64,000 nt of DNA from sequence record NC_019401.1; one strand, written 5' to 3'. Shown here one piece after another: positions 1-64,000 of the stretch. Under the pieces are notes generated by a model that had not been told where the DNA came from, did no database searches, and saw nothing but the letters and a program-made list of their open reading frames with translations. Made by a program: the position numbers and the translations under genes. How positions within the stretch are numbered: the stretch's first letter is position 1; every line of letters begins with the position of its first letter.

Positions 1-36
1 TTCTAAATCAGACAATTTTAAATTTATCATTTTCAT
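1..36 (-). CDS. 5' end of a minus-strand gene running off the window
   Basis: Reverse complement GGGGGA-atact-ATG AAA ATG ATA AAT..., open to the window edge. Confidence 0.4.
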   Translation of the reverse strand, partial: MKMINLKLSDLE

Positions 37-104
37 AGTATTCCCCCATTAGATATTTTTATTTAATGGATTGAAAATGATAAAAATATATTAAATAAGA
101 ATTA

Positions 105-277
105 TGCCGCGAACAGGTTCGATTCCTGTTCATCACTGAGAGAACGTACTAGAAAGGTGCACAGAGTAAAGTACAAGTATCAATAACGGTATTGTGATAG
201 GGTGACAAGAAGATATTCTTGAACGTCTGGTTGGCGTGTTCACCTGAGATGGGATCGACACCCATCAGCGGCTCCTA
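105..277 (+). ncRNA. candidate tRNA-like structured RNA with two T-loop hairpins
   Basis: GCCGC(106-110)/GCGGC(268-272) closing helix; GAACAGG-TTCGATT-CCTGTTC; GATGGG-ATCGACA-CCCATC; several internal helices. Confidence 0.5.
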
Positions 278-444
278 TTAATTAAGGAATGAATAATGCT
301 TCAGTACTTAAAAGAACGTGCTTGTTTTATTTTGTTCGGAATATTATTCTTATGTGTCTGCGGAATTGTTACTAATGCAATTGCAGATGGTATTCAACGT
401 AGCATCACTCAAGAAATGATTGATGATACATATCGTATTCACAG

Positions 445-657
445 GTGATAATATTCATGACATTAACTGAGATTCAAAAAGAACTTCGTAGTTCATTTCG
501 AAACGGATTATATATCCGTCGCCCATCATTCAACTGCATTGAACTTTATATTTCTAAATCTGGTAAAGTGTGGCAGATTGAAAAAAGCAATGGTAATACT
601 TTTGAAACCGAATTCATGAAATATGAATTTAACCTTGATGATTGGGAGATTGTATAA
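445..657 (+). CDS. hypothetical protein
   Basis: ORF track; tiles with neighbours; ATG at 457 is the likely start. Confidence 0.6.
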   Translation: MIIFMTLTEIQKELRSSFRNGLYIRRPSFNCIELYISKSGKVWQIEKSNGNTFETEFMKYEFNLDDWEIV

Positions 658-863
658 TGTTTCCAGGATTCAAAGGTCAAATGGTTACATCAGTACTGAT
701 TGGTGCTTTAAGTTCTACTCTTTATCCTTTTTTACATAGTGGTAAAGTTAATAGTATTGGACTTACAGTAGTCATGATTTGTATCTTTTTGATTGGATAC
801 TGGCAAGGTGAAAAAGTATCTACAATAAAAAATTCTGACAATGACGATAAGAAGAAAATGTAA
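642..863 (+). CDS. small membrane protein
   Basis: Two hydrophobic segments; tiles with neighbours. Confidence 0.6.
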   Translation: MGDCIMFPGFKGQMVTSVLIGALSSTLYPFLHSGKVNSIGLTVVMICIFLIGYWQGEKVSTIKNSDNDDKKKM

Positions 864-1060
864 TGAGCCTTTTTTTAGTTTTTATTTTCCTTTGGAGTTT
901 GTTGATGGCAGTGTCTCAATGGTCACGTGCTGTAATTCAAATATTCAAAGGTGCATATGGTGAATGGTCACTATGTGCTGGTCATGCTGTAATGTATTCT
1001 GTAGTTTGTATTGATGCGTTTTTGCGTATTTTTAGTACTTCACACACAGGGTTATGGTGA
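863..1060 (+). CDS. small membrane protein
   Basis: Hydrophobic; stop/start overlap with the upstream ORF. Confidence 0.6.
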   Translation: MSLFLVFIFLWSLLMAVSQWSRAVIQIFKGAYGEWSLCAGHAVMYSVVCIDAFLRIFSTSHTGLW

Positions 1061-1503
1061 TGCAAATTATTTCATCTGATGAAGTTCCGGTACAGGAACT
1101 TGCACAACTGGCTTTAGATTCACATTTATATCATTCACCCGGCTGGACGATCATACGTTGTTTTGAAGATGTGATTTCAGAACCTGATATTGCAGATACA
1201 TCTAAAATTCTATTACTGCAAGATGATGAACAGAAAAATATCGGTACTGTATTTTTCAATGACGATTTCAACTATAACTATTGGGGTACTAACATTCAAA
1301 TGTATGTTAAACCTGAACATCGTGGAAATGGTTATGCTAAAAAGTTGTTCATCGAGTTGAATAATCGGTTGAAAAAATGTGGATGGGATGGTATAATCTA
1401 TAGTGGTTATGGTATAGGTGGTAGCGATACATTTTGGGGTCAGATGAATTCTTTGCACGAAGAAAAACCAGATGATTTTTATAAAGTAGTTTTAACTTAT
1501 TAA
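1054..1503 (+). CDS. GNAT-family acetyltransferase
   Basis: Acetyl-CoA motif A YVKPEHRGNGYAKKL. Confidence 0.8.
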   Translation: MVMQIISSDEVPVQELAQLALDSHLYHSPGWTIIRCFEDVISEPDIADTSKILLLQDDEQKNIGTVFFNDDFNYNYWGTNIQMYVKPEHRGNGYAKKLFIELNNRLKKCGWDGIIYSGYGIGGSDTFWGQMNSLHEEKPDDFYKVVLTY

Positions 1504-1511
1504 AAACAAAT

Positions 1512-1599
1512 GCGGGTGTGGCGGTATTGGCAGTACGCACAAGACTTAAAATCTTGTAGGGGTTTCCCCTTGTGAGTTCGAATCTCATCACCCGTACCA
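1512..1599 (+). tRNA. tRNA-Leu(TAA)
   Basis: GCGGGTG/CACCCGT acceptor; CAAGA-CTTAAAA-TCTTG; long variable arm; T-loop TTCGAAT; CCA encoded. Confidence 0.95.
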
Positions 1600-1615
1600 A
1601 TTACGAGAATTAAAA

Positions 1616-1810
1616 ATGGCAATTGTATCTAATGAATCACTTGAATACTTAAAAGACCGTAGAAGAAAAGCGAAAGAAACCACTCAATATGATAGTGGCT
1701 ATCGAATAGCAATTGAAGCACTTTCAGCAGCAATCGCCCAACTCGAACAGCTTAAAACAATAACTGATGGTTTTGAAGTTTCCATTTCAATCAAAAGTGA
1801 TATAAAATGA
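1616..1810 (+). CDS. hypothetical protein
   Basis: ORF track. Confidence 0.6.
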   Translation: MAIVSNESLEYLKDRRRKAKETTQYDSGYRIAIEALSAAIAQLEQLKTITDGFEVSISIKSDIK

Positions 1811-1949
1811 TGTGAATAGGTTAGAACTAAATTGACTTGGTTGAACCAAATAGTGGGTAGTTATTACAGTGTTGATGAAGATAATTTGATGAAGGGCAGC
1901 GAAAGTATTCGTATGCCAATTTACTACTACTAAAATAAGGATTAACTAT

Positions 1950-2402
1950 ATGTCAAAAGTACTAAAGCATGTATCATTAGTAACTGAAAACTGTGAAGTT
2001 TTCACATTAAATGGTTCAGACCTTATCTGGACAGATTATCAAAAACAAGATGATATTCGCAATCCGTTTGAACGTTCTATGTCTGAAGTATTAGGTCTTT
2101 GCTTCAGTAAAGATTCTCAAATCTTACTAGAAAAATCATTTATATCATCATTGCAATTCAACAAGCGAACTGATATTACATGGGTTGAATTCGTATTCGA
2201 TAACGATGAAACTGAAATTGTTACTATATGTTGGCCTGAAGGTGAAGAAAATCGTTATCTCACTGAACATCCAGGGCAACGCTGGTTTGTTACACCAGAG
2301 GGGAACTTTATGTTTCAATCATGGTATGCAACAGACAAAGAACGCATGATAAACTTAGATGAAAGTATCTATGATTTACGTGCAATGGATAAAAAAGCAT
2401 AA
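1950..2402 (+). CDS. hypothetical protein
   Basis: 150 aa ORF with AAGGA RBS. Confidence 0.75.
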   Translation: MSKVLKHVSLVTENCEVFTLNGSDLIWTDYQKQDDIRNPFERSMSEVLGLCFSKDSQILLEKSFISSLQFNKRTDITWVEFVFDNDETEIVTICWPEGEENRYLTEHPGQRWFVTPEGNFMFQSWYATDKERMINLDESIYDLRAMDKKA

Positions 2403-2476
2403 TTCGTACTTGACAGTACTGTAACTGTATGATATAGTACTGTTTATTAAGTGAGAGAATAAAAATTGAGGCTTAA

Positions 2477-3286
2477 ATGAACGAGTTCATCGAGAAGTTT
2501 ATCACAGGTTATACTGGTTTGAGTTCTAAAACTCGTAATCATATTCGCTGTTTTAATCGCCGAATCAGTAATTACAAATATGTAATGATTCATCCGGTAC
2601 TTATTAAAGATGACTATGAACTGATGATAGGTTTTGTTAATGACAATTCCAACATCTGGCCTTTGGGTGAAGAAGAACAACGTAACGCATTTAAATTCAT
2701 TGGAAATTATGGTCATGAATTCCTGCGTACCAATGATAAATTGGATACTGAAATTTTCAATCAAACGTTGTACATTGAAACTTCTCGTTTTTCTCCAATT
2801 GCATTGGAAACTGGTTCTTGGGAGCAACTTTTGAATGCTCCGAAAATTGAAGATGGTGAGTTTGGCCTTCTAGCTGAACCGTTTAGTACTTTCTTTAATC
2901 TGGATGAACATTACGACAATGATTTTGACGTATGGGGTTTCTTCCAGGAAAAAAATAAACCGGCTGATGTAGAACTGCGGGTTGTTTGGAAAGATGTTGA
3001 CAGTGGTCATAAGTATGGGAACATTAACACGCTAATCTTTTGGCAGGGTGAATTCATCGGTTGGGTGAATAGTGGTTGTAAATGGTTAGCAACACATGTG
3101 TATAATACAGTAAATGCTGAACGGTGGGAAGCATTCATGCAGTACTTGTATGAATGCTCAGGTCAAAAACCAAAGAATACCTTACGTGGGATTAATGTGA
3201 TTGACATGAACAGCGTAACTGACGTTGAGGGTGTTATCAGTATCCCCGGATTAACCGAACCTGATTACGGTGAATGTAATGAATGA
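2477..3286 (+). CDS. hypothetical protein
   Basis: 269 aa ORF, GAGG RBS, upstream TTGACA-N17-TATGAT promoter (2410-2438 region). Confidence 0.8.
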   Translation: MNEFIEKFITGYTGLSSKTRNHIRCFNRRISNYKYVMIHPVLIKDDYELMIGFVNDNSNIWPLGEEEQRNAFKFIGNYGHEFLRTNDKLDTEIFNQTLYIETSRFSPIALETGSWEQLLNAPKIEDGEFGLLAEPFSTFFNLDEHYDNDFDVWGFFQEKNKPADVELRVVWKDVDSGHKYGNINTLIFWQGEFIGWVNSGCKWLATHVYNTVNAERWEAFMQYLYECSGQKPKNTLRGINVIDMNSVTDVEGVISIPGLTEPDYGECNE

Positions 3287-3686
3287 ACTAATTGAAACGT
3301 GGATGCACAATGTGAAAGTGTATCCACCAGCAGAAATCTTTTTTGAAAAGTACGGTAATGAAGCAAAAGCACAAAAACGTATTGAAGATATTTGCGAAGA
3401 TGTTTATCGTTTTTGTTTTCCTGAAGGTACTAAAAACCCGTTGGGTGATCTTGGTCAATCGTATCGTGAATTTGAAGTTGCATATATTATGGGCTTTGAT
3501 GGTATGAAACCAGAGTACATCACAAAAGTTAAAGATGCGTTCCTTGCTGATGTGAAATACGCAATCACTGAACTTGAAAAGATGTTCAAAAAAGACCAAA
3601 TTCTTCAGAAGTATTATGCTCCGTGGAAAGTAAAATTCGCGGATATTAACTCAGCCGTATATGATATGACGAAGGATTATGTATAA
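3270..3686 (+). CDS. hypothetical protein
   Basis: ORF track; overlaps the upstream stop. Confidence 0.7.
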   Translation: MNVMNELIETWMHNVKVYPPAEIFFEKYGNEAKAQKRIEDICEDVYRFCFPEGTKNPLGDLGQSYREFEVAYIMGFDGMKPEYITKVKDAFLADVKYAITELEKMFKKDQILQKYYAPWKVKFADINSAVYDMTKDYV

Positions 3687-3724
3687 AAAATAAATTGGAT
3701 TGGTTCTACACATAAAAAATAATA

Positions 3725-3838
3725 GTGGAGTTCGTCTAGCGGCCCAGGACACGAAAAGCGATTCTTGACTAAGAATCTTACGGCATTTATAACTTTCATT
3801 TCACGAACGTAACATGGGTTCGAATCCCATACTCCACT
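3725..3838 (+). tRNA. tRNA-Glu(TTC) interrupted by a 41-nt insertion (3754-3794) at position 28/29
   Basis: GTGGAGT/ACTCCAC acceptor; Glu-type D arm; A26-C-G|insert|TTC-ATTTCAC-GAA-CG; T arm ATGGG-TTCGAAT-CCCAT. Confidence 0.85.
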
Positions 3839-3856
3839 CAAATTGAGGAAGGTACT

Positions 3857-4150
3857 ATGAAAAGTATTCTATTTTTCCAATACGCTGCCACTGGTGAAGG
3901 TTGGACAACAGAAATTCGTTTCTGTAATCAATCCAGAATTAGTGACGAACAAGCTATTGAAGAATTCAAACAGCGTCATCACGAGTACTTTCACTGTGGT
4001 ATAGAAATGCATAACATTGATGAAGCGAAGGAAGATAAACACTTCCTACAACATTTACAAGAACATGTACCTGCTTTACATCGTTATGTTTTGGGAAATC
4101 GTGATTGTTTAATTGATATTGACTACGTGCATTACGTCAATTTTTCATAA
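3857..4150 (+). CDS. hypothetical protein
   Basis: GAGG RBS; ORF track. Confidence 0.7.
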   Translation: MKSILFFQYAATGEGWTTEIRFCNQSRISDEQAIEEFKQRHHEYFHCGIEMHNIDEAKEDKHFLQHLQEHVPALHRYVLGNRDCLIDIDYVHYVNFS

Positions 4151-4227
4151 AAATCATTGACTTGTACCGTTTGGGATGATACAATATTTTAACTGGTTTG
4201 AAATAAAAAAGTTAATGAGAGGTTATC

Positions 4228-4506
4228 ATGAGAAACGGTATTGGTATGCGTATTCAGATTATGCCAGGCGGTATCGTTATTGGTCATGTAATACCTAGTG
4301 ACCATCCTGCAAACAACGGTGTAATTGAATTAATTGAAAATCATGTATATGAATTGCGTGGCGAATCAACTTTTGACACTACATCATTTCATGATATTGG
4401 CGAAGCCGATGTGAAAATGTTTGACATAGAATCTGGTGGTTGTAGTCTGGACAAATTCATTGCTTTGGCGGGCGGCAAACATCTTACTGTGAATAACGGA
4501 AAATAA
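4228..4506 (+). CDS. hypothetical protein
   Basis: GAGG RBS; TTGACT..TACAAT promoter upstream. Confidence 0.7.
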   Translation: MRNGIGMRIQIMPGGIVIGHVIPSDHPANNGVIELIENHVYELRGESTFDTTSFHDIGEADVKMFDIESGGCSLDKFIALAGGKHLTVNNGK

Positions 4507-4508
4507 CT

Positions 4509-4706
4509 ATGAAAGTACAGTGGATTAAAATTAAAAATCCAGATGATATGCAATTCTTCGCTGGAAAGATTTATCCAAAAGATAAAGATGACTATCAATA
4601 TATCGAAGATGAATTTGGTACGCAGTACTCGGTAAGTCCTGATGGACTTAAAGAACTTCAGAATTTCGGATGGGAAATTGAGGTACAATATGAAAGTATA
4701 CATTGA
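4509..4706 (+). CDS. hypothetical protein
   Basis: ORF track; tiles with neighbours. Confidence 0.6.
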   Translation: MKVQWIKIKNPDDMQFFAGKIYPKDKDDYQYIEDEFGTQYSVSPDGLKELQNFGWEIEVQYESIH

Positions 4707-5055
4707 TGATATTCGTGATCCTCAAAAGTACTTGACTGCTGAACAAGCTGAAGGTATTGTATGGCTCAAAGAATGGTGGGAAGCAAAACGTTTTTTGATT
4801 GAACATTCTTCTGAAATTGAAGTAATTCATTTCGATCATTATATGGATGAACCAACTTTAACTGGTACTGATCTGTTTATGATGGTTGCGGGTGATTGCA
4901 TGTGGGGTGATAAAGAACATTGGCCTAATGTGAAAACCATTTATCTTCATTCTTCGGATGAAGACCATATTGAAGAATTGATGGAAAACTATGCAGAACC
5001 TATGCATAAGGCTGGTGTAGAAGTTATCAATAATAGTCAGAGGAATAATTACTGA
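4690..5055 (+). CDS. cyclic-phosphate-processing receiver (cREC-like) domain protein, copy 1
   Basis: MKVYIDDIR...W...IHFDHYM...TGTD pattern; start moved to ATG 4690 (GAGG RBS). Confidence 0.7.
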   Translation: MKVYIDDIRDPQKYLTAEQAEGIVWLKEWWEAKRFLIEHSSEIEVIHFDHYMDEPTLTGTDLFMMVAGDCMWGDKEHWPNVKTIYLHSSDEDHIEELMENYAEPMHKAGVEVINNSQRNNY

Positions 5056-5411
5056 TGAAAGTATATGTTGATGATATTCGTAATCCAGAAAACCATCTCA
5101 GTGCTGAACAGGCCGAAGGAATCCACTGGAAAAAAGAATGGTGGGAAGCAAAGAACTTTATCTTCGATAACTGCGAAGAAATTGAAACTATTCATCTGGA
5201 TAATTTCTTAGGTGATAGTACACATACTGGTGCAGATATACTTCGTATGATAACTCGTAGTTTAAAACGAGGTATGTTCCCTAAACTGAAACAAATTTAT
5301 ATTCACAGTTCTGACAAAGAAGTTGTGAATAATTTATATAACTCTCAGATCGAGCGTTGTAAAGAAGCAGGTGTTGAGTTAATAAAAAACTCACGTCCTA
5401 ATCGTACTTAA
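5055..5411 (+). CDS. cyclic-phosphate-processing receiver (cREC-like) domain protein, copy 2
   Basis: MKVYVDDIR...IHLDNFLG...TGAD...IYIHS; tandem paralogue of 4690-5055. Confidence 0.7.
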   Translation: MKVYVDDIRNPENHLSAEQAEGIHWKKEWWEAKNFIFDNCEEIETIHLDNFLGDSTHTGADILRMITRSLKRGMFPKLKQIYIHSSDKEVVNNLYNSQIERCKEAGVELIKNSRPNRT

Positions 5412-5419
5412 TAAAATAT

Positions 5420-5546
5420 GGCGAGTTAGCTCAGTGGTAGAGCACGTATGAAACCCAGGATTCCTGTACTTGAATCCCGCAGCAACTATAACTCTCAAGC
5501 CTTTTAAGCTCGTGGTCGGGGCGTTCGAATCCCCCACTCGCCGCCA
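5420..5546 (+). tRNA. tRNA-Lys(TTT) interrupted by a 51-nt insertion (5447-5497) at position 28/29
   Basis: GGCGAGT/ACTCGCC acceptor; GCTC/GAGC D stem; ACG|insert|AGC-CTTTTAA-GCT-CGT; T-loop; CCA encoded. Confidence 0.85.
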
Positions 5547-5562
5547 AATACAGGATAAAAAT

Positions 5563-5796
5563 ATGTCAATTTTTTCTGAAATTAAAAATAGTTTTTTAAA
5601 TGCTGTTAAAACTGATGTTTCTTTCGTAGATCCAGCAATTGCACGTGAGCAATCATCTAAGTCAGTAAATCCTACTACTTATGATCGCTATCAGAAGTAT
5701 CATTTTACGTCTGGAGAAATGTCTAAAATGGACAAAGTACTTGGAAATTCCATTAATGCTGTAATTGATAATATTAAAAAGGGTATCATTAGCTGA
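5563..5796 (+). CDS. hypothetical protein
   Basis: The true start is probably ATG 5563 (AGGA RBS); the 5470 start lies inside the tRNA. Confidence 0.6.
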   Translation: MSIFSEIKNSFLNAVKTDVSFVDPAIAREQSSKSVNPTTYDRYQKYHFTSGEMSKMDKVLGNSINAVIDNIKKGIIS

Positions 5797-5997
5797 TTTC
5801 AGTTATATGGTGTGAAAAATTCGCGGGTAACGCTTGACAACTGCCAAACACCCCGCTATAATAGCTGGGTGAAAATATGAAATATTTTTATGAAATTTTA
5901 ATTACGATTACAATTATCCTTTCGATTGTTGCATTCGTATCTAAAAGCTATATAATCGCAAGCATAAGCATTATCTTTTTTATTGCTGGCTGCATAA

Positions 5998-6390
5998 TTG
6001 AATTCATTCTTAACCGGAATAATTAATATGAAAACCATCTTTGCCGTTTTATTTTTTGTCGCCGCTGTAGTTTCTGTTGTGTTTGGTCAGATCCCATTTG
6101 CAATTTTCGCAGCAATGTTTTTTGTTATTTTGTTGATGGCTCATAAATCGAAAGATACAAAAACATCAGAGGAACTTCTTGTAGAAGACAGTGGAATGAT
6201 TTTGGTAGAATATGCATTCTGCTCAAATGAAGATGAAAAATTCACTGCTGAAATTCCGCACAAAAGTACTGAATCTCTGACCGAAGAAAAAGTACTTTCA
6301 GAACTGGTTGAATATATCATTGAACGCACTGGTATTCCAACTGATAGTACACGATTGAAAGTACTTTGGTATCGTGAAGTTCATGCATAA
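5998..6390 (+). CDS. membrane-anchored hypothetical protein
   Basis: N-terminal hydrophobic hairpin. Confidence 0.7.
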   Translation: MNSFLTGIINMKTIFAVLFFVAAVVSVVFGQIPFAIFAAMFFVILLMAHKSKDTKTSEELLVEDSGMILVEYAFCSNEDEKFTAEIPHKSTESLTEEKVLSELVEYIIERTGIPTDSTRLKVLWYREVHA

Positions 6391-6402
6391 TTAAATCTTG
6401 TT

Positions 6403-6424
6403 AAGCCCTTATATAAGGGCTTTT
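6403..6424 (+). terminator. intrinsic terminator
   Basis: AAGCCCTT-ATAT-AAGGGCTT followed by T run. Confidence 0.7.
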
Positions 6425-6429
6425 AAAAC

Positions 6430-6517
6430 GGGGATATGGCGAAATTGGTAGCACGCAGGAGACTCAAAATCTCCCGCCAGAGATGGCGTGTCGGTTCGAG
6501 TCCGACTATCCCCACCA
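6430..6517 (+). tRNA. tRNA-Leu(CAA)
   Basis: GGGGATA/TATCCCC; GGAGA-CTCAAAA-TCTCC; long variable arm; CCA. Confidence 0.95.
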
Positions 6518-6545
6518 ATTTTAAGTAAGAAACCAAAAATTTACC

Positions 6546-6574
6546 TTGACTTACATTTACTGAAACTGTATGAT
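6546..6574 (+). promoter_or_regulatory. sigma70-type promoter for the autotransporter
   Basis: TTGACT-N17-TATGAT. Confidence 0.7.
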
Positions 6575-6641
6575 ATATTTCAAGGCGGTAAGATGGCCGA
6601 AGCGAAGAAGTTCAATTATAAATTTACCTGTTGGTGAAAAA

Positions 6642-8375
6642 ATGAAAAAGATTCTGATAGCTGTGACGTTTTTGGGATTGTCAAGTACTTCGTTTGGGGC
6701 AACCAGTCCAAATGACTATAAAGTTTCATGTGATTCAGTTAATAGTCACGCAAGTCAGCAACAATGGTCACAAGTTGCTGCTGAATTACCACGTCTGACA
6801 AATGCGTTGGGGCGTACTCCAACTGAAACTGAAATGAAAGCCTGCGTTGGTAAATCAAATTGGGATGGTTGGCAAAATTCTTCAAGTTATGTACCTACTA
6901 CCCCTGGTGGTACAGTTTCAGTAAGTAAAGATGATTTCAAAAAAGATCAGGATCGCCAAGATGCAAATCTTGATAAAGAAACTCAAGATCGCCAAGATTC
7001 CGACCAGAAAATCGTTGATGACCAGAAAAATGTTGACGATGCTCAGAACGTAGAAATCGGCAAAAAGGCAGATCAATCAGCATTGGATCAAGAAGTTCAG
7101 GATCGTAAAGACGGAGATAAAGCCCTGTCTGATACGATTGATAAGAACAAATCTGAACAGGCAACCAAAGATGGAGAACAGGATCAAGCTATTACTGACC
7201 TTGATAAAAACAAAGTCAATAAAGATGATCAAAAAGCCGTTGATAATGCACAAAACGCCGCCATCGGTGAAAAAGCAAATCAATCAGATCTGGATAAAGA
7301 AGTAGCTAATCGTACTGATGGTGACAAAGCATTGTCCGACAGTATTCAAAAATCCAAAGATGATCAGGCTGCTATTGATGCCGCCCAAAACGTGGTAATT
7401 GATAGTAAGGCGAATCAAGCCGACCTGGAAAAAGAAGTAGCTGATCGTCAATCAGGTGATGATAAACTTCATAGTCAGATTGATCAAAATAACGCACGTG
7501 ATGATGCTCAAGATGTAGCCATAAATGGCAAAGTAGATAAATCTACCTATTCAGTTGATAAAGCTAAACAAGCTGTTCATGATGCTGTTCAGGATGCTGC
7601 GATTGTTGGTCTTGTGGTAACTAAAGCTGACAAAGCTGTTCTGGATAAAGAAGTAACTGCTCGCAAAGATGCGGATAAAGTACTGCAATCAAATATTGAT
7701 TCTGAAGCCCAAACTCGTGTTAACGCCGATATTGCGTTGAAGAACAATATTGATCAGAACAAAGCAGACCAGGCTAAAACTGACGCTAAACAAGATAAGG
7801 CTCTCAGTACTGAAACTGATAACCGTATCGCTGGAGATAATGCACTGAAAGCTAACATTGATAAAAACAAAGCTGACCAAGCCGTAACCGATTCTAATCA
7901 GGATAAGGTTATCACAACTAAAGCAAGTAAGATCGAACTGACAAGTGAAACTGCGTCCCGCAAATCTGCTGATGCGAAGTTGTCCAACCGAATCGATTCT
8001 AACGATGCTACGTTAGTCCAACATGACCAACGCATTACCAGCAATACTCAACGTATTGGTTCTGTAGAAGGTCGTGTATCCAATCTGGAACAAAGTACTA
8101 ACAAGCGTTTCTCTGATATGGACAAACGTATCGGTGATAACCGTAAAGTTGCAAGTGCAGGTATTGCTGGTGCTGGTGCAATGGCGAACATTCCCCAGGT
8201 ATCACAGGGAAGTACGTTCTCAGTCGGTGCTGGTGTCGGTGGGTATGATTCTGAACAAGCGGTTGCCGTAGGGTTTAGTGCACGTGTGAATAACAATGTC
8301 GTCACTAAAATGTCTGTAAGCACTAATACTCAGTCTGAAGTACTTTGGGGTGCAGGTGTTGGTGTAGAGTGGTAA
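6642..8375 (+). CDS. YadA-like trimeric autotransporter adhesin
   Basis: Signal peptide MKKILIAVTFLGLSSTSFGA; coiled-coil stalk with repeated ExxxRxxxDxxL; C-terminal anchor ASAGIAGAGAMANIPQ...GAGVGVEW. Confidence 0.9.
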   Translation: MKKILIAVTFLGLSSTSFGATSPNDYKVSCDSVNSHASQQQWSQVAAELPRLTNALGRTPTETEMKACVGKSNWDGWQNSSSYVPTTPGGTVSVSKDDFKKDQDRQDANLDKETQDRQDSDQKIVDDQKNVDDAQNVEIGKKADQSALDQEVQDRKDGDKALSDTIDKNKSEQATKDGEQDQAITDLDKNKVNKDDQKAVDNAQNAAIGEKANQSDLDKEVANRTDGDKALSDSIQKSKDDQAAIDAAQNVVIDSKANQADLEKEVADRQSGDDKLHSQIDQNNARDDAQDVAINGKVDKSTYSVDKAKQAVHDAVQDAAIVGLVVTKADKAVLDKEVTARKDADKVLQSNIDSEAQTRVNADIALKNNIDQNKADQAKTDAKQDKALSTETDNRIAGDNALKANIDKNKADQAVTDSNQDKVITTKASKIELTSETASRKSADAKLSNRIDSNDATLVQHDQRITSNTQRIGSVEGRVSNLEQSTNKRFSDMDKRIGDNRKVASAGIAGAGAMANIPQVSQGSTFSVGAGVGGYDSEQAVAVGFSARVNNNVVTKMSVSTNTQSEVLWGAGVGVEW

Positions 8376-8430
8376 ACACTCAGAGGGATATTCGTATCCC
8401 TCATTTTAATTGAGCCTAAAAGAGTTTATT

Positions 8431-8940
8431 ATGAATAACGAAATGTTTCCATATATTAACAAGGGATGCTCGCGTGTAGTTTATGGCATCAATGACGATA
8501 TGGTTATCAAGATCGCCAGATATTTAAACACTGATTCCAATTCATCCAATATTGCACGTTGGGGAATTGATCAATGTAAAACTGAACTCGAAACTTATCT
8601 GCGTTACGGTGATAAATTTCCTTTGTGTAAAATTTTCATTGACTTATCCAATGAACAGCGTATAGTAATGGAAAGGGTAACACCTCTTACCGATTCTCAT
8701 TTGTGTCTAGAGTTGAGTAAGATAAATGATCTTATCTATCGCCTAGCGATGGAAGAAGAACGTGATGAGCCTGATTATCTGGAATCGCTTCATCCAATGT
8801 TACAGTCATTTGCTAAAAAAATATTAGAAAGTGGCTTGACACGGCAAGAGATTCATGATATACTCGATGACGTAGAGATGAATAACGTCGGTATAAAGAA
8901 CAATGAATTAGTTATTTTAGATTACGGTTTAGTCGGCTAA
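8431..8940 (+). CDS. minimal protein-kinase-like (PKL fold) enzyme
   Basis: GCSRVVY Gly loop, VIKIA Lys, helix-C Glu, DDVEMNNVG catalytic loop, LDYG (DFG equivalent). Confidence 0.75.
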   Translation: MNNEMFPYINKGCSRVVYGINDDMVIKIARYLNTDSNSSNIARWGIDQCKTELETYLRYGDKFPLCKIFIDLSNEQRIVMERVTPLTDSHLCLELSKINDLIYRLAMEEERDEPDYLESLHPMLQSFAKKILESGLTRQEIHDILDDVEMNNVGIKNNELVILDYGLVG

Positions 8941-9089
8941 AATAATTAAAAAAGTCCTTGACTTAAAATTTAAAGTTTGATAGTATAATCAACATCGACG
9001 GATGTAAAGCGTGAGTCTGGTATATAATTATAAAATAAAGATTATAATTAATACTTTTTGAAAAATAAAATATAAGGTTTAAAAAGAGA

Positions 9090-9305
9090 ATGGCTAAGAA
9101 TATTATTACTGATATTGGCGAAGTTGAACGTACTGTGAACTACATCCAGTTCCAGATTTCTCAGGCAGATGCAATGCTTGCACCATTCGCCAACAGCGAT
9201 AAATCCAAGATCTGCTATGCACATCTTCTGGACTGGAAGAAATCATTGCAGAACGAACTGCATGAGATCCGTAAAGCTCAGCAGAAAGCACGTTACCACA
9301 AGTAA
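9090..9305 (+). CDS. hypothetical protein
   Basis: ORF track. Confidence 0.6.
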   Translation: MAKNIITDIGEVERTVNYIQFQISQADAMLAPFANSDKSKICYAHLLDWKKSLQNELHEIRKAQQKARYHK

Positions 9306-9369
9306 TGTGAAGCCACGCCGCCAACATAGTTGGCGGTACTTTTAAGTTAGGTATAAAGGAACTGGAACC

Positions 9370-9612
9370 ATGAAAAGTGCAACGGAACTTAAAAACCTTC
9401 ATAAACGTATCCAGCAATTGAAAAGTCAGCAAAAGTTATTGAATGTTGAATATGCTGAACTGGATGCTAAAGAAAAGAAAACCAAAGATGAAACTAAACA
9501 TCTTGCCGCAGTACGCAATTTGCAGTGGTCTTTGATTTACAAAATTCGTGGTCTTGAATTAACGTTTAAAGACCTAAAAGAGCAAGTTATTCTCGAAATC
9601 ATCAATTCGTAA
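9370..9612 (+). CDS. coiled-coil hypothetical protein
   Basis: ORF track; heptad pattern. Confidence 0.6.
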   Translation: MKSATELKNLHKRIQQLKSQQKLLNVEYAELDAKEKKTKDETKHLAAVRNLQWSLIYKIRGLELTFKDLKEQVILEIINS

Positions 9613-9624
9613 CTGGAGATCATA

Positions 9625-10095
9625 ATGGGTACGATTATTTTGTACGGCGTGTTTATTGCATTGGGTTTATTCATCGTATACATGTTGGTGGTAACATCAG
9701 CAATGGGTACTGAACGCCTTAAAGTACCGCAATTTTTAATGTCTTCTTTGACTTACAGTGAAGAAGCAACTGCAAAGTTGAATCTCCTTCTGGATAAGTA
9801 TGAAGCAGGACTTTTGAAAATCAAACGTACTCAAACTTCATTGCTGTTTACTGACGCAGAAACAGGCTCAAAAGCTGGCGAAATCTGGATTAAGAACAAG
9901 TACTACTCGTATGGTATTCTCCATCGTTATGGTGCAAATGATGATCGACAGTTCGCATGTAATAAACCAAACATCAAAACGTTCAAGCGTATCGTGAAGC
10001 TTGAACAAGCAATCGACAAACACTTTAAAGAGCAGACTGCAAATGCAGCACCTGCAAAACCTGCGAAAGCTGGTGAAGAAGTTGTTCTAGATTAA
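9625..10095 (+). CDS. membrane-anchored hypothetical protein
   Basis: N-terminal TM; GGAG RBS; terminator AAGGGC-GAAA-GCCCTT follows. Confidence 0.75.
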   Translation: MGTIILYGVFIALGLFIVYMLVVTSAMGTERLKVPQFLMSSLTYSEEATAKLNLLLDKYEAGLLKIKRTQTSLLFTDAETGSKAGEIWIKNKYYSYGILHRYGANDDRQFACNKPNIKTFKRIVKLEQAIDKHFKEQTANAAPAKPAKAGEEVVLD

Positions 10096-10129
10096 GGGCG
10101 AAAGCCCTTTTTTAATTGAGAGAGTAATA

Positions 10130-10549
10130 ATGGCAAAAATTATTTGTGGTTTTCCTGGAATTGGAAAAAGTACTGTAGTAAAAAATGACAGTACTGTAAT
10201 TGATTTAGATAGTGCAGCGTATAGTAAGATTAAAACTTTCCCGTTGAATTATCTAACAGCTATTCTGCAAGCTGAAGCAGATGGTTATGAGTACATACTT
10301 ATCAGTACTCACAATTCAGTAAGAAATATGTTAAAAAACATGGGTATGAAATATACTAATGTTTATCCTGAAATTGATTTGGGTGAAGAATATATCGATC
10401 GATATAGAGAACGTGGTTCTCCAGAATCTTTTATTAACTTCCTTGAAGAAAATTGGGATGATTTTATTTTTGAGTTGCAGTATGATGAATCAGATTATAT
10501 TGAACTTGAGCCAGGTCAATTCCTTTCAGATGTGATTAAAAATATTTGA
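10130..10549 (+). CDS. P-loop nucleotide-kinase-like protein
   Basis: N-terminal Walker A GFPGIGKST followed by DLDS. Confidence 0.75.
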   Translation: MAKIICGFPGIGKSTVVKNDSTVIDLDSAAYSKIKTFPLNYLTAILQAEADGYEYILISTHNSVRNMLKNMGMKYTNVYPEIDLGEEYIDRYRERGSPESFINFLEENWDDFIFELQYDESDYIELEPGQFLSDVIKNI

Positions 10550-10556
10550 AAATAAA

Positions 10557-10585
10557 TGAAACGATAAAAATTTTTGTGGTATAAT
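10557..10585 (+). promoter_or_regulatory. TGAAAC-N17-TATAAT promoter (RNA-gene class)
   Basis: TGAAAC 10557-62; TGTGG-TATAAT 10575-85. Confidence 0.75.
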
Positions 10586-10602
10586 ATAGGACATAAGGCA
10601 TC

Positions 10603-10722
10603 GGAATCTTACAGCAAAAATAATTAATTTTTGATGAAAACAAAACGACGGCGGTTCGAATCCCCACCCACGATTTGCCTTATTTAAAGTGGGAGCATGG
10701 TGCTGGATAAACAAGAGATTCC
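10603..10722 (+). ncRNA. ACAGCAA element, permuted tRNA-like form
   Basis: GGAATCT/AGATTCC outer helix, ACAGCAA, T-loop GGTTCGAATCC, CCCAC/GTGGG acceptor-like helix. Confidence 0.75.
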
Positions 10723-10745
10723 AGATTTTAATTAAGCGATTAGTT

Positions 10746-11282
10746 ATGAACATATACAAAATTGCAAAAGAATTGATGAATAAGCACAATCTACAGGATT
10801 GGTCTTTCGAAATTTATGAAAGTTCAAATAAGCGTGTTCCTGGAACAACCAATACAATTGGAATGTGCATCTATCATGAAAAAGTTATCGCCATTTTAGA
10901 AGCGGTTGCTTATAGTCGTAGTGAAGAATATGTTCGTAGTTTAATATTGCATGAAATTGCACATGCATTAGCTGGTCATGAAAATGGTCATAATGAAGTA
11001 TGGCAGAAAATTGCAATAGAAATTGGTTCTAAACATATCACATCATGTGCAAACATGATTGAGTTTTTAAACCATAAAAATACAATCCGCAATTGTACTC
11101 ATCCGTATGTTTGGAAATTTATGAAGTATTTTTCAAATACTGATGAGTTAGTATTCAACTTAAACCGTATACACGGTAAAAGTACACAGTACTGGTATAA
11201 TGAATATCTAAGGATTTTAAAGTTTCAGGAACGTTTAAAAAAACGTAAAAAAATTGAAACGAATCAAAAATTTGTGGTATAA
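10746..11282 (+). CDS. SprT-like zinc metalloprotease
   Basis: LILHEIAHAL...GHNEVWQKIA (HExxH plus GH..W); start moved to ATG 10746. Confidence 0.8.
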   Translation: MNIYKIAKELMNKHNLQDWSFEIYESSNKRVPGTTNTIGMCIYHEKVIAILEAVAYSRSEEYVRSLILHEIAHALAGHENGHNEVWQKIAIEIGSKHITSCANMIEFLNHKNTIRNCTHPYVWKFMKYFSNTDELVFNLNRIHGKSTQYWYNEYLRILKFQERLKKRKKIETNQKFVV

Positions 11283-11283
11283 T
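11255..11283 (+). promoter_or_regulatory. TGAAAC-N17-TATAAT promoter (RNA-gene class)
   Basis: TGAAAC 11255-60; TGTGG-TATAAT to 11283. Confidence 0.75.
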
Positions 11284-11300
11284 AAAAGTATTAGCAACAC

Positions 11301-11418
11301 GAAATCTTACAGCAAACAATATCTTATATTTTTTATGCGAAAAAAACGATGTGGTTCGAATCCACAACAACCATGTTGCTATGTTGGTTGTGCATGGGGC
11401 TAGAAAACAACAGATTTC
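11301..11418 (+). ncRNA. ACAGCAA element, permuted tRNA-like form
   Basis: GAAATCT/AGATTTC helix; ACAGCAA; TGTGG-TTCGAAT-CCACA; ACAACCA/TGGTTGT. Confidence 0.75.
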
Positions 11419-11604
11419 AGTTCTTTAATTAAGACAAATAGGACAACGGTAATGACCGCAGAAGAAAATTTAGAAATCCTTAGCAAAATTCTTGATGGAA
11501 TTAGTAATGGTAAATTAAATGAAGTAATGTCCGAATTAGGTTTTGACGTATCCAAAAGTACAGATAAAAGTACCGAATGGGTAAACAAAAACCAATAACA
11601 ATTA

Positions 11605-11676
11605 GTTCCCATCGTCTAGCGGCTAGGACGCTTCCCTTTCAAGGAGGAAACCGGAGTTCGATTCTCCGTGGGAACG
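11605..11676 (+). tRNA. tRNA-Glu(TTC), uninterrupted
   Basis: GTTCCCA/TGGGAAC; CTTCC-CTTTCAA-GGAGG. Confidence 0.92.
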
Positions 11677-11688
11677 CAAAGTAGTTTT

Positions 11689-11770
11689 GGGGAGTTGGCA
11701 GAGCGGTCGAATGCACCTGACTGTAAATCAGGCACACCACACCCTGGTTCGAATCCAGGACGCCCCACCA
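11689..11770 (+). tRNA. tRNA-Tyr(GTA)
   Basis: CCTGA-CTGTAAA-TCAGG; T arm CCTGG/CCAGG; CCA. Confidence 0.92.
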
Positions 11771-11771
11771 A

Positions 11772-11878
11772 AAGAATCGCACAGCAAACATAAATCTTAT
11801 ATATTTCATTTGGCGAAAAACACCTTCGGTTCAATTCCGATTTACCACTGGTTGTGGGGATAGAAAAACACGATTCTT
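11772..11878 (+). ncRNA. ACAGCAA element with Gln-like anticodon arm and T arm (permuted)
   Basis: AAGAATCG/CGATTCTT; TTTC-ATTTGGC-GAAA; TCGG-TTCAATT-CCGA. Confidence 0.7.
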
Positions 11879-11905
11879 GTTTTTAATTTAGAAAATAAAA
11901 TGACG

Positions 11906-11985
11906 GAAGTGGGATTTAAACAGCAAACTAACCCTTTACTGAAAATCATATAGTAGATGGATTACTCGGAATTTCGATTCCCTTC
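11906..11985 (+). ncRNA. ACAGCAA element, degenerate
   Basis: GAAG(T)GGGA/TCCCTTC helix; ACAGCAA at 11920. Confidence 0.5.
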
Positions 11986-12106
11986 TTAATCATTACTCGC
12001 ACAGTATTAAAACAGTGTATTGTTTAAGTTCGTCAACTTATTCAATTATCCTTTTATTAAATCCCGTATAATAAAGTACTTAAATCCTATTGGACAGTAC
12101 TTTTAT

Positions 12107-12201
12107 GGAAGATTGGCAGAGTCTGGTTTATTGCACCGCACTTGAAATGCGGCGAACTAGTAACCCTAGTTCCTACGGTTCAAATCCGTAATCTTCCTCC
12201 A
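12107..12201 (+). tRNA. tRNA-Ser(TGA)
   Basis: GGAAGAT/ATCTTCC; CCGCA-CTTGAAA-TGCGG; long variable arm; CCA. Confidence 0.95.
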
Positions 12202-12207
12202 AATCTT

Positions 12208-12330
12208 GGGAAAGTAGCTCAGTTGGTAGAGCAGGTAAGAAAACCCAAATTACTGTATTGTAATTTCACAGCAACCATACTTCATCCACTTTTAATGGCC
12301 TGGTCGTTGGTTCAAATCCAACCTTTCCCA
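12208..12330 (+). tRNA. tRNA-Lys(TTT) interrupted by a 50-nt insertion (12236-12285) at position 28/29
   Basis: GGGAAAG/CTTTCCC; GCTC/GAGC; AGG|insert|CCA-CTTTTAA-TGG-CCT; GTTGG-TTCAAAT-CCAAC. Confidence 0.85.
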
Positions 12331-12333
12331 CAC

Positions 12334-12395
12334 AGAATCTAACAGCAAACCTTATTTTATCAAACTTTTACTTTGAAACCAAAATAATAGATTCT
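12334..12395 (+). ncRNA. minimal ACAGCAA element displaying a Lys(UUU) anticodon stem-loop
   Basis: AGAATCTA/TAGATTCT; CAAA-CTTTTAC-TTTG. Confidence 0.7.
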
Positions 12396-12422
12396 AGTAC
12401 TTTTAAATTCGAGAAGAATATA

Positions 12423-12824
12423 TTGGAAAATGATGAAATTGAAAATATGTTAGTTGAAGCATTGCGTAAAATCGACACTTCATCATATGAGTTTAAATCT
12501 TCCAAAGAGATTTCGAATTCGGAATTTGGTTCTGATGGAAAGCGACAATACTTAAAACTGTTTTTTGAAAAAAGTTCAGGGGAAGTAAGTATAGAATTCA
12601 TTTATCATTCTATAAAAGATACGTTAAAATTCAGAACTCAATATGTTGACCATTGTGATGAAGATGAAGACTTTGATGAAACTAGCATATCGCAAAAAAT
12701 ACCGCGAACTGAAGAAGAATATTTTCAGTACAGCACTATCCAAAATAATATTTTTAGTTTAGAGTTTTATACTTTATTAGAAAAGATAATGTCAGAATTG
12801 CTAGTAAAGTGGAAATCTAAATAA
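12423..12824 (+). CDS. EExxFQxST-family hypothetical protein
   Basis: C-terminal RTEEEYFQYSTIQ motif shared with eight other ORFs. Confidence 0.7.
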   Translation: MENDEIENMLVEALRKIDTSSYEFKSSKEISNSEFGSDGKRQYLKLFFEKSSGEVSIEFIYHSIKDTLKFRTQYVDHCDEDEDFDETSISQKIPRTEEEYFQYSTIQNNIFSLEFYTLLEKIMSELLVKWKSK

Positions 12825-12843
12825 AGATACACGAGGAAATACA

Positions 12844-13053
12844 ATGTTTTACGATTACTACTATAAAGTAGATGGTGTGCTTCGTCGTCATACATCTTCT
12901 GAAGAACTAAGCGATGAGCAAATCAGTAGTGTTTTCGGTTCACAAAAGAAAGTAGTACTACTAGAGCCTGTAGTTTTTGAACGCAGCGTTATTGTTGATG
13001 AAAAAGCAAAAACTATAAAAGAACACGTAGGATTTATTGGTTACGTGGAATAA
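12844..13053 (+). CDS. hypothetical protein
   Basis: GAGG RBS; ORF track. Confidence 0.65.
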   Translation: MFYDYYYKVDGVLRRHTSSEELSDEQISSVFGSQKKVVLLEPVVFERSVIVDEKAKTIKEHVGFIGYVE

Positions 13054-13076
13054 TAAAGAATAACGTAACAATAATA

Positions 13077-13122
13077 AAGAATCCATACAGCATTACTTTG
13101 GTCAATAATATATTGGATTCTT
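13077..13122 (+). ncRNA. minimal ACAGCA element (possible Gln-UUG loop)
   Basis: AAGAATCC/GGATTCTT; ACAGCA; CTTTGGT loop. Confidence 0.55.
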
Positions 13123-13147
13123 GTTTTAATTAAGGTGAGATTAAAAA

Positions 13148-13372
13148 ATGGATAATCAACATAAACAAATTAAAGGATACCGAGATTTATCTCAGAAAGA
13201 GATTAATCAAATGAATGCTATTAAAGATATCGCTGCTAAAGTGGGTGATATTATTGATGCATTACAAGATGACCCTGACGTTGATCAACGATGGCTTGCA
13301 ATTGCAAAAACTGACCTTCAAAAAGGTTTTATGTCAGCAGTGCGAAGCGTAGCTAAACCGGACTCTTTTTAA
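13148..13372 (+). CDS. acb2: anti-CBASS cyclic-nucleotide sponge Acb2
   Basis: MDNQHKQIKGYRDLSQKEI...RWLAIAKTDLQKGFMSAVRSVAKPDSF matches my recollection of Acb2 at both termini. Confidence 0.9.
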   Translation: MDNQHKQIKGYRDLSQKEINQMNAIKDIAAKVGDIIDALQDDPDVDQRWLAIAKTDLQKGFMSAVRSVAKPDSF

Positions 13373-13767
13373 TGGACAAATATAATCGTTTGTACGAAAT
13401 AGGTGAAGATCACTTAATAAGTCTGATGAAAATAGAATGCCCTCGATCAATATTAGGATTTTCAAAACACATTGTATTCAATAAAAATGATTCATTTACT
13501 ATGACTGATTGGGCAATCTTCTTTCATTTGGAAGACGGCATTAATACATTTAGTGTAATGATAGAACCAAATAATACATTCAAAGCATTGTACTATGAAA
13601 CCGAAGAAGAATTTGATGAAAATTACCACTTTACATTTTACAATGTTCCATATGACATTACTGAAGAATGGCACTTTCAGTTATGTACACAAAAGTATAT
13701 GCCATTCAGTTTTGAATTTCATACAAAATTAAAAGAATTTATTGAATTATGTATTAAAATAATGTAA
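13372..13767 (+). CDS. EExxFQxST-family hypothetical protein
   Basis: ITEEWHFQLCT motif. Confidence 0.7.
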   Translation: MDKYNRLYEIGEDHLISLMKIECPRSILGFSKHIVFNKNDSFTMTDWAIFFHLEDGINTFSVMIEPNNTFKALYYETEEEFDENYHFTFYNVPYDITEEWHFQLCTQKYMPFSFEFHTKLKEFIELCIKIM

Positions 13768-13772
13768 CAAAT

Positions 13773-13846
13773 GGGAATATAGCACAATTGGTCAGTGCAC
13801 TCGCCCGATAAGCGAGATGTTACGTGTTCGAGTCACGTTATTCCCA
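13773..13846 (+). tRNA. tRNA-Ile(GAT), with C33
   Basis: GGGAATA/TATTCCC; CTCGC-CCGATAA-GCGAG. Confidence 0.88.
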
Positions 13847-13850
13847 CTAA

Positions 13851-14045
13851 GTAGTACTGTGAAATTGTCCAACACAATAGGTAGCACTTTGGATGAATCA
13901 GTAAGCCTATATCGTACTACACCGAATATGTCTGACCACGGAAAAACGCCGATGACCGTGACAAAAAATATGAAGGGAACTTTATAAGTATTATCTACTA
14001 TCATTAAGTTGATGAAGGTATTATAAAGTGGCGTCCTTCCAGACA
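13851..14045 (+). ncRNA. candidate structured RNA (two domains, possible pseudoknot)
   Basis: GTAGTAC/GTACTAC, TCCAA/TTGGA, loop ATAGG with CCTAT; TGTCTG/CAGACA multibranch domain. Confidence 0.45.
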
Positions 14046-14053
14046 ACAAATTA

Positions 14054-14192
14054 AAGAATCTAACAGCAATTCAATTGTTAACTAAAAATAGCTGCCTCGC
14101 GGCATGTAGGTTCGAATCCTACGAACTATGTCAGTACTGAATAGTGATGGTGAAACAGGTAGACACGGCTATCAACACAAACATAGATTCTT
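14054..14192 (+). ncRNA. ACAGCAA element enclosing a circularly permuted tRNA-Leu-like sequence
   Basis: 3' half (ATAGC, variable arm, GTAGG-TTCGAAT-CCTAC) precedes 5' half (ATAGTGA-TG-GTG-AAACAGGTAGA-CAC-G-GCTAT). Confidence 0.8.
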
Positions 14193-14310
14193 GTATTAAT
14201 TAAATCTACAAGAGCATACGTATATTGATTCAATAAGCTATAGACTTTATACGATGGGTAGCAGATGGCTTATCATCTGTCGGTAGTTACGCTGCGGCTA
14301 CCAACAAATT

Positions 14311-14414
14311 TGGAATTCAACAGCAATTCATACTATCCCGCCGCATGTCGCAGTTTCGAGTCCTGCCTTCACTTCGGTATGGTAGATCAGCGGCCTAAAA
14401 AGAAATAAATTCCA
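14311..14414 (+). ncRNA. ACAGCAA element enclosing a degenerate permuted tRNA
   Basis: TGGAATT/AATTCCA; GCGGC/GCCGC anticodon stem; TTCG-capped acceptor remnant; paralogue of 15460-15580. Confidence 0.7.
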
Positions 14415-14428
14415 GTATTAATTAAAAA

Positions 14429-14436
14429 TATAAATA
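14429..14436 (+). promoter_or_regulatory. T4-type late promoter
   Basis: TATAAATA about 30 nt upstream of the ART gene. Confidence 0.55.
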
Positions 14437-14466
14437 TTCCTATATAACTTTTAATGGGGTATTGTT

Positions 14467-15066
14467 GTGGAAATGAAAAAGCTGATGGAAGATATTTCTG
14501 CCATCATGGAAGGACAAATGCCAGGATACTACTATCACGGCACTAAACAACCGATTCACACTTTTAGTGATGAATTTGTTGGAAAGGGTAATGACCAATA
14601 CGGTCCAGGAATTTACTTCACAAGTAATCCTAGTACTGCATTTGGTTATACTGATAAATCACCAAATGGTGTGGTTTATCAATGCACTCTGAATATTAGA
14701 AAAGAATTGTCCAAGAAACAAAGAATTAATAAAGCAGTACTTTTGAAGTTAATGAAAAGTACTCCAGACGATGAAGCATATACCAATTGGGGTGAACACC
14801 CAAACCGTGCATATCAAAATGCTTTAAATTCATATATGGATGCAGATGATAACATGTATGATGCATTAATGAATGTATGGTATGATTGGTATAGGTATCA
14901 CGGAACAGAATTTGTAAGAAAGCTTGTTGAATTGGGTTATGATGCTTTTACACATAAATTTGAAAGCGGTGAGTTATTTGTTATAGTATATAACCCTGCA
15001 AGTATTAATGTTGTTAAATCATATACTGTAGAACAAGCTAGAAATGAACTACTTCAATCTAAATAA
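14467..15066 (+). CDS. ADP-ribosyltransferase-fold protein (ART-PolyVal-like)
   Basis: YYHGT...G...GPGIYFTS..A..Y motif. Confidence 0.7.
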   Translation: MEMKKLMEDISAIMEGQMPGYYYHGTKQPIHTFSDEFVGKGNDQYGPGIYFTSNPSTAFGYTDKSPNGVVYQCTLNIRKELSKKQRINKAVLLKLMKSTPDDEAYTNWGEHPNRAYQNALNSYMDADDNMYDALMNVWYDWYRYHGTEFVRKLVELGYDAFTHKFESGELFVIVYNPASINVVKSYTVEQARNELLQSK

Positions 15067-15092
15067 TATAGTACTAACTATGTTATAAGGGA

Positions 15093-15452
15093 TTGGGAAT
15101 GTTCAAGACTCGTTTAAAAGTTGAATTAATCAACAACGAAGGAAAGAAGTGGAAACTTATTGAAGATTTGGTTTACGAAGATAAAAAGCACGGAAGAATC
15201 ACTATTCCTGCTGGATTCGAAACTGACTTTGCAAGTGTACCTAGAATACCAGTTGTGTTTGAATTGGTAGGGGATCGTGGTCATGCAGCAGCAACACTAC
15301 ATGATTGGTTATATCATAATGATAATCTATCACGCAAAGAAGTTGATAAGATTCTACTTCAAGCTTTAAGAGATACGAATGTAGGTAAAGTTCGTTCATA
15401 TTTGATGTACTTTGGTGTACGAGGATTTGGTTGGATGTTTTTTAAGAAATAA
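15093..15452 (+). CDS. DUF1353 family protein
   Basis: IPAGFETDFASVPR...AAATLHDWLY...MYFGVRGFG. Confidence 0.85.
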   Translation: MGMFKTRLKVELINNEGKKWKLIEDLVYEDKKHGRITIPAGFETDFASVPRIPVVFELVGDRGHAAATLHDWLYHNDNLSRKEVDKILLQALRDTNVGKVRSYLMYFGVRGFGWMFFKK

Positions 15453-15459
15453 AAGAATT

Positions 15460-15580
15460 TGGAATTCAACAGCAAATCAATTCTATCCACGCAACATGTC
15501 GCAGGTTCAAGTCCTGCCAGTACTTTCGAGTACTGTAGCTCAGTTGGTAGAGCAGTCGCCTATAAAAGAAATGAATTCCA
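15460..15580 (+). ncRNA. ACAGCAA element enclosing a near-perfect circularly permuted tRNA
   Basis: GCAGG-TTCAAGT-CCTGC, CAGTACT-TTCG-AGTACTG, TA-GCTC-AGTTGGTA-GAGC; TGGAATTCA/TGAATTCCA outer helix. Confidence 0.85.
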
Positions 15581-15871
15581 GTTTTAATTTATATTGGAGA
15601 AAAATATGTCAAAAATTATTAAGTCTATTAAAAGTGATTTGGAAAAGATGGTATCTTTAGGATTAGCATCAACTGAAACGGTTAATAAAGTTATTCCAAT
15701 TTCTAATGTTTCTTCGAAGAAGAATTCTAAAAAGAAATAAATTCAAGTTTTAATCAAATTCACCAGTCGTACTATGGTTTGACACGGATAGCATGTTATC
15801 CTATTAAGGTCAGAATAGAATACGTATTAGTTCCTTGGTCGGAACTTATGTAAACTCAATTTGTACTAATT

Positions 15872-15925
15872 TAGAATCTAACAGCAATTAAAACTTCTCG
15901 GATATAGAAAAAACAATAGATTCTA
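15872..15925 (+). ncRNA. minimal ACAGCAA element
   Basis: TAGAATCTA/TAGATTCTA; TTCT-CGGATAT-AGAA hairpin. Confidence 0.7.
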
Positions 15926-15951
15926 GCTTTGATTAAACTAAAAGGTTTGAT

Positions 15952-16185
15952 ATGAAAAATATAAAAATGTATTTGTTACAGCGTGAAAATAGAGATGATG
16001 ATTACGTAGGAGTACTTAACGGTACTAACGTTATGGTCGTATCTGATTTACTAAAACATATTTGGACTAATCCTGACCGATTTATAGCAGAAAACTTAAC
16101 ATTCCCATATACATTAGAAACATATTATGGTGATGTAAATATTCTTGACACGGCTACTCTTGTATGGGAACGTGACATAGAATAA
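15952..16185 (+). CDS. hypothetical protein
   Basis: ORF track. Confidence 0.6.
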   Translation: MKNIKMYLLQRENRDDDYVGVLNGTNVMVVSDLLKHIWTNPDRFIAENLTFPYTLETYYGDVNILDTATLVWERDIE

Positions 16186-16198
16186 AAAAAAAGAATTT

Positions 16199-16262
16199 GG
16201 AATCTAACAGCAACCATATATTGAACTCAACTGTTAATTGAAAACCTCAAAAAATGGATTCC
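16199..16262 (+). ncRNA. minimal ACAGCAA element displaying an Asn(GUU) anticodon stem-loop
   Basis: GGAATCTA/TGGATTCC; TCAA-CTGTTAA-TTGA. Confidence 0.75.
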
Positions 16263-16279
16263 CGCCTTTTTAAAATAAA

Positions 16280-16308
16280 TGAAACACCACAAAAAAATGT
16301 GGTATAAT
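16280..16308 (+). promoter_or_regulatory. TGAAAC-N17-TATAAT promoter (RNA-gene class)
   Basis: Directly upstream of tRNA-Asn. Confidence 0.75.
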
Positions 16309-16324
16309 ATAAGTATAAACAAAT

Positions 16325-16397
16325 GGTTACGTAGCTCAGCGGTTAGAGCGTTCGCCTGTTAAGCGAAGGGTCGCTGGTTCAAATCCAGCCGTGATCG
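16325..16397 (+). tRNA. tRNA-Asn(GTT)
   Basis: GGTTACG/CGTGATC; TTCGC-CTGTTAA-GCGAA. Confidence 0.93.
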
Positions 16398-16401
16398 CAA
16401 A

Positions 16402-16465
16402 AAGAATCTTGCAGCAAACATATTAAACATATTTTTTGGGTAAATAAACGTTAAAACGGATTCTT
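16402..16465 (+). ncRNA. minimal GCAGCAA element displaying a Pro(UGG) anticodon stem-loop
   Basis: AAGAATCT/GGATTCTT; ATTT-TTTGGGT-AAAT. Confidence 0.7.
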
Positions 16466-16473
16466 GTTTTTTT

Positions 16474-16546
16474 AGGGGATTAGCCAAGTTGGTAAGGCAC
16501 ATGGTTTTGATCCATGTATGCGGAGGTTCGAGTCCTCCATCCCCTG
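16474..16546 (+). tRNA. tRNA-Gln(TTG)
   Basis: AGGGGAT/ATCCCCT; CATGG-TTTTGAT-CCATG. Confidence 0.93.
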
Positions 16547-16682
16547 CTAAATCACTTCCTTTGTGATTTAAGCTGGTATGATTCCCCTAGCTTGTAAAAT
16601 TATATAACGGGAACCGCGTTGCACCTGAATGGGTCGGGTCGTAAAGATCAAGTACATTCAATACTGAGAGCGGCAGTACACT

Positions 16683-16754
16683 GCATCCATCGTATATCGG
16701 CTATTATAATTGGCTTCCACCCAATAGAACGGAGTTCGACCCTCCGTGGATGCT
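16683..16754 (+). tRNA. tRNA-Gly(TCC)
   Basis: GCATCCA/TGGATGC; ATTGG-CTTCCAC-CCAAT; U73. Confidence 0.93.
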
Positions 16755-16874
16755 CAAAATTTAACAAAACAATATAAGGTAAATTATATGCTATAGAATC
16801 CTAGTACTGGTCCTCCTGATAAGTTTAATTCAGAACAAACTACTAAATTAAACAATATCAAAAAGGAACATATT

Positions 16875-17201
16875 ATGTTAAACAAAGAACAATACATTAC
16901 TGTAAAAACAACCTGGAAAAAAGTTAAAGAGCACACTGTACACGAACACATTATCTATAATGTACTTCGGGGTAAAGATGCTGATGAAGGGTTTGTAGCC
17001 TTAACCGATTGGGGTCGTTTGAACGCAAGTGATAACAATCCGTGGTTTAACTATGATAACGCAGTACGCGAAATTCATTATCAGTTGAATGCAAAGCGTT
17101 ATAGCTATGAAAATACAGTAAAACATTATTCCGATGTTTTCGGCATTGATTTAACTCCTGAACTAGTTGCAGAAGTACTACAAGCAATTAAGTTCAAGTA
17201 A
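16875..17201 (+). CDS. hypothetical protein
   Basis: AAGGA RBS. Confidence 0.75.
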   Translation: MLNKEQYITVKTTWKKVKEHTVHEHIIYNVLRGKDADEGFVALTDWGRLNASDNNPWFNYDNAVREIHYQLNAKRYSYENTVKHYSDVFGIDLTPELVAEVLQAIKFK

Positions 17202-17208
17202 CAGAATT

Positions 17209-17264
17209 TAGAATCTAACAGCAATTAAAACTCATTTGGATAATATGAAAAACAATAGATTCTA
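17209..17264 (+). ncRNA. minimal ACAGCAA element (near-copy of 15872-15925)
   Basis: TAGAATCTAACAGCAATTAAAACT...GAAAAACAATAGATTCTAG. Confidence 0.7.
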
Positions 17265-17289
17265 GTACTTTTTTAGCTAAGAGACAAAT

Positions 17290-17526
17290 ATGAAACGTGA
17301 ATTCATGCATTTTATGCCTGATCCAAAAGCGAAAGAACCAAAGAAAACAATGACTCCTGAAGAATTTGCTGATATGTTTGAAGAACAACTCAGAAAGATG
17401 ATAGAAGATGGTGAAGAATATTGTGAACTTCGAATTGATATTCCAGATAATTTAACACCTGAACAAGCGGCAACGTTTGTTGAAGAAATCATTAAACGTC
17501 TCAATGATGAGGGTGATGATGAGTAA
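17290..17526 (+). CDS. hypothetical protein
   Basis: ORF track. Confidence 0.65.
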   Translation: MKREFMHFMPDPKAKEPKKTMTPEEFADMFEEQLRKMIEDGEEYCELRIDIPDNLTPEQAATFVEEIIKRLNDEGDDE

Positions 17527-18004
17527 TACTACTGAAAGAACTTTACAGGTATTACGCATGTTCTTCAATAACAAAGAACAACTACAATCAATGGTTGACA
17601 ATGATACATTAAAATGTCATCCTTCATTAAAGTTCTATGTTAAGCATGTACTTGACGGTACTGTTGATAGTTTGGATATGCAACTATATTCACGTGACAT
17701 TAACGAGTATCACAAAATTTACTTAGACTTGAAAGAAAAGAGTAAACCAATTCACGGCAACTTCTACAATGACTTGCGTCAGCGTTATTTTGATTTGCTG
17801 AATTGTACCCCAATTGAAAACTCAAGTGAACCATTAAGTGACACTCATATTGCATGGATGTTAACTAAACTCTCAGATGATACAATGTCTGAAACTAAGA
17901 AGCATCGTTGGTTGGGATATATTCAAGGTTGCATGGCGTACCGTGGATTTATTACAGTGAATGAAGAACGCGATAACACACGTGAAGTATTCAAAGGAAA
18001 ATAA
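17519..18004 (+). CDS. hypothetical protein (C-terminal KHRWLGYIQG motif)
   Basis: Start moved to ATG 17519 (GAGGG RBS). Confidence 0.7.
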   Translation: MSNTTERTLQVLRMFFNNKEQLQSMVDNDTLKCHPSLKFYVKHVLDGTVDSLDMQLYSRDINEYHKIYLDLKEKSKPIHGNFYNDLRQRYFDLLNCTPIENSSEPLSDTHIAWMLTKLSDDTMSETKKHRWLGYIQGCMAYRGFITVNEERDNTREVFKGK

Positions 18005-18005
18005 T

Positions 18006-18209
18006 ATGAAGTACTTTGTACGATACACATACAAAGCTGATTATAACAATGAAATTCATGATTATGATCGAATCGAAGAAAGTGATATTATTAGTACTGA
18101 AGAAGAATTTGAAGATATTTACGATGTGAAAACAGTACTGAAAGGTATGTTCACATGGAAAAATCTTCAAGAAACAGATTTTGATATTATAGCTTTAACC
18201 AAGCTGTAA
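18006..18209 (+). CDS. hypothetical protein
   Basis: ATG 18006 with AAGGA RBS. Confidence 0.65.
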   Translation: MKYFVRYTYKADYNNEIHDYDRIEESDIISTEEEFEDIYDVKTVLKGMFTWKNLQETDFDIIALTKL

Positions 18210-18216
18210 TATTTTT

Positions 18217-18288
18217 GGAGCCATCGTTCAACGGTTAGGATACGGCACTGTCACTGCTGAGATGGGGTTTCGATTACCCCTGGTTCCG
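18217..18288 (+). tRNA. tRNA-Asp(GTC)
   Basis: GGAGCCA/TGGTTCC; CGGCA-CTGTCAC-TGCTG. Confidence 0.9.
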
Positions 18289-18306
18289 CAAAAAATAAAA
18301 TAATTA

Positions 18307-18537
18307 TTGGAAATTACAATGCATAAAGCAGTATTAATTTTTGAACATACCTGGTATCAATATGATGGTGATTACTCACGTACTGAAACTGAAGTACTAA
18401 CTTCTGATACCGAGCAAGGCTTAGACAAGCTGATTAAAAAAATAACTGAAAAAACTGTTCGTAATGACTATGGCGATTTTGGTTTAATGACTCATACATG
18501 CGTACTAAAAAGTACTGAAAGGTTTGAGACTAAATGA
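18307..18537 (+). CDS. hypothetical protein
   Basis: ORF track. Confidence 0.55.
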   Translation: MEITMHKAVLIFEHTWYQYDGDYSRTETEVLTSDTEQGLDKLIKKITEKTVRNDYGDFGLMTHTCVLKSTERFETK

Positions 18538-18794
18538 ACAAAAAAGCTAAGCAACGAATAATGAATAAATTAATCGAAGCTGAACCATCATTGAGTACCG
18601 ATTATAAAAGACAGAATCGTTTTAAAAAGATTATTCTGATGAGTAGTAAATGTACTGGTGATAAAATGAATGAAGAACGTATACTTAATATGTTACTTCA
18701 TAATATTGAAAACGCAAAACAGTTTCACGCAGCAATTGCGAAAAGTGCTCTCAGTAATGAAAGTTACTATGGATTGTTGTGTGGCAAACCATAA
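18534..18794 (+). CDS. hypothetical protein
   Basis: ATGA-type overlap with the upstream ORF. Confidence 0.6.
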   Translation: MNKKAKQRIMNKLIEAEPSLSTDYKRQNRFKKIILMSSKCTGDKMNEERILNMLLHNIENAKQFHAAIAKSALSNESYYGLLCGKP

Positions 18795-18872
18795 TTTCCC
18801 GAAAGGGTGACGATGTGAATAGTGCATATCACTGCTGTATGTGACAATACAGTACTATTAAAAATAATAAAA

Positions 18873-18948
18873 GTTCGTGTAGCTCAACTGGAATTAGAGC
18901 GTTCGTCTACGAAGCGAAAGGTTATAGGTTCGATCCCTATCATGAACA
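18873..18948 (+). tRNA. tRNA-Arg(ACG)
   Basis: GTTCGTG/CATGAAC; TTCGT-CTACGAA-GCGAA. Confidence 0.92.
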
Positions 18949-18970
18949 CAAAATCTAAAGGATTAAAGAA

Positions 18971-19192
18971 ATGAGTAAACTACTACATATGGTTAAAGAC
19001 AAGAACGTCAAGTTTAGCCATTATAAAGAAAATGAGTTATGGTACAGTACTGAATGCGGCTTTATGTTTCCCGTTCCCGTAGCTGATACTGGTAACGCAG
19101 AATTTAAAAATGAAGATAAAGCCACTTTCTTCATGCGTTGGATTCGTAAACACCTTGATATGATCGAGGCTGAAAGAGTTCAAGCTGAATGA
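18971..19192 (+). CDS. conserved phage hypothetical protein
   Basis: LWYSTECGFMFPVPVADTGNAEF..EDKA.FFMRWIRK pattern typical of large myophages. Confidence 0.7.
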   Translation: MSKLLHMVKDKNVKFSHYKENELWYSTECGFMFPVPVADTGNAEFKNEDKATFFMRWIRKHLDMIEAERVQAE

Positions 19193-19506
19193 GAGAACCA
19201 ATGACTGATGAGAATTGGAAAGAAGTTCATACGATAATTGAAAATTATATAAACAATGGTGTTGATACCATATTTGGATATATAACGTATGATTACTTTC
19301 CAAAGTACTGTTATATTATTGCGACTGGCTTTAGTTTTACAAATGAATATATTCATTTTAACGGAACCCGCCGTAATATAGATAAAGTGCATTCTGAAGA
19401 GTCATATTTTCAGCAAAGTACATGCCATGATTTTGGTGAAATATCACTAGAAGAAATACTGGCATTAAAAGAAATCTATGAATTTATGATAGGGGATTTT
19501 CCGTAA
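19189..19506 (+). CDS. EExxFQxST-family protein
   Basis: HSEESYFQQSTCHDFG. Confidence 0.7.
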   Translation: MREPMTDENWKEVHTIIENYINNGVDTIFGYITYDYFPKYCYIIATGFSFTNEYIHFNGTRRNIDKVHSEESYFQQSTCHDFGEISLEEILALKEIYEFMIGDFP

Positions 19507-19536
19507 GGTTAATCCCTTTTTTCGTTTAGGGATTAT

Positions 19537-19932
19537 ATGGCAAGTCTAGTACAAAAATTTAAAGCATTTACTGATTTATCAGAACATAACATATCACAGG
19601 TTTATACATCGTTGTATGTAGAAAAAAGAGTTGTGAACTTTCATCCGAACTTTGCCCTGTTCGCTGATATGGAAGATGTTCTTGTACTTGAAGTAACGCA
19701 GAAAGAAGTACTAACATTCGTTGAATTTCATGAAGAATACATGCATGTTTCAGTATCGCGAAATTTTACTGAACATGAAATTGAAGATGCTGAAGATTTT
19801 GATTTGAAATATGATGCAACACCAGAATGGTTGTTTCAATTGAGTACTGTTCATGATATGGGGTTCATAGAAGGAAGATATATGAAACACTTGAATAAGT
19901 TACATGAACTTTATAGCACGGAGTGTGAGTAA
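19537..19932 (+). CDS. EExxFQxST-family protein
   Basis: TPEWLFQLSTVHDMG. Confidence 0.7.
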   Translation: MASLVQKFKAFTDLSEHNISQVYTSLYVEKRVVNFHPNFALFADMEDVLVLEVTQKEVLTFVEFHEEYMHVSVSRNFTEHEIEDAEDFDLKYDATPEWLFQLSTVHDMGFIEGRYMKHLNKLHELYSTECE

Positions 19933-19935
19933 TTT

Positions 19936-20346
19936 ATGTTTAAAGAAATTATTGAGCAAATAGATTACAATTTAGGTAAAAAATCATTAGTTGTAGAAAA
20001 AAAGATTATAAAATATGAATTATCTGAAGTAAAAACTAATAATAAGGAATCTGATTTTCTTTTTAGAGTTAGAATATTGATGGATTTTTCACCCTCTGAC
20101 CCTGAACAGTTGATTTATTATAATTTTTATATAACTCCAAATGATGGAATTAATGTAATAGTACATGGTGGGGCTTGTAGTTTTATTTGTAGGCAGTACG
20201 TTGAAAATATTGATGATTTTGAGAGTACTGTATTACAATTTAGTACAATTATTAATATGTATGATTTAGATAAAACATATTATTCAGTACTATTAAAAAT
20301 TAGAGATGATTTCCTTGAAAAAAGAACTAAATCTAAAAATATTTGA
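19936..20346 (+). CDS. EExxFQxST-family protein
   Basis: FESTVLQFSTIINMYDLD; tandem paralogue of the next ORF. Confidence 0.65.
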   Translation: MFKEIIEQIDYNLGKKSLVVEKKIIKYELSEVKTNNKESDFLFRVRILMDFSPSDPEQLIYYNFYITPNDGINVIVHGGACSFICRQYVENIDDFESTVLQFSTIINMYDLDKTYYSVLLKIRDDFLEKRTKSKNI

Positions 20347-20734
20347 ATTATGCTCTTTACGTGCAACGTATAATTGGTTCTCAAATAAAAATTCAGTACA
20401 AGACACTAATATTAGTTTTCAATTTGAAACTAAAAAGTACCAAGGACAGGGGTTGTTAATTTTCTCTATCTATATATACGATGGAAATAGTTGCAGTATA
20501 TTTAATTTTTCATATGATGAATCTGATATACTAGGAATTTCAATTATAGAAAAGGAAAATGTAATTCATTGCTCAGAAGTTTTAAATGAAGAAGAATTTG
20601 AGGCCAGATTATTTCAAATTCAAACAATAATTGATACTTACGATTTGGATACTAATATGTATCAAACAATGCGAGACTTGTACCGCATATATTTCAGAGA
20701 GAAATATGAAACAGTTCATCAAAATATGGTATAA
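20306..20734 (+). CDS. EExxFQxST-family protein
   Basis: FEARLFQIQTIIDTYDLD. Confidence 0.65.
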   Translation: MISLKKELNLKIFELCSLRATYNWFSNKNSVQDTNISFQFETKKYQGQGLLIFSIYIYDGNSCSIFNFSYDESDILGISIIEKENVIHCSEVLNEEEFEARLFQIQTIIDTYDLDTNMYQTMRDLYRIYFREKYETVHQNMV

Positions 20735-20735
20735 T
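20707..20735 (+). promoter_or_regulatory. TGAAAC-N17-TATAAT promoter (RNA-gene class)
   Basis: Directly upstream of tRNA-Pro. Confidence 0.7.
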
Positions 20736-20754
20736 ACCATAAGAAATAAAATTT

Positions 20755-20829
20755 CGGAGTGTGGGCTAATTGGTTAGCCGCCTAGTTTGGGACTAGGAGT
20801 TTATGCAGGTTCGAGTCCTGTCTCTCCGA
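20755..20829 (+). tRNA. tRNA-Pro(TGG)
   Basis: CGGAGTG/CTCTCCG; CCTAG-TTTGGGA-CTAGG. Confidence 0.93.
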
Positions 20830-20848
20830 CAAATATAAAGGAATTGTC

Positions 20849-21049
20849 ATGAAAAACGAAAAAGTAACATTACAATTATCAGTTGAAGAATTTAAATGGT
20901 TGGAAAAGATTTGGTCAAGTCGAGTTCGCCTTGGTGAAAATATTCTTACTCGCTACGAAGAATCAGACCTTCCACCAAATTTTCATGATAATTTTGATAT
21001 TGATAAATCTATCCTAAATGAGATAGAGCGGATTAAAAATGAAACGTAA
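20849..21049 (+). CDS. hypothetical protein
   Basis: AAGGA RBS. Confidence 0.65.
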   Translation: MKNEKVTLQLSVEEFKWLEKIWSSRVRLGENILTRYEESDLPPNFHDNFDIDKSILNEIERIKNET

Positions 21050-21353
21050 CAGACAAATGATCCTCAGTACTGAATCAGAAACCGATATTAAAGTTACAAG
21101 AATAAACAATCGTTATCATGCAAGATTATTTGTGAACGGTATATTTTCTGATGAAATGGCGTGTGAATTACGTTCAGATGTTGGGTGGATATGCAGAGAA
21201 ATGTTGCGTTGGTGCGATAAATTAGGTGCAGGTAATAAACATACTGCAAGTGCTCGCCGTCGCCATAATAAAGATGATGCACCTCGCGGTAAAGTACTTT
21301 ATTACGGTGAAATCCAAAACAATATTGCTAAACACAAGGCTAAAAAGAAATGA
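21039..21353 (+). CDS. hypothetical protein
   Basis: ORF track; tiles with neighbours. Confidence 0.7.
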   Translation: MKRNRQMILSTESETDIKVTRINNRYHARLFVNGIFSDEMACELRSDVGWICREMLRWCDKLGAGNKHTASARRRHNKDDAPRGKVLYYGEIQNNIAKHKAKKK

Positions 21354-21790
21354 GATTATCCGATAAGGATCTCGAAACATTAAAAATCATGAACGAAATT
21401 GAATTTGATTTTGAGTCATGGAATTATAGTCAATATAATTTTGGGTGTTTCTTTACAAAAGATACTACTGATTTAACAATCAGCGTAAGCTTTCACAATA
21501 TGGGATCTCAAATTGATATATCTTCTCCTGGATCTGGATATAGATTGGGTGTAAGAACTTATGAACCATATCTAGGCAATAATAATGAAGTACTTTTCAG
21601 GAATAAAGTTTATGGTCTAGTATTCGGTAATATAATCATTACAGAAAATTCAGTATCTGAAATTGAATATGAATTACTTAGTAAAGTACTATCTAAACTT
21701 GATCAACATAAAGATGCATGGAAACTGTTTTGGAGAGAAGATAATGATTCTCCTGATTCGGGTTCAAGCCCAGATAGTCACACCATTTAA
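21350..21790 (+). CDS. hypothetical protein
   Basis: ATGA overlap. Confidence 0.65.
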   Translation: MRLSDKDLETLKIMNEIEFDFESWNYSQYNFGCFFTKDTTDLTISVSFHNMGSQIDISSPGSGYRLGVRTYEPYLGNNNEVLFRNKVYGLVFGNIIITENSVSEIEYELLSKVLSKLDQHKDAWKLFWREDNDSPDSGSSPDSHTI

Positions 21791-21801
21791 GAATAAAATA
21801 C

Positions 21802-22254
21802 ATGATTAACTATTTCGTTAAAGAAATTATAAATTCAATTGTTCTTTCAGTCATTCAATATGATTCAGATAGAATAATTATAAATGAAAGCTATAAATGT
21901 CCTTTACCTTTTAGTTCAATAATTAATCCTGATGGTCATTTTTGTGTAGGTGATTATATATTTGGTATATACCACGACAATATCAGTACATGTGCTGCTC
22001 GGTTGACTTACATAGAACCGTTATTTGATGGTGGTGGATGGTATAATTTAGTACCGCAAATAGTTATTGGTAATGATGAAATATGGACACCAGAATATGG
22101 AACATTACCAATTTGTACCACAGAAGAAAAGCACTTTCAAGAGATGACTCGTACTGATTTTAAAGGTTTAGAAATTGAAGACTTCCAAGAAATAAAACAT
22201 TTCAATGATATAATTTTAAGGTGGGTTTGTGAGTGTAGAAAAAATTCTAAGTAA
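21802..22254 (+). CDS. EExxFQxST-family protein
   Basis: TTEEKHFQEMT. Confidence 0.65.
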   Translation: MINYFVKEIINSIVLSVIQYDSDRIIINESYKCPLPFSSIINPDGHFCVGDYIFGIYHDNISTCAARLTYIEPLFDGGGWYNLVPQIVIGNDEIWTPEYGTLPICTTEEKHFQEMTRTDFKGLEIEDFQEIKHFNDIILRWVCECRKNSK

Positions 22255-22477
22255 AATGAGACAGAACAAAAGAGATTGGTCAATACAAAGTTTACTCACT
22301 GTAGCAAGAAAACTTAATATACCATTTTCAAACCATAGATCAAGTCATTACATATTTAAATACGAAGGTATAATTGAGAACCTGAGTATCCCGGAAAACA
22401 AAAAAGATATCCACCCGGACTACATTACAAAGTTTCTTAGATTTGTGGATAGAGTTCAGGAATTGCAAAGCGGTTGA
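22229..22477 (+). CDS. HicA-like toxin (dsRBD-fold RNase)
   Basis: EKILSKM...DWSIQSL...SSHYIF...LSIP...IHPDYITKF HicA pattern. Confidence 0.65.
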   Translation: MSVEKILSKMRQNKRDWSIQSLLTVARKLNIPFSNHRSSHYIFKYEGIIENLSIPENKKDIHPDYITKFLRFVDRVQELQSG

Positions 22478-22491
22478 TAAGCCGCTAAAAT

Positions 22492-22565
22492 GGGTCGGTA
22501 ACTCAGTTGGTCAGAGTGATACACTGAAAATGTATTGGTCGCGAGTTCGAATCTCGCCCGTCCCA
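22492..22565 (+). tRNA. tRNA-Phe(GAA)
   Basis: GGGTCGG/CCGTCCC; ATACA-CTGAAAA-TGTAT. Confidence 0.93.
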
Positions 22566-22599
22566 CAAAAAGTACTTGACATGAAATGATTTATCTGCT

Positions 22600-23085
22600 A
22601 TGATAGCACTGTTAACCTTCAAACAGGAAATAAACTTTATGCTTTGTAAAATTAAGAGTACTTTGAATTTCGTAAAAATCTGGCCCACCGAGGGTCGCCG
22701 TGAAGACACGCCCTTCGTGATCCTAAGTGACAGCCAGGAAAACGCGAATGCTGAGGTTTCTAAAGTTGTAGAAACCTGGAACAGCATCGAAAAAGATAAT
22801 GCTGGTAATATCGTATACCAATGTTATCTTAAAAACGTAAAAACTGAAGCAATCTACATTGCGTCTTCATTTAAGCCCGCACCAGGCGATGTTGTACTTG
22901 ATGATGATGCAGTACTTCGTTTTATCACCACCAACAAAGTGTATCTTGTTCCTGATGATTCATGTTGGGTAGATGAAAATGGAAATGAAGTAAATTGGGT
23001 TACCCACAAAGTTATGCTTAACAATGATGTATATAGTGGTATGTCTGTACAAGATTGTATTAACACACATATCAATAAAAAATAA
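22600..23085 (+). CDS. hypothetical protein
   Basis: ORF track; TTGACA-N17-TATGAT promoter upstream; real start probably about 22639. Confidence 0.7.
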   Translation: MIALLTFKQEINFMLCKIKSTLNFVKIWPTEGRREDTPFVILSDSQENANAEVSKVVETWNSIEKDNAGNIVYQCYLKNVKTEAIYIASSFKPAPGDVVLDDDAVLRFITTNKVYLVPDDSCWVDENGNEVNWVTHKVMLNNDVYSGMSVQDCINTHINKK

Positions 23086-23241
23086 GAACAATGGGGATAA
23101 CAAGATTTATCCCCTAACGGAAGCTTATGTTTAGCTTTTTAAAACAACTTTTTTGTAATCATTACGAGAAGAAAGAAGTTTGTAAGATACATTACTTACC
23201 TGGAATTACTGAACTCATTTATAGTAATATATGTAAAGAGT

Positions 23242-23535
23242 GTGGAAAAAAATTGGGAAAAAGTACAACTAAGCAGGTTGGTACAAATGAAAAAGAATAA
23301 AGGTCTGTCAGACTTCATTCAAAAAGCCATGAATACTCCTGATATGATTCAGCGTGGTAAGATTCATGGTTCTGATTCACCAATGCATCATAATTTATCT
23401 CGTAAAGAGATAATGAAACTTCTCGATGCTGGTGATAAAGGTACTGATACAGAGATAACTGGCAGTACTCCAGAAGAAAGAAAATCAAGTTTACGCAGTA
23501 TTCTTGATGAACAAAAAAAGAAAAAAGGTACTTAG
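23242..23535 (+). CDS. hypothetical protein
   Basis: ORF track. Confidence 0.55.
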   Translation: MEKNWEKVQLSRLVQMKKNKGLSDFIQKAMNTPDMIQRGKIHGSDSPMHHNLSRKEIMKLLDAGDKGTDTEITGSTPEERKSSLRSILDEQKKKKGT

Positions 23536-23546
23536 TACCTTTCAAT

Positions 23547-23619
23547 ACCTCGTTAACTCAGTTGGTAGAGTAACGGTCTTTTAAACCGTGAGTCGCTGGT
23601 TCGAACCCAGCACGAGGTA
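23547..23619 (+). tRNA. tRNA-Lys(TTT), uninterrupted
   Basis: ACCTCGT/ACGAGGT; ACGGT-CTTTTAA-ACCGT. Confidence 0.93.
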
Positions 23620-23637
23620 CTAATATTAAGGAATATA

Positions 23638-23820
23638 ATGAAAAGTACTGAAGAACAATTCTTAGATTTTCTATCTAAAGATACTGATGAGCATCCTGAA
23701 AATGTTCATCCAGTATCAAAAGAGTTATGGGGACACGTTAAACAATTAGTTCAGGGTGTTGAAGTTGATTTAGACGAACCATTGGAAGATGAAGATGAAA
23801 CCAGAACAATGGATAATTGA
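23638..23820 (+). CDS. hypothetical protein
   Basis: AAGGA RBS. Confidence 0.6.
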   Translation: MKSTEEQFLDFLSKDTDEHPENVHPVSKELWGHVKQLVQGVEVDLDEPLEDEDETRTMDN

Positions 23821-23889
23821 TGATATGCGAGCGATGCGAGCTATCAAAGAACGCACATATGAACAACAAGCATACCTTGATTTGCTTCA

Positions 23890-24237
23890 ATGGTACTGCT
23901 CAGTACTGAACGGGAAAGCATAATGAGTACTAATTCGGTTCTATTAATTATTGCTGGTATGCTATTAGTTACATTGATCATTATGTATTTTATTAGTAAG
24001 CGTTTAGCTAAGGATCTTTTTCTTAAAACCTTTGATCAAAATGAAAAAGAATCTACTACCCCAAGCCCTTATACGATACGTCGCGAATATATTACTTATA
24101 GTGGTCGTGATTATTATTATATCTATAAAGGCAATCAACGGGTTGACACTCAAACATTCGTAACTGCCAAAGCTGCTCAAATTTCAATGAATGAGCTTGA
24201 ACAACTTGGCGGGTATAAAAAGACGAAGGTGGTATAA
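23890..24237 (+). CDS. membrane-anchored paralogue 1 (SPY...GYK family)
   Basis: N-terminal TM; PSPY..; ELEQLGGYKKT. Confidence 0.7.
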   Translation: MVLLSTERESIMSTNSVLLIIAGMLLVTLIIMYFISKRLAKDLFLKTFDQNEKESTTPSPYTIRREYITYSGRDYYYIYKGNQRVDTQTFVTAKAAQISMNELEQLGGYKKTKVV

Positions 24238-24590
24238 TGACTGACGTACAAATTATAATTATTTGCACAGCAATTGTAGCATTTTGTGCATGGTCAATTC
24301 ATAACAGTACTAAAACAATTGCTGCTCGTTTACATTGTCGGGTAATGGGAATTCCTTACGAGGAACCTAAACAGAGCAAACCCTTACCATCAAGTCCTTA
24401 TAGTATTATTCATACGTGCTCAAATAAAGGTACTTGGGGTTTTTGTGTAACGAAGCATGGTGAGATTTACCGTTCCAGTACATATGCATCAGCACCCGTA
24501 TATCCAAAACTCGAAGCTGCTATTCAAGTAATGAATGCATACGAAAAAATCGAAGGATATAAAATAACAACTATTGAGGATGTTGAATGA
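24237..24590 (+). CDS. membrane-anchored paralogue 2
   Basis: SSPYSI; GFCVTKHGEI; EKIEGYK. Confidence 0.75.
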   Translation: MTDVQIIIICTAIVAFCAWSIHNSTKTIAARLHCRVMGIPYEEPKQSKPLPSSPYSIIHTCSNKGTWGFCVTKHGEIYRSSTYASAPVYPKLEAAIQVMNAYEKIEGYKITTIEDVE

Positions 24591-24901
24591 GTACTTTAAT
24601 CATTTGCTGTACGGTAGCTTTCTGTGTATTGTGTCTCACCGTATACAATATAAAGAAAGTATCTGCCGACCTTTATAAAAAAGTCTGCATCGATGATAAT
24701 CTACCAAAAAGTCCATATGGATTAATACGTACTAAAAATTATTTAGGAAATATGGGATATACAATCACAAAAAATGGCGAAATAATTTATATCCCTGGTA
24801 CTGATAATAAACAATATGAAGTTTATTCAAGTCTTTCAAGTGCAATTGACCATATAAACATCCTCGAAAAAATTGATGGTTATAAATTAACAGAACTATA
24901 A
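24587..24901 (+). CDS. membrane-anchored paralogue 3
   Basis: KSPYGL; GYTITKNGEI; EKIDGYK. Confidence 0.75.
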   Translation: MSTLIICCTVAFCVLCLTVYNIKKVSADLYKKVCIDDNLPKSPYGLIRTKNYLGNMGYTITKNGEIIYIPGTDNKQYEVYSSLSSAIDHINILEKIDGYKLTEL

Positions 24902-24912
24902 GGCTAAACAAA

Positions 24913-25209
24913 ATGAATGTTTTAATTTGTGTTGTAATTTGTTTTGTATCTGTTTGTATTACTATTTTCCTGAACAAAAGAACAGCGGCTAAGCTTTATC
25001 AAAGTTTAGTACTTGAAGCTGATAAACCAGAAAGCCCATACAGCGTTTCGCGTGAACATGGGCCAGGTGGTTGGGGTTACTGCATTACCAAGAATGGCGA
25101 AGTTATGTACAGTGATAATAAGTCACGTGTATTTCGTAAAATCGAAGATGCTGTAACCGAAATTAATAAGCTTGAAGGTGTACAAGGATACAAAAAAACT
25201 CGTGTCTAA
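24913..25209 (+). CDS. membrane-anchored paralogue 4
   Basis: ESPYSV; GYCITKNGEV; EGVQGYKKT. Confidence 0.75.
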   Translation: MNVLICVVICFVSVCITIFLNKRTAAKLYQSLVLEADKPESPYSVSREHGPGGWGYCITKNGEVMYSDNKSRVFRKIEDAVTEINKLEGVQGYKKTRV

Positions 25210-25396
25210 GTTATCAAAATTTTTAAACAGTTCTAAATGCTCTAAATGTGGCTGTACTGGAATTCATGCTTGCATGGGTGATATTAATCAGCCAGGGCTT
25301 GACAATCGCAATCTTGGGATTTATAATACTCTGGAAGAAGCCATCGATCACGTTCGGCGGTCAGAGGCGAAAACCAGAAGGAAGCGAAAAAAATGA
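25172..25396 (+). CDS. hypothetical protein
   Basis: ORF track; CxxCxC motif. Confidence 0.5.
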   Translation: MKVYKDTKKLVSKLSKFLNSSKCSKCGCTGIHACMGDINQPGLDNRNLGIYNTLEEAIDHVRRSEAKTRRKRKK

Positions 25397-25605
25397 CTGG
25401 AACTCTTGTAGTTGTTGAAAATTTCGAAATCGAATTTGGTGTTGAACAGAAACGTTTGTTCAAAGCATTCGAAAATATTGAAACCTTTGAAAACTATTGT
25501 CTGAACAATGGTATTCGCATTTTAAAAGGTGCATTTGGTACTAAGTACTATGACGATACCTACGGGTATATTGTAAATCACGTGGAGCTTATTAGTGAAA
25601 GTTGA
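25393..25605 (+). CDS. hypothetical protein
   Basis: ATGA overlap. Confidence 0.6.
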   Translation: MTGTLVVVENFEIEFGVEQKRLFKAFENIETFENYCLNNGIRILKGAFGTKYYDDTYGYIVNHVELISES

Positions 25606-26077
25606 AACAGGTACAGTTATTAAAAAAGGTTTTATCGTAGAAATTGAATCTTGGGAAAACGATGCAGACAATTATGGTACTGTAATTACTTCTGGCTTAA
25701 CAAAAGTAGAAGCTGATTTTCTAGTAACTATTGCTCGTGCTTTTGTATCAAAGAATGGTTCTTATAAAAATCGTTCTGCATCGGGATTTGGTAATGATGA
25801 AATCAATACTCGTGTTATTACCTTTCTGGTTAAAACAATTTGTGAACTTAACGAAGAAAGTAAAGCATCAGTACTTGAACGCTTTTCACTCACCAATTAT
25901 GAAGAATTTGATAAAGGTGACTGGATTTCGTTCTTGAATGATTTCGTAACTGGCGATCCTGTTGAATACGATTGGGATTTCTGTCGCGTAGTTGAGACGA
26001 TCACGGTGAAATATTTGGAAAACGATTTTGTTGTTCCACATATTGATATTAAAGAAATTTCGAACGAAACTATTTAA
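25595..26077 (+). CDS. hypothetical protein
   Basis: 160 aa ORF. Confidence 0.7.
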   Translation: MKVETGTVIKKGFIVEIESWENDADNYGTVITSGLTKVEADFLVTIARAFVSKNGSYKNRSASGFGNDEINTRVITFLVKTICELNEESKASVLERFSLTNYEEFDKGDWISFLNDFVTGDPVEYDWDFCRVVETITVKYLENDFVVPHIDIKEISNETI

Positions 26078-26115
26078 TATACTTAGTACTTATAACTTAA
26101 ACACTGGTAAGATAT

Positions 26116-26502
26116 ATGAAAAAAGTTCTACTACTTTTAGGGATACTGGTACTTGTAGGTTGTGAACCGTTTCCCGATAAACCTTCATCATCAAGTACTG
26201 ATTCATCTGCAAGTACTGAAAGTACGCAAAGTGCACCTGAAAGTGAAAGCGAATCCTCTGATATTTCTTATAAAGCACAGAAAAACATTCGTATTTCAGA
26301 TAACGAAGTTGTGATCTATCAAGGTTCAATGAACAATGTTCAAACAGTAAAACGTGTTGAAGATAAAGATGCGGTTTGCTGGGTTACAATGAACAGTAAA
26401 GACTGGACAAGTTCAATCAGTTGCTTACCACGTTCACAGCTATCTACGCCAGTTGAGCCAGAAACAACCAATACTGATACGAAACCAGAAGTACAACACT
26501 AA
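26116..26502 (+). CDS. lipoprotein
   Basis: MKKVLLLLGILVLVG-C lipobox; Ser-rich linker. Confidence 0.75.
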   Translation: MKKVLLLLGILVLVGCEPFPDKPSSSSTDSSASTESTQSAPESESESSDISYKAQKNIRISDNEVVIYQGSMNNVQTVKRVEDKDAVCWVTMNSKDWTSSISCLPRSQLSTPVEPETTNTDTKPEVQH

Positions 26503-26722
26503 AAGCGTAAAGTACTCCTAAATAATTAGTACAGAATAGGAGTACTTTATGTTTATTTTAAGTAAAATTTGGTCTGCCCTAAAATGTTTATGGACTGCTC
26601 TATGCGAAGAACCTGCCAATAATGTTTTAGGACAGGATTTACCACCTGATGAACCTTCAGATAATGACCAACCACCACAATAAAAACAAGGGAGCTTATG
26701 CTCCCTATTTTATAGGCACATA

Positions 26723-27226
26723 ATGAAAACAGTTTCTAATATCGAAGAAATGACAATTGAGATTATTAATCAATTTGCCAGTACTTTTAAACATGGTTTT
26801 GAACCATATAAGTATGTCTTTGAAAACGATACTATAAAAATCAATAATAATGATGGTGTAACAGTACTGTTAATAACCAAAGAATCCATAACTATCCGAG
26901 ACGTTATTCAGGATGCTATTGACGATATAAAGTATCAGCAAGATCTACAAATTGCTCAGGTGAGAAATAAAGCGTTGTTAGAAGAATTCAAAAAATATAA
27001 TTTTGATCCACTAGTATTTCAAGTATTGCAGAATAATGCAATTTATATTAGTAAACCTGAACCAAATTATAAAACATTTAAGTACTTTAATACGGAAGAA
27101 CAATGGTTTCAACAAAGTACTGTACATGAAAATGTATTACCGTATGAATCATCAAAACAAATAAACAAAATAAAGCAAGCCGTTATGAAGGACTTGTCAA
27201 TACAGTGGATAGTATACAGTGAGTGA
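26723..27226 (+). CDS. EExxFQxST-family protein
   Basis: NTEEQWFQQSTVHEN. Confidence 0.7.
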   Translation: MKTVSNIEEMTIEIINQFASTFKHGFEPYKYVFENDTIKINNNDGVTVLLITKESITIRDVIQDAIDDIKYQQDLQIAQVRNKALLEEFKKYNFDPLVFQVLQNNAIYISKPEPNYKTFKYFNTEEQWFQQSTVHENVLPYESSKQINKIKQAVMKDLSIQWIVYSE

Positions 27227-27848
27227 TTTGATTAACAGACATAATATAGTACAATTTTTTTATGATTCATTATCTGATTTAAAAATCAGTGATCAAAGTA
27301 CTGATAGTTGTATGGTATATACCATAGAAGACATTATAAAAATAGAAAGATATGTAAAAGAAAACAGATTTGTTTTTTATATGCACCTTCATGGTTTTGC
27401 AACCGAAGACGAATTTGATGTTCAATCTCATGTATATAATCCAGCCACCGGCGTAATCCATAAAGTAGAAACTGAAATCATTGGATTAGCCAAAGTTATG
27501 GAATACCATAATGGAAAACTTGATATGGTAAGTGCTGCTGAAAATGATAACTGGATTACTTACATTAAAAAACAGGTGAGTTTTCGACAACCTAATTCAT
27601 GGCAATGGGAACCAAAACTTGTTAAGGAATTTGAAACTAAATTAAATTTATCTTTCAAAAAATTACCATTGTCTGAAGAAGCACACTTTCAGCAGATAAC
27701 AATTGACCCACTTGTTCTTGAATTAGATTATTGTTTAATGGTTGATGACATTATCAACTTCTTAAATGGAACTGGATCTATCGTACAGGTTAATCCTAAT
27801 TTGAAAGTACATTTATTGTTTAACGGGAAATTTCGCAGGGATGCCTGA
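27219..27848 (+). CDS. EExxFQxST-family protein
   Basis: LSEEAHFQQIT; 3' end overlaps tRNA-Cys. Confidence 0.65.
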   Translation: MSDLINRHNIVQFFYDSLSDLKISDQSTDSCMVYTIEDIIKIERYVKENRFVFYMHLHGFATEDEFDVQSHVYNPATGVIHKVETEIIGLAKVMEYHNGKLDMVSAAENDNWITYIKKQVSFRQPNSWQWEPKLVKEFETKLNLSFKKLPLSEEAHFQQITIDPLVLELDYCLMVDDIINFLNGTGSIVQVNPNLKVHLLFNGKFRRDA

Positions 27849-27912
27849 GATGGCTTAAAGGAGCGGATTGCAAATCCGATGTTCGGGGGTTCGAATCCCC
27901 CTCCCTGCTCCA
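27835..27912 (+). tRNA. tRNA-Cys(GCA)
   Basis: GCAGGGA/TCCCTGC; CGGA-TTGCAAA-TCCG; U73 and CCA. Confidence 0.93.
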
Positions 27913-27931
27913 ATTTTATAAAGGAACGCAT

Positions 27932-28291
27932 ATGCACCATTTTAATAGTTTAAAAGAAATAGCAAAGTTTTTTGACATTAACTACTGTCATTTTCTTAGA
28001 TATGATGACCATACAATTGAATATAATGGCATTACTTATCTAATGGAACTTGATGAAACTGCTCCAGTACCGTTAGTGAAACTCGGCTATTATGATGATG
28101 AAGGTGATCTAAATCTACTACTATGCATTGTTGATTTTGGTCTTTTAATCAATACTGACATGACAGAAGATGATAAGCCAGCTATCTATGAGTACGTTGA
28201 TATTATCAAAAATGATCTATTTGATTTAGGTCTGTATGATATTGCTAGATTCAACTTTATTCTGCACCGTGCCAAGAAAGATATGGTGTAG
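27932..28291 (+). CDS. hypothetical protein
   Basis: AAGGA RBS. Confidence 0.7.
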   Translation: MHHFNSLKEIAKFFDINYCHFLRYDDHTIEYNGITYLMELDETAPVPLVKLGYYDDEGDLNLLLCIVDFGLLINTDMTEDDKPAIYEYVDIIKNDLFDLGLYDIARFNFILHRAKKDMV

Positions 28292-28406
28292 TGTGTTTTT
28301 ATACAGTGCTAATGTACTGATATAGAAGAAAAAATTTATAAAAAACGTCTTGACAGCGTGATCCATCCATGACAAAATGAATTCAACTTGATTTAGAGGA
28401 CATATC

Positions 28407-28595
28407 ATGATGATCACGCAGAAGCGATTGGGTGAAATCGAGCAAGAACTGCTGAAAATACAGCAAGAGTTGCAGCAAGTGATTGTTACCGATAAAGACG
28501 AAAATCGATTTGGTATTACTTTATTTCAAAATGATTCAGTCTTTAGCATTAGTCGTGCAAGACAACGTGTAAGAAATCTTTCAAAATTAATCTGA
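28407..28595 (+). CDS. small helical protein, tandem paralogue A
   Basis: RLGEIEQEL..QQELQQVI..QN..SI..AR shared with the next ORF. Confidence 0.7.
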   Translation: MMITQKRLGEIEQELLKIQQELQQVIVTDKDENRFGITLFQNDSVFSISRARQRVRNLSKLI

Positions 28596-28602
28596 GGTTC
28601 AT

Positions 28603-28806
28603 ATGTCCAAATTAACACCAGAACGTTTAAGTCAGATTGAAAACCAATTAATGAATCTTCAACATGAGTTACAAACTGTAATAATTGTTGATGATTCAAT
28701 TAAAAAATCAGCTTATGCATCACAAAATCATATTGTTGGGAGCATCGCTGAAGCACGTAATGAATTAAATTATTTGATTAAGTCAATCAAGGCGACATAC
28801 AATTAA
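28603..28806 (+). CDS. small helical protein, tandem paralogue B
   Basis: RLSQIENQL..QHELQTVI..QN..SI..AR. Confidence 0.7.
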   Translation: MSKLTPERLSQIENQLMNLQHELQTVIIVDDSIKKSAYASQNHIVGSIAEARNELNYLIKSIKATYN

Positions 28807-28812
28807 TTTAAT

Positions 28813-28887
28813 GGTCAGTTAGTTCAGTTGGTAGAACGTTTCACTCATAATGGAGAGGCTTCACTGGTTCAAGTCCAGTACTGACCA
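28813..28887 (+). tRNA. tRNA-Met/Ile2(CAT)
   Basis: GGTCAGT/ACTGACC; TTTCA-CTCATAA-TGGAG. Confidence 0.9.
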
Positions 28888-29628
28888 CTAATTATATTTT
28901 TCATCCCAAATACGAATTCGTTCTAAGAGTTCTTCATATGTAATACTAGATGTACTATGTTTTATAGTATTATCAGTTTGAAGCATTATAGAACAATTTG
29001 CTGGATGTTTAAGAATTGACGGGTCAACTTTATTGTAGTATCCGTCATATACTGAATACATATGATCACGAGAAACTCCTTTTGGATTTTTCTTTGGGTG
29101 GAACATGCCATGTTCTTCCAATAAAGATAAATCATATTCATCTGGATAATTTCTCAAATCATGTGTAAAATTACAGAGTCCACGGTATTCTGTTATGGTT
29201 CTACATGATGGACAAAATTCATGCTTGAAGCACCCTAATGAAATTTCTTTAATGCCACATTTAGGACAATTTCTAGTATTAACAAATTTTCGTGGGCGAT
29301 GTGGCGATATTTTAGTACTACAATCTTCACACAATTTTCTTTTTTTATCAGTGGTTGTTTTTTCATTTTCACACACTTGACAAATATAAGTATAAGTCGA
29401 TGATAAAGATTTGGAAATTGAAAGTGCTTTGGCTTGTAATTGTTCTTTAGTTCTGTTAGAATTATTGTACTTTGCTGCACACGAACTATTACAAAATTTT
29501 TTACTAGAGTGAATTAATTTTTTGCATGTTAGACATGAATTGGTTTGACACTTCTCATAATGAGATTTAATATTGCATGTAGATATTTCTTCATGACATT
29601 TTAAGCAAGAACATTTTTTATGAATCAT
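28888..29628 (-). mobile_element. free-standing HNH-type homing endonuclease with Zn-ribbon repeats
   Basis: Several CxxC pairs; C-terminal SRDHM...HPANC...DN; AGGAG RBS; lies between two CAT tRNAs. Confidence 0.75.
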
Positions 29629-29647
29629 TTTATTTTCTCCTTTTTGA

Positions 29648-29655
29648 TATTTATA
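29648..29655 (-). promoter_or_regulatory. T4-type late promoter for the endonuclease
   Basis: TATAAATA on the minus strand 20 nt upstream of ATG. Confidence 0.65.
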
Positions 29656-29710
29656 AAAAGATTGGCGATGAAGGTTCGAAATCGGTATCTAAAAAAAAAT
29701 TAAAAATTTT

Positions 29711-29739
29711 TGAAACGGTTCTAAAAAATGTGGTATAAT
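29711..29739 (+). promoter_or_regulatory. TGAAAC-N17-TATAAT promoter (RNA-gene class)
   Basis: Directly upstream of tRNA-Met. Confidence 0.75.
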
Positions 29740-29755
29740 ATACACATAAAGAAAT

Positions 29756-29835
29756 TGCGGAGTAGAGCAGTCTGGTAGCTTGCAAGGCTCATAACCTTGA
29801 GGTCGTGTTTGGTTCGAATCCCACCTCCGCATCCA
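29756..29835 (+). tRNA. tRNA-Met(CAT), initiator-like D arm
   Basis: TGCGGAG/CTCCGCA; GAGC-AGTCTGGTA-GCTT; CAAGG-CTCATAA-CCTTG; TTT bulge in T stem; CCA. Confidence 0.88.
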
Positions 29836-29851
29836 ATTTTAAGAAGTATAT

Positions 29852-29924
29852 GGGGCTATAGCTCAGTTGGGAGAGCGTCTGCCTTGCACGTAGAAGGTCA
29901 ACGGTTCGAACCCGTTTAGCTCCA
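29852..29924 (+). tRNA. tRNA-Ala(TGC)
   Basis: GGGGCTA/TAGCTCC with G3:U70; TCTGC-CTTGCAC-GTAGA. Confidence 0.95.
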
Positions 29925-30105
29925 CAAAGTACTATATACTTATCGTCTAACGTTTAACTTGCATGACAGACATTACTTGTTGTAATAGTTGAATAGGATA
30001 CTGTACTACCCGCAGATGGTAGTAAGAGATACAAGTGAAAGTCTTGTTAAGTATGCCAGTTTAAAGAAACAAAAAGTAAGTAACTAAGAAACCAATCAAA
30101 AACCA

Positions 30106-30795
30106 ATGAGGTATATCATGCAAGTTCAATTTAAAAACGCACTATTCGGTCTTAAAGATTACGATTTCGCTGTTGTTAATGATACAACTTTGAACATCGT
30201 TCTCAAAAAACGTGTTATCGAACTCGAATTCGATTCTCATGAAGAAGCAATGGCTGCACAAACCGAACTCGGTGAAGTTCTTTCTGCTGCTGAAGGTAAA
30301 TCTTTCTCTGTAACTGATCTTATCGAAGATGCCGCTGATGTTGTTAATGGTGTTCTCGGCGGTCTGTTTGGTTCAGTGAAAGCAAAAGCGTCCAAAGCTT
30401 CTACCAGCTTCGAAGAACGTGCTCAGCAAATGGCTTCTGACCTTGAAGAAGTTATCAAAACTGTAACTACTGCTGCTGAACGTACCACCAGTGCTACAGC
30501 ATCTGAAGCAAATGATGTTTTCGGTACTACTCGCAGTACTAAAGCGGCAACGGATACCGTAATTGCTGATCTATCCGACGATGCACTTCGTGCTGCAATC
30601 AACACCAAAGTTGAACAACTAATTGCAAATGATGCACGTGTTCAAGCACTTGTTGAAGAACTTCGTAGCTTCTACAGTGATGCACAGGTACAAGAAATCA
30701 TCGATCTTCGCAAAGAGCAAGTGTTTGATATTGCTCGTCAGAACGATGACCTAACTGTTACCGAAGTACTTGCTCGTATTCTTCGTAGCATCTAA
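30106..30795 (+). CDS. helical hypothetical protein
   Basis: 229 aa; highly biased codon use; GAGG RBS before ATG 30118. Confidence 0.8.
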   Translation: MRYIMQVQFKNALFGLKDYDFAVVNDTTLNIVLKKRVIELEFDSHEEAMAAQTELGEVLSAAEGKSFSVTDLIEDAADVVNGVLGGLFGSVKAKASKASTSFEERAQQMASDLEEVIKTVTTAAERTTSATASEANDVFGTTRSTKAATDTVIADLSDDALRAAINTKVEQLIANDARVQALVEELRSFYSDAQVQEIIDLRKEQVFDIARQNDDLTVTEVLARILRSI

Positions 30796-30850
30796 GTTAA
30801 AGTTTTAAAATTAAGGCAGCCATTGGCTGCCTTTTGTCGTTTGGAGTTAT

Positions 30851-31393
30851 ATGAAAGTAACAGAACAGTACCGAAAGATCGGTGTACAAGAATACTATAA
30901 AGATAGAAATACTCAACAAAACTATATCAATCCACATGCTGAATATGTTAATGAAAGCCTCCTGAATGCATTCTATGGGTACTTTACAGAAGATGCTACC
31001 GTACTGGATTTGTGCTGCGGTAATGGCCTGGTAAGCTCTGTATTGAAGTCTTGTGGAGTATTGAATATAGAAGGTGCTGACAAATATATGTTCGAACGGT
31101 ACACCGAAGAAACAGGATTTAACTGTTACCATTATTCATTCGAAGATATAGCAGACTTTAATTGTATGTTTGATAAGTATTATGATGTTATCATTTGTAG
31201 CTATGCATTTGATATAGTTCCTGAATCTTACAGAAACAAGTTGCTATACGCTTTAAGTACTTATACTGATACGTTGATACTAATAAGACCTAACTCACAT
31301 GAAATCAATTCTGAACTATGGGAGTTGATGTATAAGAATAAAGTACATAAAAGTACTGCTACAATATATAAGAAAAAAGAAAGGCACTCATAA
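30851..31393 (+). CDS. class I SAM-dependent methyltransferase
   Basis: VLDLCCGNG motif I; GAD acidic motif II. Confidence 0.8.
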   Translation: MKVTEQYRKIGVQEYYKDRNTQQNYINPHAEYVNESLLNAFYGYFTEDATVLDLCCGNGLVSSVLKSCGVLNIEGADKYMFERYTEETGFNCYHYSFEDIADFNCMFDKYYDVIICSYAFDIVPESYRNKLLYALSTYTDTLILIRPNSHEINSELWELMYKNKVHKSTATIYKKKERHS

Positions 31394-31405
31394 GAGTGCC
31401 TTTTT
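31381..31405. terminator. bidirectional terminator
   Basis: AAGGCACTC-ATAA-GAGTGCCTT with A and T runs between convergent genes. Confidence 0.75.
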
Positions 31406-31407
31406 AA

Positions 31408-32541
31408 TTATATTTTACCTGCTATAACAACTTTACCAGTAAAATTATCATTACTAACTAACGTTATATTATCAGAGTCATCAATTATAATCATTATAGA
31501 TACAAGTTTAGTTGTATCATAAACGGATAATGATGGATTAATCTTATTATGAGTACTGAATGGTATTACCATTTTATACGCGGAACCATCCAACACCCAA
31601 GCTAGTGGAGAACTGTAAACAGTATTTTGATTGGTTGGACCAATAATAACTACATCCATATCTTGTGCAGAATCTTGTGTAATTGTTATATTACCATTTG
31701 AATCTACAGATACATCTGGATTATAAATTACCCCATTTGGATTCTGAATTTGAATTACTAAGTCAGTGCCGCGATTATGCTCTGTTTCGGTTAATGTATA
31801 GCTAAAAGTACCGTCACCATTGGCTACGAACTGACTAGCAGATACTGGAACATTAGTCGCGAAATCCGTTTCTTCTCCTGCTGGATGTACTTCGAATGGT
31901 ACAGTTGCAGTATTATAATGCGGAGACGTTATAGTGATTGTTCCCATACCAGGTTCAACAAACTGAACGTTAGTAAATCTAAAGACTCTATTAAGAACTG
32001 TAGTTGTATACTCAGTACCGTCAGGAGTAGTTAAAGTTACTATCATCCCATCTTCATTTAGAACACCACTTATAGCACTTACAGAACCAGTGACAGTTGT
32101 ACTATCAACAGTTACTGTATTAACTACAATGGTTCCTAAATCTGGTGTAGGGATATTACATTCAGGTGTATACATATCATATAGATATATACCGTTACTA
32201 AGAACGACTTTATTATACAAGAAACGGATCACGAACCCGTACTGAGACATAACATCATTATATCCACGAACGAAAAATGAATTGACAGGAATAACTTCCA
32301 GCAATTCATCATTCGAAAGACTATAATCTAATACTCTGTTATTTGTGTTATAACCAGTTAATTGTACTTTCTGATATATCACATTGGAAACAGGATCAAT
32401 GAGGTCGAATACATTTATAGAACGTTGTTTATAGATTCTTACATTCTTCAACTTAGTTCCATTTTTAAGTAATGCACCGTCCACAACAAACCCACATACA
32501 CCATATGGATAATCATTTGTACCAGCGATTGGTTTTGCCAT
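31408..32541 (-). CDS. probable virion structural protein (beta-rich, Ig-like)
   Basis: 377 aa, Thr/Val-rich beta pattern; minus-strand late-type orientation; GGGAG RBS. Confidence 0.6.
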   Translation of the reverse strand: MAKPIAGTNDYPYGVCGFVVDGALLKNGTKLKNVRIYKQRSINVFDLIDPVSNVIYQKVQLTGYNTNNRVLDYSLSNDELLEVIPVNSFFVRGYNDVMSQYGFVIRFLYNKVVLSNGIYLYDMYTPECNIPTPDLGTIVVNTVTVDSTTVTGSVSAISGVLNEDGMIVTLTTPDGTEYTTTVLNRVFRFTNVQFVEPGMGTITITSPHYNTATVPFEVHPAGEETDFATNVPVSASQFVANGDGTFSYTLTETEHNRGTDLVIQIQNPNGVIYNPDVSVDSNGNITITQDSAQDMDVVIIGPTNQNTVYSSPLAWVLDGSAYKMVIPFSTHNKINPSLSVYDTTKLVSIMIIIDDSDNITLVSNDNFTGKVVIAGKI

Positions 32542-32718
32542 ATATCACTCCCTAGTTATTTCTAGTATTTATTTTAACATCTCTAATTTTCCTTGACTTT
32601 TTCCGCATGTTCCAGTACTCTATTAGTTGAGGAAAAACAAGCTCCTAGAGAAGATTTTTATTTGACAGAGAGCAAAAATTTTGATACAATGAAGTACAAT
32701 TTAATTGAGGTATTTTTT

Positions 32719-33297
32719 ATGACACGTCTAGTTATTCGTGAAGACAAAATGAAGATTCGTTTGCACCAGGATGAGGCAGAATCTTTTATGGCGAAGGCCG
32801 CAGCAAAAGCTGAAAAATACAATAAACTCGCTCCAGGCAATCAGTCACCTTATGGCTTTAATCATGCTCACTCTCACTTAGTTGGTATGGCAGCAGAACA
32901 TGCTTCATGGATACTCTTTAATGAGATTGAAGCATTGACCGGAACTCATCTGAATATAGATCCCGCATATCAAGATGACCGTCGCGAAGGTGAATGTGAT
33001 CTTTATGTTGCGGGAATGCGAATTGAAGTTAAAGGCATCAAGTATGGCTCGTGGTTACGTTTCGGGCCGTGCATCAGTGCTCGCCAGCTTCCAAAAATTA
33101 AAAAGAAAGCTGACATTGTACTGTGGGCGTTGTATAATGAACGGGTTCAGGAATTTACGTTCGAGGGTTATAATTTCGTACATGAAATTGAAACTCTGGA
33201 AACAGTACTGACTGGTGCAGAAGGTCGCCCGAAGATTGAAAACTATCCCGTTATGTCAATCATCAAACCACTGCAAGATCTTAAACTCGCAAGCTAA
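32719..33297 (+). CDS. PD-(D/E)XK nuclease-like protein
   Basis: GMAAEHA helix, D...D, IEVK; start moved to ATG 32719 (GAGG RBS). Confidence 0.55.
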   Translation: MTRLVIREDKMKIRLHQDEAESFMAKAAAKAEKYNKLAPGNQSPYGFNHAHSHLVGMAAEHASWILFNEIEALTGTHLNIDPAYQDDRREGECDLYVAGMRIEVKGIKYGSWLRFGPCISARQLPKIKKKADIVLWALYNERVQEFTFEGYNFVHEIETLETVLTGAEGRPKIENYPVMSIIKPLQDLKLAS

Positions 33298-33307
33298 GAG
33301 GCGTAAA

Positions 33308-33610
33308 ATGAAATTAATTGGTATTATTTTTCTGGCATTCGTGGGATATATTGTGTTTATCGCATATGCAGAAGGAAGTACTTTACCAACTAATAAATTT
33401 GCATATTGTTCAGGTTATGCAGGTAAGATGCATGAAATATATCGGTTAAAACATTATCAAAAGATGCAAGATTTTTTTGAGAAACAAATCGGTAATAATA
33501 AAGATGAATTCACATCTGAGTACTATCAGTCTGGTGCGGAGTTTGTTAAAACTGGCGTAGCCATTAAACAAAACATCAACGATAAGTGCGAGGTTCTTTT
33601 TAAAGGCTAA
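33308..33610 (+). CDS. secreted or membrane-anchored hypothetical protein
   Basis: ATG 33308 with GAGG RBS; N-terminal hydrophobic segment. Confidence 0.65.
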   Translation: MKLIGIIFLAFVGYIVFIAYAEGSTLPTNKFAYCSGYAGKMHEIYRLKHYQKMQDFFEKQIGNNKDEFTSEYYQSGAEFVKTGVAIKQNINDKCEVLFKG

Positions 33611-33613
33611 ACT

Positions 33614-34096
33614 ATGTTCTTATTTGTAGTGTTTTTTATCGCATTCCAACTATTTTTTGCAGTTGCCAGTGGTGGGGTTGCTCCACGACTGATGTATGCT
33701 TTGACAGTATCTAATGGGTTTTTAAACTTCTTACAGAACTATGCGTTATCATATCAAGTTTCGTATGATCAAATTCATAGTACTGAAAAGTTTCTTCCTG
33801 AAGTTAATTCAAAGCTGGAAAGACTTTTATCACTGGTATTAATTGGTAAAGCAAATGTTGGTATAAGTGTAGATTATCGTTTCAGTATTAATGGAAGGAT
33901 ACTCCGCATTGAAAAACCACATTTCTTTGATGGAAGTCGTAGCACCGTTCATTTTCATATGGATACTGGTACTATAGACGGAACAAAAAAATATGCATTG
34001 TCACCGACTGTCTTTATACTTGCAGAAAAAGTGTACAAAATGCAGACAATGAAAGAAAGTCAAAAAGAACTTGAACAGAAAAGAAATATAATTTAA
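33614..34096 (+). CDS. membrane-anchored hypothetical protein
   Basis: ORF track. Confidence 0.65.
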   Translation: MFLFVVFFIAFQLFFAVASGGVAPRLMYALTVSNGFLNFLQNYALSYQVSYDQIHSTEKFLPEVNSKLERLLSLVLIGKANVGISVDYRFSINGRILRIEKPHFFDGSRSTVHFHMDTGTIDGTKKYALSPTVFILAEKVYKMQTMKESQKELEQKRNII

Positions 34097-34141
34097 TTGA
34101 CTTCTTTTTATTTTCAAGTAAAATGCTTTTAAAATATAAAC

Positions 34142-34684
34142 ATGCGAGAGGTTTACATGTCATCAGTACTAGCAACTAAAATCACCAAATCAATGATTAA
34201 CCGTGCAGGTTATATTCCAATTGAAAGTACTATGGAAGACGGTGGTTTTCTGGGGATCATGGATGATGACTTTATGTATTATACTTTTAAAGATTGTCTG
34301 AAAGTTAATACAACAGATTTCCATAAGTGGATCTGTTATTGGGATAATTACCCCTTCGCAATTATCTGTGATGTAAAAGCAGACAAACTTGCAAATGGTT
34401 ATACTAAAGTTGCAGTTCTAAGTAAAACTGTAGTACCTGTGTCTGAAGTAGGTGAATATCCGTCTAAACGTAATCACTTCTTCGGTTATCTGGTAAACGG
34501 AAAACTACGAACTTCCCAGGGTTTACAGCAGTTTGTAACTGACAGTATGGGTAATGTCGATGTGGCAGTATCACGTCCGGTCGCTCGCAGTACAGATAAA
34601 AAAGAAAAGACTGTACTTTCAAATGAGCAGATCAAAAACCTTAAAGAAGAAATGCAACGTAATTGGGGCGTTACTTTAAAATAA
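34142..34684 (+). CDS. hypothetical protein
   Basis: Own TTGACT-N17-TAAAAT promoter; GAGG RBS. Confidence 0.75.
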   Translation: MREVYMSSVLATKITKSMINRAGYIPIESTMEDGGFLGIMDDDFMYYTFKDCLKVNTTDFHKWICYWDNYPFAIICDVKADKLANGYTKVAVLSKTVVPVSEVGEYPSKRNHFFGYLVNGKLRTSQGLQQFVTDSMGNVDVAVSRPVARSTDKKEKTVLSNEQIKNLKEEMQRNWGVTLK

Positions 34685-34731
34685 AAACAAGGGGAGTTAT
34701 TATATTCCCCTAATACTTTAAAGAGATAATT

Positions 34732-35190
34732 ATGAAACGTTCTACCTTTGCTGGAATTACATTTGTACTGGTATTGATTGAGATTGTATATGCAATTGCT
34801 CAATTAAATGAAATGCATCATTGGTTCAATGGTGTATTACAACAGAAGTACTATGTATTATGCTTAATACTTTATATTGCTTTTGTAGTTTCTAGTTTTT
34901 GTTATTTTATGTTCAGTGTTCCAGAACTACAATACAAAAGATCTATACATATTCACTTCGGTGAAATATACGGAGAAAAACATTTCAACTTGTTATATTC
35001 GTATCATTTTCTAGCATTCGCCGCCGTCTGTTTTTATGTTGATTCATGGCATTATTTCTTTATGTCAGTTGGTGCTTGGGTATTATGGAATTGGGTTCGT
35101 ACTAAGCAAAATTCTTTTGCTGATGAGTATCAGTTAGAACGTAAAAAAGAAGAAGCAAAGAAAAAAACTACAGTAGTACTTGATGACTGA
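34732..35190 (+). CDS. multi-pass membrane protein
   Basis: Three to four hydrophobic segments. Confidence 0.7.
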   Translation: MKRSTFAGITFVLVLIEIVYAIAQLNEMHHWFNGVLQQKYYVLCLILYIAFVVSSFCYFMFSVPELQYKRSIHIHFGEIYGEKHFNLLYSYHFLAFAAVCFYVDSWHYFFMSVGAWVLWNWVRTKQNSFADEYQLERKKEEAKKKTTVVLDD

Positions 35191-35211
35191 TGAACTTTAA
35201 GAAAATATCAG

Positions 35212-35514
35212 TTGACACGCCTCGTGTTAACTGATATACTTACATTAATTCGGGATGGAGTAATAAAAATGAACCAGCAAGAAATTGTACAAAACATCAA
35301 AGATAAAGAAGTATTAGTAGAAGAACATCGTATTCGTATTAACGATCTATACGAACAAATCACTTCTGGATTGCAACATTCAGGCGGTGTACGTACTTCC
35401 GAAGTAGATGAAAAGTACAAAAAGATCGATGCTGCATTTGGTGCTAAAGCAAAACTCGAAGGTGAAGTTCGCAACCTCAAAAAAGAATTGCTGGGGATGT
35501 TACTTGATGAATAA
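35212..35514 (+). CDS. coiled-coil hypothetical protein
   Basis: Likely start ATG about 35269 (GGAG RBS). Confidence 0.65.
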   Translation: MTRLVLTDILTLIRDGVIKMNQQEIVQNIKDKEVLVEEHRIRINDLYEQITSGLQHSGGVRTSEVDEKYKKIDAAFGAKAKLEGEVRNLKKELLGMLLDE

Positions 35515-36235
35515 TGGCAACATTGAAACAGTACTGTATAACCTTAGTGCTGTAAAATATAGTTTCGCATTGGTGTGTGAAACTTCTTTAGAACAACTGA
35601 ACCATTATTTTTGTACAATAGGTAATGGAATTGATTATGACAGTGTTCACGGTTTACTGGATACTGATTATTCAAGGAACCATTTTTTCATTACCAAAGA
35701 ACACAACTTCGATTTTACGCCTATCCAGGATAAGTATAAAAAATCATGCGATGTACTACAAAAACAATATGACAGCATGAAAGAAATTTTTGGTGAAAAT
35801 GTTCCTGACCAAATTAAATCTTTATATGTGGATGAGATTGAAAAACTGAAAAAACCGTTCGAAGTTATGGACGAATCATATTTTTTCAGTTATAATGATA
35901 TTGCACACGAGATGATTGAAGCAGTACGTAAAAGTACTCGGTCAGATCGACACAACCGATTGCAGATCCGTACACCTTCAATGATTGATGAGCAGTACTC
36001 AATCATTTATAAAGTGAAAAGTTCTGACAATCCGGTGATGGTAAAGTTAGCTCTTGCCATGTGTAAAGCCTGGATTGTAGTACTGGAATATTATGTGCAA
36101 GCTGAATGGTACTTTACTGAAGAAGAAGTTCAAAAGTATCAAGGTGCATCGCACTGTTATTCACTAAATTACATCAATACATGTATTGATACATTTAAAA
36201 GCATCATTGAAGCTCTGGAGATTCATCATGATTAA
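35408..36235 (+). CDS. hypothetical protein
   Basis: Likely start about 35507. Confidence 0.7.
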   Translation: MKSTKRSMLHLVLKQNSKVKFATSKKNCWGCYLMNNGNIETVLYNLSAVKYSFALVCETSLEQLNHYFCTIGNGIDYDSVHGLLDTDYSRNHFFITKEHNFDFTPIQDKYKKSCDVLQKQYDSMKEIFGENVPDQIKSLYVDEIEKLKKPFEVMDESYFFSYNDIAHEMIEAVRKSTRSDRHNRLQIRTPSMIDEQYSIIYKVKSSDNPVMVKLALAMCKAWIVVLEYYVQAEWYFTEEEVQKYQGASHCYSLNYINTCIDTFKSIIEALEIHHD

Positions 36236-36279
36236 GCCAATTATTCTTCTGATCGTAGTACTCGGTATTGGTGCAGTAG

Positions 36280-36795
36280 GTGGTTATTTCGTTGGTACAA
36301 AACACCCGTCCGTTGGTGATTGTGTCAATTCGGTTATCGGGAGCTAAAATGAAAGTTACCATCAGTCGCAGTTCATGGCATTACCGTATGACCGAAGGTG
36401 TATGGGGAGTGTTCAATAAAGATCCTGGTAATTCCCTGTGCACCTATTTCTGGCAAGCAGTACTTTCACCAGTAATTGCATTAGGATTGACCATTTTTGC
36501 GTTAATATTTATTGTTAGCCTTATCTCTTTTCTTTTCTATGCGATAGGTGATTTTATCAGTCACGGATTATGGTATTTAAACATACTTCCTGATACGTTT
36601 AATACTGAGAAGGTTTTCAACTGGCGGTTTATCATTGTATCAGTTTTGTTTGATGCAGCAGTGATGGCGTTGATAGCATTCAATGAACTGGTATTGAAAA
36701 GTAAAAGTACTAAAACTAAAAGCACAAACGTGGTCGTGGCATTCGTCAAAGCAAAGAAAAATAAAATTTGTCCAATCATTGAGTATAAAGATTAA
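36280..36795 (+). CDS. membrane protein
   Basis: Two TM segments; likely start about 36349. Confidence 0.65.
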   Translation: MVISLVQNTRPLVIVSIRLSGAKMKVTISRSSWHYRMTEGVWGVFNKDPGNSLCTYFWQAVLSPVIALGLTIFALIFIVSLISFLFYAIGDFISHGLWYLNILPDTFNTEKVFNWRFIIVSVLFDAAVMALIAFNELVLKSKSTKTKSTNVVVAFVKAKKNKICPIIEYKD

Positions 36796-36809
36796 GAAAG
36801 GGTGTTATT

Positions 36810-37346
36810 ATGTTTGATGTAGATGACTGGATAATTCTTGTGAACGAATCCGCATTTGTTGAAATGCATAATCAAAATGGTGATATTGCTCGCCGGATTC
36901 GCAATAAAAAACTAAGGATTGTGGAATCAACATCTGATGGTTCTGTTCGTAAACTGGTTGATAAGAACGGCGATTATTATGAAGTGGGTTTGTACGCACG
37001 TGAACTAAGTCGCTGTTTTGAAAAAACAGACCATCCTGATAGTACACCAAAATTTGGTGCTTTTAAAATCATCATCACTTATGTTGAAAATGGTGAAACG
37101 ATTGAAGAAGAAGGTGTAACTAATATTCATATTACGGATAGTACTGTAGAATACAAATACAATCGTAAGAAGCTTGGCTTCCTGAAGTATAGTGGTGAAG
37201 TTAAATTGGAGATTGCTGATCTGAAACAAATCACTATCAGTACTCCACAAAATGAGCGTGTGTACCATATTCAAAATGGCGTCATTGTACGTGAACATAT
37301 CATGTATGATGAAGAACGTAAGTTTACAAACTTTAAAATCGGATAA
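36810..37346 (+). CDS. hypothetical protein
   Basis: 178 aa ORF. Confidence 0.75.
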   Translation: MFDVDDWIILVNESAFVEMHNQNGDIARRIRNKKLRIVESTSDGSVRKLVDKNGDYYEVGLYARELSRCFEKTDHPDSTPKFGAFKIIITYVENGETIEEEGVTNIHITDSTVEYKYNRKKLGFLKYSGEVKLEIADLKQITISTPQNERVYHIQNGVIVREHIMYDEERKFTNFKIG

Positions 37347-37351
37347 TAAAA

Positions 37352-37657
37352 ATGAATTCTCTTTCTAATAAAACACCATTACAACAATACTTTGTTGTAC
37401 AAATGGGTTCTGAATATATGGCTATCGATCAACAAAGCGGTGGTTATCCGTATAGTACTTCATTAGACCGTGCTCAACGCTATTCGACGTTAGAAAAAGC
37501 AATTGAAGCTCGCGGCATCAGTAATGACAGTACTGGTATTATTCATTGTAAAGTTTATGGTGAAGCCGTTATGCCTGAAGAAATTAAAAATCAGCTTCGC
37601 CGTTCTGCTATGGCTAAACTGAGCCGTGAGGAATTACGTGCATTAGGGTTAATCTAA
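37352..37657 (+). CDS. hypothetical protein
   Basis: ORF track. Confidence 0.7.
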   Translation: MNSLSNKTPLQQYFVVQMGSEYMAIDQQSGGYPYSTSLDRAQRYSTLEKAIEARGISNDSTGIIHCKVYGEAVMPEEIKNQLRRSAMAKLSREELRALGLI

Positions 37658-38040
37658 TGTTGGGTTCATTGGGATTGTTCTGGAGTGATGAAGATGGTAC
37701 TATGATCCTAGCACCATGCGATGAATCACCCCAGGAGCAACAGGTGGCATATTTTTATATCCAAGTTGAAACAGATTCTGAATATAAACATATCCGAATG
37801 GATAAGTGGGATACACCAGTACGAACTAATGATCATTTCAAATGTACACGGTTCAATACATATGAAGAAGCATTAGAAGTAGTTAATAAGTTCAATCTTG
37901 TCAGTACTGGTCACGTACATAAAATCCGTCTCGCTCGCGTCACTGGTACGCATATGTGGGATGATATTGTGTACGCTCATTGCTCCTTGAAAAATCTAGG
38001 GAATGGCAAATTTGGCCTTGCAGTCAGCGAACGCATGTGA
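37657..38040 (+). CDS. hypothetical protein
   Basis: TAATG overlap. Confidence 0.65.
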   Translation: MLGSLGLFWSDEDGTMILAPCDESPQEQQVAYFYIQVETDSEYKHIRMDKWDTPVRTNDHFKCTRFNTYEEALEVVNKFNLVSTGHVHKIRLARVTGTHMWDDIVYAHCSLKNLGNGKFGLAVSERM

Positions 38041-38116
38041 TACAGTGTTTGCATAGAGAGGGGATAATGGCTCCCCTCATATTAAGTGAGAAAGTTAAAA
38101 TAGTTTCAAAAAATTC

Positions 38117-38233
38117 TTGACAGTACTAAGTAGTGTGTTATACTGATAAGGTTCAAGCGGAAAGACAAGTTTAAAAAATCTTCTCGCTAAAAGTTAAAAA
38201 GTACTTGACAGCCACTTCGCTAGATAGTAAAAT
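38117..38233 (+). promoter_or_regulatory. tandem sigma70-type promoters
   Basis: TTGACA(38117)-N16-TATACT and TTGACA(38205)-N17-TAAAAT. Confidence 0.8.
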
Positions 38234-38239
38234 GTAATC

Positions 38240-39280
38240 TCTTGATAAGGAACGTAATGTTCCGAACTGCTGATAAAGAATACAGTGTGTTTAACAGATT
38301 ATGAGGATTGAACGCAAATGTAACAGATTAATTTAAATTTTATAATTATTGATCTTAAACTAAATGAATTTGCGGCTCTGAATGAGCAAAAAGTACAGTA
38401 CTACAGCGTGTAGACTGTTGTGTAGAACCTAGCGGGAGCTGCGTTGCCCCGCGAACCGGAACTATAGGAGAACGCCATCATGAAGTAATTAATTGATTCA
38501 AACCTTTTACTTATAAAATGATGCGAGTTCTTTACTACCGAGGTGCGTTAAGCAAATACGTATGACTCTGAAAGTAGTAAGAACTGACAAATTGCAAATG
38601 AACGTTGGACACTATGAGATCCAAGGTGGAGATGAAGTTGGGCGATGCCCGATATAGAATCTGTGAAACCTGTTCATGTCTGACTTGACCCTGGAATAGT
38701 AAGGGCTTAGGAGTTCCGAGAAGTGGAGAATATTTCCGGTATAATTGGGGTGACTGATTATGGCGTCGATACCACAACTCGGATATACAATACCCCACCA
38801 GATCGGGAACGGGGAATTGCGAAATCTGTAGTAACATTGCGGGAAGTGTACGCTTGGTCGGAATCGCATTATGGGCTTAGTGCCAATTGATGGTTCCGAA
38901 GGGGTTTACCAATCGCATTATGGAGTAGAAACACGACTAACTGAGCACGGTTAGATGAAGCTGAAGTAAAAGCTTTCCCTTCAATTGGGTACGGTCGATT
39001 TTTTTATCAAGCCGTGAGTGTTTCAAACATGCATTATCTGTATAGCGTAGATACAGAACTCTTTCGAGAGAAGCTTGATTAGCGGTGCATGTGGAACTTT
39101 CCGAACAAAGTTCAGATCGAATTGCAGTACTACGAAGTTGTGTGTTATAATCAGTTCGGTGATGACTAACACACAGCGAATCATTATTAACCTTTAGTTA
39201 AGGTAGGTATCCTCCGGGATGTGCAAAGACACAGGATGCCGTAACATGGGTAAGAGTCATGTTATCTCCCGGATCTTTTA
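38240..39280 (+). ncRNA. candidate large (about 1 kb) structured non-coding RNA
   Basis: No credible ORF; raised GC; many long helices; tandem promoters at the 5' end; hairpin plus T tract at the 3' end. Confidence 0.75.
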
Positions 39281-39310
39281 ATTGAGCCTAATTGTTAAGT
39301 GAGAATTATA

Positions 39311-39541
39311 ATGAACGATTCAATCAAGAAACAACTTTTCAGTACTATCAAAGGTGTAGTTGCAGAAAAAAACATGTCTCAACGTGACTTGGCTAAAACA
39401 TTGCAAGTCTCTCAGCCTCGTGTGTCTAACCTGATGGATGAACGTAAAGATCTGTTCAGCATCGATAAACTGCTTGAATTCGTTGATACTCTAGGGTATG
39501 ATGTTCAAATCAAAGCAGAGAAAAAGGAAGAAGCACTATGA
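39311..39541 (+). CDS. XRE/HigA-like helix-turn-helix regulator
   Basis: MSQRDLAKTLQVSQPRVSNLM...FSIDKLLEFVDTLGYDVQI. Confidence 0.85.
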   Translation: MNDSIKKQLFSTIKGVVAEKNMSQRDLAKTLQVSQPRVSNLMDERKDLFSIDKLLEFVDTLGYDVQIKAEKKEEAL

Positions 39542-39781
39542 AAGAGTATATCGTAGAGTACTTCATGAAAGGTGGTTCGAACCCCTTAGCGACTCGCCAG
39601 TTCGCTCACAATGAAGCGATGGCACGTAAAAACGCACAACTCGAAAAAGGTCAGGATATTGTTATCCGCAGCGTTCGACCAGCATAATTTTAAGTTAGTT
39701 GAAAATTGAAAAAAGCCAGCCTAAGCTCTGGCTTTTTTTATTGGTAAATTTTGGTTGTTGTTAATTTGTACGGAGATAAAT

Positions 39782-40777
39782 GTGAGTCCAAAGAAATTAA
39801 ACTTAGATGCAATTCAGGACGAAATTCTTGATGAATGTTTTGAAGCAGAAGAAAAAACAATTGAATCACTTGATGTTGATGATTCAGAATTAGAAGAAGA
39901 TTCTGCTAGTACTGATGATGTACATCACGGTTTAACAATGGATAAAATAAAAACTACTATCAAATCTGATCAGTACATTAGCAACGAAGAATTAGTTCGT
40001 AAAGTACAATCTGGTATTGACGTAGAAGAATCCAAAAAACTACTAGTAATGTACAACAGCGGATTAGTTTACAACGAAGCAAAAAACTGTACTTGTAATA
40101 TCCCATTCCAGGATAAAGTACAATATGGTTTCGAAGGTCTAATGAAAGCTATCTACGGATTTAACACTTCATTCCGTACATTGTTTAGTACTTACGCTAC
40201 TACAACAATTCGTCAGCATATGTACCGAAATGGTAATAATGACGTTCGTATGGTTGCCCTACCTGAACATCTGTCTGTTAACAATATTCGTATACAATCT
40301 TTTATTGAACGTTATATGAATGATAATACTGGTTATCCAAGTAATGAACAAATTGCAGAAGCTACTGGTATTGATATTCGTTCAGTAAAACGTATCATGA
40401 ACTACAACAGTAATACTTTTAGTATCGATACACCAATGAACAAAGGTGACGAAGGTTCTGAACAAACACTAAAAGATATTATCGCTGGTGAAAGTGCTGA
40501 TTATGTGGTTGATGAACGTTGTGTTGCAAAAGACTTTGTAAGTACAATGGAAGAAATCATGAATGAACTTGAAGAACATGAACGTGTTCTACTTGGGTTA
40601 GTTCACGGTTTAGATGGTTATCGTATTCATACGTTTGATGAAATTATTAACACTGGATACATTGATGGTAAAGGAAAGTTCGTAACTTCTAAAGCTACAC
40701 TATCTCGTCGTTACAATGATATGATGGATAAAGTACGTCGTATTGTTGAACGTAAACAAATCAACTTTGATCTTTAA
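39782..40777 (+). CDS. sigma70-like RNA polymerase sigma factor
   Basis: Region 2 (DKVQYGFEGLMKAIYGF...FSTYATTTIRQ) and region 3 (PSNEQIAEATG, SIDTP); GTG start with GGAG RBS. Confidence 0.85.
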   Translation: MSPKKLNLDAIQDEILDECFEAEEKTIESLDVDDSELEEDSASTDDVHHGLTMDKIKTTIKSDQYISNEELVRKVQSGIDVEESKKLLVMYNSGLVYNEAKNCTCNIPFQDKVQYGFEGLMKAIYGFNTSFRTLFSTYATTTIRQHMYRNGNNDVRMVALPEHLSVNNIRIQSFIERYMNDNTGYPSNEQIAEATGIDIRSVKRIMNYNSNTFSIDTPMNKGDEGSEQTLKDIIAGESADYVVDERCVAKDFVSTMEEIMNELEEHERVLLGLVHGLDGYRIHTFDEIINTGYIDGKGKFVTSKATLSRRYNDMMDKVRRIVERKQINFDL

Positions 40778-40789
40778 AGGGTATACATA

Positions 40790-41299
40790 GTGCTTCCATC
40801 ACAAGAAGAATTAAAACGTATATTTGATTATGATGAAAGTACTGGTGCTTTAACGTGGAAGTACCGTGAAGATGCAGAACCTGAATGGAACACCCGTTAT
40901 GCAGGTAAGCCAGCATTAACAACGGTTCACGCCAAAGGTTATCTTTATGGTACACTTTTAAATAAATCGGTACGTGCACATCGTGTTATATGGAAATTGT
41001 TGTATGGCGTTGAACCAAACAAAATTGATCATATAAACGGAGTACGTGATGATAATAGAAAGGAAAATTTAAGAAGCGTTACTACCCAGGAAAATCAAAA
41101 AAATTTAAAGAAACGTTCCGATAACAAATCTGGTTATTCAGGAGTTCAATACAGAAAAGATATTGGAAAATATCGTGCTTATATCACCGTTGATAAAAAG
41201 CAAGTTAGCTTAGGTGTATTTGAAACAATTGAAGAAGCTATAAAAATTCGGAAAGAAGCAGAAATTAAATATAACTTTCATCCTAATCATGGTAGGTAA
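40790..41299 (+). mobile_element. HNH-AP2 homing endonuclease
   Basis: AHRVIW...DHINGVRDDNRKENLR...EN; C-terminal AP2 domain SGYSGVQY...YRAYI...LGVF. Confidence 0.9.
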
Positions 41300-41301
41300 T
41301 T

Positions 41302-42009
41302 ATGTCAGCAGATAAACGTTCAGTAACAACAGATGCATTACATTCACTTGGAATGATTCATTGGCAAGAAGAAAAACGTGATGCAATTCACTTGGGTGTA
41401 GAACCGGTTGTAGCAGGTGAGGATATTGCAGTTGGTGCAAATATTGGTATTGATAAGGATGGCTTTGCATATGCTACCGATTATCGTACAGATATTAAAC
41501 CAGTTGGTATTTCTGATCCGTTCCTCAAAGAACGAATCCAAAAAGGTGAGTCTTTCTGGTTAGTAGTATATCCACGACAGATTACTTCGTTACGCCATTG
41601 TTGGGAACATCCTGATTTTGATAATACAGAAGAACCGAAAGTACTTGACATTTCAGAAATTTCTAGTGATGATCTGATGGTGGAGATCCAACGCCGTTTA
41701 GCTACTAACAACGTTGTACAAACGGTTCAGGAACCGAGCCAGGATGCTACTGAAGCAGCCAAAAAAAGTAAGGCGTGGCAGTGGATTCATAATTACGCAG
41801 ACGGCTTAGGGCTTGATGTAGACGAGCTAATGGAGTACGCCGATATGTGGGTTTCATCTGAACGTCGCGGTGGATACGGTGAGTATCTATGTAAAGGCGG
41901 CGATCTCGAAGGTGAATATGTATCCGACGAGTTTTGGGATAATTATGATATTGTCCGTGATGAACGTACTGATAATGAACGTGGATCGTTCTTTACCTGT
42001 TCATGCTAA
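41302..42009 (+). CDS. conserved phage hypothetical protein
   Basis: 235 aa; RDAIHLGVEPV motif. Confidence 0.75.
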   Translation: MSADKRSVTTDALHSLGMIHWQEEKRDAIHLGVEPVVAGEDIAVGANIGIDKDGFAYATDYRTDIKPVGISDPFLKERIQKGESFWLVVYPRQITSLRHCWEHPDFDNTEEPKVLDISEISSDDLMVEIQRRLATNNVVQTVQEPSQDATEAAKKSKAWQWIHNYADGLGLDVDELMEYADMWVSSERRGGYGEYLCKGGDLEGEYVSDEFWDNYDIVRDERTDNERGSFFTCSC

Positions 42010-42017
42010 GGTGAAGA

Positions 42018-42209
42018 ATGAAAAAAGAACATAAAGGCATAGTTTCTGCTGGTAAGATTTTAAATCGTAATCTATTTGGTTTAAAAGGTAGTCGTCAAGG
42101 TTTTGGTAGTATTGGTTTAGAGAACTTCAAAACTGAAACTATCGTCGATACTACAAAGATGACATCAGAAGAAAAGAAAGAATACTTAAAAAATTTCAAT
42201 AAACAATAA
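42018..42209 (+). CDS. hypothetical protein
   Basis: ORF track. Confidence 0.6.
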   Translation: MKKEHKGIVSAGKILNRNLFGLKGSRQGFGSIGLENFKTETIVDTTKMTSEEKKEYLKNFNKQ

Positions 42210-42264
42210 ATTTAAGGGTTGACTTAGGTCAGCCCTTTATTTTAATTAAAATTTTATAATTGTC

Positions 42265-43239
42265 ATGGCTGCCAAGTTTACGCAAAAAGAAGTTGAAAAG
42301 AAAGTTAAAAATAAATGTAAAAAAATGAATTATAAAGTTGAAAAGTTTGTATATACAACTGCGAAGAAAACTAAACTATTACTTACATGCGAGCATGGAC
42401 ATACTTGGAATAGTACTTCTGTTGAAAACTTTTTAAGAACTTCTACTGGATGCCCCAAATGTAGTGGTACTAAGAAGTTGACTCAAGATGAAGCAGTAGA
42501 GAATGTTACCTCAAAATGTTTAGAACTTAACTATAAATTTGAGCCATTCATTTATATATGTGCTAAAAAAACTTTATTGACATTGACTTGTAATAATGGT
42601 CATACTTGGAATACTACCACATATCATAAATTACTCCAGGCTAACAAAAATTATGGCTGTTGCAAAAAATGTGGTTCTATGAAGGCTTCTGAAAAACAAA
42701 GATTCCCATCAGAAGAAGTTATAGAAAAAGTTCAATTACGGTGTGAAGAATTGAATTATAAATGCGAACCATTTGAATATATCAGCAGCGTTAAAACAAA
42801 ACTACATTTGACCTGCGATAAAGGGCATTCATGGAATACTACAATATGTAGAGACTTCTTAAATGGTTCATCATGTCCTATTTGTAAAGGACATTCACAA
42901 ACGATTGCATACATTAATCTAATAAATGATGGTGATATTTCTATAGGATTAAAATATGGAATTGAAAGCACAAAAGGTCGCCGTTCCAAACAGCAAAATT
43001 ATAGTACTGCTTTTGAAATAAAAAGAATTAAGAGTTTCAAATTTGGTTCAGTCGATTCTTGTAAAAATGCAGAAAGCGAATGTAAAAAGATTTTTCAAGA
43101 AGAAAATATAAGGTGTTGTAAAAAGAAAGGAATTCTATCAAAAAAAGAACTTCCTGATGGATATACAGAAACTACTTATATTAAAAATATAGACAAGATT
43201 ATAGAAATATATAAAAAACATGGTGGTGTTGAAATATGA
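42265..43239 (+). mobile_element. putative homing endonuclease with three Zn-ribbon repeats and a GIY-YIG-like C-terminus
   Basis: 3x C..GHxW...GC..C repeats; AYINLI...LKYGI...RR..Q. Confidence 0.65.
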
Positions 43240-43466
43240 AATATTTCCAATGGTTTCTTATTGCAGTGATGAGTATACTATGTGTACTTTTGATTTGTGC
43301 ATTGTTTCTTGAAGAACCTCAACCAAAGGTAACTGAGTATAAGCCACAAAGTACTAGCACTGTAAAACAAGAATATGAAGACGATTGTACATATACTATG
43401 TGTAATGCGTTTGGTGGTGGCATTGCTGGTGATACCTTAGCAATACAATTTATGAATGGTGATTAA
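43236..43466 (+). CDS. small membrane protein
   Basis: N-terminal TM. Confidence 0.6.
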   Translation: MKYFQWFLIAVMSILCVLLICALFLEEPQPKVTEYKPQSTSTVKQEYEDDCTYTMCNAFGGGIAGDTLAIQFMNGD

Positions 43467-43641
43467 TATGAAAGATAAAGAAGTTAAAAAAGGTTTAGTA
43501 GTTTCTATTAGTGTAGTAGTTAGTATTGACCCCATCAAAACGAAAGTCAAAACAGTACTATTTGAAGATGTTGAAGAAGGTCGTGAGTTCGCAAAGAATC
43601 ACACCACTATTAGTAAAGAGATTGTACAGTTCGTTAAATGA
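43456..43641 (+). CDS. hypothetical protein
   Basis: ORF track. Confidence 0.5.
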   Translation: MVINMKDKEVKKGLVVSISVVVSIDPIKTKVKTVLFEDVEEGREFAKNHTTISKEIVQFVK

Positions 43642-43645
43642 AAAA

Positions 43646-43679
43646 AAGGCTTGACTTCGGTCAGCCTTTTTAGTATCAT
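43646..43679 (+). promoter_or_regulatory. composite terminator/promoter
   Basis: AAGGCTTGAC-TTCG-GTCAGCCTTTTT; TTGACT-N17-TATCAT. Confidence 0.75.
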
Positions 43680-43696
43680 AGCACCATATTAATTAA

Positions 43697-43951
43697 ATGA
43701 AGGTAAATTATATGACCATGCAGGAAATTAAATGGAAAAGCTTTAACGGTACTGAATCAGCATGTGATTCACTGTATTCCAATCCTTCTTATGAAGATTC
43801 TTTCAAGTTTAAAACAATTAACGATGATATATTCACTGGAAATATAGCATGGGAACAAGGCCGTAATAACAATTATCGGTTCTACGCAGGAGAACATGGT
43901 TCATCCCAAATCTATTTCCCTGATCAAGTTACACACATCGAAGAAAAATAA
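43697..43951 (+). CDS. hypothetical protein
   Basis: ORF track. Confidence 0.6.
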
Positions 43952-43955
43952 AACC

Positions 43956-44396
43956 ATGACACGTATTAATTTAGTACCAGTACAAGAATTAGCTGATCAG
44001 CATTTGATGGCAGAATACCGTGAATTGCCACGTGTATTTGGTGCAGTACAAAAACACATCGATGCAGGGAAAAAGATTAAAGATTTTAAAATCAGCCCAA
44101 CGTACATTCTCGGTACTGGTCATGTGACTTTCTTCTACGACAAATTACTGTACCTTAGTAACAGGCATGAACAAATAGTACTTGAATGTCTAAAACGTGG
44201 AATCAATATAAGTAATATCGAAAAGTACAATATTTCACATTTTCCGTCAGTATGGTGTAATGATTATGAACCATCTGAACAAGAGATTGAAATTTCTCGT
44301 GCACGTTTGATTGAAAAACTTATTTTGAAACCAAAATGGTATAAGTTTAGTACTGACTCCGTTCCAAAGTACTACGAAGATATGCTGAATTTTTGA
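43956..44396 (+). CDS. denV: pyrimidine-dimer DNA glycosylase / endonuclease V
   Basis: MTRINL...[21 protein letters not shown]...[13 protein letters not shown], closely matching T4 DenV. Confidence 0.95.
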
Positions 44397-44452
44397 CATT
44401 TCGTTAACACGGTCTACTATATAATTTCCTTACATAAAACAGTAGGTGAATT

Positions 44453-44638
44453 ATGATAAGCCAGTATATGGTAGACCGTCTGAAGGAGAAAGGATTTCAC
44501 ATTATCAGCCATGATGATAGTGAAGTAGTGGTTAAAGGTACACGTAAAAGTATTAACGAACGTGACTGGACAGCAGAAGATGATGTACCTTTGTACAGTG
44601 ATCGCGAAATACGCAGGTTCCTGGAAGTACACGGTTAA
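44453..44638 (+). CDS. hypothetical protein
   Basis: ORF track. Confidence 0.6.
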   Translation: MISQYMVDRLKEKGFHIISHDDSEVVVKGTRKSINERDWTAEDDVPLYSDREIRRFLEVHG

Positions 44639-44648
44639 TTTCAAAAAA

Positions 44649-44681
44649 GGGTTGACTTGGGTCAACCCTTTTTGCTATCAT
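44649..44681 (+). promoter_or_regulatory. composite terminator/promoter
   Basis: GGGTTGAC-TTGG-GTCAACCC-TTTTT; TTGACT-N18-TATCAT. Confidence 0.7.
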
Positions 44682-45115
44682 TAGAGCATACCGAAACTGT
44701 AGAGATGAACAAAATGGAAAATGCTTATCCTGAGAACTTATTGAAAATTCGTGCAGTAATTACTATTAATTATATTCCTACACAGCCTGAAAGCGAACTG
44801 TTTAATGAAGTTCAGGATGCACTTCGCATTTTAATTGAGAGTTACGCTAAGCGTAACAATTCGGAAAAAGATCATGAATATTATGCATTCATGACAGAAA
44901 CATTTTTAACAGATTTTCAAAAGTACGACGATGATGTTTTTATATGGTTCATCCGTGAACTTACTGCTTCGAATGTTTGCATCAAGTATAAAGATGTTCC
45001 AATGTTCAAATCTGTTGTACAGCATTATGGACCGATTTTGCGTAGTGCTCGGTGCATGAATATTAAACCGCACGAGTTAGAAGAATACATGTTCCGGCGG
45101 AATCTTATGCAATGA
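44657..45115 (+). CDS. hypothetical protein
   Basis: Real start probably ATG about 44705. Confidence 0.65.
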   Translation: MGQPFLLSLEHTETVEMNKMENAYPENLLKIRAVITINYIPTQPESELFNEVQDALRILIESYAKRNNSEKDHEYYAFMTETFLTDFQKYDDDVFIWFIRELTASNVCIKYKDVPMFKSVVQHYGPILRSARCMNIKPHELEEYMFRRNLMQ

Positions 45116-45309
45116 CCGCCACACAACGACAAGATTTGTGTTTCTTTGGTGGTTTAGCTATTGCAGTACTAATTCTGTTAATCGGTGCGGTTCTTACAGT
45201 ACTGTATAACAAGGAATGGATACTTCCAGTAACGGGAATCATTGCAATAGCATTATCTTTCCTGTATATTGAACTGATATTAAAATTCGTAAAGGTGAAG
45301 CTAAAATGA
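45112..45309 (+). CDS. small two-TM protein
   Basis: Hydrophobic; ATGA overlap. Confidence 0.6.
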   Translation: MTATQRQDLCFFGGLAIAVLILLIGAVLTVLYNKEWILPVTGIIAIALSFLYIELILKFVKVKLK

Positions 45310-45539
45310 TTTATCAATACGCAATTGTTGACGAAGAATCAGAAGAAGTAATCGGTAAGTATGTGAACACTATCAAACCGTTCAAAATGCGTAATATCGA
45401 ATACACGTTGAAATCGCCCGATGGCGAAATACTGGCACATGGTAAAGCCTTTCTTTCTCGGACTCAGCGTTTTTGGGATGAAGTGAAAGATCCTTTATTC
45501 AGTGCTAAACTTGAAAACAACTTGGTAATTGAGGGATAA
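45306..45539 (+). CDS. hypothetical protein
   Basis: ATGA overlap. Confidence 0.6.
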   Translation: MIYQYAIVDEESEEVIGKYVNTIKPFKMRNIEYTLKSPDGEILAHGKAFLSRTQRFWDEVKDPLFSAKLENNLVIEG

Positions 45540-46002
45540 AATGAACACACCTCAGCAACATACGTTGGAACAAGCAAAAGCCCTGCTGGATAGTGCAGAT
45601 CATGGTGATCCACTTCATTGGGAACTCGCAAAATATCTGTTCCGTAACATGAATTCAGTTGAATTCGCAATCAAATCTGGATGGCTTCAGAATTCATCAG
45701 ACGATGACAAAGAATTCTCTGAAAAATTTGTTTCGTTGCGTGACCAATACCAACAGTTGTTCGAAGATGAATCGGGTACTGCATCTGTACCAGAATATTG
45801 CACTGAAGTAATTCCAGATATTCTGGATTACTACGACTTTAGTACTGAAGCGGGTCAAATCATTCTCAACATGATTAAGACACATGTCGCTCAGAACTAT
45901 GCGGCTGGTATGGAAAACAATCCAGATGAGTACGCTAAACTGAATCAGGAGATTCAGGGAAAGATCGAAAAAATTGACCAAAATATGAAACCACAAAATT
46001 AA
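45529..46002 (+). CDS. hypothetical protein
   Basis: GAGGG RBS before ATG 45541. Confidence 0.7.
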   Translation: MRDKMNTPQQHTLEQAKALLDSADHGDPLHWELAKYLFRNMNSVEFAIKSGWLQNSSDDDKEFSEKFVSLRDQYQQLFEDESGTASVPEYCTEVIPDILDYYDFSTEAGQIILNMIKTHVAQNYAAGMENNPDEYAKLNQEIQGKIEKIDQNMKPQN

Positions 46003-46014
46003 TTGTGGTATAAT
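45986..46014 (+). promoter_or_regulatory. TGAAAC-N17-TATAAT promoter (RNA-gene class)
   Basis: Directly upstream of an ORF-less structured region. Confidence 0.75.
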
Positions 46015-46020
46015 CATATA

Positions 46021-46500
46021 GACAATCCTGTTTGATAGGGAGGGTTAAACCTCCCTAATGATTTGCACCCACTTCAATGAAAATGTAATTGATGGATGAG
46101 AAGTTCAAGCAGTTCGCAGAGCAAAAGAAACCCGTCAGGATTCGGCATAGTTTGTACCGACCACGGCAATGCGGCTCTATAAAGAAGTACATCTAATCGT
46201 TATCAGTACTTCCTCGATAGACATATAAGTGCAACCTTACCAAAACGATAAGGGAGAATATGCACCGATTTTGTACAATATAGATCCGTCCAAAATTTGT
46301 GAATCATATTCAAGTACTTTGTTTGATTGTATAGACAAGTATTAAGTGAGCTAAGACCTCGACCGTTGTTAGAACTGAAATAGGAAGAAACAGGACAACC
46401 CGCTTCCGTGCTGCAAAGCAATTTTCAATACAATTGCCGACGACTATCATCGTCAGTTTTCATCCTCCAGCGGGGGGATGAAAATGCCTCAACAAATCTC
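46021..46500 (+). ncRNA. candidate structured non-coding RNA (about 0.48 kb)
   Basis: RNA-class promoter; helices AATCCTG/CAGGATT, TAGGGAGG/CCTCCCTA, GAAGTAC/GTACTTC, TTTTCATCC/GGATGAAAA. Confidence 0.65.
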
Positions 46501-46653
46501 GTCAGTAATAAATGTGTTTAACGTGGTACAGTTGAATTTTAAATAAATGATTTTCTTGCGGCGAAGCGTAAGAAAATCCTTGACTTGCGACAGCAAGGCG
46601 AGTACGATACATTCATTCACACAGAATAACTACTTTTCATTTAGGGGTATTAC

Positions 46654-47454
46654 ATGGGTACTATCTATCTTGCTGCGGATCTCAGTGACGTTACTGAAGA
46701 TAATGTTTCAGACTTTTGTTTTGATAAAATTGAATGTTCTGAACTTGAGAATATTCCCAACATTGATGCTGTTCGTGCAGTTCTTGTAAAATCTAATATC
46801 TCTCGCGAGATGCAAGATCACCTGAACAGTCTTCGCCAATTAAGTAAGGAAGAATGTCTTTCTATTTTAGAACATTCTGATAGGGTATATACCTCTCGCA
46901 TTTTACAACACCAGTACGATCTCGATGTGATTTATAAGTACCTCGATAAACTGGACATTTGTTACGTAGAAACACAAGATTCTCTTGACGCTCAATTCGT
47001 TGAGAAGTACTATGACGATATGGATATGTCTGGTTTTGTCAAGTACCGTGCACAGCTTGGCGACATTGATAAGTTCATGAACATTCCAATGGTGTGGAAT
47101 TATTATGCGAAACGTGTGTTGAACTATGATACACCGATTGAAGAAGTTGAACAGTACATTCGTCGTCTGAATCCGAATGTGAACGTTGATGTAATGCACA
47201 CTGTACTTAATAAATTGTACTTAACTCCAGTTAACGCTACTACGTTAGCAGCGGCATATTCTAATCGTAATCGTTCGAGCCATTCTGTCGATACAGTTGT
47301 TAATTATTACAACCGTAATCATGGCAACTCGTATGAAAACTGGTTCGCATATGTTGCTGATGGGGAGCGTCAAAATGAAACTGCGTTGATTGATGTGTGG
47401 TTCAAAGATCATTTCATGCCTGAACTTCGCGAACTGGCTAACGTTCAAAACTAA
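46654..47454 (+). CDS. helical-repeat family protein 1
   Basis: FVEKYYDDMD repeat motif. Confidence 0.8.
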   Translation: MGTIYLAADLSDVTEDNVSDFCFDKIECSELENIPNIDAVRAVLVKSNISREMQDHLNSLRQLSKEECLSILEHSDRVYTSRILQHQYDLDVIYKYLDKLDICYVETQDSLDAQFVEKYYDDMDMSGFVKYRAQLGDIDKFMNIPMVWNYYAKRVLNYDTPIEEVEQYIRRLNPNVNVDVMHTVLNKLYLTPVNATTLAAAYSNRNRSSHSVDTVVNYYNRNHGNSYENWFAYVADGERQNETALIDVWFKDHFMPELRELANVQN

Positions 47455-47513
47455 TTTTAACTGTGTGGTACATGTTACCACACATTACATACTTTAAAAT
47501 AAGGTATTAAAAA

Positions 47514-48512
47514 ATGTTAACTATTAAGTCCGATAAAACTTCTCTGCTGGATTTGAGCATTGCAGAACTTCGTCGTGTTGCATGGAAACATATTGACGTT
47601 CGTGAATTTTTGGATGAGTTGGCTGATCCAAAACTACTTACTCGTTTGATGTATGGTTCTGGTAAACAAATCCTGGTAGAAATGACTTCTTACGATCAAT
47701 ATCTTCGGTATTGTCATGAAGATACCATTGCTAAAATGATCGATGCTATGATTGCATTAGGTAATACCTATATCATCGACTCGTCCATGTTCTATGACGG
47801 TAAACAGTACTCGATTGAATTTCTGACAAAATATGCAGATTATATTGCATTGAATTATGTTGAACGTCAGAAATCATTGACTCCAGAATTTGTCGCAAAA
47901 TATAGCCATAAAATGGATATGGAAGATTTCTGGATGCGTTTTGATCGTACCATTGGTATTTCTAATATCAAGCAATTCATCGATTACAATAACGGTATGT
48001 TCCGCGACGAAATTATGGACAGCGAGATTCTACAGTACTGTACTCGTTCGGATCTTATTTCTCTTGATATGGAAGTGCCGGATTTTTATGATACGGTAAT
48101 GACTGAACAGCGTGTGATGAGTGGTGATCCATGTAATGATGGTCAGCGGTCATATGCTATCTGGTTACGCAAATATCGCCGTGTGTTTAATGATCCAGAA
48201 GGTTTCCCAACTTGGAATAATTTACTGGAACTTTATAAAAAGTATCCAAGTATGAATAAAAATTCATATGTTGATTGGCTTTACAGTCGTGCAGTTCATA
48301 ATAGTGAAGAATATGTTTCTGAGTTCGACGAACATTTGTCTTATAATGTTGGAGAAATTTCAGTACATACATATCAGAATATTACTGATACTGAAAATAG
48401 TAATGAAGCACAAGAAGCATTCTTGGTTGAATTTAGTGATGTTCTTACGCCTACACCACGCCGCACACCCGCACGTGATCCGGCAACAGGTCGCTTCGTA
48501 TCGAGCAACTAA
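47514..48512 (+). CDS. helical-repeat family protein 2
   Basis: FVAKYSHKMD repeats; C-terminal DPCNDG domain. Confidence 0.8.
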   Translation: MLTIKSDKTSLLDLSIAELRRVAWKHIDVREFLDELADPKLLTRLMYGSGKQILVEMTSYDQYLRYCHEDTIAKMIDAMIALGNTYIIDSSMFYDGKQYSIEFLTKYADYIALNYVERQKSLTPEFVAKYSHKMDMEDFWMRFDRTIGISNIKQFIDYNNGMFRDEIMDSEILQYCTRSDLISLDMEVPDFYDTVMTEQRVMSGDPCNDGQRSYAIWLRKYRRVFNDPEGFPTWNNLLELYKKYPSMNKNSYVDWLYSRAVHNSEEYVSEFDEHLSYNVGEISVHTYQNITDTENSNEAQEAFLVEFSDVLTPTPRRTPARDPATGRFVSSN

Positions 48513-48577
48513 AGTTAAAAAATTATACTTCCTAATGCCAAACAACTAGTTTGGCATTTTTTATTAAAAGGTAATAT

Positions 48578-49102
48578 ATGTCTACTGTTAAAGCTTCAAA
48601 GCGAGTTTCAATTAATAGCGTTTCAGAACTAATTGCAGCAATTCATACTTATGGCTCTGAGAATGTACGAACTCACGATTCATATGAAATAATTTCATAT
48701 GCATATTGTAATGGTGTTAATACTTCAGAGTGGGTTGAACTTATCAATATTGCTGATGATAGTATCGTTACTAATGCTATTTCTACGTTGTTTTCTGTAG
48801 AAAACTATCTGGATGCGTTTGTTAAAGCGTTTGGTGTATCCAAAGAACAATTCGTACATCATATGAATAACATTGCACTTGAACGGAAGTTATCATTATC
48901 TCGTCTGCACGAAAGTACTTCTCTTGAACAGTTAAACGCACTTGCTGATGCTGGTCTAGCACCTTTGTATTATGTTGAAGTAGTATCTTCAATTGATACT
49001 GATTTCGTTCGTAAGTATTACGACCGAATGGACTTATGTGCACTAGCTCGCCATACATCAAGTCAAGCAGTTCGTGAACTTGCAAATCAACTTAACGATT
49101 AA
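48578..49102 (+). CDS. helical-repeat family protein 3
   Basis: FVRKYYDRMD motif. Confidence 0.75.
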   Translation: MSTVKASKRVSINSVSELIAAIHTYGSENVRTHDSYEIISYAYCNGVNTSEWVELINIADDSIVTNAISTLFSVENYLDAFVKAFGVSKEQFVHHMNNIALERKLSLSRLHESTSLEQLNALADAGLAPLYYVEVVSSIDTDFVRKYYDRMDLCALARHTSSQAVRELANQLND

Positions 49103-49111
49103 GGATTATAA

Positions 49112-49915
49112 ATGGCTGTTATCCATATTACTAATAATTACGATGTGAAAGAAGTAGCTCGTGAACTAAACGATTTCAACTTTAATGATGATATTAGTTT
49201 AAATGATTTTTCTGCTTTAGTCGAAGAAGTTGATCCAAGCGAATATCGTAAATTGCTGTATGCTGGAGTACTATCTTGTGTTAAAGAAGAAGTACCACAA
49301 GAACTGGCAGAAGTACTGGTATCATCCAATATTTCATACGATGAAATTATTCGTTCATTAACTTTGTCTGATTCAATGATTAATAACATCATTACCAATC
49401 ACTTGGATAAAGTAGATGGTGAAGTCTTAATGCGTCAACAAGGAATTACTGATGAACAGTTCGTACATATCATAAACTATGGTTATCAAATTTATCCTGG
49501 TTCTCTAGGTGAATGTATTGGTGAATTGCGTAACGTTGAATATGCTAAGTACATTATCAATAACTGGAATTCAATTCCAAGTTTGTGTGATAATGATATT
49601 AATGACTTCCGCTATGCACTATTCAATCGTTTTGGTTCAGTACTGTTATCGAACGATGAATCTATGACCTTGTTTGGACAAGTTCGTCCTGAACTTAGCT
49701 CAGAAGAATTGCGTAACTATGAACCATGTGCAGAAGGTTGGAAACGCACTTACAAATGGGCGGGTCGTTCTGATAAGAAATACTCCTGGAATGAATTCAT
49801 TGCAAGGCATGTTCTTGCAAATCAGGATAATGTCGATGGTGCAAAATCTGATCTCGAATGGTTAGCAGAAACTCTTTCTGATGAACACGATTATTTTTAC
49901 CATACTAACTGGTAA
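49112..49915 (+). CDS. helical-repeat family protein 4
   Basis: C-terminal LRNYEPCAEGW domain. Confidence 0.75.
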   Translation: MAVIHITNNYDVKEVARELNDFNFNDDISLNDFSALVEEVDPSEYRKLLYAGVLSCVKEEVPQELAEVLVSSNISYDEIIRSLTLSDSMINNIITNHLDKVDGEVLMRQQGITDEQFVHIINYGYQIYPGSLGECIGELRNVEYAKYIINNWNSIPSLCDNDINDFRYALFNRFGSVLLSNDESMTLFGQVRPELSSEELRNYEPCAEGWKRTYKWAGRSDKKYSWNEFIARHVLANQDNVDGAKSDLEWLAETLSDEHDYFYHTNW

Positions 49916-49982
49916 TAATTTTAGGGTTGACTTTTTGTACAGCCCTTGATAAAATGGACTCTTACAATAGAATGGAGTCCAT

Positions 49983-50480
49983 ATGATTAAGTCAGAAGAA
50001 GCTTACCGCAATACATGTTGTATGTGTTGTGGTATTCCTTTAAAAAATGGGAAGTACTTTGAAAAAGAAGATGGTACGTTAGTGCGTTGCACCGTTGACC
50101 ACGTATTACTTAGATCTCTTAACGGTCCAAATACCATCGATAATTTAGTACTTATGTGTCATGATTGTAACCAGCTTCGTGGTAATTTATTTGCTGAATT
50201 GGATCAATTTATTGAATGGTACTGGAGCGATGAACCTTTACCAAAAGAAAAGAATTTTTCATATATACGCAAACAACAACGCCACAAATATACATTTTGT
50301 GATAATAACTTTGTAAAGTCATCATCTAAAGTTAAACAAAATGTTTACAAAGAAGTAATTCCAGTACTTGAACCAACAAGTTCAAAATCAATCTTACTTG
50401 GTACGGTTGAACTTAATGGCTATAAGTACAATCAATATAAACATCCATTATTTGGTACAAGTCTGGTAAAGGTGGAATAA
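49983..50480 (+). CDS. HNH endonuclease
   Basis: CxxC...VDHVLLRSLNGPNTIDNLVLMCHDCNQLRGN. Confidence 0.85.
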   Translation: MIKSEEAYRNTCCMCCGIPLKNGKYFEKEDGTLVRCTVDHVLLRSLNGPNTIDNLVLMCHDCNQLRGNLFAELDQFIEWYWSDEPLPKEKNFSYIRKQQRHKYTFCDNNFVKSSSKVKQNVYKEVIPVLEPTSSKSILLGTVELNGYKYNQYKHPLFGTSLVKVE

Positions 50481-50482
50481 AC

Positions 50483-50800
50483 ATGACTATGTTCGGTTTT
50501 ATGGTTGGTACAGTATTAGTTAACACATTGTTTGCATTCGATGTGTTTATTTCCAAATACCAACGCCGGGCTTCTCTGTGGGGAAGTACTATGATTTTTG
50601 TTGTTGAAAATTATAGTGTTTATACTGTAACACCACTGTGGACACTTGTTTGTCTGTGGCTCGGTGGGTTATTGTTTGGAAATACCGTTAACCCTTTCCA
50701 GATACTTATTTGTGCATGTTTTTGGGCATATATGATTTCTTTGTATATCACAAGCACGTACTATTACTATAAGTGGAAAGTGCCGGAGATGAAAAAATAG
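50483..50800 (+). CDS. membrane protein
   Basis: Three hydrophobic segments. Confidence 0.65.
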   Translation: MTMFGFMVGTVLVNTLFAFDVFISKYQRRASLWGSTMIFVVENYSVYTVTPLWTLVCLWLGGLLFGNTVNPFQILICACFWAYMISLYITSTYYYYKWKVPEMKK

Positions 50801-52011
50801 TGAATGCTTTTACATTCATGGGTCAAACAGTTACATTCAGAGGTCAAACATTTAAATTTACCACATCAATTAAAGTAGATCCTGATGCAACAAAAAATCA
50901 TGTCGTAGATACCACACCAATACCTGTAATTAAAAGGAATAATATGATTGTTTCAGAAGAAGTACGTGAGCAAATCTCTGATATAGCACGTGCAAGTTTA
51001 AAATATGCTAATAGCTTACATTTCCGTGATGTGGTTCGCTATAAGCTCGCAGAGCAGTTGATCAATACTCATAGTGATACCGAATACTATGTTAATGATA
51101 ATGAAAAAGAAGGAAAGAAAACCTTCAAACAAGTAGTTAGTTCTTTCTGTGAAAAACACAATCTCGGTACTATCAGTATGGGATTCCAGGAACTAATTTT
51201 CAACGAAAAACACGTTGTTGGTTCAGCTACGTTTATTCATTATACTGATAAAACATTCGGTTTTAGTTTTGTACTGGATGAAACATTAGTTGAAGATTTT
51301 AAAGAATGTATTAAGAACCGTGAGAATTGTAACAACACTCCGATTCTTAGTCGTTTAAGTCTAGATGGTATGGGTCGCATGAATGAGAATAATATTCTGT
51401 TCAATGCACCTAAAATTAATATGCCATCTAATATCATGTATCCGTGGTTTGAATTCAGTCCTGAAGAACTTGCACAACAGTTCATGGATAGTACTGCAAA
51501 CGTATTAGTACTGTACGGCGATCCAGGTACTGGTAAAACTACATTCATTAAGCGTATGCTAATGGGTGTTGGCTTCGCTGATAATCGCTCTATCAGTGTG
51601 GTGGATACACCAGCAGTAATGCAATCACCAGAACTGGTGAATAACATTTATACATCTAAACATAAAGATATTTTTATCTTTGAAGATGTTGATCGTCATC
51701 TTTATTCCCGCGAAGAAGGTAACGATATTATGGCTGGTCTACTTAACGCAGCAGAAGGTTTAGCTTCACCTGATGTTAAAATCATTATCAGTACTAACAT
51801 CAAAAATCTTTCTGATATTGATAGTGCGTTGATTCGTCCTGGCCGCTGTTTCAAAACTCTTGAGTTCGTTAAACTCAATAAAGAACAGCAGATCGATGTT
51901 CGTGAGTTCTTACAGATGGAAACTGATTCCTGTACTGATGATGAAAAATCTCTTGCAGAAGTTATGAATGATACTGTAACTGATGGTATGAGCGGTTCTG
52001 GCTTTTTATAA
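50773..52011 (+). CDS. AAA+ ATPase
   Basis: Walker A GDPGTGKT, Walker B FIFEDVD, STN sensor, IDSALIRPGR SRH. Confidence 0.9.
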   Translation: MESAGDEKIVNAFTFMGQTVTFRGQTFKFTTSIKVDPDATKNHVVDTTPIPVIKRNNMIVSEEVREQISDIARASLKYANSLHFRDVVRYKLAEQLINTHSDTEYYVNDNEKEGKKTFKQVVSSFCEKHNLGTISMGFQELIFNEKHVVGSATFIHYTDKTFGFSFVLDETLVEDFKECIKNRENCNNTPILSRLSLDGMGRMNENNILFNAPKINMPSNIMYPWFEFSPEELAQQFMDSTANVLVLYGDPGTGKTTFIKRMLMGVGFADNRSISVVDTPAVMQSPELVNNIYTSKHKDIFIFEDVDRHLYSREEGNDIMAGLLNAAEGLASPDVKIIISTNIKNLSDIDSALIRPGRCFKTLEFVKLNKEQQIDVREFLQMETDSCTDDEKSLAEVMNDTVTDGMSGSGFL

Positions 52012-52063
52012 TAATTAGGGATGCTACGGCATCCCTTTTTCACTTGACATTAGGGATTATTTT

Positions 52064-52249
52064 ATGGTACAGTATAAAGTAGTACTCAAAGGTTTGAAAG
52101 ATGGTGAAGATGTATATGAAACTATCGAACTAAATATTGAAGGGAAAACTGAATCAGATGTTGATGCATTGATCCAAGATGCAATCTATCAGGTTCGTCT
52201 GGATAATATGTATTATAAAATGAAATACGTATCGAAGGTAAAATGCTAA
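52064..52249 (+). CDS. hypothetical protein
   Basis: ORF track. Confidence 0.6.
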   Translation: MVQYKVVLKGLKDGEDVYETIELNIEGKTESDVDALIQDAIYQVRLDNMYYKMKYVSKVKC

Positions 52250-52515
52250 TGAGTATGAGTATCCAATCTTATTTGAACCGTTGTAAAGCATCATGGAAAA
52301 CACGTCAGGATGTTAACAGTACCATCAAACAATTACAAGATAAATTGAACTGTCTGATGAAGACTCGCTCAAAAGATTTAAGGAACTCTAAGAATCTGGA
52401 CGAGAAGGTTGTAGTACGTAATCGATACGATAATGATATTAAGTTCTATGATTACCTTCTGTACGTTATTAAGTTAGAGTATTACGATATTATTGGGAAG
52501 CTTAAAAATGTTTAG
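52243..52515 (+). CDS. hypothetical protein
   Basis: ORF track. Confidence 0.55.
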   Translation: MLMSMSIQSYLNRCKASWKTRQDVNSTIKQLQDKLNCLMKTRSKDLRNSKNLDEKVVVRNRYDNDIKFYDYLLYVIKLEYYDIIGKLKNV

Positions 52516-52684
52516 TAAAGAAACATTCAATGAATTAAATCGCATTCTGGAAGAAGATGATTTCTTCGAAATGCCGTCTGGTTTGTCCAGAGAAGAAATG
52601 CGACAGTTCATAATTGATTGTGCTGAAGGTAAAATTGAACCATCGACGAAAGGAAGTAAGCGTGATTTATCAAATGATTGTTAA
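52493..52684 (+). CDS. hypothetical protein
   Basis: ORF track. Confidence 0.5.
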   Translation: MGSLKMFSKETFNELNRILEEDDFFEMPSGLSREEMRQFIIDCAEGKIEPSTKGSKRDLSNDC

Positions 52685-52829
52685 GGCATTAAAAGAGATG
52701 CAGGAATACGGTACTGATATTGGTAACGCAGTGAAGTACTGTTCAGAGAATGCATTTGATTTGGTTCAGAAATACGAAGAAGGCACAGCATTGGAAGAAT
52801 TGTTAAGCATTTGTTTGGATAATAAATAA
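52614..52829 (+). CDS. hypothetical protein
   Basis: ORF track; true start probably downstream. Confidence 0.45.
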   Translation: MIVLKVKLNHRRKEVSVIYQMIVKALKEMQEYGTDIGNAVKYCSENAFDLVQKYEEGTALEELLSICLDNK

Positions 52830-52862
52830 ATGAAAGGAAATCATTCAATAAGGATATAAATC

Positions 52863-53135
52863 ATGATTCATCCAAATATGAACGTCATAAAGAAATGGAA
52901 TTCTATCAAGATTTCTAAACTTGGTGACTTGCTTAAATCACAAGGTTTTCACTTTGTTAAAGCTTTTAGTACTGATGAGCACAGAATTTTCGTCAGCGAG
53001 GACAACTCACTGATGATTATTTTTGAACGCAATGTTGGTAAAGTATACAACACAAAAGACCGCAAAAGTCCTTTACATTCTTTCAGCGTCATCGCTGAGG
53101 GGCCAAAGTTAAATGACGTAAAGCGTGGAATTTAA
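52863..53135 (+). CDS. hypothetical protein
   Basis: AAGGA RBS; terminator follows. Confidence 0.65.
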   Translation: MIHPNMNVIKKWNSIKISKLGDLLKSQGFHFVKAFSTDEHRIFVSEDNSLMIIFERNVGKVYNTKDRKSPLHSFSVIAEGPKLNDVKRGI

Positions 53136-53180
53136 ACAATAAAGCTCAACTATGTTGGGCTTTTATTTTAACTAAAAATA

Positions 53181-53960
53181 ATGAATACAAAAATCTGCTC
53201 CACTTGTAAACTTTCTAAAAGTATTGATGAATTCTATTATTTGAAATCTGAAAATCGTTACCGAAGTAATTGCAAAAAATGCTCTAATATTTCTTCTAAA
53301 TTAACTCGTAAAGTAAAAGATAAAACAAACTTTAATACGTTGTTAGAGAAAAAAGAATATAATAGAAAATTAATACATCGAATAAAAGTACTGAAAGGAT
53401 GCTATGTTTGTGGTGTCAAGTTCAGTGAGTGCTTAGATCTACATCACGTCAATAAAGACGAAAAGGAAATGACTCCATCTGCAATGACATCTAAAAGTAC
53501 TGAATTTGTTAGAAGTGAATTACGTAAATGTGTTGTGTTATGCACTAATCATCATCGTATGGTTCATTCAGGTAGGATTGAAATATATAAAAAATGGTTG
53601 ACTTGGGTCAGCCATTTTGCTATTGTAGAAGTAATGAAATGTCTGACTGAGGTCAATAAAATGAACGTTAAAATCGAACTGAACCAGATCTTTACAAAAG
53701 AACGCCTTATCAAAGAGCTTAAACATATCGTTGAAAATATCGAACGTTTCGACCGTTATGACCCAATTCGCCATGTTCCAATTCAAGGTACTGTTACAGT
53801 GGCGAAGGAAGGTGAATTCGCCAAGTACGCATTGTTAGATCGCCGGAATGATCGGGTCATTCGTTACTACTCTGACGACGAATATAAAAATGGCTCAATT
53901 GAACAATACGATCATGTTACCCAATGTTTGATTGAAATCGAAACCAACACGATAGTATAA
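53181..53960 (+). CDS. HNH endonuclease reading in frame into a separate downstream gene (ATG 53661)
   Basis: CxxC..CxxC, CYVCG..LDLHH..C..LC.NHHRMVH; internal terminator/promoter at 53595-53626 and GAGG-ATG at 53661. Confidence 0.7.
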   Translation: MNTKICSTCKLSKSIDEFYYLKSENRYRSNCKKCSNISSKLTRKVKDKTNFNTLLEKKEYNRKLIHRIKVLKGCYVCGVKFSECLDLHHVNKDEKEMTPSAMTSKSTEFVRSELRKCVVLCTNHHRMVHSGRIEIYKKWLTWVSHFAIVEVMKCLTEVNKMNVKIELNQIFTKERLIKELKHIVENIERFDRYDPIRHVPIQGTVTVAKEGEFAKYALLDRRNDRVIRYYSDDEYKNGSIEQYDHVTQCLIEIETNTIV

Positions 53961-54015
53961 AAATCTATTTTGAACCTTCAACATCACGTTTAAAAGTTTA
54001 AAGAATAAAGAAAAA

Positions 54016-54048
54016 GGGGTTGACTTCGGTCAGCCCTTTTGATATTCT
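54016..54048 (+). promoter_or_regulatory. composite terminator/promoter
   Basis: GGGGTTGAC-TTCG-GTCAGCCC-TTTT; TTGACT-N17-TATTCT. Confidence 0.75.
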
Positions 54049-54100
54049 TCTGTCATTGAATAGAGCTAATACTTAACACTTTAATGTAGGAACGAAAAAC

Positions 54101-54559
54101 ATGACTCATATCGTCTATAACACCCTTTTTAATAGTTTAAACAAACCGTTGGTTAACATTACTGTAGAAGATGAAGCTCTACAATATGCACTCGAAACAA
54201 ATTCAGCAATTGGTGGGATGGCTCCTTTTGTTTTCAGTAAACTACTTTTAAAAGATAAAAATCCATCGATTGTTGAACATGGAAAAGGTCTATGCATTAC
54301 TATTCCGGGTGATAATAAAAAGTATAAATGCATCATCTATTCAAATGAATCTGGTTCTTTGAATGATACTAAGATGCGTAGTAAATTGATCAATCAGGGT
54401 TTTCATAAACTTAATATTGATGGTGATACTTCATCTCTTTCACCTATTAAAGACGGTGATGTTTTCTTAATTGCACATTATACATCGAAAGATAAAAATT
54501 TAAAATACGCTGGTGAATTTTCAGTGGAATCTATTTTAAAGGTTGTTGATAAAAAATGA
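54101..54559 (+). CDS. hypothetical protein, first gene of the DUF262 operon (possibly PUA/SRA-like)
   Basis: AGGA RBS; ATGA overlap with DUF262; C-terminal KYAGEFSV. Confidence 0.65.
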   Translation: MTHIVYNTLFNSLNKPLVNITVEDEALQYALETNSAIGGMAPFVFSKLLLKDKNPSIVEHGKGLCITIPGDNKKYKCIIYSNESGSLNDTKMRSKLINQGFHKLNIDGDTSSLSPIKDGDVFLIAHYTSKDKNLKYAGEFSVESILKVVDKK

Positions 54560-55740
54560 AAAACATTGTTCAAGATTGTAAAATGGTGAGTATTCGTGAA
54601 TTAATGGATATTAAACTTACAATTCCTCACTATCAGCGTGAAAACACATGGAGTATTAAACAGAAGCAGTTCTTGTTAGATTCAATAATTAAAGGTTATC
54701 CAATAACTTCGTTTCTTTTATGTAAATCTAATGAAGAACTAAGTTTTGATTTAGTTGATGCGAAGCATCGTTATCAGACTATTTGTGAATTTAAAAATAA
54801 TAAACTACCATACACATTTTATAACGATGATGGTAAGCGTATAAACCTGTTTTATGGGACTGATGATGAATCTGAAAAAGAGATTATATACAATTCGTAT
54901 AATAATGTATCTATCATGAGTTCTGATATGCGGGCGGCGTTTGATTCTTACAATATTATTTTACAAATATTCAGTTCCGAAGATTACGAAGTTAATGCGG
55001 AAATTTTCAAGCGTGTAAACACATCAGGTAAAAAAGCAAATAAAGCTGAAATCAAAGCCAGCCAAACATCTGGATCTGACTATCATGTAATGCTAAACAG
55101 CATTTTAAAAGCTTCTGAAAATATTTCACCTAACCTTAAATTGAAAGTATTAAACTTCTTTGAGTGTTTAGATAAAGAAAAAACTGGAACAACTGACCTA
55201 CGTTATAGTCGTTTAACTAACGATAAAAGTATTAAAAGTTTGAAATATAGCAATATTTTTCATAAAATTGAAGTGTATTGTAGTATTGCTAAGAATATCG
55301 TGGAACACATCTCTGAACCATATGATAAATTGATTTTTAAAATACCGAATATTAATTTGGCAATCGATGAAATTATTGATTCAAAGTTTGAATTATCTGA
55401 AATGGACGCGATCCATGATTTTAATACTATGTACAATGATTTATTAAAGGCTGTTGGATATTTCGGAGGGAAGTTTTCCATTAATAAGAAAACTTTCAAT
55501 GAAACAATGATGTGTGTGTTTACTGCTTTGGTCAAAGAACGTTCAAGTGAAATTGGTCCAATGTTTAGTTCTTATTGGATAAAGAACCTTGATACTATGT
55601 GCAAACAGGCAGAGACTTATTTTCCGCATAAATCACTTGACAGTGCTGGTAGTATAGTTCGTGCATTTAAATTCGTAAACGAATATTTTGATTATGCAAT
55701 TAATAAAGTTGAAATCGGCGGTGACGAGGTGGGAAAGTAG
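54556..55740 (+). CDS. DUF262 (GmrS/ParB-like) domain protein
   Basis: IPHYQR..W...LLDSIIKGYPI...VDAKHR (variant of DGQQR). Confidence 0.8.
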   Translation: MKNIVQDCKMVSIRELMDIKLTIPHYQRENTWSIKQKQFLLDSIIKGYPITSFLLCKSNEELSFDLVDAKHRYQTICEFKNNKLPYTFYNDDGKRINLFYGTDDESEKEIIYNSYNNVSIMSSDMRAAFDSYNIILQIFSSEDYEVNAEIFKRVNTSGKKANKAEIKASQTSGSDYHVMLNSILKASENISPNLKLKVLNFFECLDKEKTGTTDLRYSRLTNDKSIKSLKYSNIFHKIEVYCSIAKNIVEHISEPYDKLIFKIPNINLAIDEIIDSKFELSEMDAIHDFNTMYNDLLKAVGYFGGKFSINKKTFNETMMCVFTALVKERSSEIGPMFSSYWIKNLDTMCKQAETYFPHKSLDSAGSIVRAFKFVNEYFDYAINKVEIGGDEVGK

Positions 55741-55964
55741 AAAAGAGGCGTTCACTTTATAACTTAAAATCGTTGCTGTTATTGAGTCATAAATATTGTT
55801 ATCTGTGTGATTTAAAATTCAAACCCACTGATTCAATAAATGTTGACCACTTTATTTCTCTTGCAATTGGTGGTTCAAACAAAATAACGAACTTGCGACC
55901 TACACATGAACGATGTAATAAAATAAAAGGAATTAGGATAATCAATTTAAAGGGAATTATATGA
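55725..55964 (+). CDS. HNH domain in the -1 frame (no good independent start)
   Basis: CYLC...VDHFISLAIGGSNKITNLRPTHERCNKIKG; frame opens after TGA at 55722-24. Confidence 0.75.
   Translation, partial: RGGKVEKRRSLYNLKSLLLLSHKYCYLCDLKFKPTDSINVDHFISLAIGGSNKITNLRPTHERCNKIKGIRIINLKGII
55731..55737 (+). promoter_or_regulatory. candidate -1 ribosomal frameshift heptamer G-GGA-AAG
   Basis: In the correct register immediately before TAG; the -1 frame is open into the HNH domain. Confidence 0.6.
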
Positions 55965-56794
55965 GTATTAAAAATAAGTTGGATCAGTACTACACAAATC
56001 CAGATTATGCAAAATATTGTTTCGATATAAGTCAATCAATTATATCTGAAAAGATGAATGTTGAATCATGTTTCTATTTGGAACCTTGTGTCGGTACTGG
56101 TTCTTTTTATAAACTCTTTCCAGAGGGTAGAAAATTTGGGTTCGATATTGAACCTGTTTATGTTGACGATAATGTGATAAAAGCTGACTTTTTAGAAGAA
56201 ATGTTTGTGAACCAGAAATGTCCAAACTCTGATATGATTGTTATTAGTAACCCACCATTCGGGCGGCTATCATCGCTTGCAGTTAAATTCTTTAATAAAT
56301 GTGCAAATATTAAAGAAGTAAAATATATTTCATTCATAGTACCTATGACTTTTAGAAAGGTTGCAACTCAGAATAAATTACATGAGAATTTTCATTTAAT
56401 CTACGATGAGATTTCACCGCATGATTCGTTTATACTACATGGAGAACCTCATCATGTACCATGTGTTCTACAAATTTGGGAACGCAGGGATCATGAAATT
56501 CGTGCTAAACATAAAATAAAAAATGAATCCGAATATTTCACATACTGTACAAAAGATGAAGCGGATTTATACATTAAGCGTGTCGGAACTAAAGCGGGAG
56601 AAATAGCAGAACCAGGAACAGAACATAAAGACGCTAGTATGTACTACATAAAAACAGATCATAAAGATAAAATATATCAAATTATGAACAGTGCATCTTA
56701 CTTAACTGATATTAAAGCTATTCGCCAAACGACTGCTGGCGTATACTGTGTTTCAAAGTCTGAACTTGTTATAAACATTGAAAAATACTGGTAA
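55961..56794 (+). CDS. N6-adenine DNA methyltransferase
   Basis: DQYYT, LEPCVGTG motif I, DFL, NPPF motif IV; ATGA overlap with HNH. Confidence 0.85.
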   Translation: MSIKNKLDQYYTNPDYAKYCFDISQSIISEKMNVESCFYLEPCVGTGSFYKLFPEGRKFGFDIEPVYVDDNVIKADFLEEMFVNQKCPNSDMIVISNPPFGRLSSLAVKFFNKCANIKEVKYISFIVPMTFRKVATQNKLHENFHLIYDEISPHDSFILHGEPHHVPCVLQIWERRDHEIRAKHKIKNESEYFTYCTKDEADLYIKRVGTKAGEIAEPGTEHKDASMYYIKTDHKDKIYQIMNSASYLTDIKAIRQTTAGVYCVSKSELVINIEKYW

Positions 56795-56805
56795 TTTAGA
56801 AAAAA

Positions 56806-56838
56806 GGGGTTGACTTCGGTCAGCCCTTTTGTTATTAT
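56806..56838 (+). promoter_or_regulatory. composite terminator/promoter
   Basis: GGGGTTGAC-TTCG-GTCAGCCC-TTTT; TTGACT-N17-TATTAT. Confidence 0.75.
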
Positions 56839-56880
56839 GGAAGGACTGAAGCAAAAAATAACTTTTAAGAGAGAAAAAAG

Positions 56881-57795
56881 ATGAAAGTGCTGAACTGTCG
56901 TAATGTTAAATTCAAAGGTGAATTCGTTCTGAATAACATCACTTCATTACGTAAGAATTATAAATTTAATTCTGGAGTTTTGGCTTTGATCGAAGTAGCT
57001 AAACGTGATGGATTGAAATGTGATACCTGTGGGAACTGCGACATACACTTTAAATTAATTCCCGAATCCGGTATGGCTATGTTTATGGGTAAGGTTCGTA
57101 TGACACGTGACCATGACCTTCTGAATTCTCTGAATGGCTCAGATGATGTTGATAACCAGCATCTTCTTTGTGAGGACTGCAATCAACTACGTGGCAATCG
57201 ATTTGCTCAGTATAAAGAATTTAAAGACTGGTATGAAAGCGTCATTGCTGAAGGAAAAGATCCTAAAAAAGTAGTTAATAAATTAAATCGTAATTTTTCA
57301 TATACAGATTATGAAAAGAATGGTTACTCTAATAAAAACCCAATTCAAATAGTTCAAAAAGATGTTATGCCTGATTATCTTAAAGAAGGATTAACTAAAC
57401 ACTTCTTAAAACATAATGCATTTCGTGTAACAAAAGATTTTTATAGTCTCAGTACTATGTATTCATATACAGAAAAAGCCTGGGATGACTTTCTTAACGA
57501 ACTTATGGTACTTGTAGTTAAACATCGTACTAATAAAATTACACCAGTAAACAACAATAAATTTAGTGTTTATAAGTACAAGAAGTCTAATAAGTCTTTA
57601 GAAACATTCCTGCTCCATCTTAACACTGCGTTTAAAAAAGAATATCAAGAACGCAAAAAGGTAGCAGTCGATGTTACTGAACAGAGTTTTACTGTAATTC
57701 CAGTTCAAGAAGAACAATCAATCGCTAAGGTATCAGTATTCAGTAATATACTGCAACGGTTTAAAAATATGTTCCAGACATTTGTGGCAGCATAA
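56881..57795 (+). CDS. HNH-domain protein (paralogue of 49983-50480)
   Basis: CDTCG...RDHDLLNSLNGSDDVDNQHLLCEDCNQLRGN. Confidence 0.8.
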   Translation: MKVLNCRNVKFKGEFVLNNITSLRKNYKFNSGVLALIEVAKRDGLKCDTCGNCDIHFKLIPESGMAMFMGKVRMTRDHDLLNSLNGSDDVDNQHLLCEDCNQLRGNRFAQYKEFKDWYESVIAEGKDPKKVVNKLNRNFSYTDYEKNGYSNKNPIQIVQKDVMPDYLKEGLTKHFLKHNAFRVTKDFYSLSTMYSYTEKAWDDFLNELMVLVVKHRTNKITPVNNNKFSVYKYKKSNKSLETFLLHLNTAFKKEYQERKKVAVDVTEQSFTVIPVQEEQSIAKVSVFSNILQRFKNMFQTFVAA

Positions 57796-58061
57796 TAACA
57801 AAGGAACCGCAGATGCGTTACGACAAATTTTAAACGATTGATTCACCATATTAACAGTTTTAGGTGTGTCAATTTACGTAAACTTTGGTTCCAGTAGTTT
57901 TTACATCTATTTGATAAGTTACTGAATACTGATTGAGTTAATGCTTTGTTGTATACAAATAGACGTGGAAGCGGTAGCATGTATTAACTCCTAATATTTT
58001 TGGTTTACCCCTTGACTTCACTCATTTTTTTTGGTATTCTATGGGTGTTGAGTAGGAGGGG

Positions 58062-58850
58062 TTGTGTATGATTAATCGACGTGATGTACTAAAACTGCGT
58101 ATCGCTGAAAACTTCGAAGCGATGATGGATACATTAGAATGTATCCTTGATCCATTGAACCCTATCAAGGCTATGACCGTGACAGGAGCGAGTGGTATTG
58201 GTAAATCGTATAACCTGATTAAACGGTTAGAAGATGCACATGATCGTGGATATTGTAACTACCACTACCTGAACGGTAAATGTACTGGCTTAGGTTTATA
58301 TCAGGCATTGTATAATGCACGTGAATTAGGCTCAGTACTGTTAATGGATGACGTTGATGTATTCGATACAGAAGATAAACTGAACCTTCTGAAAGCATCA
58401 CTGGAATCTGATGATACTCGTATCATTACCTATATGAGTTCATCACGCCATTTGGCTGACAATGGCATACCTACACAATTTGAATTCTGCGGCAAAGTTA
58501 TTTTCATCACTAACAAAGACCTGGTGAAAATCTCTGATGCGAATTCAGCATTGTCTCCACATGTCGATGCATTGATGACTCGTGGTGTGTTCATCGATCT
58601 GGAAATCCATGATAACGAAAGTATTATGATTCATATCGAAAACATCATGCGTAATACTAATATTGTTAAAGGTCTTGGTGTTCCTTCTGACGGGGCAGAA
58701 CAGATCCTCAACTTTATGCTGAAAAATAGTGCGAACCTGCGAAAGCCATCACTACGTATGCCAGTACAGTTAGCAGGGCTGTACTTACAATTTCCCGAAA
58801 AATGGGAGCAACATGCAATGAAAGTATGCGTAAAATCAAATAAGGTATAA
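58062..58850 (+). CDS. P-loop AAA-type ATPase
   Basis: GASGIGKS Walker A; LLMDDVD Walker B; IFITN. Confidence 0.85.
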   Translation: MCMINRRDVLKLRIAENFEAMMDTLECILDPLNPIKAMTVTGASGIGKSYNLIKRLEDAHDRGYCNYHYLNGKCTGLGLYQALYNARELGSVLLMDDVDVFDTEDKLNLLKASLESDDTRIITYMSSSRHLADNGIPTQFEFCGKVIFITNKDLVKISDANSALSPHVDALMTRGVFIDLEIHDNESIMIHIENIMRNTNIVKGLGVPSDGAEQILNFMLKNSANLRKPSLRMPVQLAGLYLQFPEKWEQHAMKVCVKSNKV

Positions 58851-58851
58851 T

Positions 58852-59175
58852 ATGGTAGAAATGATAATTCAAATCCTGGCAGTGGTGAACATTATTACCA
58901 TTCTTGTAATGTTTATCGGGTACTGGACGTATGCTGATTACTACACGAATATGGATGGTAGTAACCGCTATTTGTACTGGCTGATTACTGGATTCACCCT
59001 TGGTATCTGTATAGAATGTGCTATCATCGCAGACCACGAAAGGCTGTTAACAATACTTACGCGAATTTTTGCAATACAAGCTGCATTAATTATTTCGTAC
59101 TTTGTATTATCAGTAATTATTATTAATTTCGTTAAGTCCAGAAAGTACTTCGGGCAAAAACGAAATAAACTATGA
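58852..59175 (+). CDS. three-TM family protein 1
   Basis: W.YADYY...YFGQKRNK. Confidence 0.7.
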   Translation: MVEMIIQILAVVNIITILVMFIGYWTYADYYTNMDGSNRYLYWLITGFTLGICIECAIIADHERLLTILTRIFAIQAALIISYFVLSVIIINFVKSRKYFGQKRNKL

Positions 59176-59186
59176 GATATTAATTT

Positions 59187-59546
59187 ATGATTGATATTTT
59201 CGTATACACAAATGCAATAATCTGGTTCGTCGGTGGTGTAGTACTTCTTGTCGGCAATCTTACATACGCGAATTACTATACTAAAATCAAATCCTCAAGT
59301 ATGGAAGCTTTTTGGATGGTTTATACAATCGCAGTTGGTCTTGCGTTGTTCAACTTCTTGATTGCATTTACTGTTAATCACTTTGCTGAAGCAAGTGTAC
59401 CACAAAAACCATCTGCATCCTATTATGGTATGGCTATACTTGCGGGTGAATCAGTAATTATATACTTTGTACTTTCTTGTATGATGCTAATTTCTGGATT
59501 CATTAAACTAAAACAATATTTCGGTCGCAAACGTAATAAAATTTAA
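59187..59546 (+). CDS. three-TM family protein 2
   Basis: TYANYY...YFGRKRNK. Confidence 0.7.
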   Translation: MIDIFVYTNAIIWFVGGVVLLVGNLTYANYYTKIKSSSMEAFWMVYTIAVGLALFNFLIAFTVNHFAEASVPQKPSASYYGMAILAGESVIIYFVLSCMMLISGFIKLKQYFGRKRNKI

Positions 59547-59557
59547 GGTACATAAAA

Positions 59558-60322
59558 ATGATCAAACTCTGCTTCGAAGATAAAACTCTGAAAGACCTGG
59601 ATGCTAACCTTCTTCCGTTTGTCCAGTGGAAATCTGTAACAGTTGCTGATACCGAAGGCGTACCAACTGAAGTACTGTCAAAGTATGTGTTCGAAATGGC
59701 TAAACCAGTAATGAAATCACTGGTTAAAAATAATCGCATCGATCTGTCAAATCTGAATACTAAACAGTGGATTGACCTGATTGATGAGGCAAACCGCGAC
59801 GGGTACAGTATTTTTGATTTAGTCCAGGTTCCGTATGGTGTTATTATGGAAATTATGAATGATGGCACACGTCGCCGCCGTCATGCATCGAAAATCGCAC
59901 GTACTCAAAACCAAATGCCAGTAGAGCTTGCACTTAAACACCTTGATACGTATAGTATCAAAGACGTTATGCGTACTGGATCTAATATGGCATTGCTGGA
60001 TTATATGTTCAGCGATGAAGGTGTTTCCATTCTTAAACTGGAACACAATGTGAATCACTTTACTTATGTGACTTCAGCAGAAGCGGCGAAACTCGGTTTA
60101 AAAATTAAAAATCGTACAATCAGTACTGGAGTTCTTCGCCGTGCTGGTGCGTGTAGTAATGGTATGTCGTACTGTACTAAAATTCTTAAAGAACTGAACG
60201 TCGATTCAATCACGTGGGATGATGCAATTAAAACAATTCGCAGTAATCCTAAACTTCAAAACCGTGCATCATTGTTTGAGTATATGGATTGGATCGTTGC
60301 TCACTCCCGCCGCATGGATTAA
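59558..60322 (+). CDS. protein with C-terminal LRRAGACSNG domain
   Basis: Shares the PC/AC..G domain with 47514-48512 and 49112-49915. Confidence 0.75.
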   Translation: MIKLCFEDKTLKDLDANLLPFVQWKSVTVADTEGVPTEVLSKYVFEMAKPVMKSLVKNNRIDLSNLNTKQWIDLIDEANRDGYSIFDLVQVPYGVIMEIMNDGTRRRRHASKIARTQNQMPVELALKHLDTYSIKDVMRTGSNMALLDYMFSDEGVSILKLEHNVNHFTYVTSAEAAKLGLKIKNRTISTGVLRRAGACSNGMSYCTKILKELNVDSITWDDAIKTIRSNPKLQNRASLFEYMDWIVAHSRRMD

Positions 60323-60367
60323 TAACATTATACTTTAAACTCCCTTCGGGGAGTTTTTGAGGTTTAT

Positions 60368-60721
60368 ATGATACCTGATTGGCTATATTATGTAGCATTC
60401 ACTTGCTATTTGTTGAACGCTTCTTCAGTAATAGTACTTTTTATCGGTTGGTTAACACACGCTGGGTACTACTATAAATTAATGAACAAGGTAGATGAAA
60501 TACTTTTTTCTGCGTTAATGATCACTAATCTTTGTGTAATTTTCGCTGGAGTCATCGTGTACATAATCGATAATAGTTATGACAAAACAGAATTCAAGAT
60601 GATATGCATGATGAACGCTTTTATAGTTTTATGCGTCCTTGTATGTATCGTGGTCAAATATGTTATCGGATTTGTGCTAAAATTACACAACTATTTCGGA
60701 GAAAAACGGGGAATTAAATGA
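60368..60721 (+). CDS. three-TM family protein 3
   Basis: WLTHAGYY...YFGEKRG. Confidence 0.7.
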   Translation: MIPDWLYYVAFTCYLLNASSVIVLFIGWLTHAGYYYKLMNKVDEILFSALMITNLCVIFAGVIVYIIDNSYDKTEFKMICMMNAFIVLCVLVCIVVKYVIGFVLKLHNYFGEKRGIK

Positions 60722-61056
60722 GCGAAATTATTGACTTCATCAAAGAGTATGCAGTATTTTATGCCATTCCATTTTATGCAGTATGTATATTTTATGTAAT
60801 GCTCTTGCTGGGATGGTTTTTCAGTACTGATTATTATGATAGCATTTATGAAGCATTTGATACAGGTGATGATGATTTTCATGCTGTCCATATTGCATGT
60901 TTAATCATTATCGCGATTGAATCCTGTGCTATATACTTTGGTGGTATTCAATGCAATGGTTCAATACTATTGAATAGTTTTCTATGGGCTTTTCTTGGAG
61001 CACCAGCATTGTATACATTAAGGTTATATCTGCGTCAGAAACGAGGTAAGTTATGA
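60718..61056 (+). CDS. three-TM family protein 4
   Basis: WFFSTDYY...YLRQKRGK. Confidence 0.7.
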   Translation: MSEIIDFIKEYAVFYAIPFYAVCIFYVMLLLGWFFSTDYYDSIYEAFDTGDDDFHAVHIACLIIIAIESCAIYFGGIQCNGSILLNSFLWAFLGAPALYTLRLYLRQKRGKL

Positions 61057-61400
61057 ATTCATGGGATAAGTTTATGAGCTTCGCGTTTTATATTTCATTC
61101 CCTACGCAAGCTTATATCGTGTTTTACATTTTTATGCTTGTTATGTGGTTGTTTGCAACGGATTTATATGATAAGTTCCGAGATGCCTTTTTAAATGATG
61201 ACTCTAAGTTTCTTTTTTTGGTATTTTTAGGGTTGTCGGTTATCAACGTTATACTCGGATATTTCATCACATGGGAAAATCCAATTAACTACATACTGAA
61301 TATTGTTATGGTAATATATCTAACAATACTCATTGGTATATTCATTTACGAAAAACTACAAACATTCCACAACTATTGTCGAAGGAAACGCGGAAAATGA
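61053..61400 (+). CDS. three-TM family protein 5
   Basis: WLFATDLY...YCRRKRGK. Confidence 0.7.
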   Translation: MNSWDKFMSFAFYISFPTQAYIVFYIFMLVMWLFATDLYDKFRDAFLNDDSKFLFLVFLGLSVINVILGYFITWENPINYILNIVMVIYLTILIGIFIYEKLQTFHNYCRRKRGK

Positions 61401-61741
61401 CATTCACAATTTTATGCCATATAGTCAATGGCCTTGTATTACTTTTAGCAGTACTGTGTGTACTGGACTGGACACTTGCTAAGGATAAACTAAATCCTGC
61501 AATTGAAAAATTCTGTGAAAAACATATCAGTCCAGAATATGCATGTCCAATCTTTGGCTGTATTTTCATAGCACTATTATCAGCTATTGGGTATCTTGTA
61601 TTCGGTGGGTTATTTTTCAGTACAATGTACCTAGTCAGTACTGGTACTGCAATGGTAATGGTAGTGATCGTATTAGTGTTTATGGCACTAACAAAAGGGC
61701 TATCCAGTATCCGAAAATATATTCTTTCCAAGAAAAAATAA
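61376..61741 (+). CDS. membrane protein
   Basis: Three hydrophobic segments; likely start ATG 61397. Confidence 0.65.
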   Translation: MSKETRKMTFTILCHIVNGLVLLLAVLCVLDWTLAKDKLNPAIEKFCEKHISPEYACPIFGCIFIALLSAIGYLVFGGLFFSTMYLVSTGTAMVMVVIVLVFMALTKGLSSIRKYILSKKK

Positions 61742-61810
61742 TAATTTTCCTTGACTTATACTTACAAATACCTCATAATAGTGGTATCAAATAAACAATA
61801 AGGTTTAAAA

Positions 61811-62089
61811 ATGAAAAAAGATATTGTTGTTACAATCGCTAAACGTACTATGACTGAAGTCAAAGAACAACTGTCCGAAGTTCCATTTATTGCTCAGTGT
61901 TGGGCTATTATGGGATTGCTTCTCGTAAGCTGGGGTGTGATGTTTCTTTGCGTAGTACTACAACTTTTCTTTATCGCGTATGAACAGTACAAAGAAGTAC
62001 TTTCTGAAATCGAAGATGGTACTGAAGAATTCGAAACTCAGAAAAAAGTTAATACTTCTGTACCTGAAGAAGAAAAGAAAGAACAATAA
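61811..62089 (+). CDS. single-TM protein
   Basis: Own promoter; central TM. Confidence 0.65.
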   Translation: MKKDIVVTIAKRTMTEVKEQLSEVPFIAQCWAIMGLLLVSWGVMFLCVVLQLFFIAYEQYKEVLSEIEDGTEEFETQKKVNTSVPEEEKKEQ

Positions 62090-62142
62090 TACAGTACTTA
62101 CCCACGTTTAATTAGGTGGGTTTTTAATTGCGAGGAAAACAA

Positions 62143-62766
62143 ATGAAACGTACTAAGAACATTAATAAAGATCGTTTCCGCAAAGTACATTCATTCTGGA
62201 AATACAGTGCACTGTTCGTTGCAATGAGTGCCGCTTCAATGTTCCTGACTGGATGTGATGAACCGGAAAATGTATCCGTGTACCAAACTATCCAGGACTG
62301 CGAACGTTCAGCAGAAAACGATGCAGCTAAGCAAAAATGTGCTCTCGATTACCAGAACGCATTAGCTCAGAATAAAAGTACTGCACCCAAATACAGTTCA
62401 CAACGTGATTGTGAAGATGAATTCGGCGTAAATCAATGTACCACAACTAACAGTACTCATAGCTCTTTGATGTGGTTCCCATTGATGAGCGGCTATAGTT
62501 CTTCTCATTCGAACTATCAAAGCCAGCCATTGTATTCCAGTACTCGCTATAACTCACCGTTCCACGGTAAGTTCGTTGATGCAAATGGTAATTCATTCGG
62601 TTCATTTAAACCATCTGGAACTGCTTCTGTATCTAAGTCTGCATTAGCAAGTAAGCCAGCAGTAACCACTACTACAACTCGTGGTGGATTTGGCAGTACT
62701 GTATCATCCCATGCAGCAAAAAGTTCTTCCTTCCATTCATCAGGCAGTCGTAGCTTCGGTGGATAA
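62143..62766 (+). CDS. DUF1190/UPF0441 lipoprotein (YgiB-like)
   Basis: MKRTKNI...FRK, LTGC lipobox, TAPKY...DC..EFG..QC, W.PLM.GY, TTTRGGFG, SRSFGG all parallel enterobacterial YgiB. Confidence 0.9.
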   Translation: MKRTKNINKDRFRKVHSFWKYSALFVAMSAASMFLTGCDEPENVSVYQTIQDCERSAENDAAKQKCALDYQNALAQNKSTAPKYSSQRDCEDEFGVNQCTTTNSTHSSLMWFPLMSGYSSSHSNYQSQPLYSSTRYNSPFHGKFVDANGNSFGSFKPSGTASVSKSALASKPAVTTTTTRGGFGSTVSSHAAKSSSFHSSGSRSFGG

Positions 62767-62770
62767 AACA

Positions 62771-62792
62771 AAAGCCCCTATATAGGGGCTTT
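62771..62792. terminator. bidirectional terminator
   Basis: AAAGCCCCTA-TA-TAGGGGCTTT between convergent genes. Confidence 0.8.
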
Positions 62793-62794
62793 TA

Positions 62795-63448
62795 TTATTG
62801 TGATATTGGAGAAAGCGGTGCTGTCGGTACTGTGATAGTACTTGTGGCTGGATTATATAATGCCATGTTCGTAATACGTATCTGGTCAATGTACGATAAC
62901 GAACTAGATTCATATCCGCCTATGCGTAATGGCGTATTTAAATCACCCCATATATCTCCTGTAAGAGTTATACGTTTTGTTCCACCAATGTAAAAATAAA
63001 CATTACCACCAGTTTGCATTATACAAAAATGTGTCCACGTATTTAATGGTATCAATGAACTCGCAACTAGGCCACCTTTGGTTCTTCCCTGTAAATATAA
63101 GCTCCCACTGTAAATTTTTAAACCACTTGTAGTACCAGTACCTGAACTTACATACCAGTTGTTAGAACTGTTGTTAGTACAATATCCGTACCATTCAAAT
63201 GTGAAATCCGAACTAGTACCAATGTTTGTCTTTGCACGATCAGCAGCAGAAATAATCAAATATCCCGATCTGCAATCATAACTTTTATTAACTAATGCTG
63301 GTGTTGATGCTAGTGGTACAACGCCCGATGTAGTAATTGGCGTTTGACTTGCTAAATCAACAATTCCATTTTCAGCATGAAGTAATATTTTTGTGACGTA
63401 ATTTACAATCACAACACCAAATTTTATAATCCTTGCGAAAGGTAACAT
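62795..63448 (-). CDS. LamG/concanavalin-A-like virion protein
   Basis: DFTFEWY...NTWTHFCI...GNVYFYIGG...LRIGG...YIDQIRIT; N-terminus MLPFAR. Confidence 0.75.
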   Translation of the reverse strand: MLPFARIIKFGVVIVNYVTKILLHAENGIVDLASQTPITTSGVVPLASTPALVNKSYDCRSGYLIISAADRAKTNIGTSSDFTFEWYGYCTNNSSNNWYVSSGTGTTSGLKIYSGSLYLQGRTKGGLVASSLIPLNTWTHFCIMQTGGNVYFYIGGTKRITLTGDIWGDLNTPLRIGGYESSSLSYIDQIRITNMALYNPATSTITVPTAPLSPISQ

Positions 63449-63457
63449 AATACATCC

Positions 63458-64000
63458 TTATTTTATTTCAGTTATTTTTAATTTAGCAAGTGACCCCGTA
63501 AAATAAAAAGGTGCACCACCAACTTCAGCACTAACGTATGAACCACCAATAGAAAGATTTGTACCCATACCAAATCCATATGCAGGAAATGTTTGAGTAC
63601 TATTATAGTACTGACTCTTTACTGTAATACCTGAGTTTTTAATGTAAGTAATTGTCACCGTGTCCCATGCTAATGGGTTTACACCATTCATTAGTACTCT
63701 ATTATAATTACCATTGTCCATAAACCACTGAAAATATGTTGATGGGTATTGGTTAATTGAATTGTTAATACCATATATTCTACGAGAACTCCAGTTTCCT
63801 GTTTCCCAAATATCTTGTATCTGTGATGTTGTAGTGGCCTTAAACTGTAACACTACCTCAAAACTTTTATTCGTTAAATCTAATCTAGTTCCAGAATAAA
63901 TTGGTGGTGACTTATAATATCCAGCACCACTAAATTTGAAAACATTCTTACCTAATGTTGAATCGTATTGCACTATTCCCGCTGTACCAATTAAACTAAA
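63458..64000 (-). CDS. LamG-like virion protein, 5' truncated by the window
   Basis: Frame open to 64000; SFEVVLQFK...IWETG...LSIGGSY...FTGSL jellyroll pattern. Confidence 0.7.
   Translation of the reverse strand, partial: FSLIGTAGIVQYDSTLGKNVFKFSGAGYYKSPPIYSGTRLDLTNKSFEVVLQFKATTTSQIQDIWETGNWSSRRIYGINNSINQYPSTYFQWFMDNGNYNRVLMNGVNPLAWDTVTITYIKNSGITVKSQYYNSTQTFPAYGFGMGTNLSIGGSYVSAEVGGAPFYFTGSLAKLKITEIK

What the first reader, a model, noticed from the sequence alone, without database searches (positions are those of the whole stretch)
14311..15580. Paralogous permuted tRNAs with acceptor ends sealed by a UUCG tetraloop
SEEN: 15460-15580 has a perfect T arm, a perfect 7-bp acceptor CAGTACT/AGTACTG capped by TTCG, a perfect D arm, and stem GTCGC/GCAAC. 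Joining GTCGC-CT to TCCAC-GCAAC gives loop CT-TCC-AC, identical to the tRNA-Gly loop at 16683, i.e. a 33/34 junction. A 28/29 junction is also possible but pairs worse. 14311-14414 is a more decayed paralogue with GCGGC/GCCGC and the same TTCG cap. A 4-nt cap leaves no room for a leader and trailer. INFERENCE: the product is a covalently closed, uncharged tRNA mimic rather than a translating tRNA. It could act as a decoy or inhibitor for synthetases, RelA or nucleases.
Basis: partly seen in the sequence, partly recalled or inferred. Interest (0 to 1): 0.9.

Follow-up and report, generated by a model that had tools for sequence, protein, structure and literature searches.

The report
tRNA-mimic Y RNA of jumbo phage
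The 'permuted tRNA' is real, but it is best read as a small phage RNA of the Y-RNA type: a tRNA look-alike with a sealed acceptor end, mounted on a conserved stem that in many unrelated phages sits next to a Ro60-like RNA-binding protein gene; this phage carries a dozen such RNAs, plus three real tRNAs with the same stem built into them.

Summary
The window is the last 64 kb of Cronobacter jumbo phage GAP32. The features at 15460-15580 are exactly as described, and five helices are supported by covariation across phages. The RNA is not a split tRNA waiting to be joined.

Its two ends pair in a 9-bp basal helix followed by an invariant ACAGCAA. Eleven more RNAs at 10.6-17.3 kb share this module, most without a full tRNA-like part. 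Three tRNA genes (Glu, Lys, Lys) carry it, hairpin-capped, inserted between anticodon-stem positions 28 and 29.

In Enterococcus, Listeria, E. coli, Mycobacterium and Vibrio phages, and in IMG/VR contigs, the same module clusters beside DUF2828/DUF7788 genes on the gene strand. GAP32's copy of that protein, outside the window, models as a Ro60 fold and lies next to an RNA ligase gene.

Rfam YrlA is the only family hit, at 44.7 bits, below its threshold of 69.

Verdict: a YrlA-like tRNA-mimic Y RNA. It is a new variant of a known kind, with a different protein partner family, a different motif, expansion to many copies, and tRNA chimeras. Binding to the Ro-like protein and the function are inferred, not shown.

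The parts
15460..15580 (+). E15462, a Y-RNA-like small RNA with a complete tRNA-like module. Sub-features: P1 5' strand 15460-15468; ACAGCAA 15469-15475; P2 GCAAC 15491-15495 pairing with GTCGC 15555-15559; variable loop 15496-15500; T arm 15501-15517; closed acceptor stem 15518-15524 / 15529-15535 with TTCG loop 15525-15528; D arm 15538-15553; A-rich strand 15560-15571; P1 3' strand 15572-15580.
   Evidence: Sequence. MFE z = -2.81. Rfam YrlA 44.7 bits, E 4e-8. Orthologues at 82-90% identity in 9 related jumbo phages. Covariation in all five helices.
14311..14414 (+). E14313, a decayed paralogue. It keeps P1 (TGGAATT/AATTCCA), ACAGCAA at 14320-14326, P2 GCCGC 14340-14344 / GCGGC 14390-14394, an imperfect T arm 14350-14366, and a broken acceptor hairpin with TTCG at 14373-14376. 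The D arm is lost.
   Evidence: Sequence. Model R1 81.3 bits. MFE z = +0.21.
14054..14192 (+). E14056, a third tRNA-like member of class II type: P1 AAGAATCTA/TAGATTCTT, ACAGCAA, P2 ATAGC/GCTAT, a variable-arm hairpin TGCC-TCGC-GGCA, T arm GTAGG-TTCGAAT-CCTAC, a closed acceptor-like hairpin, and a Leu-like D arm.
   Evidence: Sequence. Pattern scan. Fold. Model R1 23.8 bits here; R1 scores the elements at the matching position in pEa_SNUABM_12 and fHe-Yen9-03 at 74.5 and 68.1 bits.
10603..10722 (+). Family member with P1 and ACAGCAA, a T-arm-like hairpin and further hairpins. A strong sigma-70-type promoter lies directly upstream (extended -10, ending at 10585).
11301..11418 (+). Family member with a T arm (GTGG-TTCGAAT-CCAC) and a 7-bp closed acceptor-like hairpin. 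The best promoter match of the region (11 of 12, TG extended -10) ends at 11283.
11772..11878 (+). Family member with P1 AAGAATCG/CGATTCTT, ACAGCAA and a T-loop-like hairpin.
11911..12065 (+). The longest family member (155 nt), with P1 GGGATTTAA/TTAAATCCC, ACAGCAA and several hairpins.
12334..12395 (+). Short family member: P1, ACAGCAA, a small P2 hairpin and an A-rich strand.
15872..15925 (+). Minimal family member (54 nt).
   Evidence: Model R1 33.9 bits.
16199..16262 (+). Short family member with a 6-bp P1, GGAATC/GATTCC.
   Evidence: Model R1 26.1 bits.
16402..16465 (+). Short family member carrying the variant GCAGCAA, directly upstream of tRNA-Gln.
17209..17264 (+). Minimal family member, a near twin of 15872-15925. 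Its P2 covaries with that copy (UCAU/AUGA versus UUCU/AGAA).
5420..5546 (+). tRNA-Lys(UUU) gene with the same module inserted, hairpin-capped, at 5447-5497 between anticodon-stem positions 28 and 29. CCA is encoded.
   Evidence: Orthologues in 8 related phages.
12208..12330 (+). Second tRNA-Lys(UUU) gene with the module inserted at 28/29 (12236-12285).
   Evidence: Rfam tRNA 49.5 bits spanning 123 nt..
3725..3838 (+). Unannotated tRNA-Glu(UUC)-like gene with the module inserted at 28/29 (3754-3794). It carries the motif variant ACGGCAT.
   Evidence: Orthologues are annotated tRNA-OTHER or tRNA-Phe(aaa) in CBB and pEa_SNUABM_12.

Best explanation
E15462 (15460-15580) is a Y-RNA-like small RNA of phage GAP32.

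**Architecture.** Its 5' and 3' ends pair in a 9-bp basal helix (P1). P1 opens into an asymmetric internal loop, with invariant ACAGCAA on the 5' strand and an A-rich run on the 3' strand. A 5-bp helix (P2, equivalent to a tRNA anticodon stem) then carries a tRNA elbow: variable loop, T arm, a 7-bp acceptor stem closed by a loop, and a D arm. It has no anticodon loop and no free CCA end, so it cannot decode.

**Inferred mechanism.**
1. The P1 + ACAGCAA module is the docking site for the phage's Ro60-fold protein GAP32_176 (DUF2828/DUF7788). That gene lies outside the window, next to an RNA ligase gene.
2. The tRNA-shaped module presents a tRNA elbow to tRNA-recognising factors, such as modification enzymes, RNase P, the CCA-adding enzyme, RNA repair enzymes, or host tRNA-targeting nucleases.
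3. The RNA would thereby tether or gate the Ro-like protein, as YrlA-type Y RNAs are thought to do with Rsr.

**Context.** E14313 is a decaying duplicate. E15462 is one of 12 such RNAs in the phage's tRNA island.

**Shown here (computationally):** the structure and its covariation; the family; the genomic coupling of the module to DUF2828 genes in other phages; and the Ro60 fold of the modelled protein.

**Inferred:** transcription of this copy, binding to GAP32_176, and any downstream function.
For: - **Structure.** Sequence and MFE z = -2.81. Across 11 elements from 7 phages, 95.3% of cells are paired and 23 of 30 pairs change on both sides; slid controls give 24-42%. The most conserved bases are the tRNA elbow bases (T54, T55, C56, A58, G18, G19, A14, A21) and CAGC-A of the motif.
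- **Similarity to YrlA.** It is the only Rfam family hit: 44.7 bits, E 4e-8, full-length alignment. The corresponding elements of an Enterococcus and a Mycobacterium phage hit it too, at 45.2 and 37.9 bits.
- **Family in the window.** The motif GAATYYWRCAGCAA gives 16 matches against 0.63 expected. The helix + CAGCAA + complement pattern gives 15 plus-strand hits, 1 minus-strand hit, and 0.87 +/- 0.87 in random sequence.
- **Coupling to the protein gene in sampled phages.** There are 4, 3, 4, 3 and 1 copies directly beside the DUF2828 gene, on its strand, in Enterococcus EfV12-phi1, Listeria A511, E. coli wV8, Mycobacterium Kingsolomon and Vibrio ValKK3.
- **Coupling in metagenomic contigs.** In 80 IMG/VR loci there are 87 hits on the gene strand against 14 on the other strand, and 68 of the 87 lie within 1 kb of the gene. 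Of 41 element-bearing loci, 22 have no tRNA gene nearby.
- **Cross-phage model hits.** Model R1, built from GAP32-group sequences, finds the Enterococcus copy at 69.6 bits, the Kingsolomon copy at 67.4 bits, and metagenomic copies just upstream of the gene at up to 69.8 bits.
- **The protein.** GAP32_176 matches DUF2828 + DUF7788. Its AF2 model has pLDDT 83. The top four PDB matches are all Ro60/Rsr over the full length (2I91, 2NVO, 1YVR; E 4e-8 to 3e-7; TM 0.35 for D. radiodurans Rsr 2NVO, 0.52-0.56 for the X. laevis entries). Its neighbour is an RNA ligase, and a CCA-adding enzyme gene lies 4 kb away.
- **Precedent.** YrlA has the same T / closed-acceptor / D order and binds Rsr (PMC4201824). 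Phage phiLo Ro60 binds two adjacent Y-like RNAs that have a terminal stem and a motif in an internal bulge (PMC12135203).
Against: - No experimental evidence of any kind was available: no transcription, no binding data.
- In GAP32 and its relatives the RNAs are not next to the Ro-like gene. They lie about 200 kb away on the linear record, and no element is found within 6 kb of the gene.
- The Rfam YrlA score is below the gathering threshold (44.7 vs 69).
- The published Ro-binding motif GNCGAAN0-1G / CGAA is absent; ACAGCAA is a different sequence.
- DUF2828 is not Pfam TROVE. Sequence searches against the PDB found nothing by phmmer, and the profile found only a weak vWA-domain match to phage Ro60 (E 0.16). 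The Ro60 relationship therefore rests on a predicted fold.
- E15462 has no promoter of its own in the scan, so it would have to be cut out of a longer transcript.
Confidence: 0.72

Rival explanations
1. The P1 + ACAGCAA module is a processing or splicing signal rather than, or as well as, a protein-docking platform. An unknown endonuclease would cut on both sides of the internal loop and a phage RNA ligase would seal the ends. In the three tRNA genes this would remove a 41-51-nt intron at 28/29. In the stand-alone elements it would circularise the inner module, so E15462 would become a covalently closed tRNA-like circle.
For: - The same module sits inside tRNA-Glu and two tRNA-Lys genes at exactly 28/29. 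Deleting it in silico restores perfect 5-bp anticodon stems and normal cloverleaves.
- Anticodon-stem pairs 29-31/39-41 covary among orthologues (AGC/GCT, ACA/TGT, ACT/AGT).
- An arm of that size in the anticodon stem should be hard to fit into a ribosome (inference).
- GAP32 encodes an RNA ligase beside the Ro-like gene.
Against: - No endonuclease candidate and no bulge-helix-bulge motif were found. P1 is 9 contiguous pairs flanked by 22-nt and 12-nt loop strands.
- Joining the ends of E15462 by analogy does not produce a 7-nt loop with U33, and the loop sequence is not conserved.
- Most family members have only a tiny hairpin as inner module, which would give circles of about 20-40 nt with no evident use.
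- The tight linkage is to the Ro-like gene, not to a nuclease.
- To my knowledge, protein-dependent tRNA splicing is unknown in bacteria and their phages.
Confidence: 0.13
2. A genuine permuted tRNA gene of the Cyanidioschyzon / Thermofilum type. The 3' half lies upstream of the 5' half. The transcript would be circularised at the anticodon loop, opened at the acceptor loop by RNase P and 3' trimming, given CCA, and used in translation, for example as tRNA-Gly(UCC).
For: - The order of the halves is permuted.
- The acceptor stem has 7 bp. [quoted passage not shown]
- GAP32 encodes a CCA-adding enzyme.
- CT+TCCAC equals the loop of the phage tRNA-Gly.
Against: - The putative anticodon is different in every orthologue, whereas the flanking P1, ACAGCAA and elbow bases are conserved.
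- The tRNA-like body is Lys-like, not Gly-like: its D arm (TAGCTCAGTTGGTAGAGCAGT) is identical to E. coli tRNA-Lys as I recall that sequence, and the T-arm region is very similar (recalled sequence, not checked with a tool).
- The acceptor loop varies from 4 nt to a 30-nt insert.
- The same flanks occur on RNAs with no tRNA features.
- ARAGORN and Rfam tRNA do not call it; the partial tRNA hit scores 20 bits.
Confidence: 0.04
3. Non-functional debris: remnants of two adjacent decayed tRNA genes (T arm of one, D arm of the next), or a MITE-like mobile element with terminal inverted repeats.
For: - The element lies in a dense tRNA island.
- Dimeric tRNAs are a known false positive for YrlA-type models (PMC4201824), and R1 does pick up one such false hit at 12140-12258.
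- E14313 is visibly decaying.
Against: - The two acceptor strands are complementary to each other over 7 bp and covary.
- The element is conserved at 82-90% identity across genera in a syntenic position.
- All copies are on the gene strand: 15 to 1 in the window and 87 to 14 in metagenomic loci.
- The helix sequence differs between copies through compensatory changes, while the one-sided ACAGCAA stays fixed. This is the signature of selection on an RNA, not of transposon ends.
Confidence: 0.03

Closest known systems
YrlA (Rfam RF02553), the tRNA-like Y RNA bound by bacterial Ro60 (Rsr); also reported in 22 phages that encode TROVE proteins (Chen et al. 2014, PMC4201824)
   Same: - A terminal 5'-3' stem followed by an internal loop or motif.
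- A tRNA-like domain in the order variable region, T arm, closed acceptor stem-loop, D arm, with conserved elbow nucleotides and the G15:C48 pair.
- No anticodon loop.
- More than one Y RNA per genome.
- Linkage to a Ro60-fold protein, and in bacteria to RNA ligase operons.
- The M. smegmatis member also has a 7-bp acceptor stem.
   Different: - It scores 44.7 bits against a gathering threshold of 69.
- The motif is ACAGCAA in the loop just after the helix, not GNCGAAN0-1G in the helix strand.
- The partner protein family is DUF2828/DUF7788, not Pfam TROVE.
- In GAP32 the RNAs lie about 200 kb from the protein gene.
- There are 12 copies rather than 1-4.
- The module also occurs inside real tRNA genes.
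Yrl1 and Yrl2 of Thermus phage phiLo with phiRo60 (NAR 2025, PMC12135203; PDB 9KOP, 9L5Y)
   Same: - Phage-encoded Ro60-fold protein with small RNAs just upstream of its gene.
- Stem, large internal bulge with a short conserved motif, then stem.
- That is the arrangement seen here in the Enterococcus, Listeria and metagenomic phages.
   Different: - A CGAA motif and a true TROVE protein.
- No tRNA-like domain is described.
- Binding to Ro60 and host PNPase was shown experimentally there. Nothing has been shown for GAP32.
Permuted tRNA genes of the red alga Cyanidioschyzon merolae and of some archaea (own knowledge: Soma et al. 2007)
   Same: The 3' half of the tRNA-like sequence lies upstream of the 5' half, and the acceptor strands are linked by a short spacer.
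   Different: - Those genes carry a complete, conserved anticodon loop split at a bulge-helix-bulge junction.
- They are circularised by the splicing endonuclease and ligase, and they yield decoding tRNAs.
- Here there is no conserved anticodon, no such junction, and the flanks form a conserved protein-type docking helix.
tmRNA and other tRNA mimics
   Same: A T arm and acceptor stem are used as a tRNA-shaped handle on a non-tRNA molecule.
   Different: tmRNA has a free, chargeable CCA end and a reading frame. E15462 has a sealed acceptor end and no coding part.

Membership tests
YrlA / bacterial-type Y RNA | tRNA-like domain in the order V region, T arm, closed acceptor stem-loop, D arm, with tRNA elbow nucleotides | tested here: met
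   Sequence. Full-length alignment to the RF02553 consensus. Covariation in the T, acceptor and D helices. T54, T55, C56, A58, G18, G19, A14 and A21 are invariant or nearly so in 13 elements.
YrlA / bacterial-type Y RNA | Reaches the curated score of the Rfam family model RF02553 (69 bits) | tested here: not met
   44.7 bits for 15473-15581, and no hit at gathering threshold. Related elements in other phages score 28-45 bits.
YrlA / bacterial-type Y RNA | GNCGAAN0-1G (CGAA) motif in the 5' strand of the Ro60-binding module | tested here: not met
   The conserved motif is ACAGCAA, directly 3' of the basal helix. The Rfam consensus shows GGCGAAUG inside the helix.
YrlA / bacterial-type Y RNA | Encoded within about 4 kb of a Ro60 orthologue, on the same strand | tested here: not met
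   GAP32's only match to the Ro-like query is at record 105937-107451. E15462 is at record 310123-310243. The criterion is met by homologous elements of Enterococcus, Listeria, E. coli, Mycobacterium, Vibrio and IMG/VR phages.
YrlA / bacterial-type Y RNA | Partner protein has the Ro60 ring (HEAT repeats + vWA domain) | tested here: met
   The AF2 model of GAP32_176 (pLDDT 83) has Ro60/Rsr as its top four PDB matches over the full length (E 4e-8 to 3e-7). By sequence it is DUF2828/DUF7788, not TROVE.
YrlA / bacterial-type Y RNA | Physically bound by the Ro60 orthologue; modified by TruB and DusA | not testable with these tools
   Needs co-immunoprecipitation or EMSA, and modification mapping.
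Permuted tRNA gene | 3' half upstream of the 5' half, with acceptor strands linked by a spacer | tested here: met
   Sequence.
Permuted tRNA gene | Joining the ends restores a conserved 7-nt anticodon loop with U33 and a fixed anticodon | tested here: not met
   The candidate triplet is TCC, AAC, AAC, ATC, TCA in five orthologues. Only the AC/CC next to the stem is kept.
Permuted tRNA gene | Bulge-helix-bulge junction formed by leader and trailer | tested here: not met
   Leader and trailer form 9 contiguous base pairs, separated from P2 by loop strands of 22 nt and 12 nt.
P1-CAGCAA RNA associated with DUF2828 genes (family defined here) | 7-9-bp terminal helix beginning RGA, CAGCAA 1-4 nt after it, variable inner hairpin or module, A-rich 3' strand, helix complement followed by G-T, on the gene strand | tested here: met

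The most novel reading that the evidence does not exclude
The P1-ACAGCAA RNAs are a so-far undescribed, pan-phage class of Y RNAs. They serve a second, very large family of Ro60-fold proteins (DUF2828/DUF7788: more than 7,800 proteins in the protein search, 713 phage records).

In GAP32-like jumbo phages the class has expanded into a battery of at least 12 RNAs, plus three chimeras in which a complete tRNA-Glu or tRNA-Lys carries the docking hairpin in its anticodon stem. To my knowledge, tRNA-Glu and tRNA-Lys are the tRNAs most often cut by bacterial anticodon nucleases.

The system would tether tRNA mimics and real, cleavable tRNAs to a Ro-like/RNA-ligase repair machine. It could act as a decoy, a sensor or a repair platform against host tRNA-cleaving defences.
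Probability: 0.3. Interest if true: 0.85.

Novelty: new variant of a known kind. Interest (0 to 1): 0.66.

Why it matters
- **An unsolved role.** Y RNAs and Ro60 are conserved from bacteria to humans, yet the job of the tRNA-like domain of bacterial Y RNAs is still unknown.
- **A second pairing.** If the reading here is right, a second Ro60-like protein family with its own RNA signature is widespread. It occurs in well-studied, tractable phages: Felix O1-like, Listeria A511, Enterococcus Schiekvirus, and cluster L mycobacteriophages.
- **A suggestive repertoire.** One jumbo-phage lineage offers tRNA-shaped, partly tRNA-shaped and minimal modules on one common docking stem, plus real tRNAs carrying that stem. 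That points to tRNA surveillance, repair or counter-defence.
- **Testable.** It makes the question testable with simple phage genetics.
- **Annotation.** It explains several mis-annotated 'tRNA-OTHER', 'tRNA-Phe(aaa)', 'Undet' and 127-nt 'tRNA-Lys' features in these genomes.

Tried and rejected
- **Standard annotation tools.** ARAGORN and Rfam at gathering thresholds report nothing at 14311-15580.
- **Sequence searches for the protein.** phmmer of GAP32_176 against the PDB gave no hit. A 24-sequence profile gave only a marginal vWA-domain match to phage Ro60 (E 0.16). The fold comparison was needed.
- It was repeated without that row.
- **Elements near GAP32's own Ro-like gene.** None found within 6 kb.
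- **Promoter and terminator readings.** I considered ACAGCAA as a phage promoter and the elements as terminators. I rejected both because every copy has a matching downstream complement that covaries, and the helices are AT-rich. Overall, the promoter/terminator scan found no more sites than in shuffles.
- **MITE and dimeric-tRNA readings.** Considered and rejected on strand bias and compensatory changes.
- **Chance hits.** Four extra pattern hits in the window (9412, 24268, 26936, 54204) lie in coding sequence and lack the other family features. They match the chance expectation.
- **Literature.** Searches for DUF2828, Ro-like proteins and phage Y-like RNAs found no description of this RNA motif. 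The 2020 Annual Review on bacterial Ro60 could not be opened, and Burroughs & Aravind 2016 was not found in the library (not among the results), so prior description elsewhere cannot be excluded.
- **Splice-site pairing.** I read the sequences flanking the 28/29 inserts by eye for bulge-helix-bulge-like pairing and saw none (no tool run).
Full report
**Where the window comes from.** The window is identical to the last 64 kb of Cronobacter phage vB_CsaM_GAP32 (NC_019401, record 294664-358663). GAP32 is a 359-kb jumbo myovirus. The region holds the phage's tRNA island: 18 tRNAs by ARAGORN and 19 Rfam tRNA hits. The finding lies in two gaps of the published annotation, on either side of GAP32_436 and GAP32_437.

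**Checking the observation.**
- The order at 15460-15580 is GCAAC, ATGTC, T arm GCAGG-TTCAAGT-CCTGC, CAGTACT, TTCG, AGTACTG, TA, D arm GCTC-AGTTGGTA-GAGC, A, GTCGC.
- The RNA fold forms the T arm, the closed 7-bp acceptor stem and the D arm. The energy beats all but 1 of 200 shuffles (z = -2.81).
- 14311-14414 is a recognisable but decayed copy: no D arm, a broken acceptor stem, z = +0.21.
The MFE and centroid structures pair them.
- The first flank is followed at once by ACAGCAA.

**A family, not a pair.** The motif GAATYYWRCAGCAA occurs 16 times in the window against 0.63 expected. A stricter pattern requires a helix of at least 7 bp, CAGCAA 1-4 nt after it, and the exact complement within 200 nt.
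- It gives 15 plus-strand hits and 1 minus-strand hit. Random sequence gives 0.87 +/- 0.87.
- Eleven of these hits, plus one copy with a 6-bp helix, lie between 10.6 and 17.3 kb.
- The four others are coding-region chance hits.

The 12 RNAs share the terminal helix (P1), ACAGCAA, an A-rich 3' strand, and G-T after the helix. Their inner parts differ:
- a full tRNA-like module (15460-15580);
- a decayed one (14311-14414);
- a class II, Leu-like one with a variable-arm hairpin (14054-14192);
- modules with only a T arm and an acceptor-like hairpin (10603-10722, 11301-11418, 11772-11878);
- a long one (11911-12065);
- five minimal ones of 54-64 nt.

The two copies at 10603 and 11301 each sit about 17 nt downstream of the best sigma-70-type promoters of the region, which have a TG-extended -10. 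The element at 15460 has none and would have to be processed out of a longer transcript.

**Conservation and covariation.** Orthologues of E15462 exist at 82-90% identity, in the same position, in Erwinia phages pEa_SNUABM_12/19/44/47/49/50, Serratia BF, Xanthomonas XbC2, Yersinia fHe-Yen9-03/04, Erwinia Kaldavass and Pectobacterium CBB.
- Among these orthologues the GTCGC/GCAAC stem changes by compensation: T-A to C-G at 28-42, G-C to A-T at 30-40, and C.A to A-T at 29-41.
- The T stem changes C-G to T-A.
- The acceptor loop is free to vary: TTCG, TTAATT, CTAG, or a 30-nt insert in CBB.

I built a covariance model (R1) from four orthologues with the five helices specified. Aligning its 11 best matches from 7 phages gives 95.3% paired cells and 23 of 30 pairs with changes on both sides. 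No shuffle reaches this, and slid registers give 24-42% paired. That alignment is fitted to the model, which inflates the numbers somewhat. The compensatory changes are also visible in the plain MAFFT alignment.

There is therefore no selection for an anticodon. In contrast, the tRNA elbow bases and the CAGC-A of the motif are invariant or nearly so.

**What it resembles.** The only Rfam family matching the region is YrlA (RF02553). It aligns end to end at 44.7 bits, E 4e-8 in the 2.6-kb search, below the curated 69 bits. YrlA is the bacterial Y RNA bound by the Ro60 orthologue Rsr. Its hallmark is exactly this arrangement: V region, T arm, closed acceptor stem-loop, D arm, mounted on a stem formed by the RNA's two ends. 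It is modified by TruB and DusA. In M. smegmatis, where the acceptor stem has 7 bp, it is opened by RNase P and receives CCA (PMC4201824).

The published definers beyond the tRNA-like domain are a GNCGAAN0-1G motif and a location within 4 kb of a TROVE gene on the same strand. E15462 meets neither.

**The link to a Ro60-like protein.** A distant blastn of E15462 unexpectedly matched the T / acceptor / D segment of about 25 Enterococcus Schiekvirus phages.

In EfV12-phi1 the match is one of four consecutive elements. They have the same build (for example AAGAATCTA-ACAGCGA ... TAGATTCTT-GT) and end less than 300 nt upstream of a 510-aa 'RNA-binding protein' on the same strand. That protein is DUF2828 + DUF7788 with a weak vWA signal. 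It is 34% identical to the 'Ro-like RNA binding protein' of mycobacteriophages.

By tblastn, 713 phage records encode a relative, including GAP32 (record 105937-107451, GAP32_176) and all its relatives.

Four further phages were sampled:

| Phage | Copies | Position relative to the DUF2828 gene |
|---|---|---|
| Listeria A511 | 3 | immediately upstream |
| E. coli wV8 (Felix O1-like) | 4 | among the tRNAs just downstream |
| Mycobacterium Kingsolomon | 3 | immediately downstream |
| Vibrio ValKK3 | 1 | overlapping the gene's ribosome-binding site and start codon |

Between these phages the helix sequence is completely different (GAATC, GAACG, GAGAGC, GACCAA, GGACAC and others, each with its exact complement). 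ACAGCAA is unchanged.

A systematic test used 80 IMG/VR contigs encoding the protein, with 4-kb flanks.
- There are 87 strict-pattern hits on the gene strand against 14 on the other strand.
- 68 of the 87 lie within 1 kb of the gene (49 upstream, 19 downstream).
- The nine GAP32-like contigs have none next to the gene.
- 22 of 41 element-bearing loci contain no tRNA gene at all. The RNAs therefore travel with the protein gene, not with tRNA genes as such.
- R1 finds tRNA-like members directly upstream of the gene in five metagenomic phages, at up to 69.8 bits, and in EfV12 (69.6) and Kingsolomon (67.4).
- None of the short members matches any Rfam family even at E = 1.

**Is the protein Ro60-like?** Sequence methods barely see it. 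There is no phmmer hit in the PDB. The profile gives only E 0.16 to the vWA part of phage phiLo Ro60.

An AlphaFold2 model of GAP32_176 from a 23-sequence alignment has pLDDT 83 and pTM 0.80. Its four best PDB matches are all Ro60: X. laevis 2I91 chains A and B, 1YVR, and D. radiodurans Rsr 2NVO. They align over the whole length at E 4e-8 to 3e-7 and TM 0.52-0.56 for the frog entries (0.35 for Rsr). Everything after that is vWA domains only. GAP32 therefore encodes a Ro60-fold protein.

Its upstream neighbour is an RNA ligase (PF09414 with the PHA02142 OB domain). A CCA-adding enzyme gene lies 4 kb downstream. This echoes the rsr-yrlA-rtcB association of bacteria. It also echoes the view of Iyer et al. 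that TROVE proteins with a tRNA-like partner form an RNA-repair platform in some jumbo phages (PMC7824862). The phiLo study shows experimentally that a phage Ro60 binds two adjacent Y-like RNAs built as stem, motif-bearing internal bulge, stem (PMC12135203).

**How it most likely works.**
- Shown: a conserved, covarying RNA fold with a tRNA elbow and no decoding or accepting end; a shared docking-type module; tight genomic coupling of that module to a Ro60-fold protein family.
- Inferred: GAP32_176 binds P1 and the ACAGCAA loop. The variable inner module then determines what the particle touches.
- For E15462 the module is a tRNA-Lys-like body. Its D arm is identical to E. coli tRNA-Lys as I recall that sequence; I did not test this against a database.
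- It would be recognised by enzymes that read the tRNA elbow and acceptor stem.
- Because the acceptor stem has 7 bp, opening by RNase P as in M. smegmatis cannot be excluded.
- Whether the particle repairs RNA, recruits a nuclease such as PNPase, or soaks up a host factor cannot be decided here.

**The tRNA chimeras.** Three tRNA genes in the window carry the same module the other way round.
- The hairpin is capped, the acceptor end is open, and the module is inserted between positions 28 and 29 of the anticodon stem.
- They are tRNA-Lys(UUU) at 5420-5546 (annotated as a 127-nt tRNA-Lys), tRNA-Lys(UUU) at 12208-12330, and an unannotated tRNA-Glu(UUC) at 3725-3838 with the motif variant ACGGCAT.
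- Removing the insert in silico restores perfect anticodon stems.
- Orthologues exist in all relatives, and a similar one exists in Vibrio phage D479.
- In fHe-Yen9-03 the anticodon of one of them has become GAU.

These may be introns, which feeds the main rival explanation. Or they may be tRNAs that keep a Ro-docking arm. The data do not decide between the two.

**Verdict.**
It is wrong in treating it as a split tRNA to be joined into a circle.
- It works like a YrlA-type Y RNA. However, it fails three of that family's formal criteria: score, motif and adjacency. I therefore file it as a new variant of a known kind.
- I found no description of the ACAGCAA RNAs or of an RNA partner for DUF2828 proteins in the searchable literature.

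Noticed in passing
window 3725-3838, 5420-5546, 12208-12330: Three tRNA genes, Glu(UUC) and two Lys(UUU), carry a 41-51-nt insert between anticodon-stem positions 28 and 29. The insert is the hairpin-capped form of the same helix + (A/G)CAGCAA module. The Glu gene is unannotated in NC_019401 and is missed by ARAGORN and Rfam. Whether these are introns or permanent docking arms is unknown.
   Followed up: partly
window 14467-15066 and 15099-15452: The two genes between the two reported elements encode an ADP-ribosyltransferase of the ART-PolyVal family (E 3e-11) and a DUF1353 protein annotated as 'tail assembly chaperone'. A 600-nt CDS sits in the same place, directly beside the tRNA-like RNAs, in CBB (annotated as similar to GAP32_436), pEa_SNUABM_12 and fHe-Yen9-03; only the GAP32 protein was scanned against Pfam.
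   Followed up: partly
window 10556-10585, 11254-11283, 16279-16308: There are three near-consensus sigma-70 promoters with a TG-extended -10 (TGTGGTATAAT). Two drive Y-like RNAs directly and one drives tRNA-Asn.
   Followed up: no
L008 2941-2981 (Vibrio phage ValKK3): A single minimal helix-ACAGCAA element overlaps the Shine-Dalgarno sequence and start codon of the DUF2828 gene itself. In many IMG/VR phages an element ends 20-120 nt before the gene start. This suggests that the protein may also regulate its own translation.
   Followed up: no
L005 1498-2049 (Listeria phage A511): A ROOL RNA match (87.5 bits, just under the 99.1-bit threshold) lies about 650 nt upstream of the three Y-like elements and the Ro-like gene, among tRNA genes.
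   Followed up: no
L010 1427-1547 (Yersinia phage fHe-Yen9-03): The orthologue of the insert-bearing tRNA-Lys has the anticodon loop ATGATAA (GAU, Ile) with a covarying stem. These chimeric tRNAs therefore switch identity between phages. The annotation calls it 'tRNA-Undet'.
   Followed up: no
L004 4507-5772, 5941-7455 and 11399-12514 (GAP32 record 104503-112510, outside the window): The Ro60-fold gene GAP32_176 lies directly after an RNA ligase gene. It is near genes for a CCA-adding enzyme and a ribosome hibernation factor, forming an RNA-repair/translation neighbourhood.
   Followed up: partly
window 12140-12258: Model R1 gives a weak hit (26 bits) across the junction of tRNA-Ser and the following tRNA-Lys. 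This is the expected 'dimeric tRNA' false positive for models of this architecture.
   Followed up: yes

Follow-up and report, generated by a model that had tools for sequence, protein, structure and literature searches.

An uncatalogued large modular RNA is likely encoded upstream of the sigma-factor operon in Cronobacter phage GAP32 and related jumbo phages

The right end of the genome of Cronobacter phage GAP32, a jumbo phage, was analysed as a 64-kb window of NC_019401.1, to which all coordinates refer. It contains an ORF-less gap on the + strand (38041-39310) that very probably encodes a member of an uncatalogued family of large, modular, structured ncRNAs carried by the Mimasvirus/Eneladusvirus group. 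The RNA lies in the phage early region, behind two near-consensus sigma-70 promoters and upstream of a block consisting of an HTH gene, a 49-aa ORF and a phage sigma-70 gene. Comparison of homologous loci shows a sequence without ORFs that evolves under purifying selection, and whose + strand is predicted to fold into covarying multi-helix junctions. A preliminary description of the window had proposed a large ornate ncRNA, possibly of a new class. Non-coding character, promoters, conservation, covariation and the lack of an Rfam match all support this proposal, and the sequence strings quoted in that description were all found where it had placed them.

Leaving aside the tRNA clusters and the region of GAP32_475, a minus-strand gene covering one + strand gap, the interval 38041-39298 is the largest + strand stretch of the window without ORFs of at least 70 aa, so the earlier claim of the largest non-coding stretch holds with these exceptions. 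The GC enrichment noted at the same time is also real, with values of 0.42-0.46 over 38350-39100 versus ~0.32-0.39 in the flanks. A hairpin read from the sequence (GAGGGG...CCCCTC, 38058-38078) terminates the operon of GAP32_487, and is also kept in Kaldavass, XbC2 and CBB; it sets the RNA apart as its own transcription unit. Downstream, and like the parts of the RNA on the + strand, come the HTH_37 regulator gene GAP32_488 (39311-39541), the 49-aa ORF (39538-39687) and, after a strong terminator, the phage sigma-70 gene (39782-40777); this gene order is repeated 3′ of the RNA in the homologs. The neighbours say little about function: only the HTH_37 regulator, the sigma factor and an HNH endonuclease could be assigned, and the rest are uninformative. 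No gene is interrupted at the locus, since the genes on both sides are complete and have stop codons and promoters of their own, and there is no match to an Rfam intron, in agreement with the earlier view that flanking exons and a group II domain V are missing.

Both of the strong tandem promoters previously placed at 38117 and 38205 scored 11/12 in a sigma-70 scan and are kept in homologs. P1 (TTGACA-16-TATACT, 38117-38144) has a TG before the -10 element and an upstream A-tract, and is present in GAP32, Kaldavass, XbC2, CBB, SNU50 and BF. P2 (TTGACA-17-TAAAAT, 38205-38233) likewise has an upstream A-tract; its -35 element and context are kept in the eight homologs aligned first, and TTGACA-type promoters occupy the same position in the metagenomic homologs added later. 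The region in CBB has been counted among early genes with RpoD-like promoters carrying UP elements (PMC5259590). The start site of P2 is predicted at ~38238-38241, giving an expected length in GAP32 of about 1.04 kb for the RNA made from P2 and about 1.13 kb for that from P1; the RNA measures 0.46-1.1 kb in the relatives.

At the 3′ end, the fold shows a branched GC stem (UCCGGGA...UCCCGGA, 39213-39273) with two small hairpins inside, followed by UCUUUU, and the whole structure (39213-39279) ends ~30 nt before the HTH gene. The terminal stem of the preliminary description is therefore present, but it is branched and its T tract amounts to four T only, whereas an intrinsic terminator would have an unbranched GC-rich hairpin with a U-tract of at least 5 directly after it; the terminator scan made no call here. 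Several homologs (Kaldavass, L020 and others) carry a simpler GC hairpin with a CUUUUAAUU tail at the matching place. The GAP32 structure is probably a leaky terminator.

Codon periodicity is absent from the gap (47/52/49 and 106/115/108, versus 102/65/261 for the sigma gene) and no ORF is conserved across the homologs. A coding reading was rejected: six-frame ORFs do 'match' between homologs because the DNA itself is conserved, but none are co-linear and there is no periodicity. Small ORFs have nevertheless been annotated in GenBank within the gap of GAP32, Kaldavass, BF and SNU49. One of them, GAP32_487A (38723-38890), overlaps the variable expansion described below, in a region that CBB and the Eneladusvirus phages lack; it has no ortholog in the relatives, sliding windows show no codon periodicity, and it is probably spurious. 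Together with the richness of the gap in inverted repeats, these annotations favour decayed coding sequence or a DNA element such as a replication origin, packaging site or operator array, a reading that we consider highly improbable. The lineages share no ORF, changes within helices are compensatory and preserve pairing, and the count of 62 G·U versus 3 A·C fits only a + strand RNA; nor is the invariant 24-mer described below repeated elsewhere in the window.

An equivalent ORF-free gap upstream of the HTH, 49-aa and phage sigma-70 genes was found in 11 distinct relatives (Mimasvirus, Eneladusvirus and metagenomic contigs). The culturable lytic phages that carry the RNA are GAP32, CBB, BF, the pEa_SNUABM phages and fHe-Yen9-04. 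The RNA is conserved on a par with the adjacent sigma-factor gene, with identities of 73.5% (RNA) and 74.8% (sigma gene) to SNU50, and 77.4% and 72.4% to XbC2. A search of GTDB (185,579 genomes of bacteria and archaea) for the motif gave no match, and one of IMG/VR and metagenomes returned only about a dozen loci. The family appears to be specific to Mimasvirus/Eneladusvirus jumbo phages infecting Enterobacterales. The large RNA is absent from the Asteriusvirus, 7t3 and Hallingskeid loci, and a further candidate, L029, was discarded as a chance match within a gene.

Some relatives carry only parts of the RNA. XaC1 lacks the large RNA and has, at the equivalent locus, a short 5′ UTR with only the 5′ motif (22/24 nt of the 24-mer). 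L023 has the 5′ domain but neither the central nor the 3′ domain, and leads straight into the HTH ORF, while L020 has the central domain and lacks the 3′ domain. The RNA is therefore modular and may not act as one unit, which leaves a giant leader and a precursor of several RNAs as alternatives. A giant cis-acting leader or attenuator would serve the HTH gene, the 49-aa ORF and perhaps the sigma gene; terminator read-through, set by either the folded body or the 5′ module, would time the switch to phage-sigma-dependent transcription. The orientation of the RNA and its place ahead of these genes never vary, the scan of GAP32 showed no promoter in the 30 nt that separate the terminal hairpin from the HTH start codon, the GAP32 terminator has only four U, L023 has no terminator ahead of its HTH ORF, and XaC1 retains just the 24-mer in its short 5′ UTR. 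In most homologs, however, the 3′ domain is set apart from the terminator by variable sequence, a further small conserved element and an additional promoter, so that pairing which alternates between antiterminator and terminator is not conserved. Nor is the gene that comes first downstream constant: depending on the lineage, it encodes HTH, a 156-aa or a 72-aa protein. The 49-aa ORF and sigma are divided by the strong terminator, and ~900 nt of covarying structure is well beyond the needs of known leaders. Overall, we consider a cis leader unlikely, although it is the main rival to a trans-acting RNA.

The second possibility, that the 5′ module, central domain and 3′ domain are cleaved apart after transcription and act separately, would account for the independent distribution of the modules among relatives, the AU-rich linkers between them, and the lack of any inter-domain helix backed by covariation. 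It is a rather poor prospect: the scan detected no internal promoters or terminators within the GAP32 RNA, module order and spacing are kept across 10 homologs, and RNAalifold pairs the invariant 24-mer with an invariant 3′ strand, neither side of which varies.

The transcript from P2 would begin with a leader (38238-38302, from the 5′-end alignment and the fold) that has CUCU-N-AAG...GAAC at its extreme 5′ end, a hairpin GGAAC/GUUCC (38249-38263) and a UAAC-containing A-rich run. Next is the 24-mer, GAGGAUUGAACGCA(A/G)AUGUAACAG (38303-38326), made up of a Shine-Dalgarno-like GAGGA, a 10-nt spacer and a start-stop AUG-UAA within AU-rich flanks. It is identical in 11/11 homologs save for the one A/G position, is the most widespread module of the RNA, and persists where the 3′ domain is missing. 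Within the 64-kb window it occurs once, and a role as a repeated DNA operator or promoter was rejected on this ground. An AU-rich spacer and the 5′ domain hairpins follow (38327-38525, from alignments and the minimum-free-energy fold), including a second mini-ORF within a hairpin (AGGAG at 38466-38470, AUG AAG UAA at 38480-38488) that is kept with a Shine-Dalgarno-like sequence in 9/11 homologs. A long hairpin, AGTTCTTTACTAC/GTAGTAAGAACT (38526-38585), follows, with a conserved RGCAA-containing loop on top; the minimum-free-energy fold contains it, and the stem is altered in sequence yet keeps its pairing in L010, CBB, SNU50 and Yen9-04.

Two partners for the 24-mer were considered. Pairing with CUGUUCAUGU (38669-38679), recurrent in RNAduplex, was rejected, as the A/G variation is uncompensated and the partner of this strand is instead AUGAAC, in a helix with a compensatory change in CBB. 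RNAalifold proposes long-range pairing with the invariant 3′ strand UUGCAGUACUACG, which covariation neither supports nor opposes because neither side varies; the motif is, however, also kept in relatives without the 3′ domain.

The start-stop motifs raise the prospect of a translation-targeting RNA, in which the Shine-Dalgarno-like sequence with AUG-UAA and the AUG-AAG-UAA minigene would capture ribosomes, and thereby protect the RNA or perturb host translation by analogy with the lambda bar minigenes. Across 12 lineages GAGGA, the 10-nt spacer and AUGUAA do not vary and are flanked by AU-rich sequence, and the second mini-ORF has its own Shine-Dalgarno-like sequence in 9/11 homologs. Against this, the Shine-Dalgarno core is merely GAGG, 11 nt from the AUG, and invariance of the spacer exceeds what ribosome binding explains. 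The predicted accessibility of the 24-mer is average rather than unusually high, the predicted fold encloses the second mini-ORF in a hairpin, and the 3′ domain is left unexplained, all of which makes such a role improbable.

The central domain (38592-38679) is closed by the helix AUGAAC (38598-38603)/GUUCAU (38672-38677), which reads AAGAAC/GUUCUU in CBB and L021, and contains two hairpins along with conserved GUGGAGA, AGAAUC and UGAA strands. Compensatory changes were seen by RNAalifold at 14/21 of its pairs (10 sequences). A conserved hairpin with covarying pairs, (G)CCCUKG-AAUAG-UAAGGGC (38687-38707), precedes the lineage-variable expansion (38708-38860), which CBB and the Eneladusvirus phages have lost and which is larger in XbC2. 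A conserved segment with a local hairpin (38861-38927) then leads to the 3′ domain; in GAP32 it contains two copies of AATCGCATTATGG (38862 and 38911) and CCAATTGA (38883).

In the homolog alignment, the 3′ domain (252 nt) has 68 consensus pairs, 34 of them compensatory. Pairing is possible in 97.3% of cells, versus 36-46% with the partners slid, and none of 500 shuffles reached the observed score. These statistics lean on few events, because only ~7 independent lineages carry the domain. The first junction (38928-39024) is formed by the helix GAAACAC/GUGUUUC around four hairpins, with compensatory versions in L010 (GGAACAC/GUGUUCC) and Yen9-04 (GAAAUUC/GAAUUUC). The helix ACAUGCAUU/GGUGCAUGU forms the second (39027-39092), which holds a hairpin with an AGCGUAG loop, a CUCU-UUCG-AGAG hairpin and a 3-bp hairpin; compensatory pairs number 7/9, 4/7 and 2/4. 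Downstream are a hairpin GAACUUU/AAAGUUC (39094-39113; 5/7 pairs covary) with the loop CCGAAC (39101-39106), a near-invariant single strand in the alignment, UUGCAGUACUACGAA (39122-39136), and a terminal hairpin GUUGUGUGUUA/UAACACACAGC (39137-39179; compensatory pairs 4/11 and 1/3) with an inner UCA/UGA helix, a GUUCGG loop and AGCGA after it.

Two tertiary pairings within this domain are consistent with the variation seen. The loop CCGAAC is complementary to GUUCGG (39154-39159), and Yen9-04 has CCAAAC/GUUUGG. CUACG (39130-39134) of the near-invariant strand is complementary to CGUAG (39046-39050) of the AGCGUAG loop, and 100% of cells pair; here the changes are one-sided only (U-A to G·U in L010 and L015), giving weak support for the contact. 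Strand asymmetry, at 62 G·U versus 3 A·C, indicates that the folded molecule is the + strand RNA. The + strand is also the more stable by 51 kcal/mol (-274.7 kcal/mol, z = -4.8, versus -223.7 kcal/mol for the - strand).

Among the helices of the preliminary description, TCTGTAT/ATACAGA, CTCT-TTCG-AGAG, TGTGTGTTA/TAACACACA and the 38526-38585 hairpin show covariation in 10 homologs. The helix proposed between CCAATTGA and TCAATTGG (38883/38981) is not conserved and was dropped, since TCAATTGG exists only in GAP32, where it forms the loop of a local CCC/GGG hairpin, and CCAATTGA lies in another local hairpin. The 13-nt direct repeat AATCGCATTATGG is present as reported but is exact only in GAP32. 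On the alignment, this helix and the repeat are coincidences specific to GAP32.

A cmscan of 37900-39500 against Rfam 15 (4227 families) gave no match, at gathering score or at E<=10 with relaxed filters, to GOLLD, ROOL, OLE, raiA, HEARO, group I/II introns, RNase P, tmRNA or 6S, and weak matches were noise only (e.g., snoRNA-like at E>0.3). The same scan of nine homologous loci gave no match, ARAGORN found nothing in 37900-39500, and no published description of the GAP32 RNA was found in the literature. Neither a conserved coding frame nor a match to a known family, two of the three outcomes named beforehand as contrary to the proposal, was encountered. In size (~1.04 kb), lack of coding potential and covarying multi-domain structure (34/68 and 14/21 pairs), the GAP32 RNA has the sequence-level attributes of a large ornate ncRNA.

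The nearest known systems are GOLLD (RF01998) and ROOL (RF03087), which are likewise several hundred to ~1000 nt without coding capacity, have a multi-domain covarying build with conserved loops or junctions and variable peripheral hairpins, and are carried by phages, with many tRNA genes in the same genome or region. The GAP32 RNA differs in having no sequence or structure match to them by cmscan, in possessing the invariant 5′ Shine-Dalgarno/start-stop module, and in its fixed place upstream of a phage sigma-factor operon; it belongs to lytic Enterobacterales jumbo phages, whereas GOLLD and ROOL come from Lactobacillales, rumen or lake sequences. Cryo-EM has reportedly shown GOLLD and ROOL to form multimeric cages (bioRxiv 10.1101/2024.12.08.627333).

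Long structured leaders and processive antitermination RNAs resemble the GAP32 RNA in having a conserved element shortly 3′ of early promoters, and terminators before regulatory genes. The lambda nut/boxA, HK022 put and rrn leader elements are 15-70 nt long, and the GAP32 RNA, at 1 kb, is far longer. No put-like double hairpin is conserved in its homologs. The boxA consensus is GCUCUUUAACAA, and two strings at the 5′ end, CUCUUGAUAA and ACUCUUAAG, are faintly like it (5-8 of 9-12 matches by eye) and lineage-variable. In PA5oct, a distantly related Rak2-like jumbo phage, the ORF-less ncRNA001 and ncRNA002 (236 and 451 nt, in the terminal repeat) make up 2-5% of phage reads (PMC7318152). They are set beside the GAP32 RNA as ORF-free loci by description, not by homology.

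As to mechanism, we lean tentatively, at a little under even chances, towards a structured RNA or RNP acting in trans. Host RNA polymerase would produce large amounts of the RNA immediately after infection, most transcripts stopping at the leaky hairpin-U4 terminator, and, while the host is being taken over, the folded RNA would act on a macromolecule of host or phage origin, as its scaffold or its decoy. The invariant 5′ module (GAGGA, 10 nt, AUG-UAA) would be a docking and stabilising site for ribosomes or a protein, and the conserved loops (CCGAAC with GUUCGG, AGCGUAG with CUACG) could lock the 3′ domain or link molecules. More speculatively, and on balance doubtful, this may be a new giant phage RNA class that engages core host machinery within minutes, as an RNA-only or RNP particle aiding the hand-over to phage sigma. 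Ribosomes, or RNA polymerase and Nus factors, would then dock on the 5′ module, and the 3′ domain would form the particle, perhaps by CCGAAC/GUUCGG kissing-loop contacts from one molecule to another. There is a small chance of a mechanism other than a trans-acting RNA, a cis leader or a precursor.

To our knowledge, very few bacterial or phage RNAs longer than ~500 nt are known besides rRNA, and the function of GOLLD and ROOL is still not known. The GAP32 RNA occurs in culturable lytic phages, of Enterobacterales hosts related to laboratory models, its promoters are clear, its neighbourhood, the phage sigma-factor operon, is well defined, and truncated variants exist in nature, so that the role of a giant phage RNA becomes directly testable. 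Annotation of jumbo phages overlooks kilobase-scale RNA genes or labels them as small ORFs.

A second conserved ORF-free element of ~0.5 kb is present in the window at ~45986-46560, with a strong phage promoter and no Rfam match. It is unrelated in sequence to the GAP32 RNA and more widely spread (62 phage records), and its promoter (TGAAAC-N16-TGTGGTATAAT) is of a different type. The counterparts in 121Q and EJP2 adjoin a sigma gene.

The gap between GAP32_487 (ending at 38040) and the HTH regulator gene GAP32_488 (39311-39541) lies in the last 64 kb of the genome of Cronobacter jumbo phage vB_CsaM_GAP32 (JN882285, 358,663 bp, Mimasvirus), and window positions 38040-39310 correspond to 332703-333973 of that record with 100% identity. 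Comparative sequence analysis identifies here a conserved, covarying, non-coding RNA gene on the + strand, with strong host-type promoters, in front of the phage sigma operon. The HTH gene is followed by a 49-aa ORF, a strong terminator, a phage RpoD-like sigma factor gene (39782-40777) and an HNH endonuclease gene. The two strong tandem promoters of the preliminary description (P1, 38117-38144; P2, 38205-38233) were recovered by a promoter scan, each matching TTGACA-N16/17-TATAAT at 11 of 12 positions; P1 carries a TG extension, and A-tracts lie upstream of both. All strings quoted in that description are present at the coordinates it gave, and the stretch is GC-richer than its surroundings, as had been noticed (0.42-0.46 inside vs 0.32-0.39 around). 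It had also been called the largest non-coding stretch; judged by + strand ORFs of at least 70 aa, 38041-39298 ranks second, and the larger gap and other comparable ones contain tRNA genes or the minus-strand gene GAP32_475. The proteins neighbouring the RNA gave no hint of its function. GAP32_491 (40790-41299, +), an HNH endonuclease with an AP2 domain directly 3′ of the GAP32 sigma gene, is absent from this position in CBB, which is taken by unrelated small ORFs in other relatives. The gene looks like an insertion of a mobile homing endonuclease.

The view that the stretch is ORF-less was borne out by the homologs, which show neither codon-position bias nor a conserved ORF. Variable columns per codon position numbered 47/52/49 in the 3′ domain alignment and 106/115/108 across the whole RNA in five phages, and no 150-nt window of the RNA showed codon-position bias; the sigma gene, as a contrast, gave 102/65/261. 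ORFs of at least 30 aa differ among homologs in position, frame and length. The only ORF annotated in the 1.27-kb gap in GenBank, GAP32_487A (38723-38890), is probably spurious, given its GTG start, its 55 aa, the lack of periodicity and the complete absence of the segment from CBB and the Eneladusvirus phages. Other small ORFs have been called on one or the other strand of the homologous RNA in the records of Kaldavass, BF and SNU49, and these are unrelated to one another.

By BLASTn, the region was matched in 18 phage records, over 40-70% of its length in Kaldavass, XbC2 and CBB, and over the 3′ 145-250 nt in Eneladusvirus (BF, pEa_SNUABM_12/19/44/47/49/50, fHe-Yen9-03/04). In each of these phages the matching sequence falls within a gap of 0.7-1.6 kb that has no ORF or only doubtful annotation, at the equivalent position in the gene order. 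Exact-pattern scans with an invariant 24-mer extended the set by metagenomic and IMG/VR contigs 349-371 kb long, and gave no match among 185,579 bacterial and archaeal genomes. Removal of duplicates left 11 distinct versions, with pairwise identities of 39-97%. The more distant sigma-encoding relatives 7t3, Hallingskeid, EJP2 and 121Q have neither a comparable gap upstream of sigma nor a detectable homolog. The 3′ domain is 73.5% identical to that of pEa_SNUABM_50, the same level as the 49-aa-ORF/sigma-gene stretch (74.8%), and the RNA shares 77.4% identity with XbC2 over 964 nt, whereas the sigma region reaches 72.4%. In these comparisons, no alignment at all was possible for several of the flanking protein genes.

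The + strand has an MFE of -274.7 kcal/mol (z = -4.8 vs 20 shuffles), and the - strand only -223.7 kcal/mol. The RNAalifold consensus of ten sequences for the 3′ domain (38928-39179) has 11 helices with 68 predicted pairs, and compensatory double changes occur in 33-34 of these pairs. Standard pairs fill 97.3% of cells, against 36-46% in a control with the 3′ partners slid by 1-3 columns; compensatory pairs number 34 against 3-7 in the slid controls, and the covariation score was reached by none of 500 column shuffles. Two multi-helix junctions are followed by two more hairpins: helix GAAACAC/GUGUUUC encloses four hairpins in junction 1 (38928-39024), and helix ACAUGCAUU/GGUGCAUGU encloses three in junction 2 (39027-39092). 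In the helices of the 3′ domain, G·U cells outnumber A·C cells by 62 to 3, and therefore the folded molecule is the + strand RNA, neither DNA nor the antisense strand. The helix AUGAAC/GUUCAU closes the central domain (38592-38679) and is replaced by AAGAAC/GUUCUU in CBB and in the homolog L021, and 14 of the 21 pairs of this domain, its inner hairpins and the next hairpin show compensatory changes. A hairpin proposed earlier at 38526-38585 is retained with different stem sequences in L010, CBB, pEa_SNUABM_50 and fHe-Yen9-04, in every case capped by an RGCAA-containing loop. The proposed helix CCAATTGA/TCAATTGG is not conserved; TCAATTGG occurs only in GAP32, as the loop of a local CCC/GGG hairpin within junction 1. 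The two copies of the 13-nt direct repeat are identical in GAP32 only.

The hexaloop CCGAAC (39101-39106) could pair along its full length with the loop GUUCGG (39154-39159), its exact complement, and fHe-Yen9-04 has CCAAAC with GUUUGG. Likewise, CGUAG (39046-39050) in an AGCGUAG loop is complementary to CUACG (39130-39134) in a near-invariant single strand, with a U-A pair changed to G·U in L010 and L015. Both pairings are possible tertiary contacts, with modest support because each shows one event, and could be intramolecular or intermolecular.

No Rfam 15 family, including GOLLD, ROOL, OLE, group I and II introns, RNase P, tmRNA, 6S and T-box, was matched in cmscan by the GAP32 RNA or nine homologous loci at gathering score or E ≤ 10, and ARAGORN detected nothing in the region. 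Being non-coding, covarying and without an Rfam match, it agrees with the earlier suggestion of a large ornate ncRNA, possibly of a new class. It is a new RNA family of the same general kind as GOLLD and ROOL, but is not homologous to them and differs in host range, in its invariant 5′ module and in its constant association with a phage sigma-factor operon. It was not found described in full-text searches. The CBB genome paper notes only that early genes form a block here, with UP elements and RpoD-like promoters, and it names the regulator and sigma factor as host take-over genes (PMC5259590). ORF-less RNAs of PA5oct, a distant relative, are expressed at 2-5% of phage reads (PMC7318152), and the elements reported from a large survey of structured viral RNAs did not exceed 151 nt (PMC10690425).

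The 24-mer, GAGGAUUGAACGCA(A/G)AUGUAACAG (38303-38326), lies about 65 nt past the predicted P2 start, is invariant in all homologs, has AU-rich flanks and occurs once in the 64-kb window. It consists of a Shine-Dalgarno-like GAGGA, a 10-nt spacer, a start codon and an immediate stop, and this start-stop module may capture ribosomes, a role compatible with any other mechanism. A second mini-ORF, AGGAG-N9-AUG-AAG-UAA (38466-38488), lies inside a predicted hairpin and is retained in 9 of 11 homologs. Not every homolog carries all modules: L020 has the 5′ and central domains with a different 3′ part, and L023 has the 5′ domain only (~460 nt), directly continuous with the HTH ORF. Xanthomonas phage XaC1 has only 22 of the 24 nt; they lie ~55 nt after a sigma-70 promoter, with the sigma gene 1.3 kb downstream, and are followed by ordinary ORFs and no large RNA. 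This separability indicates that the 24-mer is an older, self-sufficient element of an early transcript heading toward the sigma gene, the large folded body appearing as an elaboration in Mimasvirus, Eneladusvirus and close relatives. The XaC1 motif GAGGATTGAACGCAGATGTAAC (L030 2450-2600) is found by itself, flanked by two sigma-70-type promoters within a short intergenic leader.

Of the terminal hairpin and T tract described earlier, a stem followed by UCUUUU is present (39213-39279 together); the stem is branched, and the terminator scan makes no call. Homologs have simpler GC hairpins at the equivalent position, with a conserved CUUUUAAUU tail. No promoter was found between the 3′ terminal structure and the HTH start codon, and therefore some level of read-through into the HTH gene is likely. 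Host E-sigma70 would transcribe the RNA immediately after infection, most transcripts would end at the leaky 3′ hairpin, and the product would work as a folded RNA. The fixed synteny, the arrangements in L023 and XaC1 and the weak terminator speak for a giant leader that would act in cis on read-through into the HTH/sigma block, the main rival, which we consider rather unlikely; a precursor of multiple RNAs seems less likely still. The leading, still tentative mechanism is that of a scaffold or decoy acting in trans, as an RNP or an assembly of RNA only. In its favour are how large the RNA is, its conserved loops and junction strands, peripheral expansions that vary, and the absence of conserved coupling of the 3′ domain to the terminator.

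Kaldavass, XbC2, CBB and L015 have a further promoter, CTTGACAACCAGGGAAyAGCCGACTATACT, between the last hairpin of the large RNA and the HTH gene, followed by a ~100-nt conserved segment (UAGAUUCCCCrCUACCUGU...GGUAAAG.UGUUUCGG) and a GC hairpin with CUUUUAAUU (L002 ~3900-4099; equivalents in L003, L004, L005, L006 and L015). pEa_SNUABM_50 and BF keep the segment and lack the consensus promoter; GAP32 has neither. These elements may represent a separate small RNA or an attenuator.

A second ORF-free conserved element of ~0.5 kb (45986-46560, +) lies behind a TGAAACC-N16-TGTGGTATAAT promoter. It shows 69-72% identity over ~400-440 nt to ORF-free blocks adjoining the sigma gene of Asteriusvirus phages (121Q, L028 5464-6186; EJP2, L027 7766-8397), and by blastn the 121Q block was found in 62 phage records across Asterius-, Mimas- and Eneladusvirus, 7t3/Munch, fENko-Kae01 and XaC1. 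It has no Rfam match, shows no sequence relation to the large RNA and probably represents a second jumbo-phage ncRNA with a wider distribution.

TGAAACG-N16-TATAAT occurs in three exact copies (10557-10585, 11255-11283 and 29711-29739; 0.07 expected by chance), each with TGTGG ahead of the -10 and with tRNA clusters directly downstream. Promoters of this 'divergent RpoD-like' type have been described in CBB and GAP32 (PMC5259590), and they appear to drive tRNA genes in the window. The tRNA genes total 19, scattered across 1.5-30 kb. One tRNA match (12208-12330, +; 49.5 bits) spans 123 nt for a 71-position model, a length that requires a large insertion, for example an intron or an extended extra arm.

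Follow-up and report, generated by a model that had tools for sequence, protein, structure and literature searches.

In all likelihood, positions 46021 to ~46510 (+ strand) of the window, that is, of the whole 64,000-nucleotide stretch of NC_019401.1 (Cronobacter phage GAP32) that was analyzed, hold one of five paralogous genes of this phage for a non-coding RNA of ~490 nt. As shown by covariation among 68 homologs, the RNA is composed of two domains with ~20 helices and four pseudoknots. Members of the family occur only in jumbo phages like RaK2, 121Q, and GAP32, with three to five copies each, and as single copies in integrase-bearing defense islands of Enterobacterales. The function of the RNA is unproven; our leading hypothesis, which we judge more apt to fail than to hold, is that phage DNA replication starts at the element in an RNA-dependent way and that the islands exploit this.

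Locus, promoter, and absence of coding potential

The element lies in a 651-nt gap (46003-46653) without a conserved reading frame, where the ORFs are all short (≤72 aa). The original prediction of a structured RNA gene of about 480 nt without a credible ORF held, by covariation as well as by a non-coding pattern of substitution. No 3-base periodicity was present in the substitutions between orthologs (chi-square p 0.36-0.90, five ortholog groups), and 76-95% of the indels among them were not multiples of three, most being of 1-2 nt. Short ORFs are annotated across the element in GAP32, Kaldavass, 7t3, and Hallingskeid, GenBank records other than that of GAP32 have small ORFs called on the strand opposite to the RNA, and the UE-S1 record annotates part of one copy merely as repeat_region. 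The spurious small-ORF annotations in several of these records need correction.

The claim that TGAAAC-N17-TATAAT stands directly upstream was also confirmed, and the motif precedes 68/68 phage copies as well as the bacterial ones. The promoter had further been taken for one of an RNA class, and this failed: promoters of the form TG[AG]AAC-N13-15-TGnTATAAT number 33 in GAP32, all on the + strand, and only 5/33 drive the structured RNA, so the TGAAAC type is a general phage class and not specific to RNA. It matches the "divergent RpoD-like" TGAAACG promoter of phage CBB (PMC5259590), and we infer that each copy would be transcribed from it by the host RNA polymerase. Another promoter-like site is found between the copy at 46021 (c5) and GAP32_504.

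Strand, extent, and transcript

Folded as a single sequence, the element was more stable than its shuffles (z -2.7), and so was the opposite strand (z -3.8); therefore, thermodynamics alone cannot name the strand. A G.U test gave 202 G.U cells versus 86 A/C cells, and this excess, together with the direction of the promoter, places the RNA on the + strand. Its 5' end, ~7 nt past TATAAT, is inferred from the promoter position, and its 3' end is uncertain, being either near 46460, where a U run follows P17, or no earlier than 46505. Conservation among the GAP32 paralogs spans 46079-46524, and in relatives the RNA reaches ~700 nt. Contigs from four RNA libraries covered 46006-46605 above the flanks, in runs that had been picked by this sequence and in which paralogs pile up. 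Because such contigs also extend into the flanks, one of them into the upstream gene, a discrete transcript is not shown.

Conserved secondary structure

Covariation across the 68 homologs supported the structure strongly. In the 3' domain, 93.9% of the cells were paired and 35/39 pairs had compensatory changes, and in the 5' domain the values were 89.3% and 32/43. Partners slid out of register were 26-45% paired (~40% for the 3' domain), and 0/500 shuffles reached the observed pairing. Peaks of mutual information coincided with the covarying pairs, and many unpaired nucleotides were invariant. The features are collected in Table 1.

Table 1. Features of the GAP32 element and its surroundings (positions in the window)
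Feature	Position	Strand	Evidence or remark
GAP32_503	ends 46002		Gene on upstream side of gap
Promoter	45986..46014	+	TGAAAC 45986-91, 17-nt spacer, TATAAT 46009-14; extended -10 TGgTATAAT 46006-14
Large structured RNA gene, copy c5 of five	46021..46510	+	Covariation, non-coding pattern, G.U strand test
Pseudoknot S1 (PK-C)	46028-35 (CTGTTTGA) with 46105-12 (TCAAGCAG, P4 loop)	+	8/8 pairs compensatory, 85% paired
P2, variable hairpin TAGGGAGG/CCTCCCTA	46036..46057	+	≥4 bp in 83% of 53 distinct sequences, mean z -3.3
P3	46069-71/46093-95 and 46074-78/46088-92	+	92.5% and 78.6% paired; 6/8 pairs compensatory; conserved loop GAAAATGTA
P4	46100-02/46113-15	+	Encloses S1 3' strand; 100% paired, 2/3 pairs compensatory
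P5	46118-22/46174-78	+	99.6% paired
P6	46132-35/46163-66	+	96.4% paired
P7	46138-45/46157-62	+	66.7% paired; short and long forms exist
Pseudoknot PK-D	46169-71 (ATG) with 46222-24 (CAT)	+	100% paired; variants ATA/TAT, ACG/CGT, ACA/TGT, ATC/GAT
P8, hairpin GAAGTAC/GTACTTC	46184..46212	+	7/7 pairs compensatory; in 100% of distinct sequences
P9	46226-29/46236-39	+	93% paired, 3/4 pairs compensatory
TAAGGGAG	46249-56	+	Invariant, single-stranded, 3' of P9
P10	46256-62/46305-11	+	Carries optional module hairpin P11
P11, optional module hairpin	46268-73/46291-96	+	Conserved loop TACAATATAGATCCGTC; sits in P16 in other paralogs
P12, long hairpin	46313-25/46332-43	+	In 100%, z -4.3; 10/10 pairs compensatory
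Pseudoknot PK-A	46326-32 (ATTGTAT, P12 loop) with 46428-34 (ATACAAT)	+	99.7% paired, 7/7 pairs compensatory
P13, hairpin	46347-50/46358-61	+	97.8% paired
Pseudoknot PK-B	46365-69 (GTTGT) with 46395-99 (ACAAC, in P15 loop)	+	100% paired, 3/5 pairs compensatory
Three-way junction P14/P15/P16	46376-80/46423-27; 46383-87/46403-07; 46410-12/46417-19	+	99.1%, 100%, 94.4% paired
GAP32_503A	46408..46521	+	37-aa ORF annotated in GenBank; frame lost in paralogs and orthologs; probably no gene
P17, hairpin	46439-43/46450-54	+	First CGTCAG motif 46451-56, then TTTT
P18, hairpin	46457..46484	+	Invariant GGGGGGATG at 46472-80
Conserved 3' tail yCTCAACAAAyCyCGTCAr	46485..46510	+	Second CGTCAG at 46500-05
GAP32_504	starts 46654		Gene on downstream side of gap

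Paired variants of S1 include CTGAATGA/TCATTCAG and ACAACGG/CCGTTGT. The 7-nt "code" of PK-A is class-specific (ATTGTAT, TTCATGT, CTGAATT, or GTCGAAT), each with a matching partner. Judged by insert length (n=68), the hairpin module is carried by P10 in 39 copies, by P16 in 26, by both in 2, and by neither in 5. A T run of ≥6 follows P17 in 41/68 copies, behind an extra hairpin in the copies inspected. The motif GGGGGGATG occurs five times in the GAP32 genome, always within these elements.

Four of the nine helices of the original prediction, about half, failed as conserved pairings, and other pairings, the four pseudoknots among them, take their place. The pair TAGGGAGG/CCTCCCTA, whose true position is 46036-43/46050-57, held as the variable hairpin P2, and GAAGTAC/GTACTTC as P8. 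Also confirmed were TTTTCATCC/GGATGAAAA, across homologs, and GACGA/TCGTC, a hairpin in all distinct sequences that in a RaK2 copy reads GAAGA/TCTTC. The outer pairing AATCCTG/CAGGATT was only 64% paired, it left no signal in a crude complementarity test run on each sequence, and its CTG belongs to the 8-bp pseudoknot S1, which was found by inspection. GTGCA/TGCAC was 38% paired, and GCAATT/AATTGC, at 61%, clashes with two strongly covarying helices. CCTTA/TAAGG was 85% paired yet had no compensatory change; the partner of CCTTA is an upstream TAAG (93% paired, 3/4 pairs compensatory).

Positions T46447 and T46497 covary, being T/T in 36 copies, C/C in 32, and mixed in none. On the tree there are 5 changes per site, and the second site was concordant in 3/3 independent pairs (supported branches), a number with which a sign test cannot reach significance. 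A third column pairing with both positions was looked for, and none was found. The idea that ribosomes hop, as in gene 60, from one codon to its match 50 nt on was dropped because no frame is conserved. The likeness of the 3' tail CUCAACAAA to boxA of the rrn leader is too weak to claim.

Copies in phages

The five GAP32 paralogs, at 35.2, 98.8, 177.5, 261.5, and 340.7 kb of the genome, are diverged (~70% identical), all on the + strand, and separated by gaps of 53-84 kb whose evenness is significant (min-gap p 0.0045, CV p 0.001); the other five-copy genomes give similar values, but they are not independent of each other. That there are five paralogs, and copies in bacterial islands, lay beyond the view of the original prediction. 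The 68 full-length homologs come from 14 phages. Among the genomes searched whole, RaK2 has three copies, 121Q and UE-S1 have four, and twelve others have five. Full-length relatives are present in 62 GenBank records of jumbo phages of the RaK2/121Q/GAP32 kind, and IMG/VR added 52 further loci, which in the entries inspected lie on contigs of ~350 kb or on shorter pieces. A further 51 pattern matches in IMG/VR were at chance level and revealed no distant relatives outside the clade. Against c5, the nhmmer family profile gave E 2e-143 and the covariance model R1 gave 119.7 bits (E 7e-32) at 46312-46441.

The positions of the copies are syntenic across genera and the paralogs mostly evolve separately, which argues that each is kept in its own right. 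Because the five copies of XaC1 cluster together in the tree, the paralogs are not always independent. Copy c3 sits between minus-strand genes, where a + strand block begins, so the element is independent of its neighboring genes; for the same reason, a 5' leader of the downstream gene was rejected as a general reading. The genes downstream of the five copies have different annotated functions or none (by annotation only; the sequences were not compared), and no partner protein gene consistently adjoins the copies.

Copies in bacterial defense islands

Single complete copies with the phage-type promoter were found in integrase-bearing defense islands of Serratia, Enterobacter, Buttiauxella, and E. 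coli; the island of E. coli LR-29-1 lies between ffs and ybaA. These islands are small and integrative, with an integrase, a cargo of Kiwa, PDC-M45, or RmrA, and no evident replication genes of their own, and on at least two occasions they acquired the element from phages. Genes that read in the direction of the RNA lie after it in the RIT714 and E. coli islands and encode proteins with hydrophobic stretches (by eye, in a short alignment); when compared, the downstream proteins of the two islands were not homologous. The genes that come next in the Serratia fonticola island are oriented toward the RNA. Of 151 sampled Enterobacteriaceae genomes, only the query genome had the element, and the plasmids searched gave no match.

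Relation to known RNAs

No assignment to a known RNA was obtained, be it tmRNA, RNase P, a group I/II intron, hammerhead, ROOL, GOLLD, or 6S. At the gathering score, Rfam 15 yielded only tRNAs in the window; at E≤10, the region 45900-46750 gave 4 matches of chance level (the one to tmRNA with 6.1 bits versus 47), and no match recurred among eight other copies. The RNA is not a tmRNA, as the absence of tmRNA ends had already suggested: ARAGORN found no tmRNA or tRNA, and five copies per genome would also be unfitting. No description was found in papers on CBB, PA5oct, fEgEco12, or UE-S1, or in two large catalogs of candidate RNAs; the supplement of PMC10690425 was outside our scope, and a fragment is possibly there. 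Regarding the other large RNA predicted in the window, at 38 kb, the octamer common to both had been noted as possibly due to chance, and this was confirmed (6 matches with ≤1 mismatch vs 4.55 expected); kinship was rejected, as the family covariance model does not match that RNA.

Proposed role in replication

The even spacing on one strand and the repeated capture by islands suggest that the RNA acts in cis, on DNA. We tentatively propose that the RNA would act at its own locus as an RNA-dependent start of phage DNA replication, the folded transcript and the conserved 3' block (hairpins P17 and G6, the optional hairpin with its U run, the repeated CGTCAr, and an A/T-rich stretch) marking or priming an origin. 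The mode would be akin to that of the T4 promoter-type origins and of ColE1 RNA II, with far more RNA structure. The five evenly spaced copies would fire the 359-kb genome, and infection by such a phage would amplify, and might also transduce, any island with one copy. Indirect support comes from CBB, where promoters of the TGAAACG class lie mostly in a region rich in DNA-synthesis genes (PMC5259590). As for the whole explanation, RNA identity and origin role taken together, we find it as apt to be right as wrong. A bolder reading, that this is a new type of origin whose pseudoknotted transcript must fold at its own locus, and that the islands stole copies of it, is conceivable.

Several observations stand against an origin. 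Neither transcript ends, nor an R-loop, nor a replication start has been observed, and the hairpin and U run between P17 and P18 (41/68 copies) would stop most transcripts short of the G6 hairpin. Loss, by deletion, of closely spaced direct repeats is another possible cause of the even spacing. The degree of structure, with four pseudoknots and invariant unpaired bases by the dozen, is typical of ribozymes and RNA-protein particles and, to our knowledge, is required by no origin transcript. GC skew was uninformative on origins, following gene direction and showing nothing at the five sites.

Alternative explanations

The main rival, which cannot be dismissed, is that the transcripts move away from their loci and act in trans during infection, either catalytically, as a ribozyme, or at the core of an RNA-protein particle, maybe self-assembling like ROOL and GOLLD. 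Several diverged genes would then give dosage or paralog-specific variants, and a copy in an island would be a decoy or a handle on the same phage factor. The fold is indeed of the catalytic or particle kind (four pseudoknots, a module graftable on two helices, invariant unpaired motifs), the PK-A code differs by paralog class and would allow like-with-like assembly if the pairing were intermolecular, and the related jumbo phage PA5oct makes abundant non-coding RNAs of 236-619 nt (PMC7318152). However, the even spacing, single orientation, and separate maintenance of the paralogs are left without a clear reason, the benefit to a defense island of expressing an unaltered phage helper RNA is unclear, and a consistently adjacent partner protein gene is lacking. 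Less probable is a cis-acting transcription element, conferring processive antitermination like HK022 put/EAR or protecting the downstream message, by which long + strand units or downstream island genes would be expressed only in infected cells. The copies are oriented with most genes, c3 being at the start of a + strand block, terminator-like hairpins with U runs occur inside or just before many copies, like checkpoints, and two islands (RIT714 and E. coli) have co-directional genes after the RNA. Against this, known antitermination RNAs measure 70-120 nt, very long transcripts are unnecessary given the 28 further promoters of this class in GAP32, a separate promoter-like site precedes GAP32_504, and the Serratia fonticola genes face the RNA.

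It is hardly credible that the element is a DNA-level repeat without RNA function, such as a set of protein-binding sites or a recombination site, with its hairpins forming in DNA. The CGTCAr motif changes in concert at both of its sites, 46447 tracking 46497, as fits matched DNA sites, and one database record (UE-S1) lists part of a copy only as a repeat. Nevertheless, the + strand alone tolerates G.U pairs (202 vs 86 cells), long-range and pseudoknot pairings covary in a manner inexplicable by DNA cruciforms, and the promoter is correctly placed at every copy. An unrecognized protein gene, be it GAP32_503A or one of the opposite-strand small ORFs of other records, is practically ruled out: for it speak the short ORFs annotated in the four phages named above, and against it the absence of codon periodicity, the indels of mostly 1-2 nt, and frames that differ between paralogs.

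Replication initiation, our preferred reading, would if true explain how phage genomes of 350 kb start to replicate and show how little an island needs in order to travel with jumbo phages; an integrase and an RNA origin would suffice, and the RNA-bearing islands would rank as the first satellites of jumbo phages of the T4-like kind. The comparative data are unusually good (hundreds of sequences, five old paralogs per genome, four covarying pseudoknots), and the family is open to test at once, since phages that carry it can be cultured on E. coli, Cronobacter, Serratia, Erwinia, and Klebsiella.

Comparison with known systems

Comparators for an origin are the T4 promoter-type origins ori(uvsY) and ori(34) and the ColE1 primer, RNA II. 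In both, a phage or plasmid promoter is followed by a transcribed region, as in our element, which would start DNA synthesis; RNA II is also of similar length (~550 nt) and requires correct folding. T4 reportedly replicates plasmids that carry one of its origins and also packages them (Kreuzer and Alberts, 1980s), behavior that would explain the island copies. In contrast to our RNA, the T4 and ColE1 transcripts have no conserved pseudoknotted architecture and the T4 origins are not homologous to each other, whereas for the jumbo-phage RNA neither an R-loop nor a DNA start has been shown. The islands, for their part, compare with phage satellites and integrative defense islands (P4-like, PICI), which are likewise small and integrase-bearing, with defense cargo and one helper-derived cis element each. 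Mobilization of the RNA-bearing islands, however, has not been shown, and no satellite is known to be tied to a jumbo T4-like phage or to possess its helper's gene for a structured RNA.

The P3-P4-P5 junction resembles a hammerhead core, with CAGAUGAG-stem-CGAA being near to CUGAUGA-stem II-GAAA, but the GAA positions vary (CGCAG, CGATG, CGTTG) and the strand order of the three helices differs, P5 pairing downstream and not upstream. A hammerhead ribozyme was rejected on account of this variable core, the wrong strand order, and the lack of an Rfam hammerhead match. The Pseudomonas jumbo phage PA5oct, a distant relative of the RaK2-like phages, also makes non-coding RNAs, the abundant and ORF-less ncRNA001-004 seen by RNA-Seq. 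Its ncRNA002 was rejected as a homolog, as there is no detectable similarity and the covariance model finds nothing in PA5oct. Like the RNA described here, ROOL and GOLLD are ~500-800 nt long, richly structured, non-coding, phage-borne, and of unknown function; unlike them, the jumbo-phage RNA has no cmscan match to either even at E≤10, is not beside tRNA genes, and occurs in 3-5 spaced copies per genome, captured by bacterial defense islands. It is distinguished by its even spacing on one strand and its repeated capture by integrase-bearing islands. Very few large, intricate RNAs are known from bacteria and phages (RNase P, tmRNA, group I/II introns, OLE, GOLLD, ROOL, and HEARO), and each of those found in the past opened new biology.

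Genomic context, promoter, and coding potential

The element belongs to a family of promoter-driven, noncoding, multiply pseudoknotted RNA genes. The window comprises bases 294664–358663 of the genome of Cronobacter phage vB_CsaM_GAP32 (JN882285, 358,663 bp), and the RNA gene, on the + strand from 46021 to about 46510, is held in a 651-nt intergenic gap between the end of GAP32_503 (46002) and the start of GAP32_504 (46654). The original prediction had placed a TGAAAC-N17-TATAAT promoter directly upstream; this held, and an extended −10 TG is also present. In GAP32, promoters of the form TG[AG]AAC-N13-15-TGnTATAAT occur 33 times, always on the + strand (33/33) and never on the minus strand, and five of them drive RNA copies; transcription from this class is inferred. 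The strand bias of the class, exemplified by 45986–46014, is strict for phage promoters. The same class was described in phage CBB as a "divergent RpoD-like" TGAAACG promoter, found mostly in the region with DNA-synthesis genes (PMC5259590).

Positions 46540–46608, 3′ of the gene, contain a conserved hairpin (GATTTTCTTGCGGCGAAGCGTAAGAAAATC) followed by a sigma-70-like site (TTGACT-17-TACGAT) ahead of GAP32_504, and similar sequence is also found 3′ of copies c3 and c4. Elsewhere in the window, 19 tRNA genes are dispersed across ~28 kb (1512–29924).

The substitution and indel patterns, together with the G·U count, show that the gene is noncoding and lies on the + strand. In each of five orthologue groups, variable sites fell with no preference among the three codon positions (p = 0.36–0.90), and 76–95% of the indels in orthologue groups were not multiples of three. 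Among the proposed pairs, 202 cells were G·U and 86 were A/C (G·U on the opposite strand), the latter count being near the level of other mismatches. The strand could not be decided by folding energy alone, because the z-score was −2.7 on the + strand and −3.8 on the − strand. None of the GenBank phage records examined annotates the element as an RNA; in several, small ORFs are called across it, frequently on the incorrect strand. GAP32_503A is probably an annotation artefact, as are the small ORFs that cross the element in phages Kaldavass, 7t3, and Hallingskeid, most of them called on the opposite strand.

Secondary structure

Candidate helices were taken from scanning every column pair blind, from mutual information with average-product correction, and from averaged base-pair probabilities, and were then inspected by eye on representative alignments.

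Positions in the window of the promoter, the annotated ORF, and the helices (P) and pseudoknots (S1, PK) of the RNA model
Feature	Position	Remarks
Promoter	TGAAAC 45986–91, TATAAT 46009–14	17-nt spacer; extended −10 TG
GAP32_503A	46408–46521	37-aa ORF, GenBank annotation
S1 (PK-C)	46028–35 with 46105–12	5′ strand pairs with P4 loop
P2	46036–43/50–57	
P3	46069–71/93–95 and 46074–78/88–92	
P4	46100–02/13–15	
P5	46118–22/74–78	
P6	46132–35/63–66	
P7	46138–45/57–62	
PK-D	46169–71/46222–24	
P8	46184–90/46206–12	
P9	46226–29/36–39	
P10	46256–62/46305–11	bears module hairpin P11
P12	46313–25/32–43	
PK-A	46326–32/46428–34	
P13	46347–50/58–61	
PK-B	46365–69/95–99	
P14	46376–80/46423–27	
P15	46383–87/46403–07	
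P16	46410–12/17–19	
P17	46439–43/50–54	
P18	46457–68/73–84	

On a MAFFT alignment of 45 non-redundant sequences, 93.9% of the cells of the 3′ domain were paired, compared with 71.9% in shuffles (0/500 as high) and 36–45% with slid partners, and 35 of its 39 pairs showed compensatory changes. For the 5′ domain, the same sequences gave 89.3% (shuffles, 70.8%; slid partners, 26–41%), with compensatory changes in 32 of 43 pairs. An earlier set of 111 pairs (our own count), which still contained P1 of the original prediction and a 4-bp PK-C, had been tested on 65 distinct sequences, with 86.9% of cells paired (shuffles, 69%; slid partners, 37–42%) and 82/111 pairs compensatory. PK-A, P13, P14, P15, and P16 were also picked by RNAalifold run blind, and the variable hairpins P2, P8, P12, P13, P17, and P18 were formed in 83–100% of distinct sequences. 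The module hairpin, with loop TACAATATAGATCCGTC, is grafted on P10 in 39 of the 68 copies and on P16 in 26 (on both in two, on neither in five); alternative placement of a peripheral element in this way is typical for RNAs that adopt a defined three-dimensional fold.

Four of the helices proposed originally, corresponding to P2, P8, P17, and P18, held across homologues. Four others failed: AATCCTG/CAGGATT is peculiar to the window copy, with its CTG forming part of S1; GTGCA/TGCAC is not a conserved pairing; CCTTA/TAAGG fails because CCTTA pairs with an upstream TAAG; and GCAATT/AATTGC is incompatible with P14 and PK-A. Chance accounts for the octamer in common with another RNA proposed at 38 kb.

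Some features of the leader and 3′ region remain unexplained. A hairpin and U run directly follow the promoter in many copies (at least five T in the leader of 10/68) and are annotated as a terminator in GenBank for copy c1. Between P17 and P18, 41/68 copies have a run of at least six T, and a hairpin stands before it in those that were inspected. If these sites terminate transcription, many transcripts would lack P18 and the 3′ tail, which are conserved in all copies despite the terminator-like hairpins upstream in many. Positions 46447 (P17 loop) and 46497 (tail, 50 nt downstream) are T/T in 36 copies, C/C in 32, and mixed in none (mutual information, 1.0 bit). Each site changed five times on the tree, and the second site followed the direction of the first in 3/3 independent pairs located on supported branches, with too few events for the sign test to reach significance. 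A third column pairing with both was sought and none was found; a U:U/C:C tertiary pair or matched recognition sites are possible explanations. The last base of two CGTCAr motifs also changes jointly in 63/68 copies; in the single RaK2 copy for which both sites were read, each has CTTCAA.

Distribution among phages

GAP32 has four paralogues of the window copy (c5), at 35.2, 98.8, 177.5, and 261.5 kb of the genome, all on the + strand and ~70% identical to it; all five copies have the same upstream promoter and a common conserved core of ~450–600 nt. The gaps between them (63.6, 78.7, 84.0, 79.2, and 53.1 kb) are more even than expected by chance (minimum-gap p = 0.0045); the remaining five-copy genomes gave similar values, but their ancestry is shared. 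Copy c3 is flanked by two minus-strand genes, where a minus-strand gene block switches to a plus-strand block. GC skew in GAP32 tracks gene direction and was uninformative on origins.

The element was found by BLASTn in 62 GenBank phage records (Mimasvirus, Eneladusvirus, Asteriusvirus, and unclassified relatives). Fourteen phages searched whole yielded 68 full-length copies in syntenic positions, five in each of 12 genomes and four in 121Q and UE-S1. RaK2 has three more diverged copies; in PA5oct no copy was detected, and its published ncRNA002 is unrelated. IMG/VR added 52 true members, and the contigs listed for them are ~350 kb long or are shorter pieces; a further 51 pattern matches there were chance. 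All five XaC1 copies form one cluster on the tree, which suggests that in this phage they evolved in concert or were duplicated anew. CBB copy c1 (genome 32406–32849) is 81% identical to c5 and falls outside the cluster of other c1 orthologues at a 78% identity cut-off, a pattern suggestive of gene conversion between paralogues.

Bacterial copies

When single genomes representing each prokaryote species were scanned with the pattern, seven full-length bacterial members were identified (nhmmer E, 1e-96 to 1e-107), in Serratia fonticola (complete chromosome), Serratia sp. 2723, Enterobacter chinensis, Enterobacteriaceae RIT714, two Enterobacterales MAGs, and a 2.8-kb contig binned as Clostridium, probably wrongly. 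They retain the phage-type promoter and every helix, with one copy per genome in all five bacterial genomes searched whole. Such copies are rare, occurring in 2/5,426 complete E. coli genomes and, besides the query genome, in 0/150 sampled Enterobacteriaceae genomes; none was found on plasmids.

All three islands studied closely (3/3) were integrative and carried defence cargo. The RIT714 island, adjoining corC, carries a tyrosine integrase, the RNA gene, a resolvase, and Kiwa KwaA/KwaB. That of E. coli LR-29-1, between ffs and ybaA, has an integrase split by IS3, the RNA gene, PDC-M45 candidate genes, and a resolvase, and that of S. fonticola, adjoining rof and tilS, has a large serine recombinase, two ParB/RepB-like genes, and the RNA gene, with RmrA and an HNH protein further in. 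The LR-29-1 island is ~11 kb long, beside the SRP RNA gene, and two of its trio DUF4326, DUF488, and dual-OB match the PADLOC candidate system PDC-M45. In two islands (RIT714, L370:5312–5986; LR-29-1, L375:15259–16032), the first gene after the RNA is co-directional with it and encodes an unrelated protein with hydrophobic, membrane-like stretches (short alignment); these proteins could be infection-induced effectors. The genes 3′ of the RNA differ from island to island.

On the tree, the E. coli copy is nested in the phage c3 clade, beside Eneladusvirus c3 copies, and the remaining bacterial copies fall together with the five from XaC1. At least two acquisitions by islands from jumbo phages are therefore implied.

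Possible function and relation to known RNAs

The function has not been shown. The reading that accounts for most features together is that the RNA may serve, where it is made, as an element that starts replication in an RNA-dependent manner, although we judge it somewhat more likely to be wrong than right. It would account for the even spacing on a single strand, the fact that old paralogues are maintained separately, the promoter class, the conserved 3′ block (G6 hairpin, repeated motifs, and A/T-rich stretch), and above all the repeated uptake of one complete copy by small islands without replication genes. Plasmids carrying a T4 origin are replicated and packaged by T4, a precedent for such uptake. 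It is weakened by how complex the fold is, by the terminator-like hairpins within the element, and by the lack of any direct replication data.

A trans-acting ribozyme or RNA–protein particle, for which such a fold would not be an objection, is possible. A cis-acting transcription element is unlikely. A repeat acting only as DNA is very improbable beside the compensatory changes and the G·U count, and a protein-coding gene is all but excluded by the substitution and indel patterns.

The RNA has no Rfam family, and no description of it was found in the literature searched. It has no detectable similarity to ROOL and GOLLD, the large ornate phage RNAs that are nonetheless its closest kinds.
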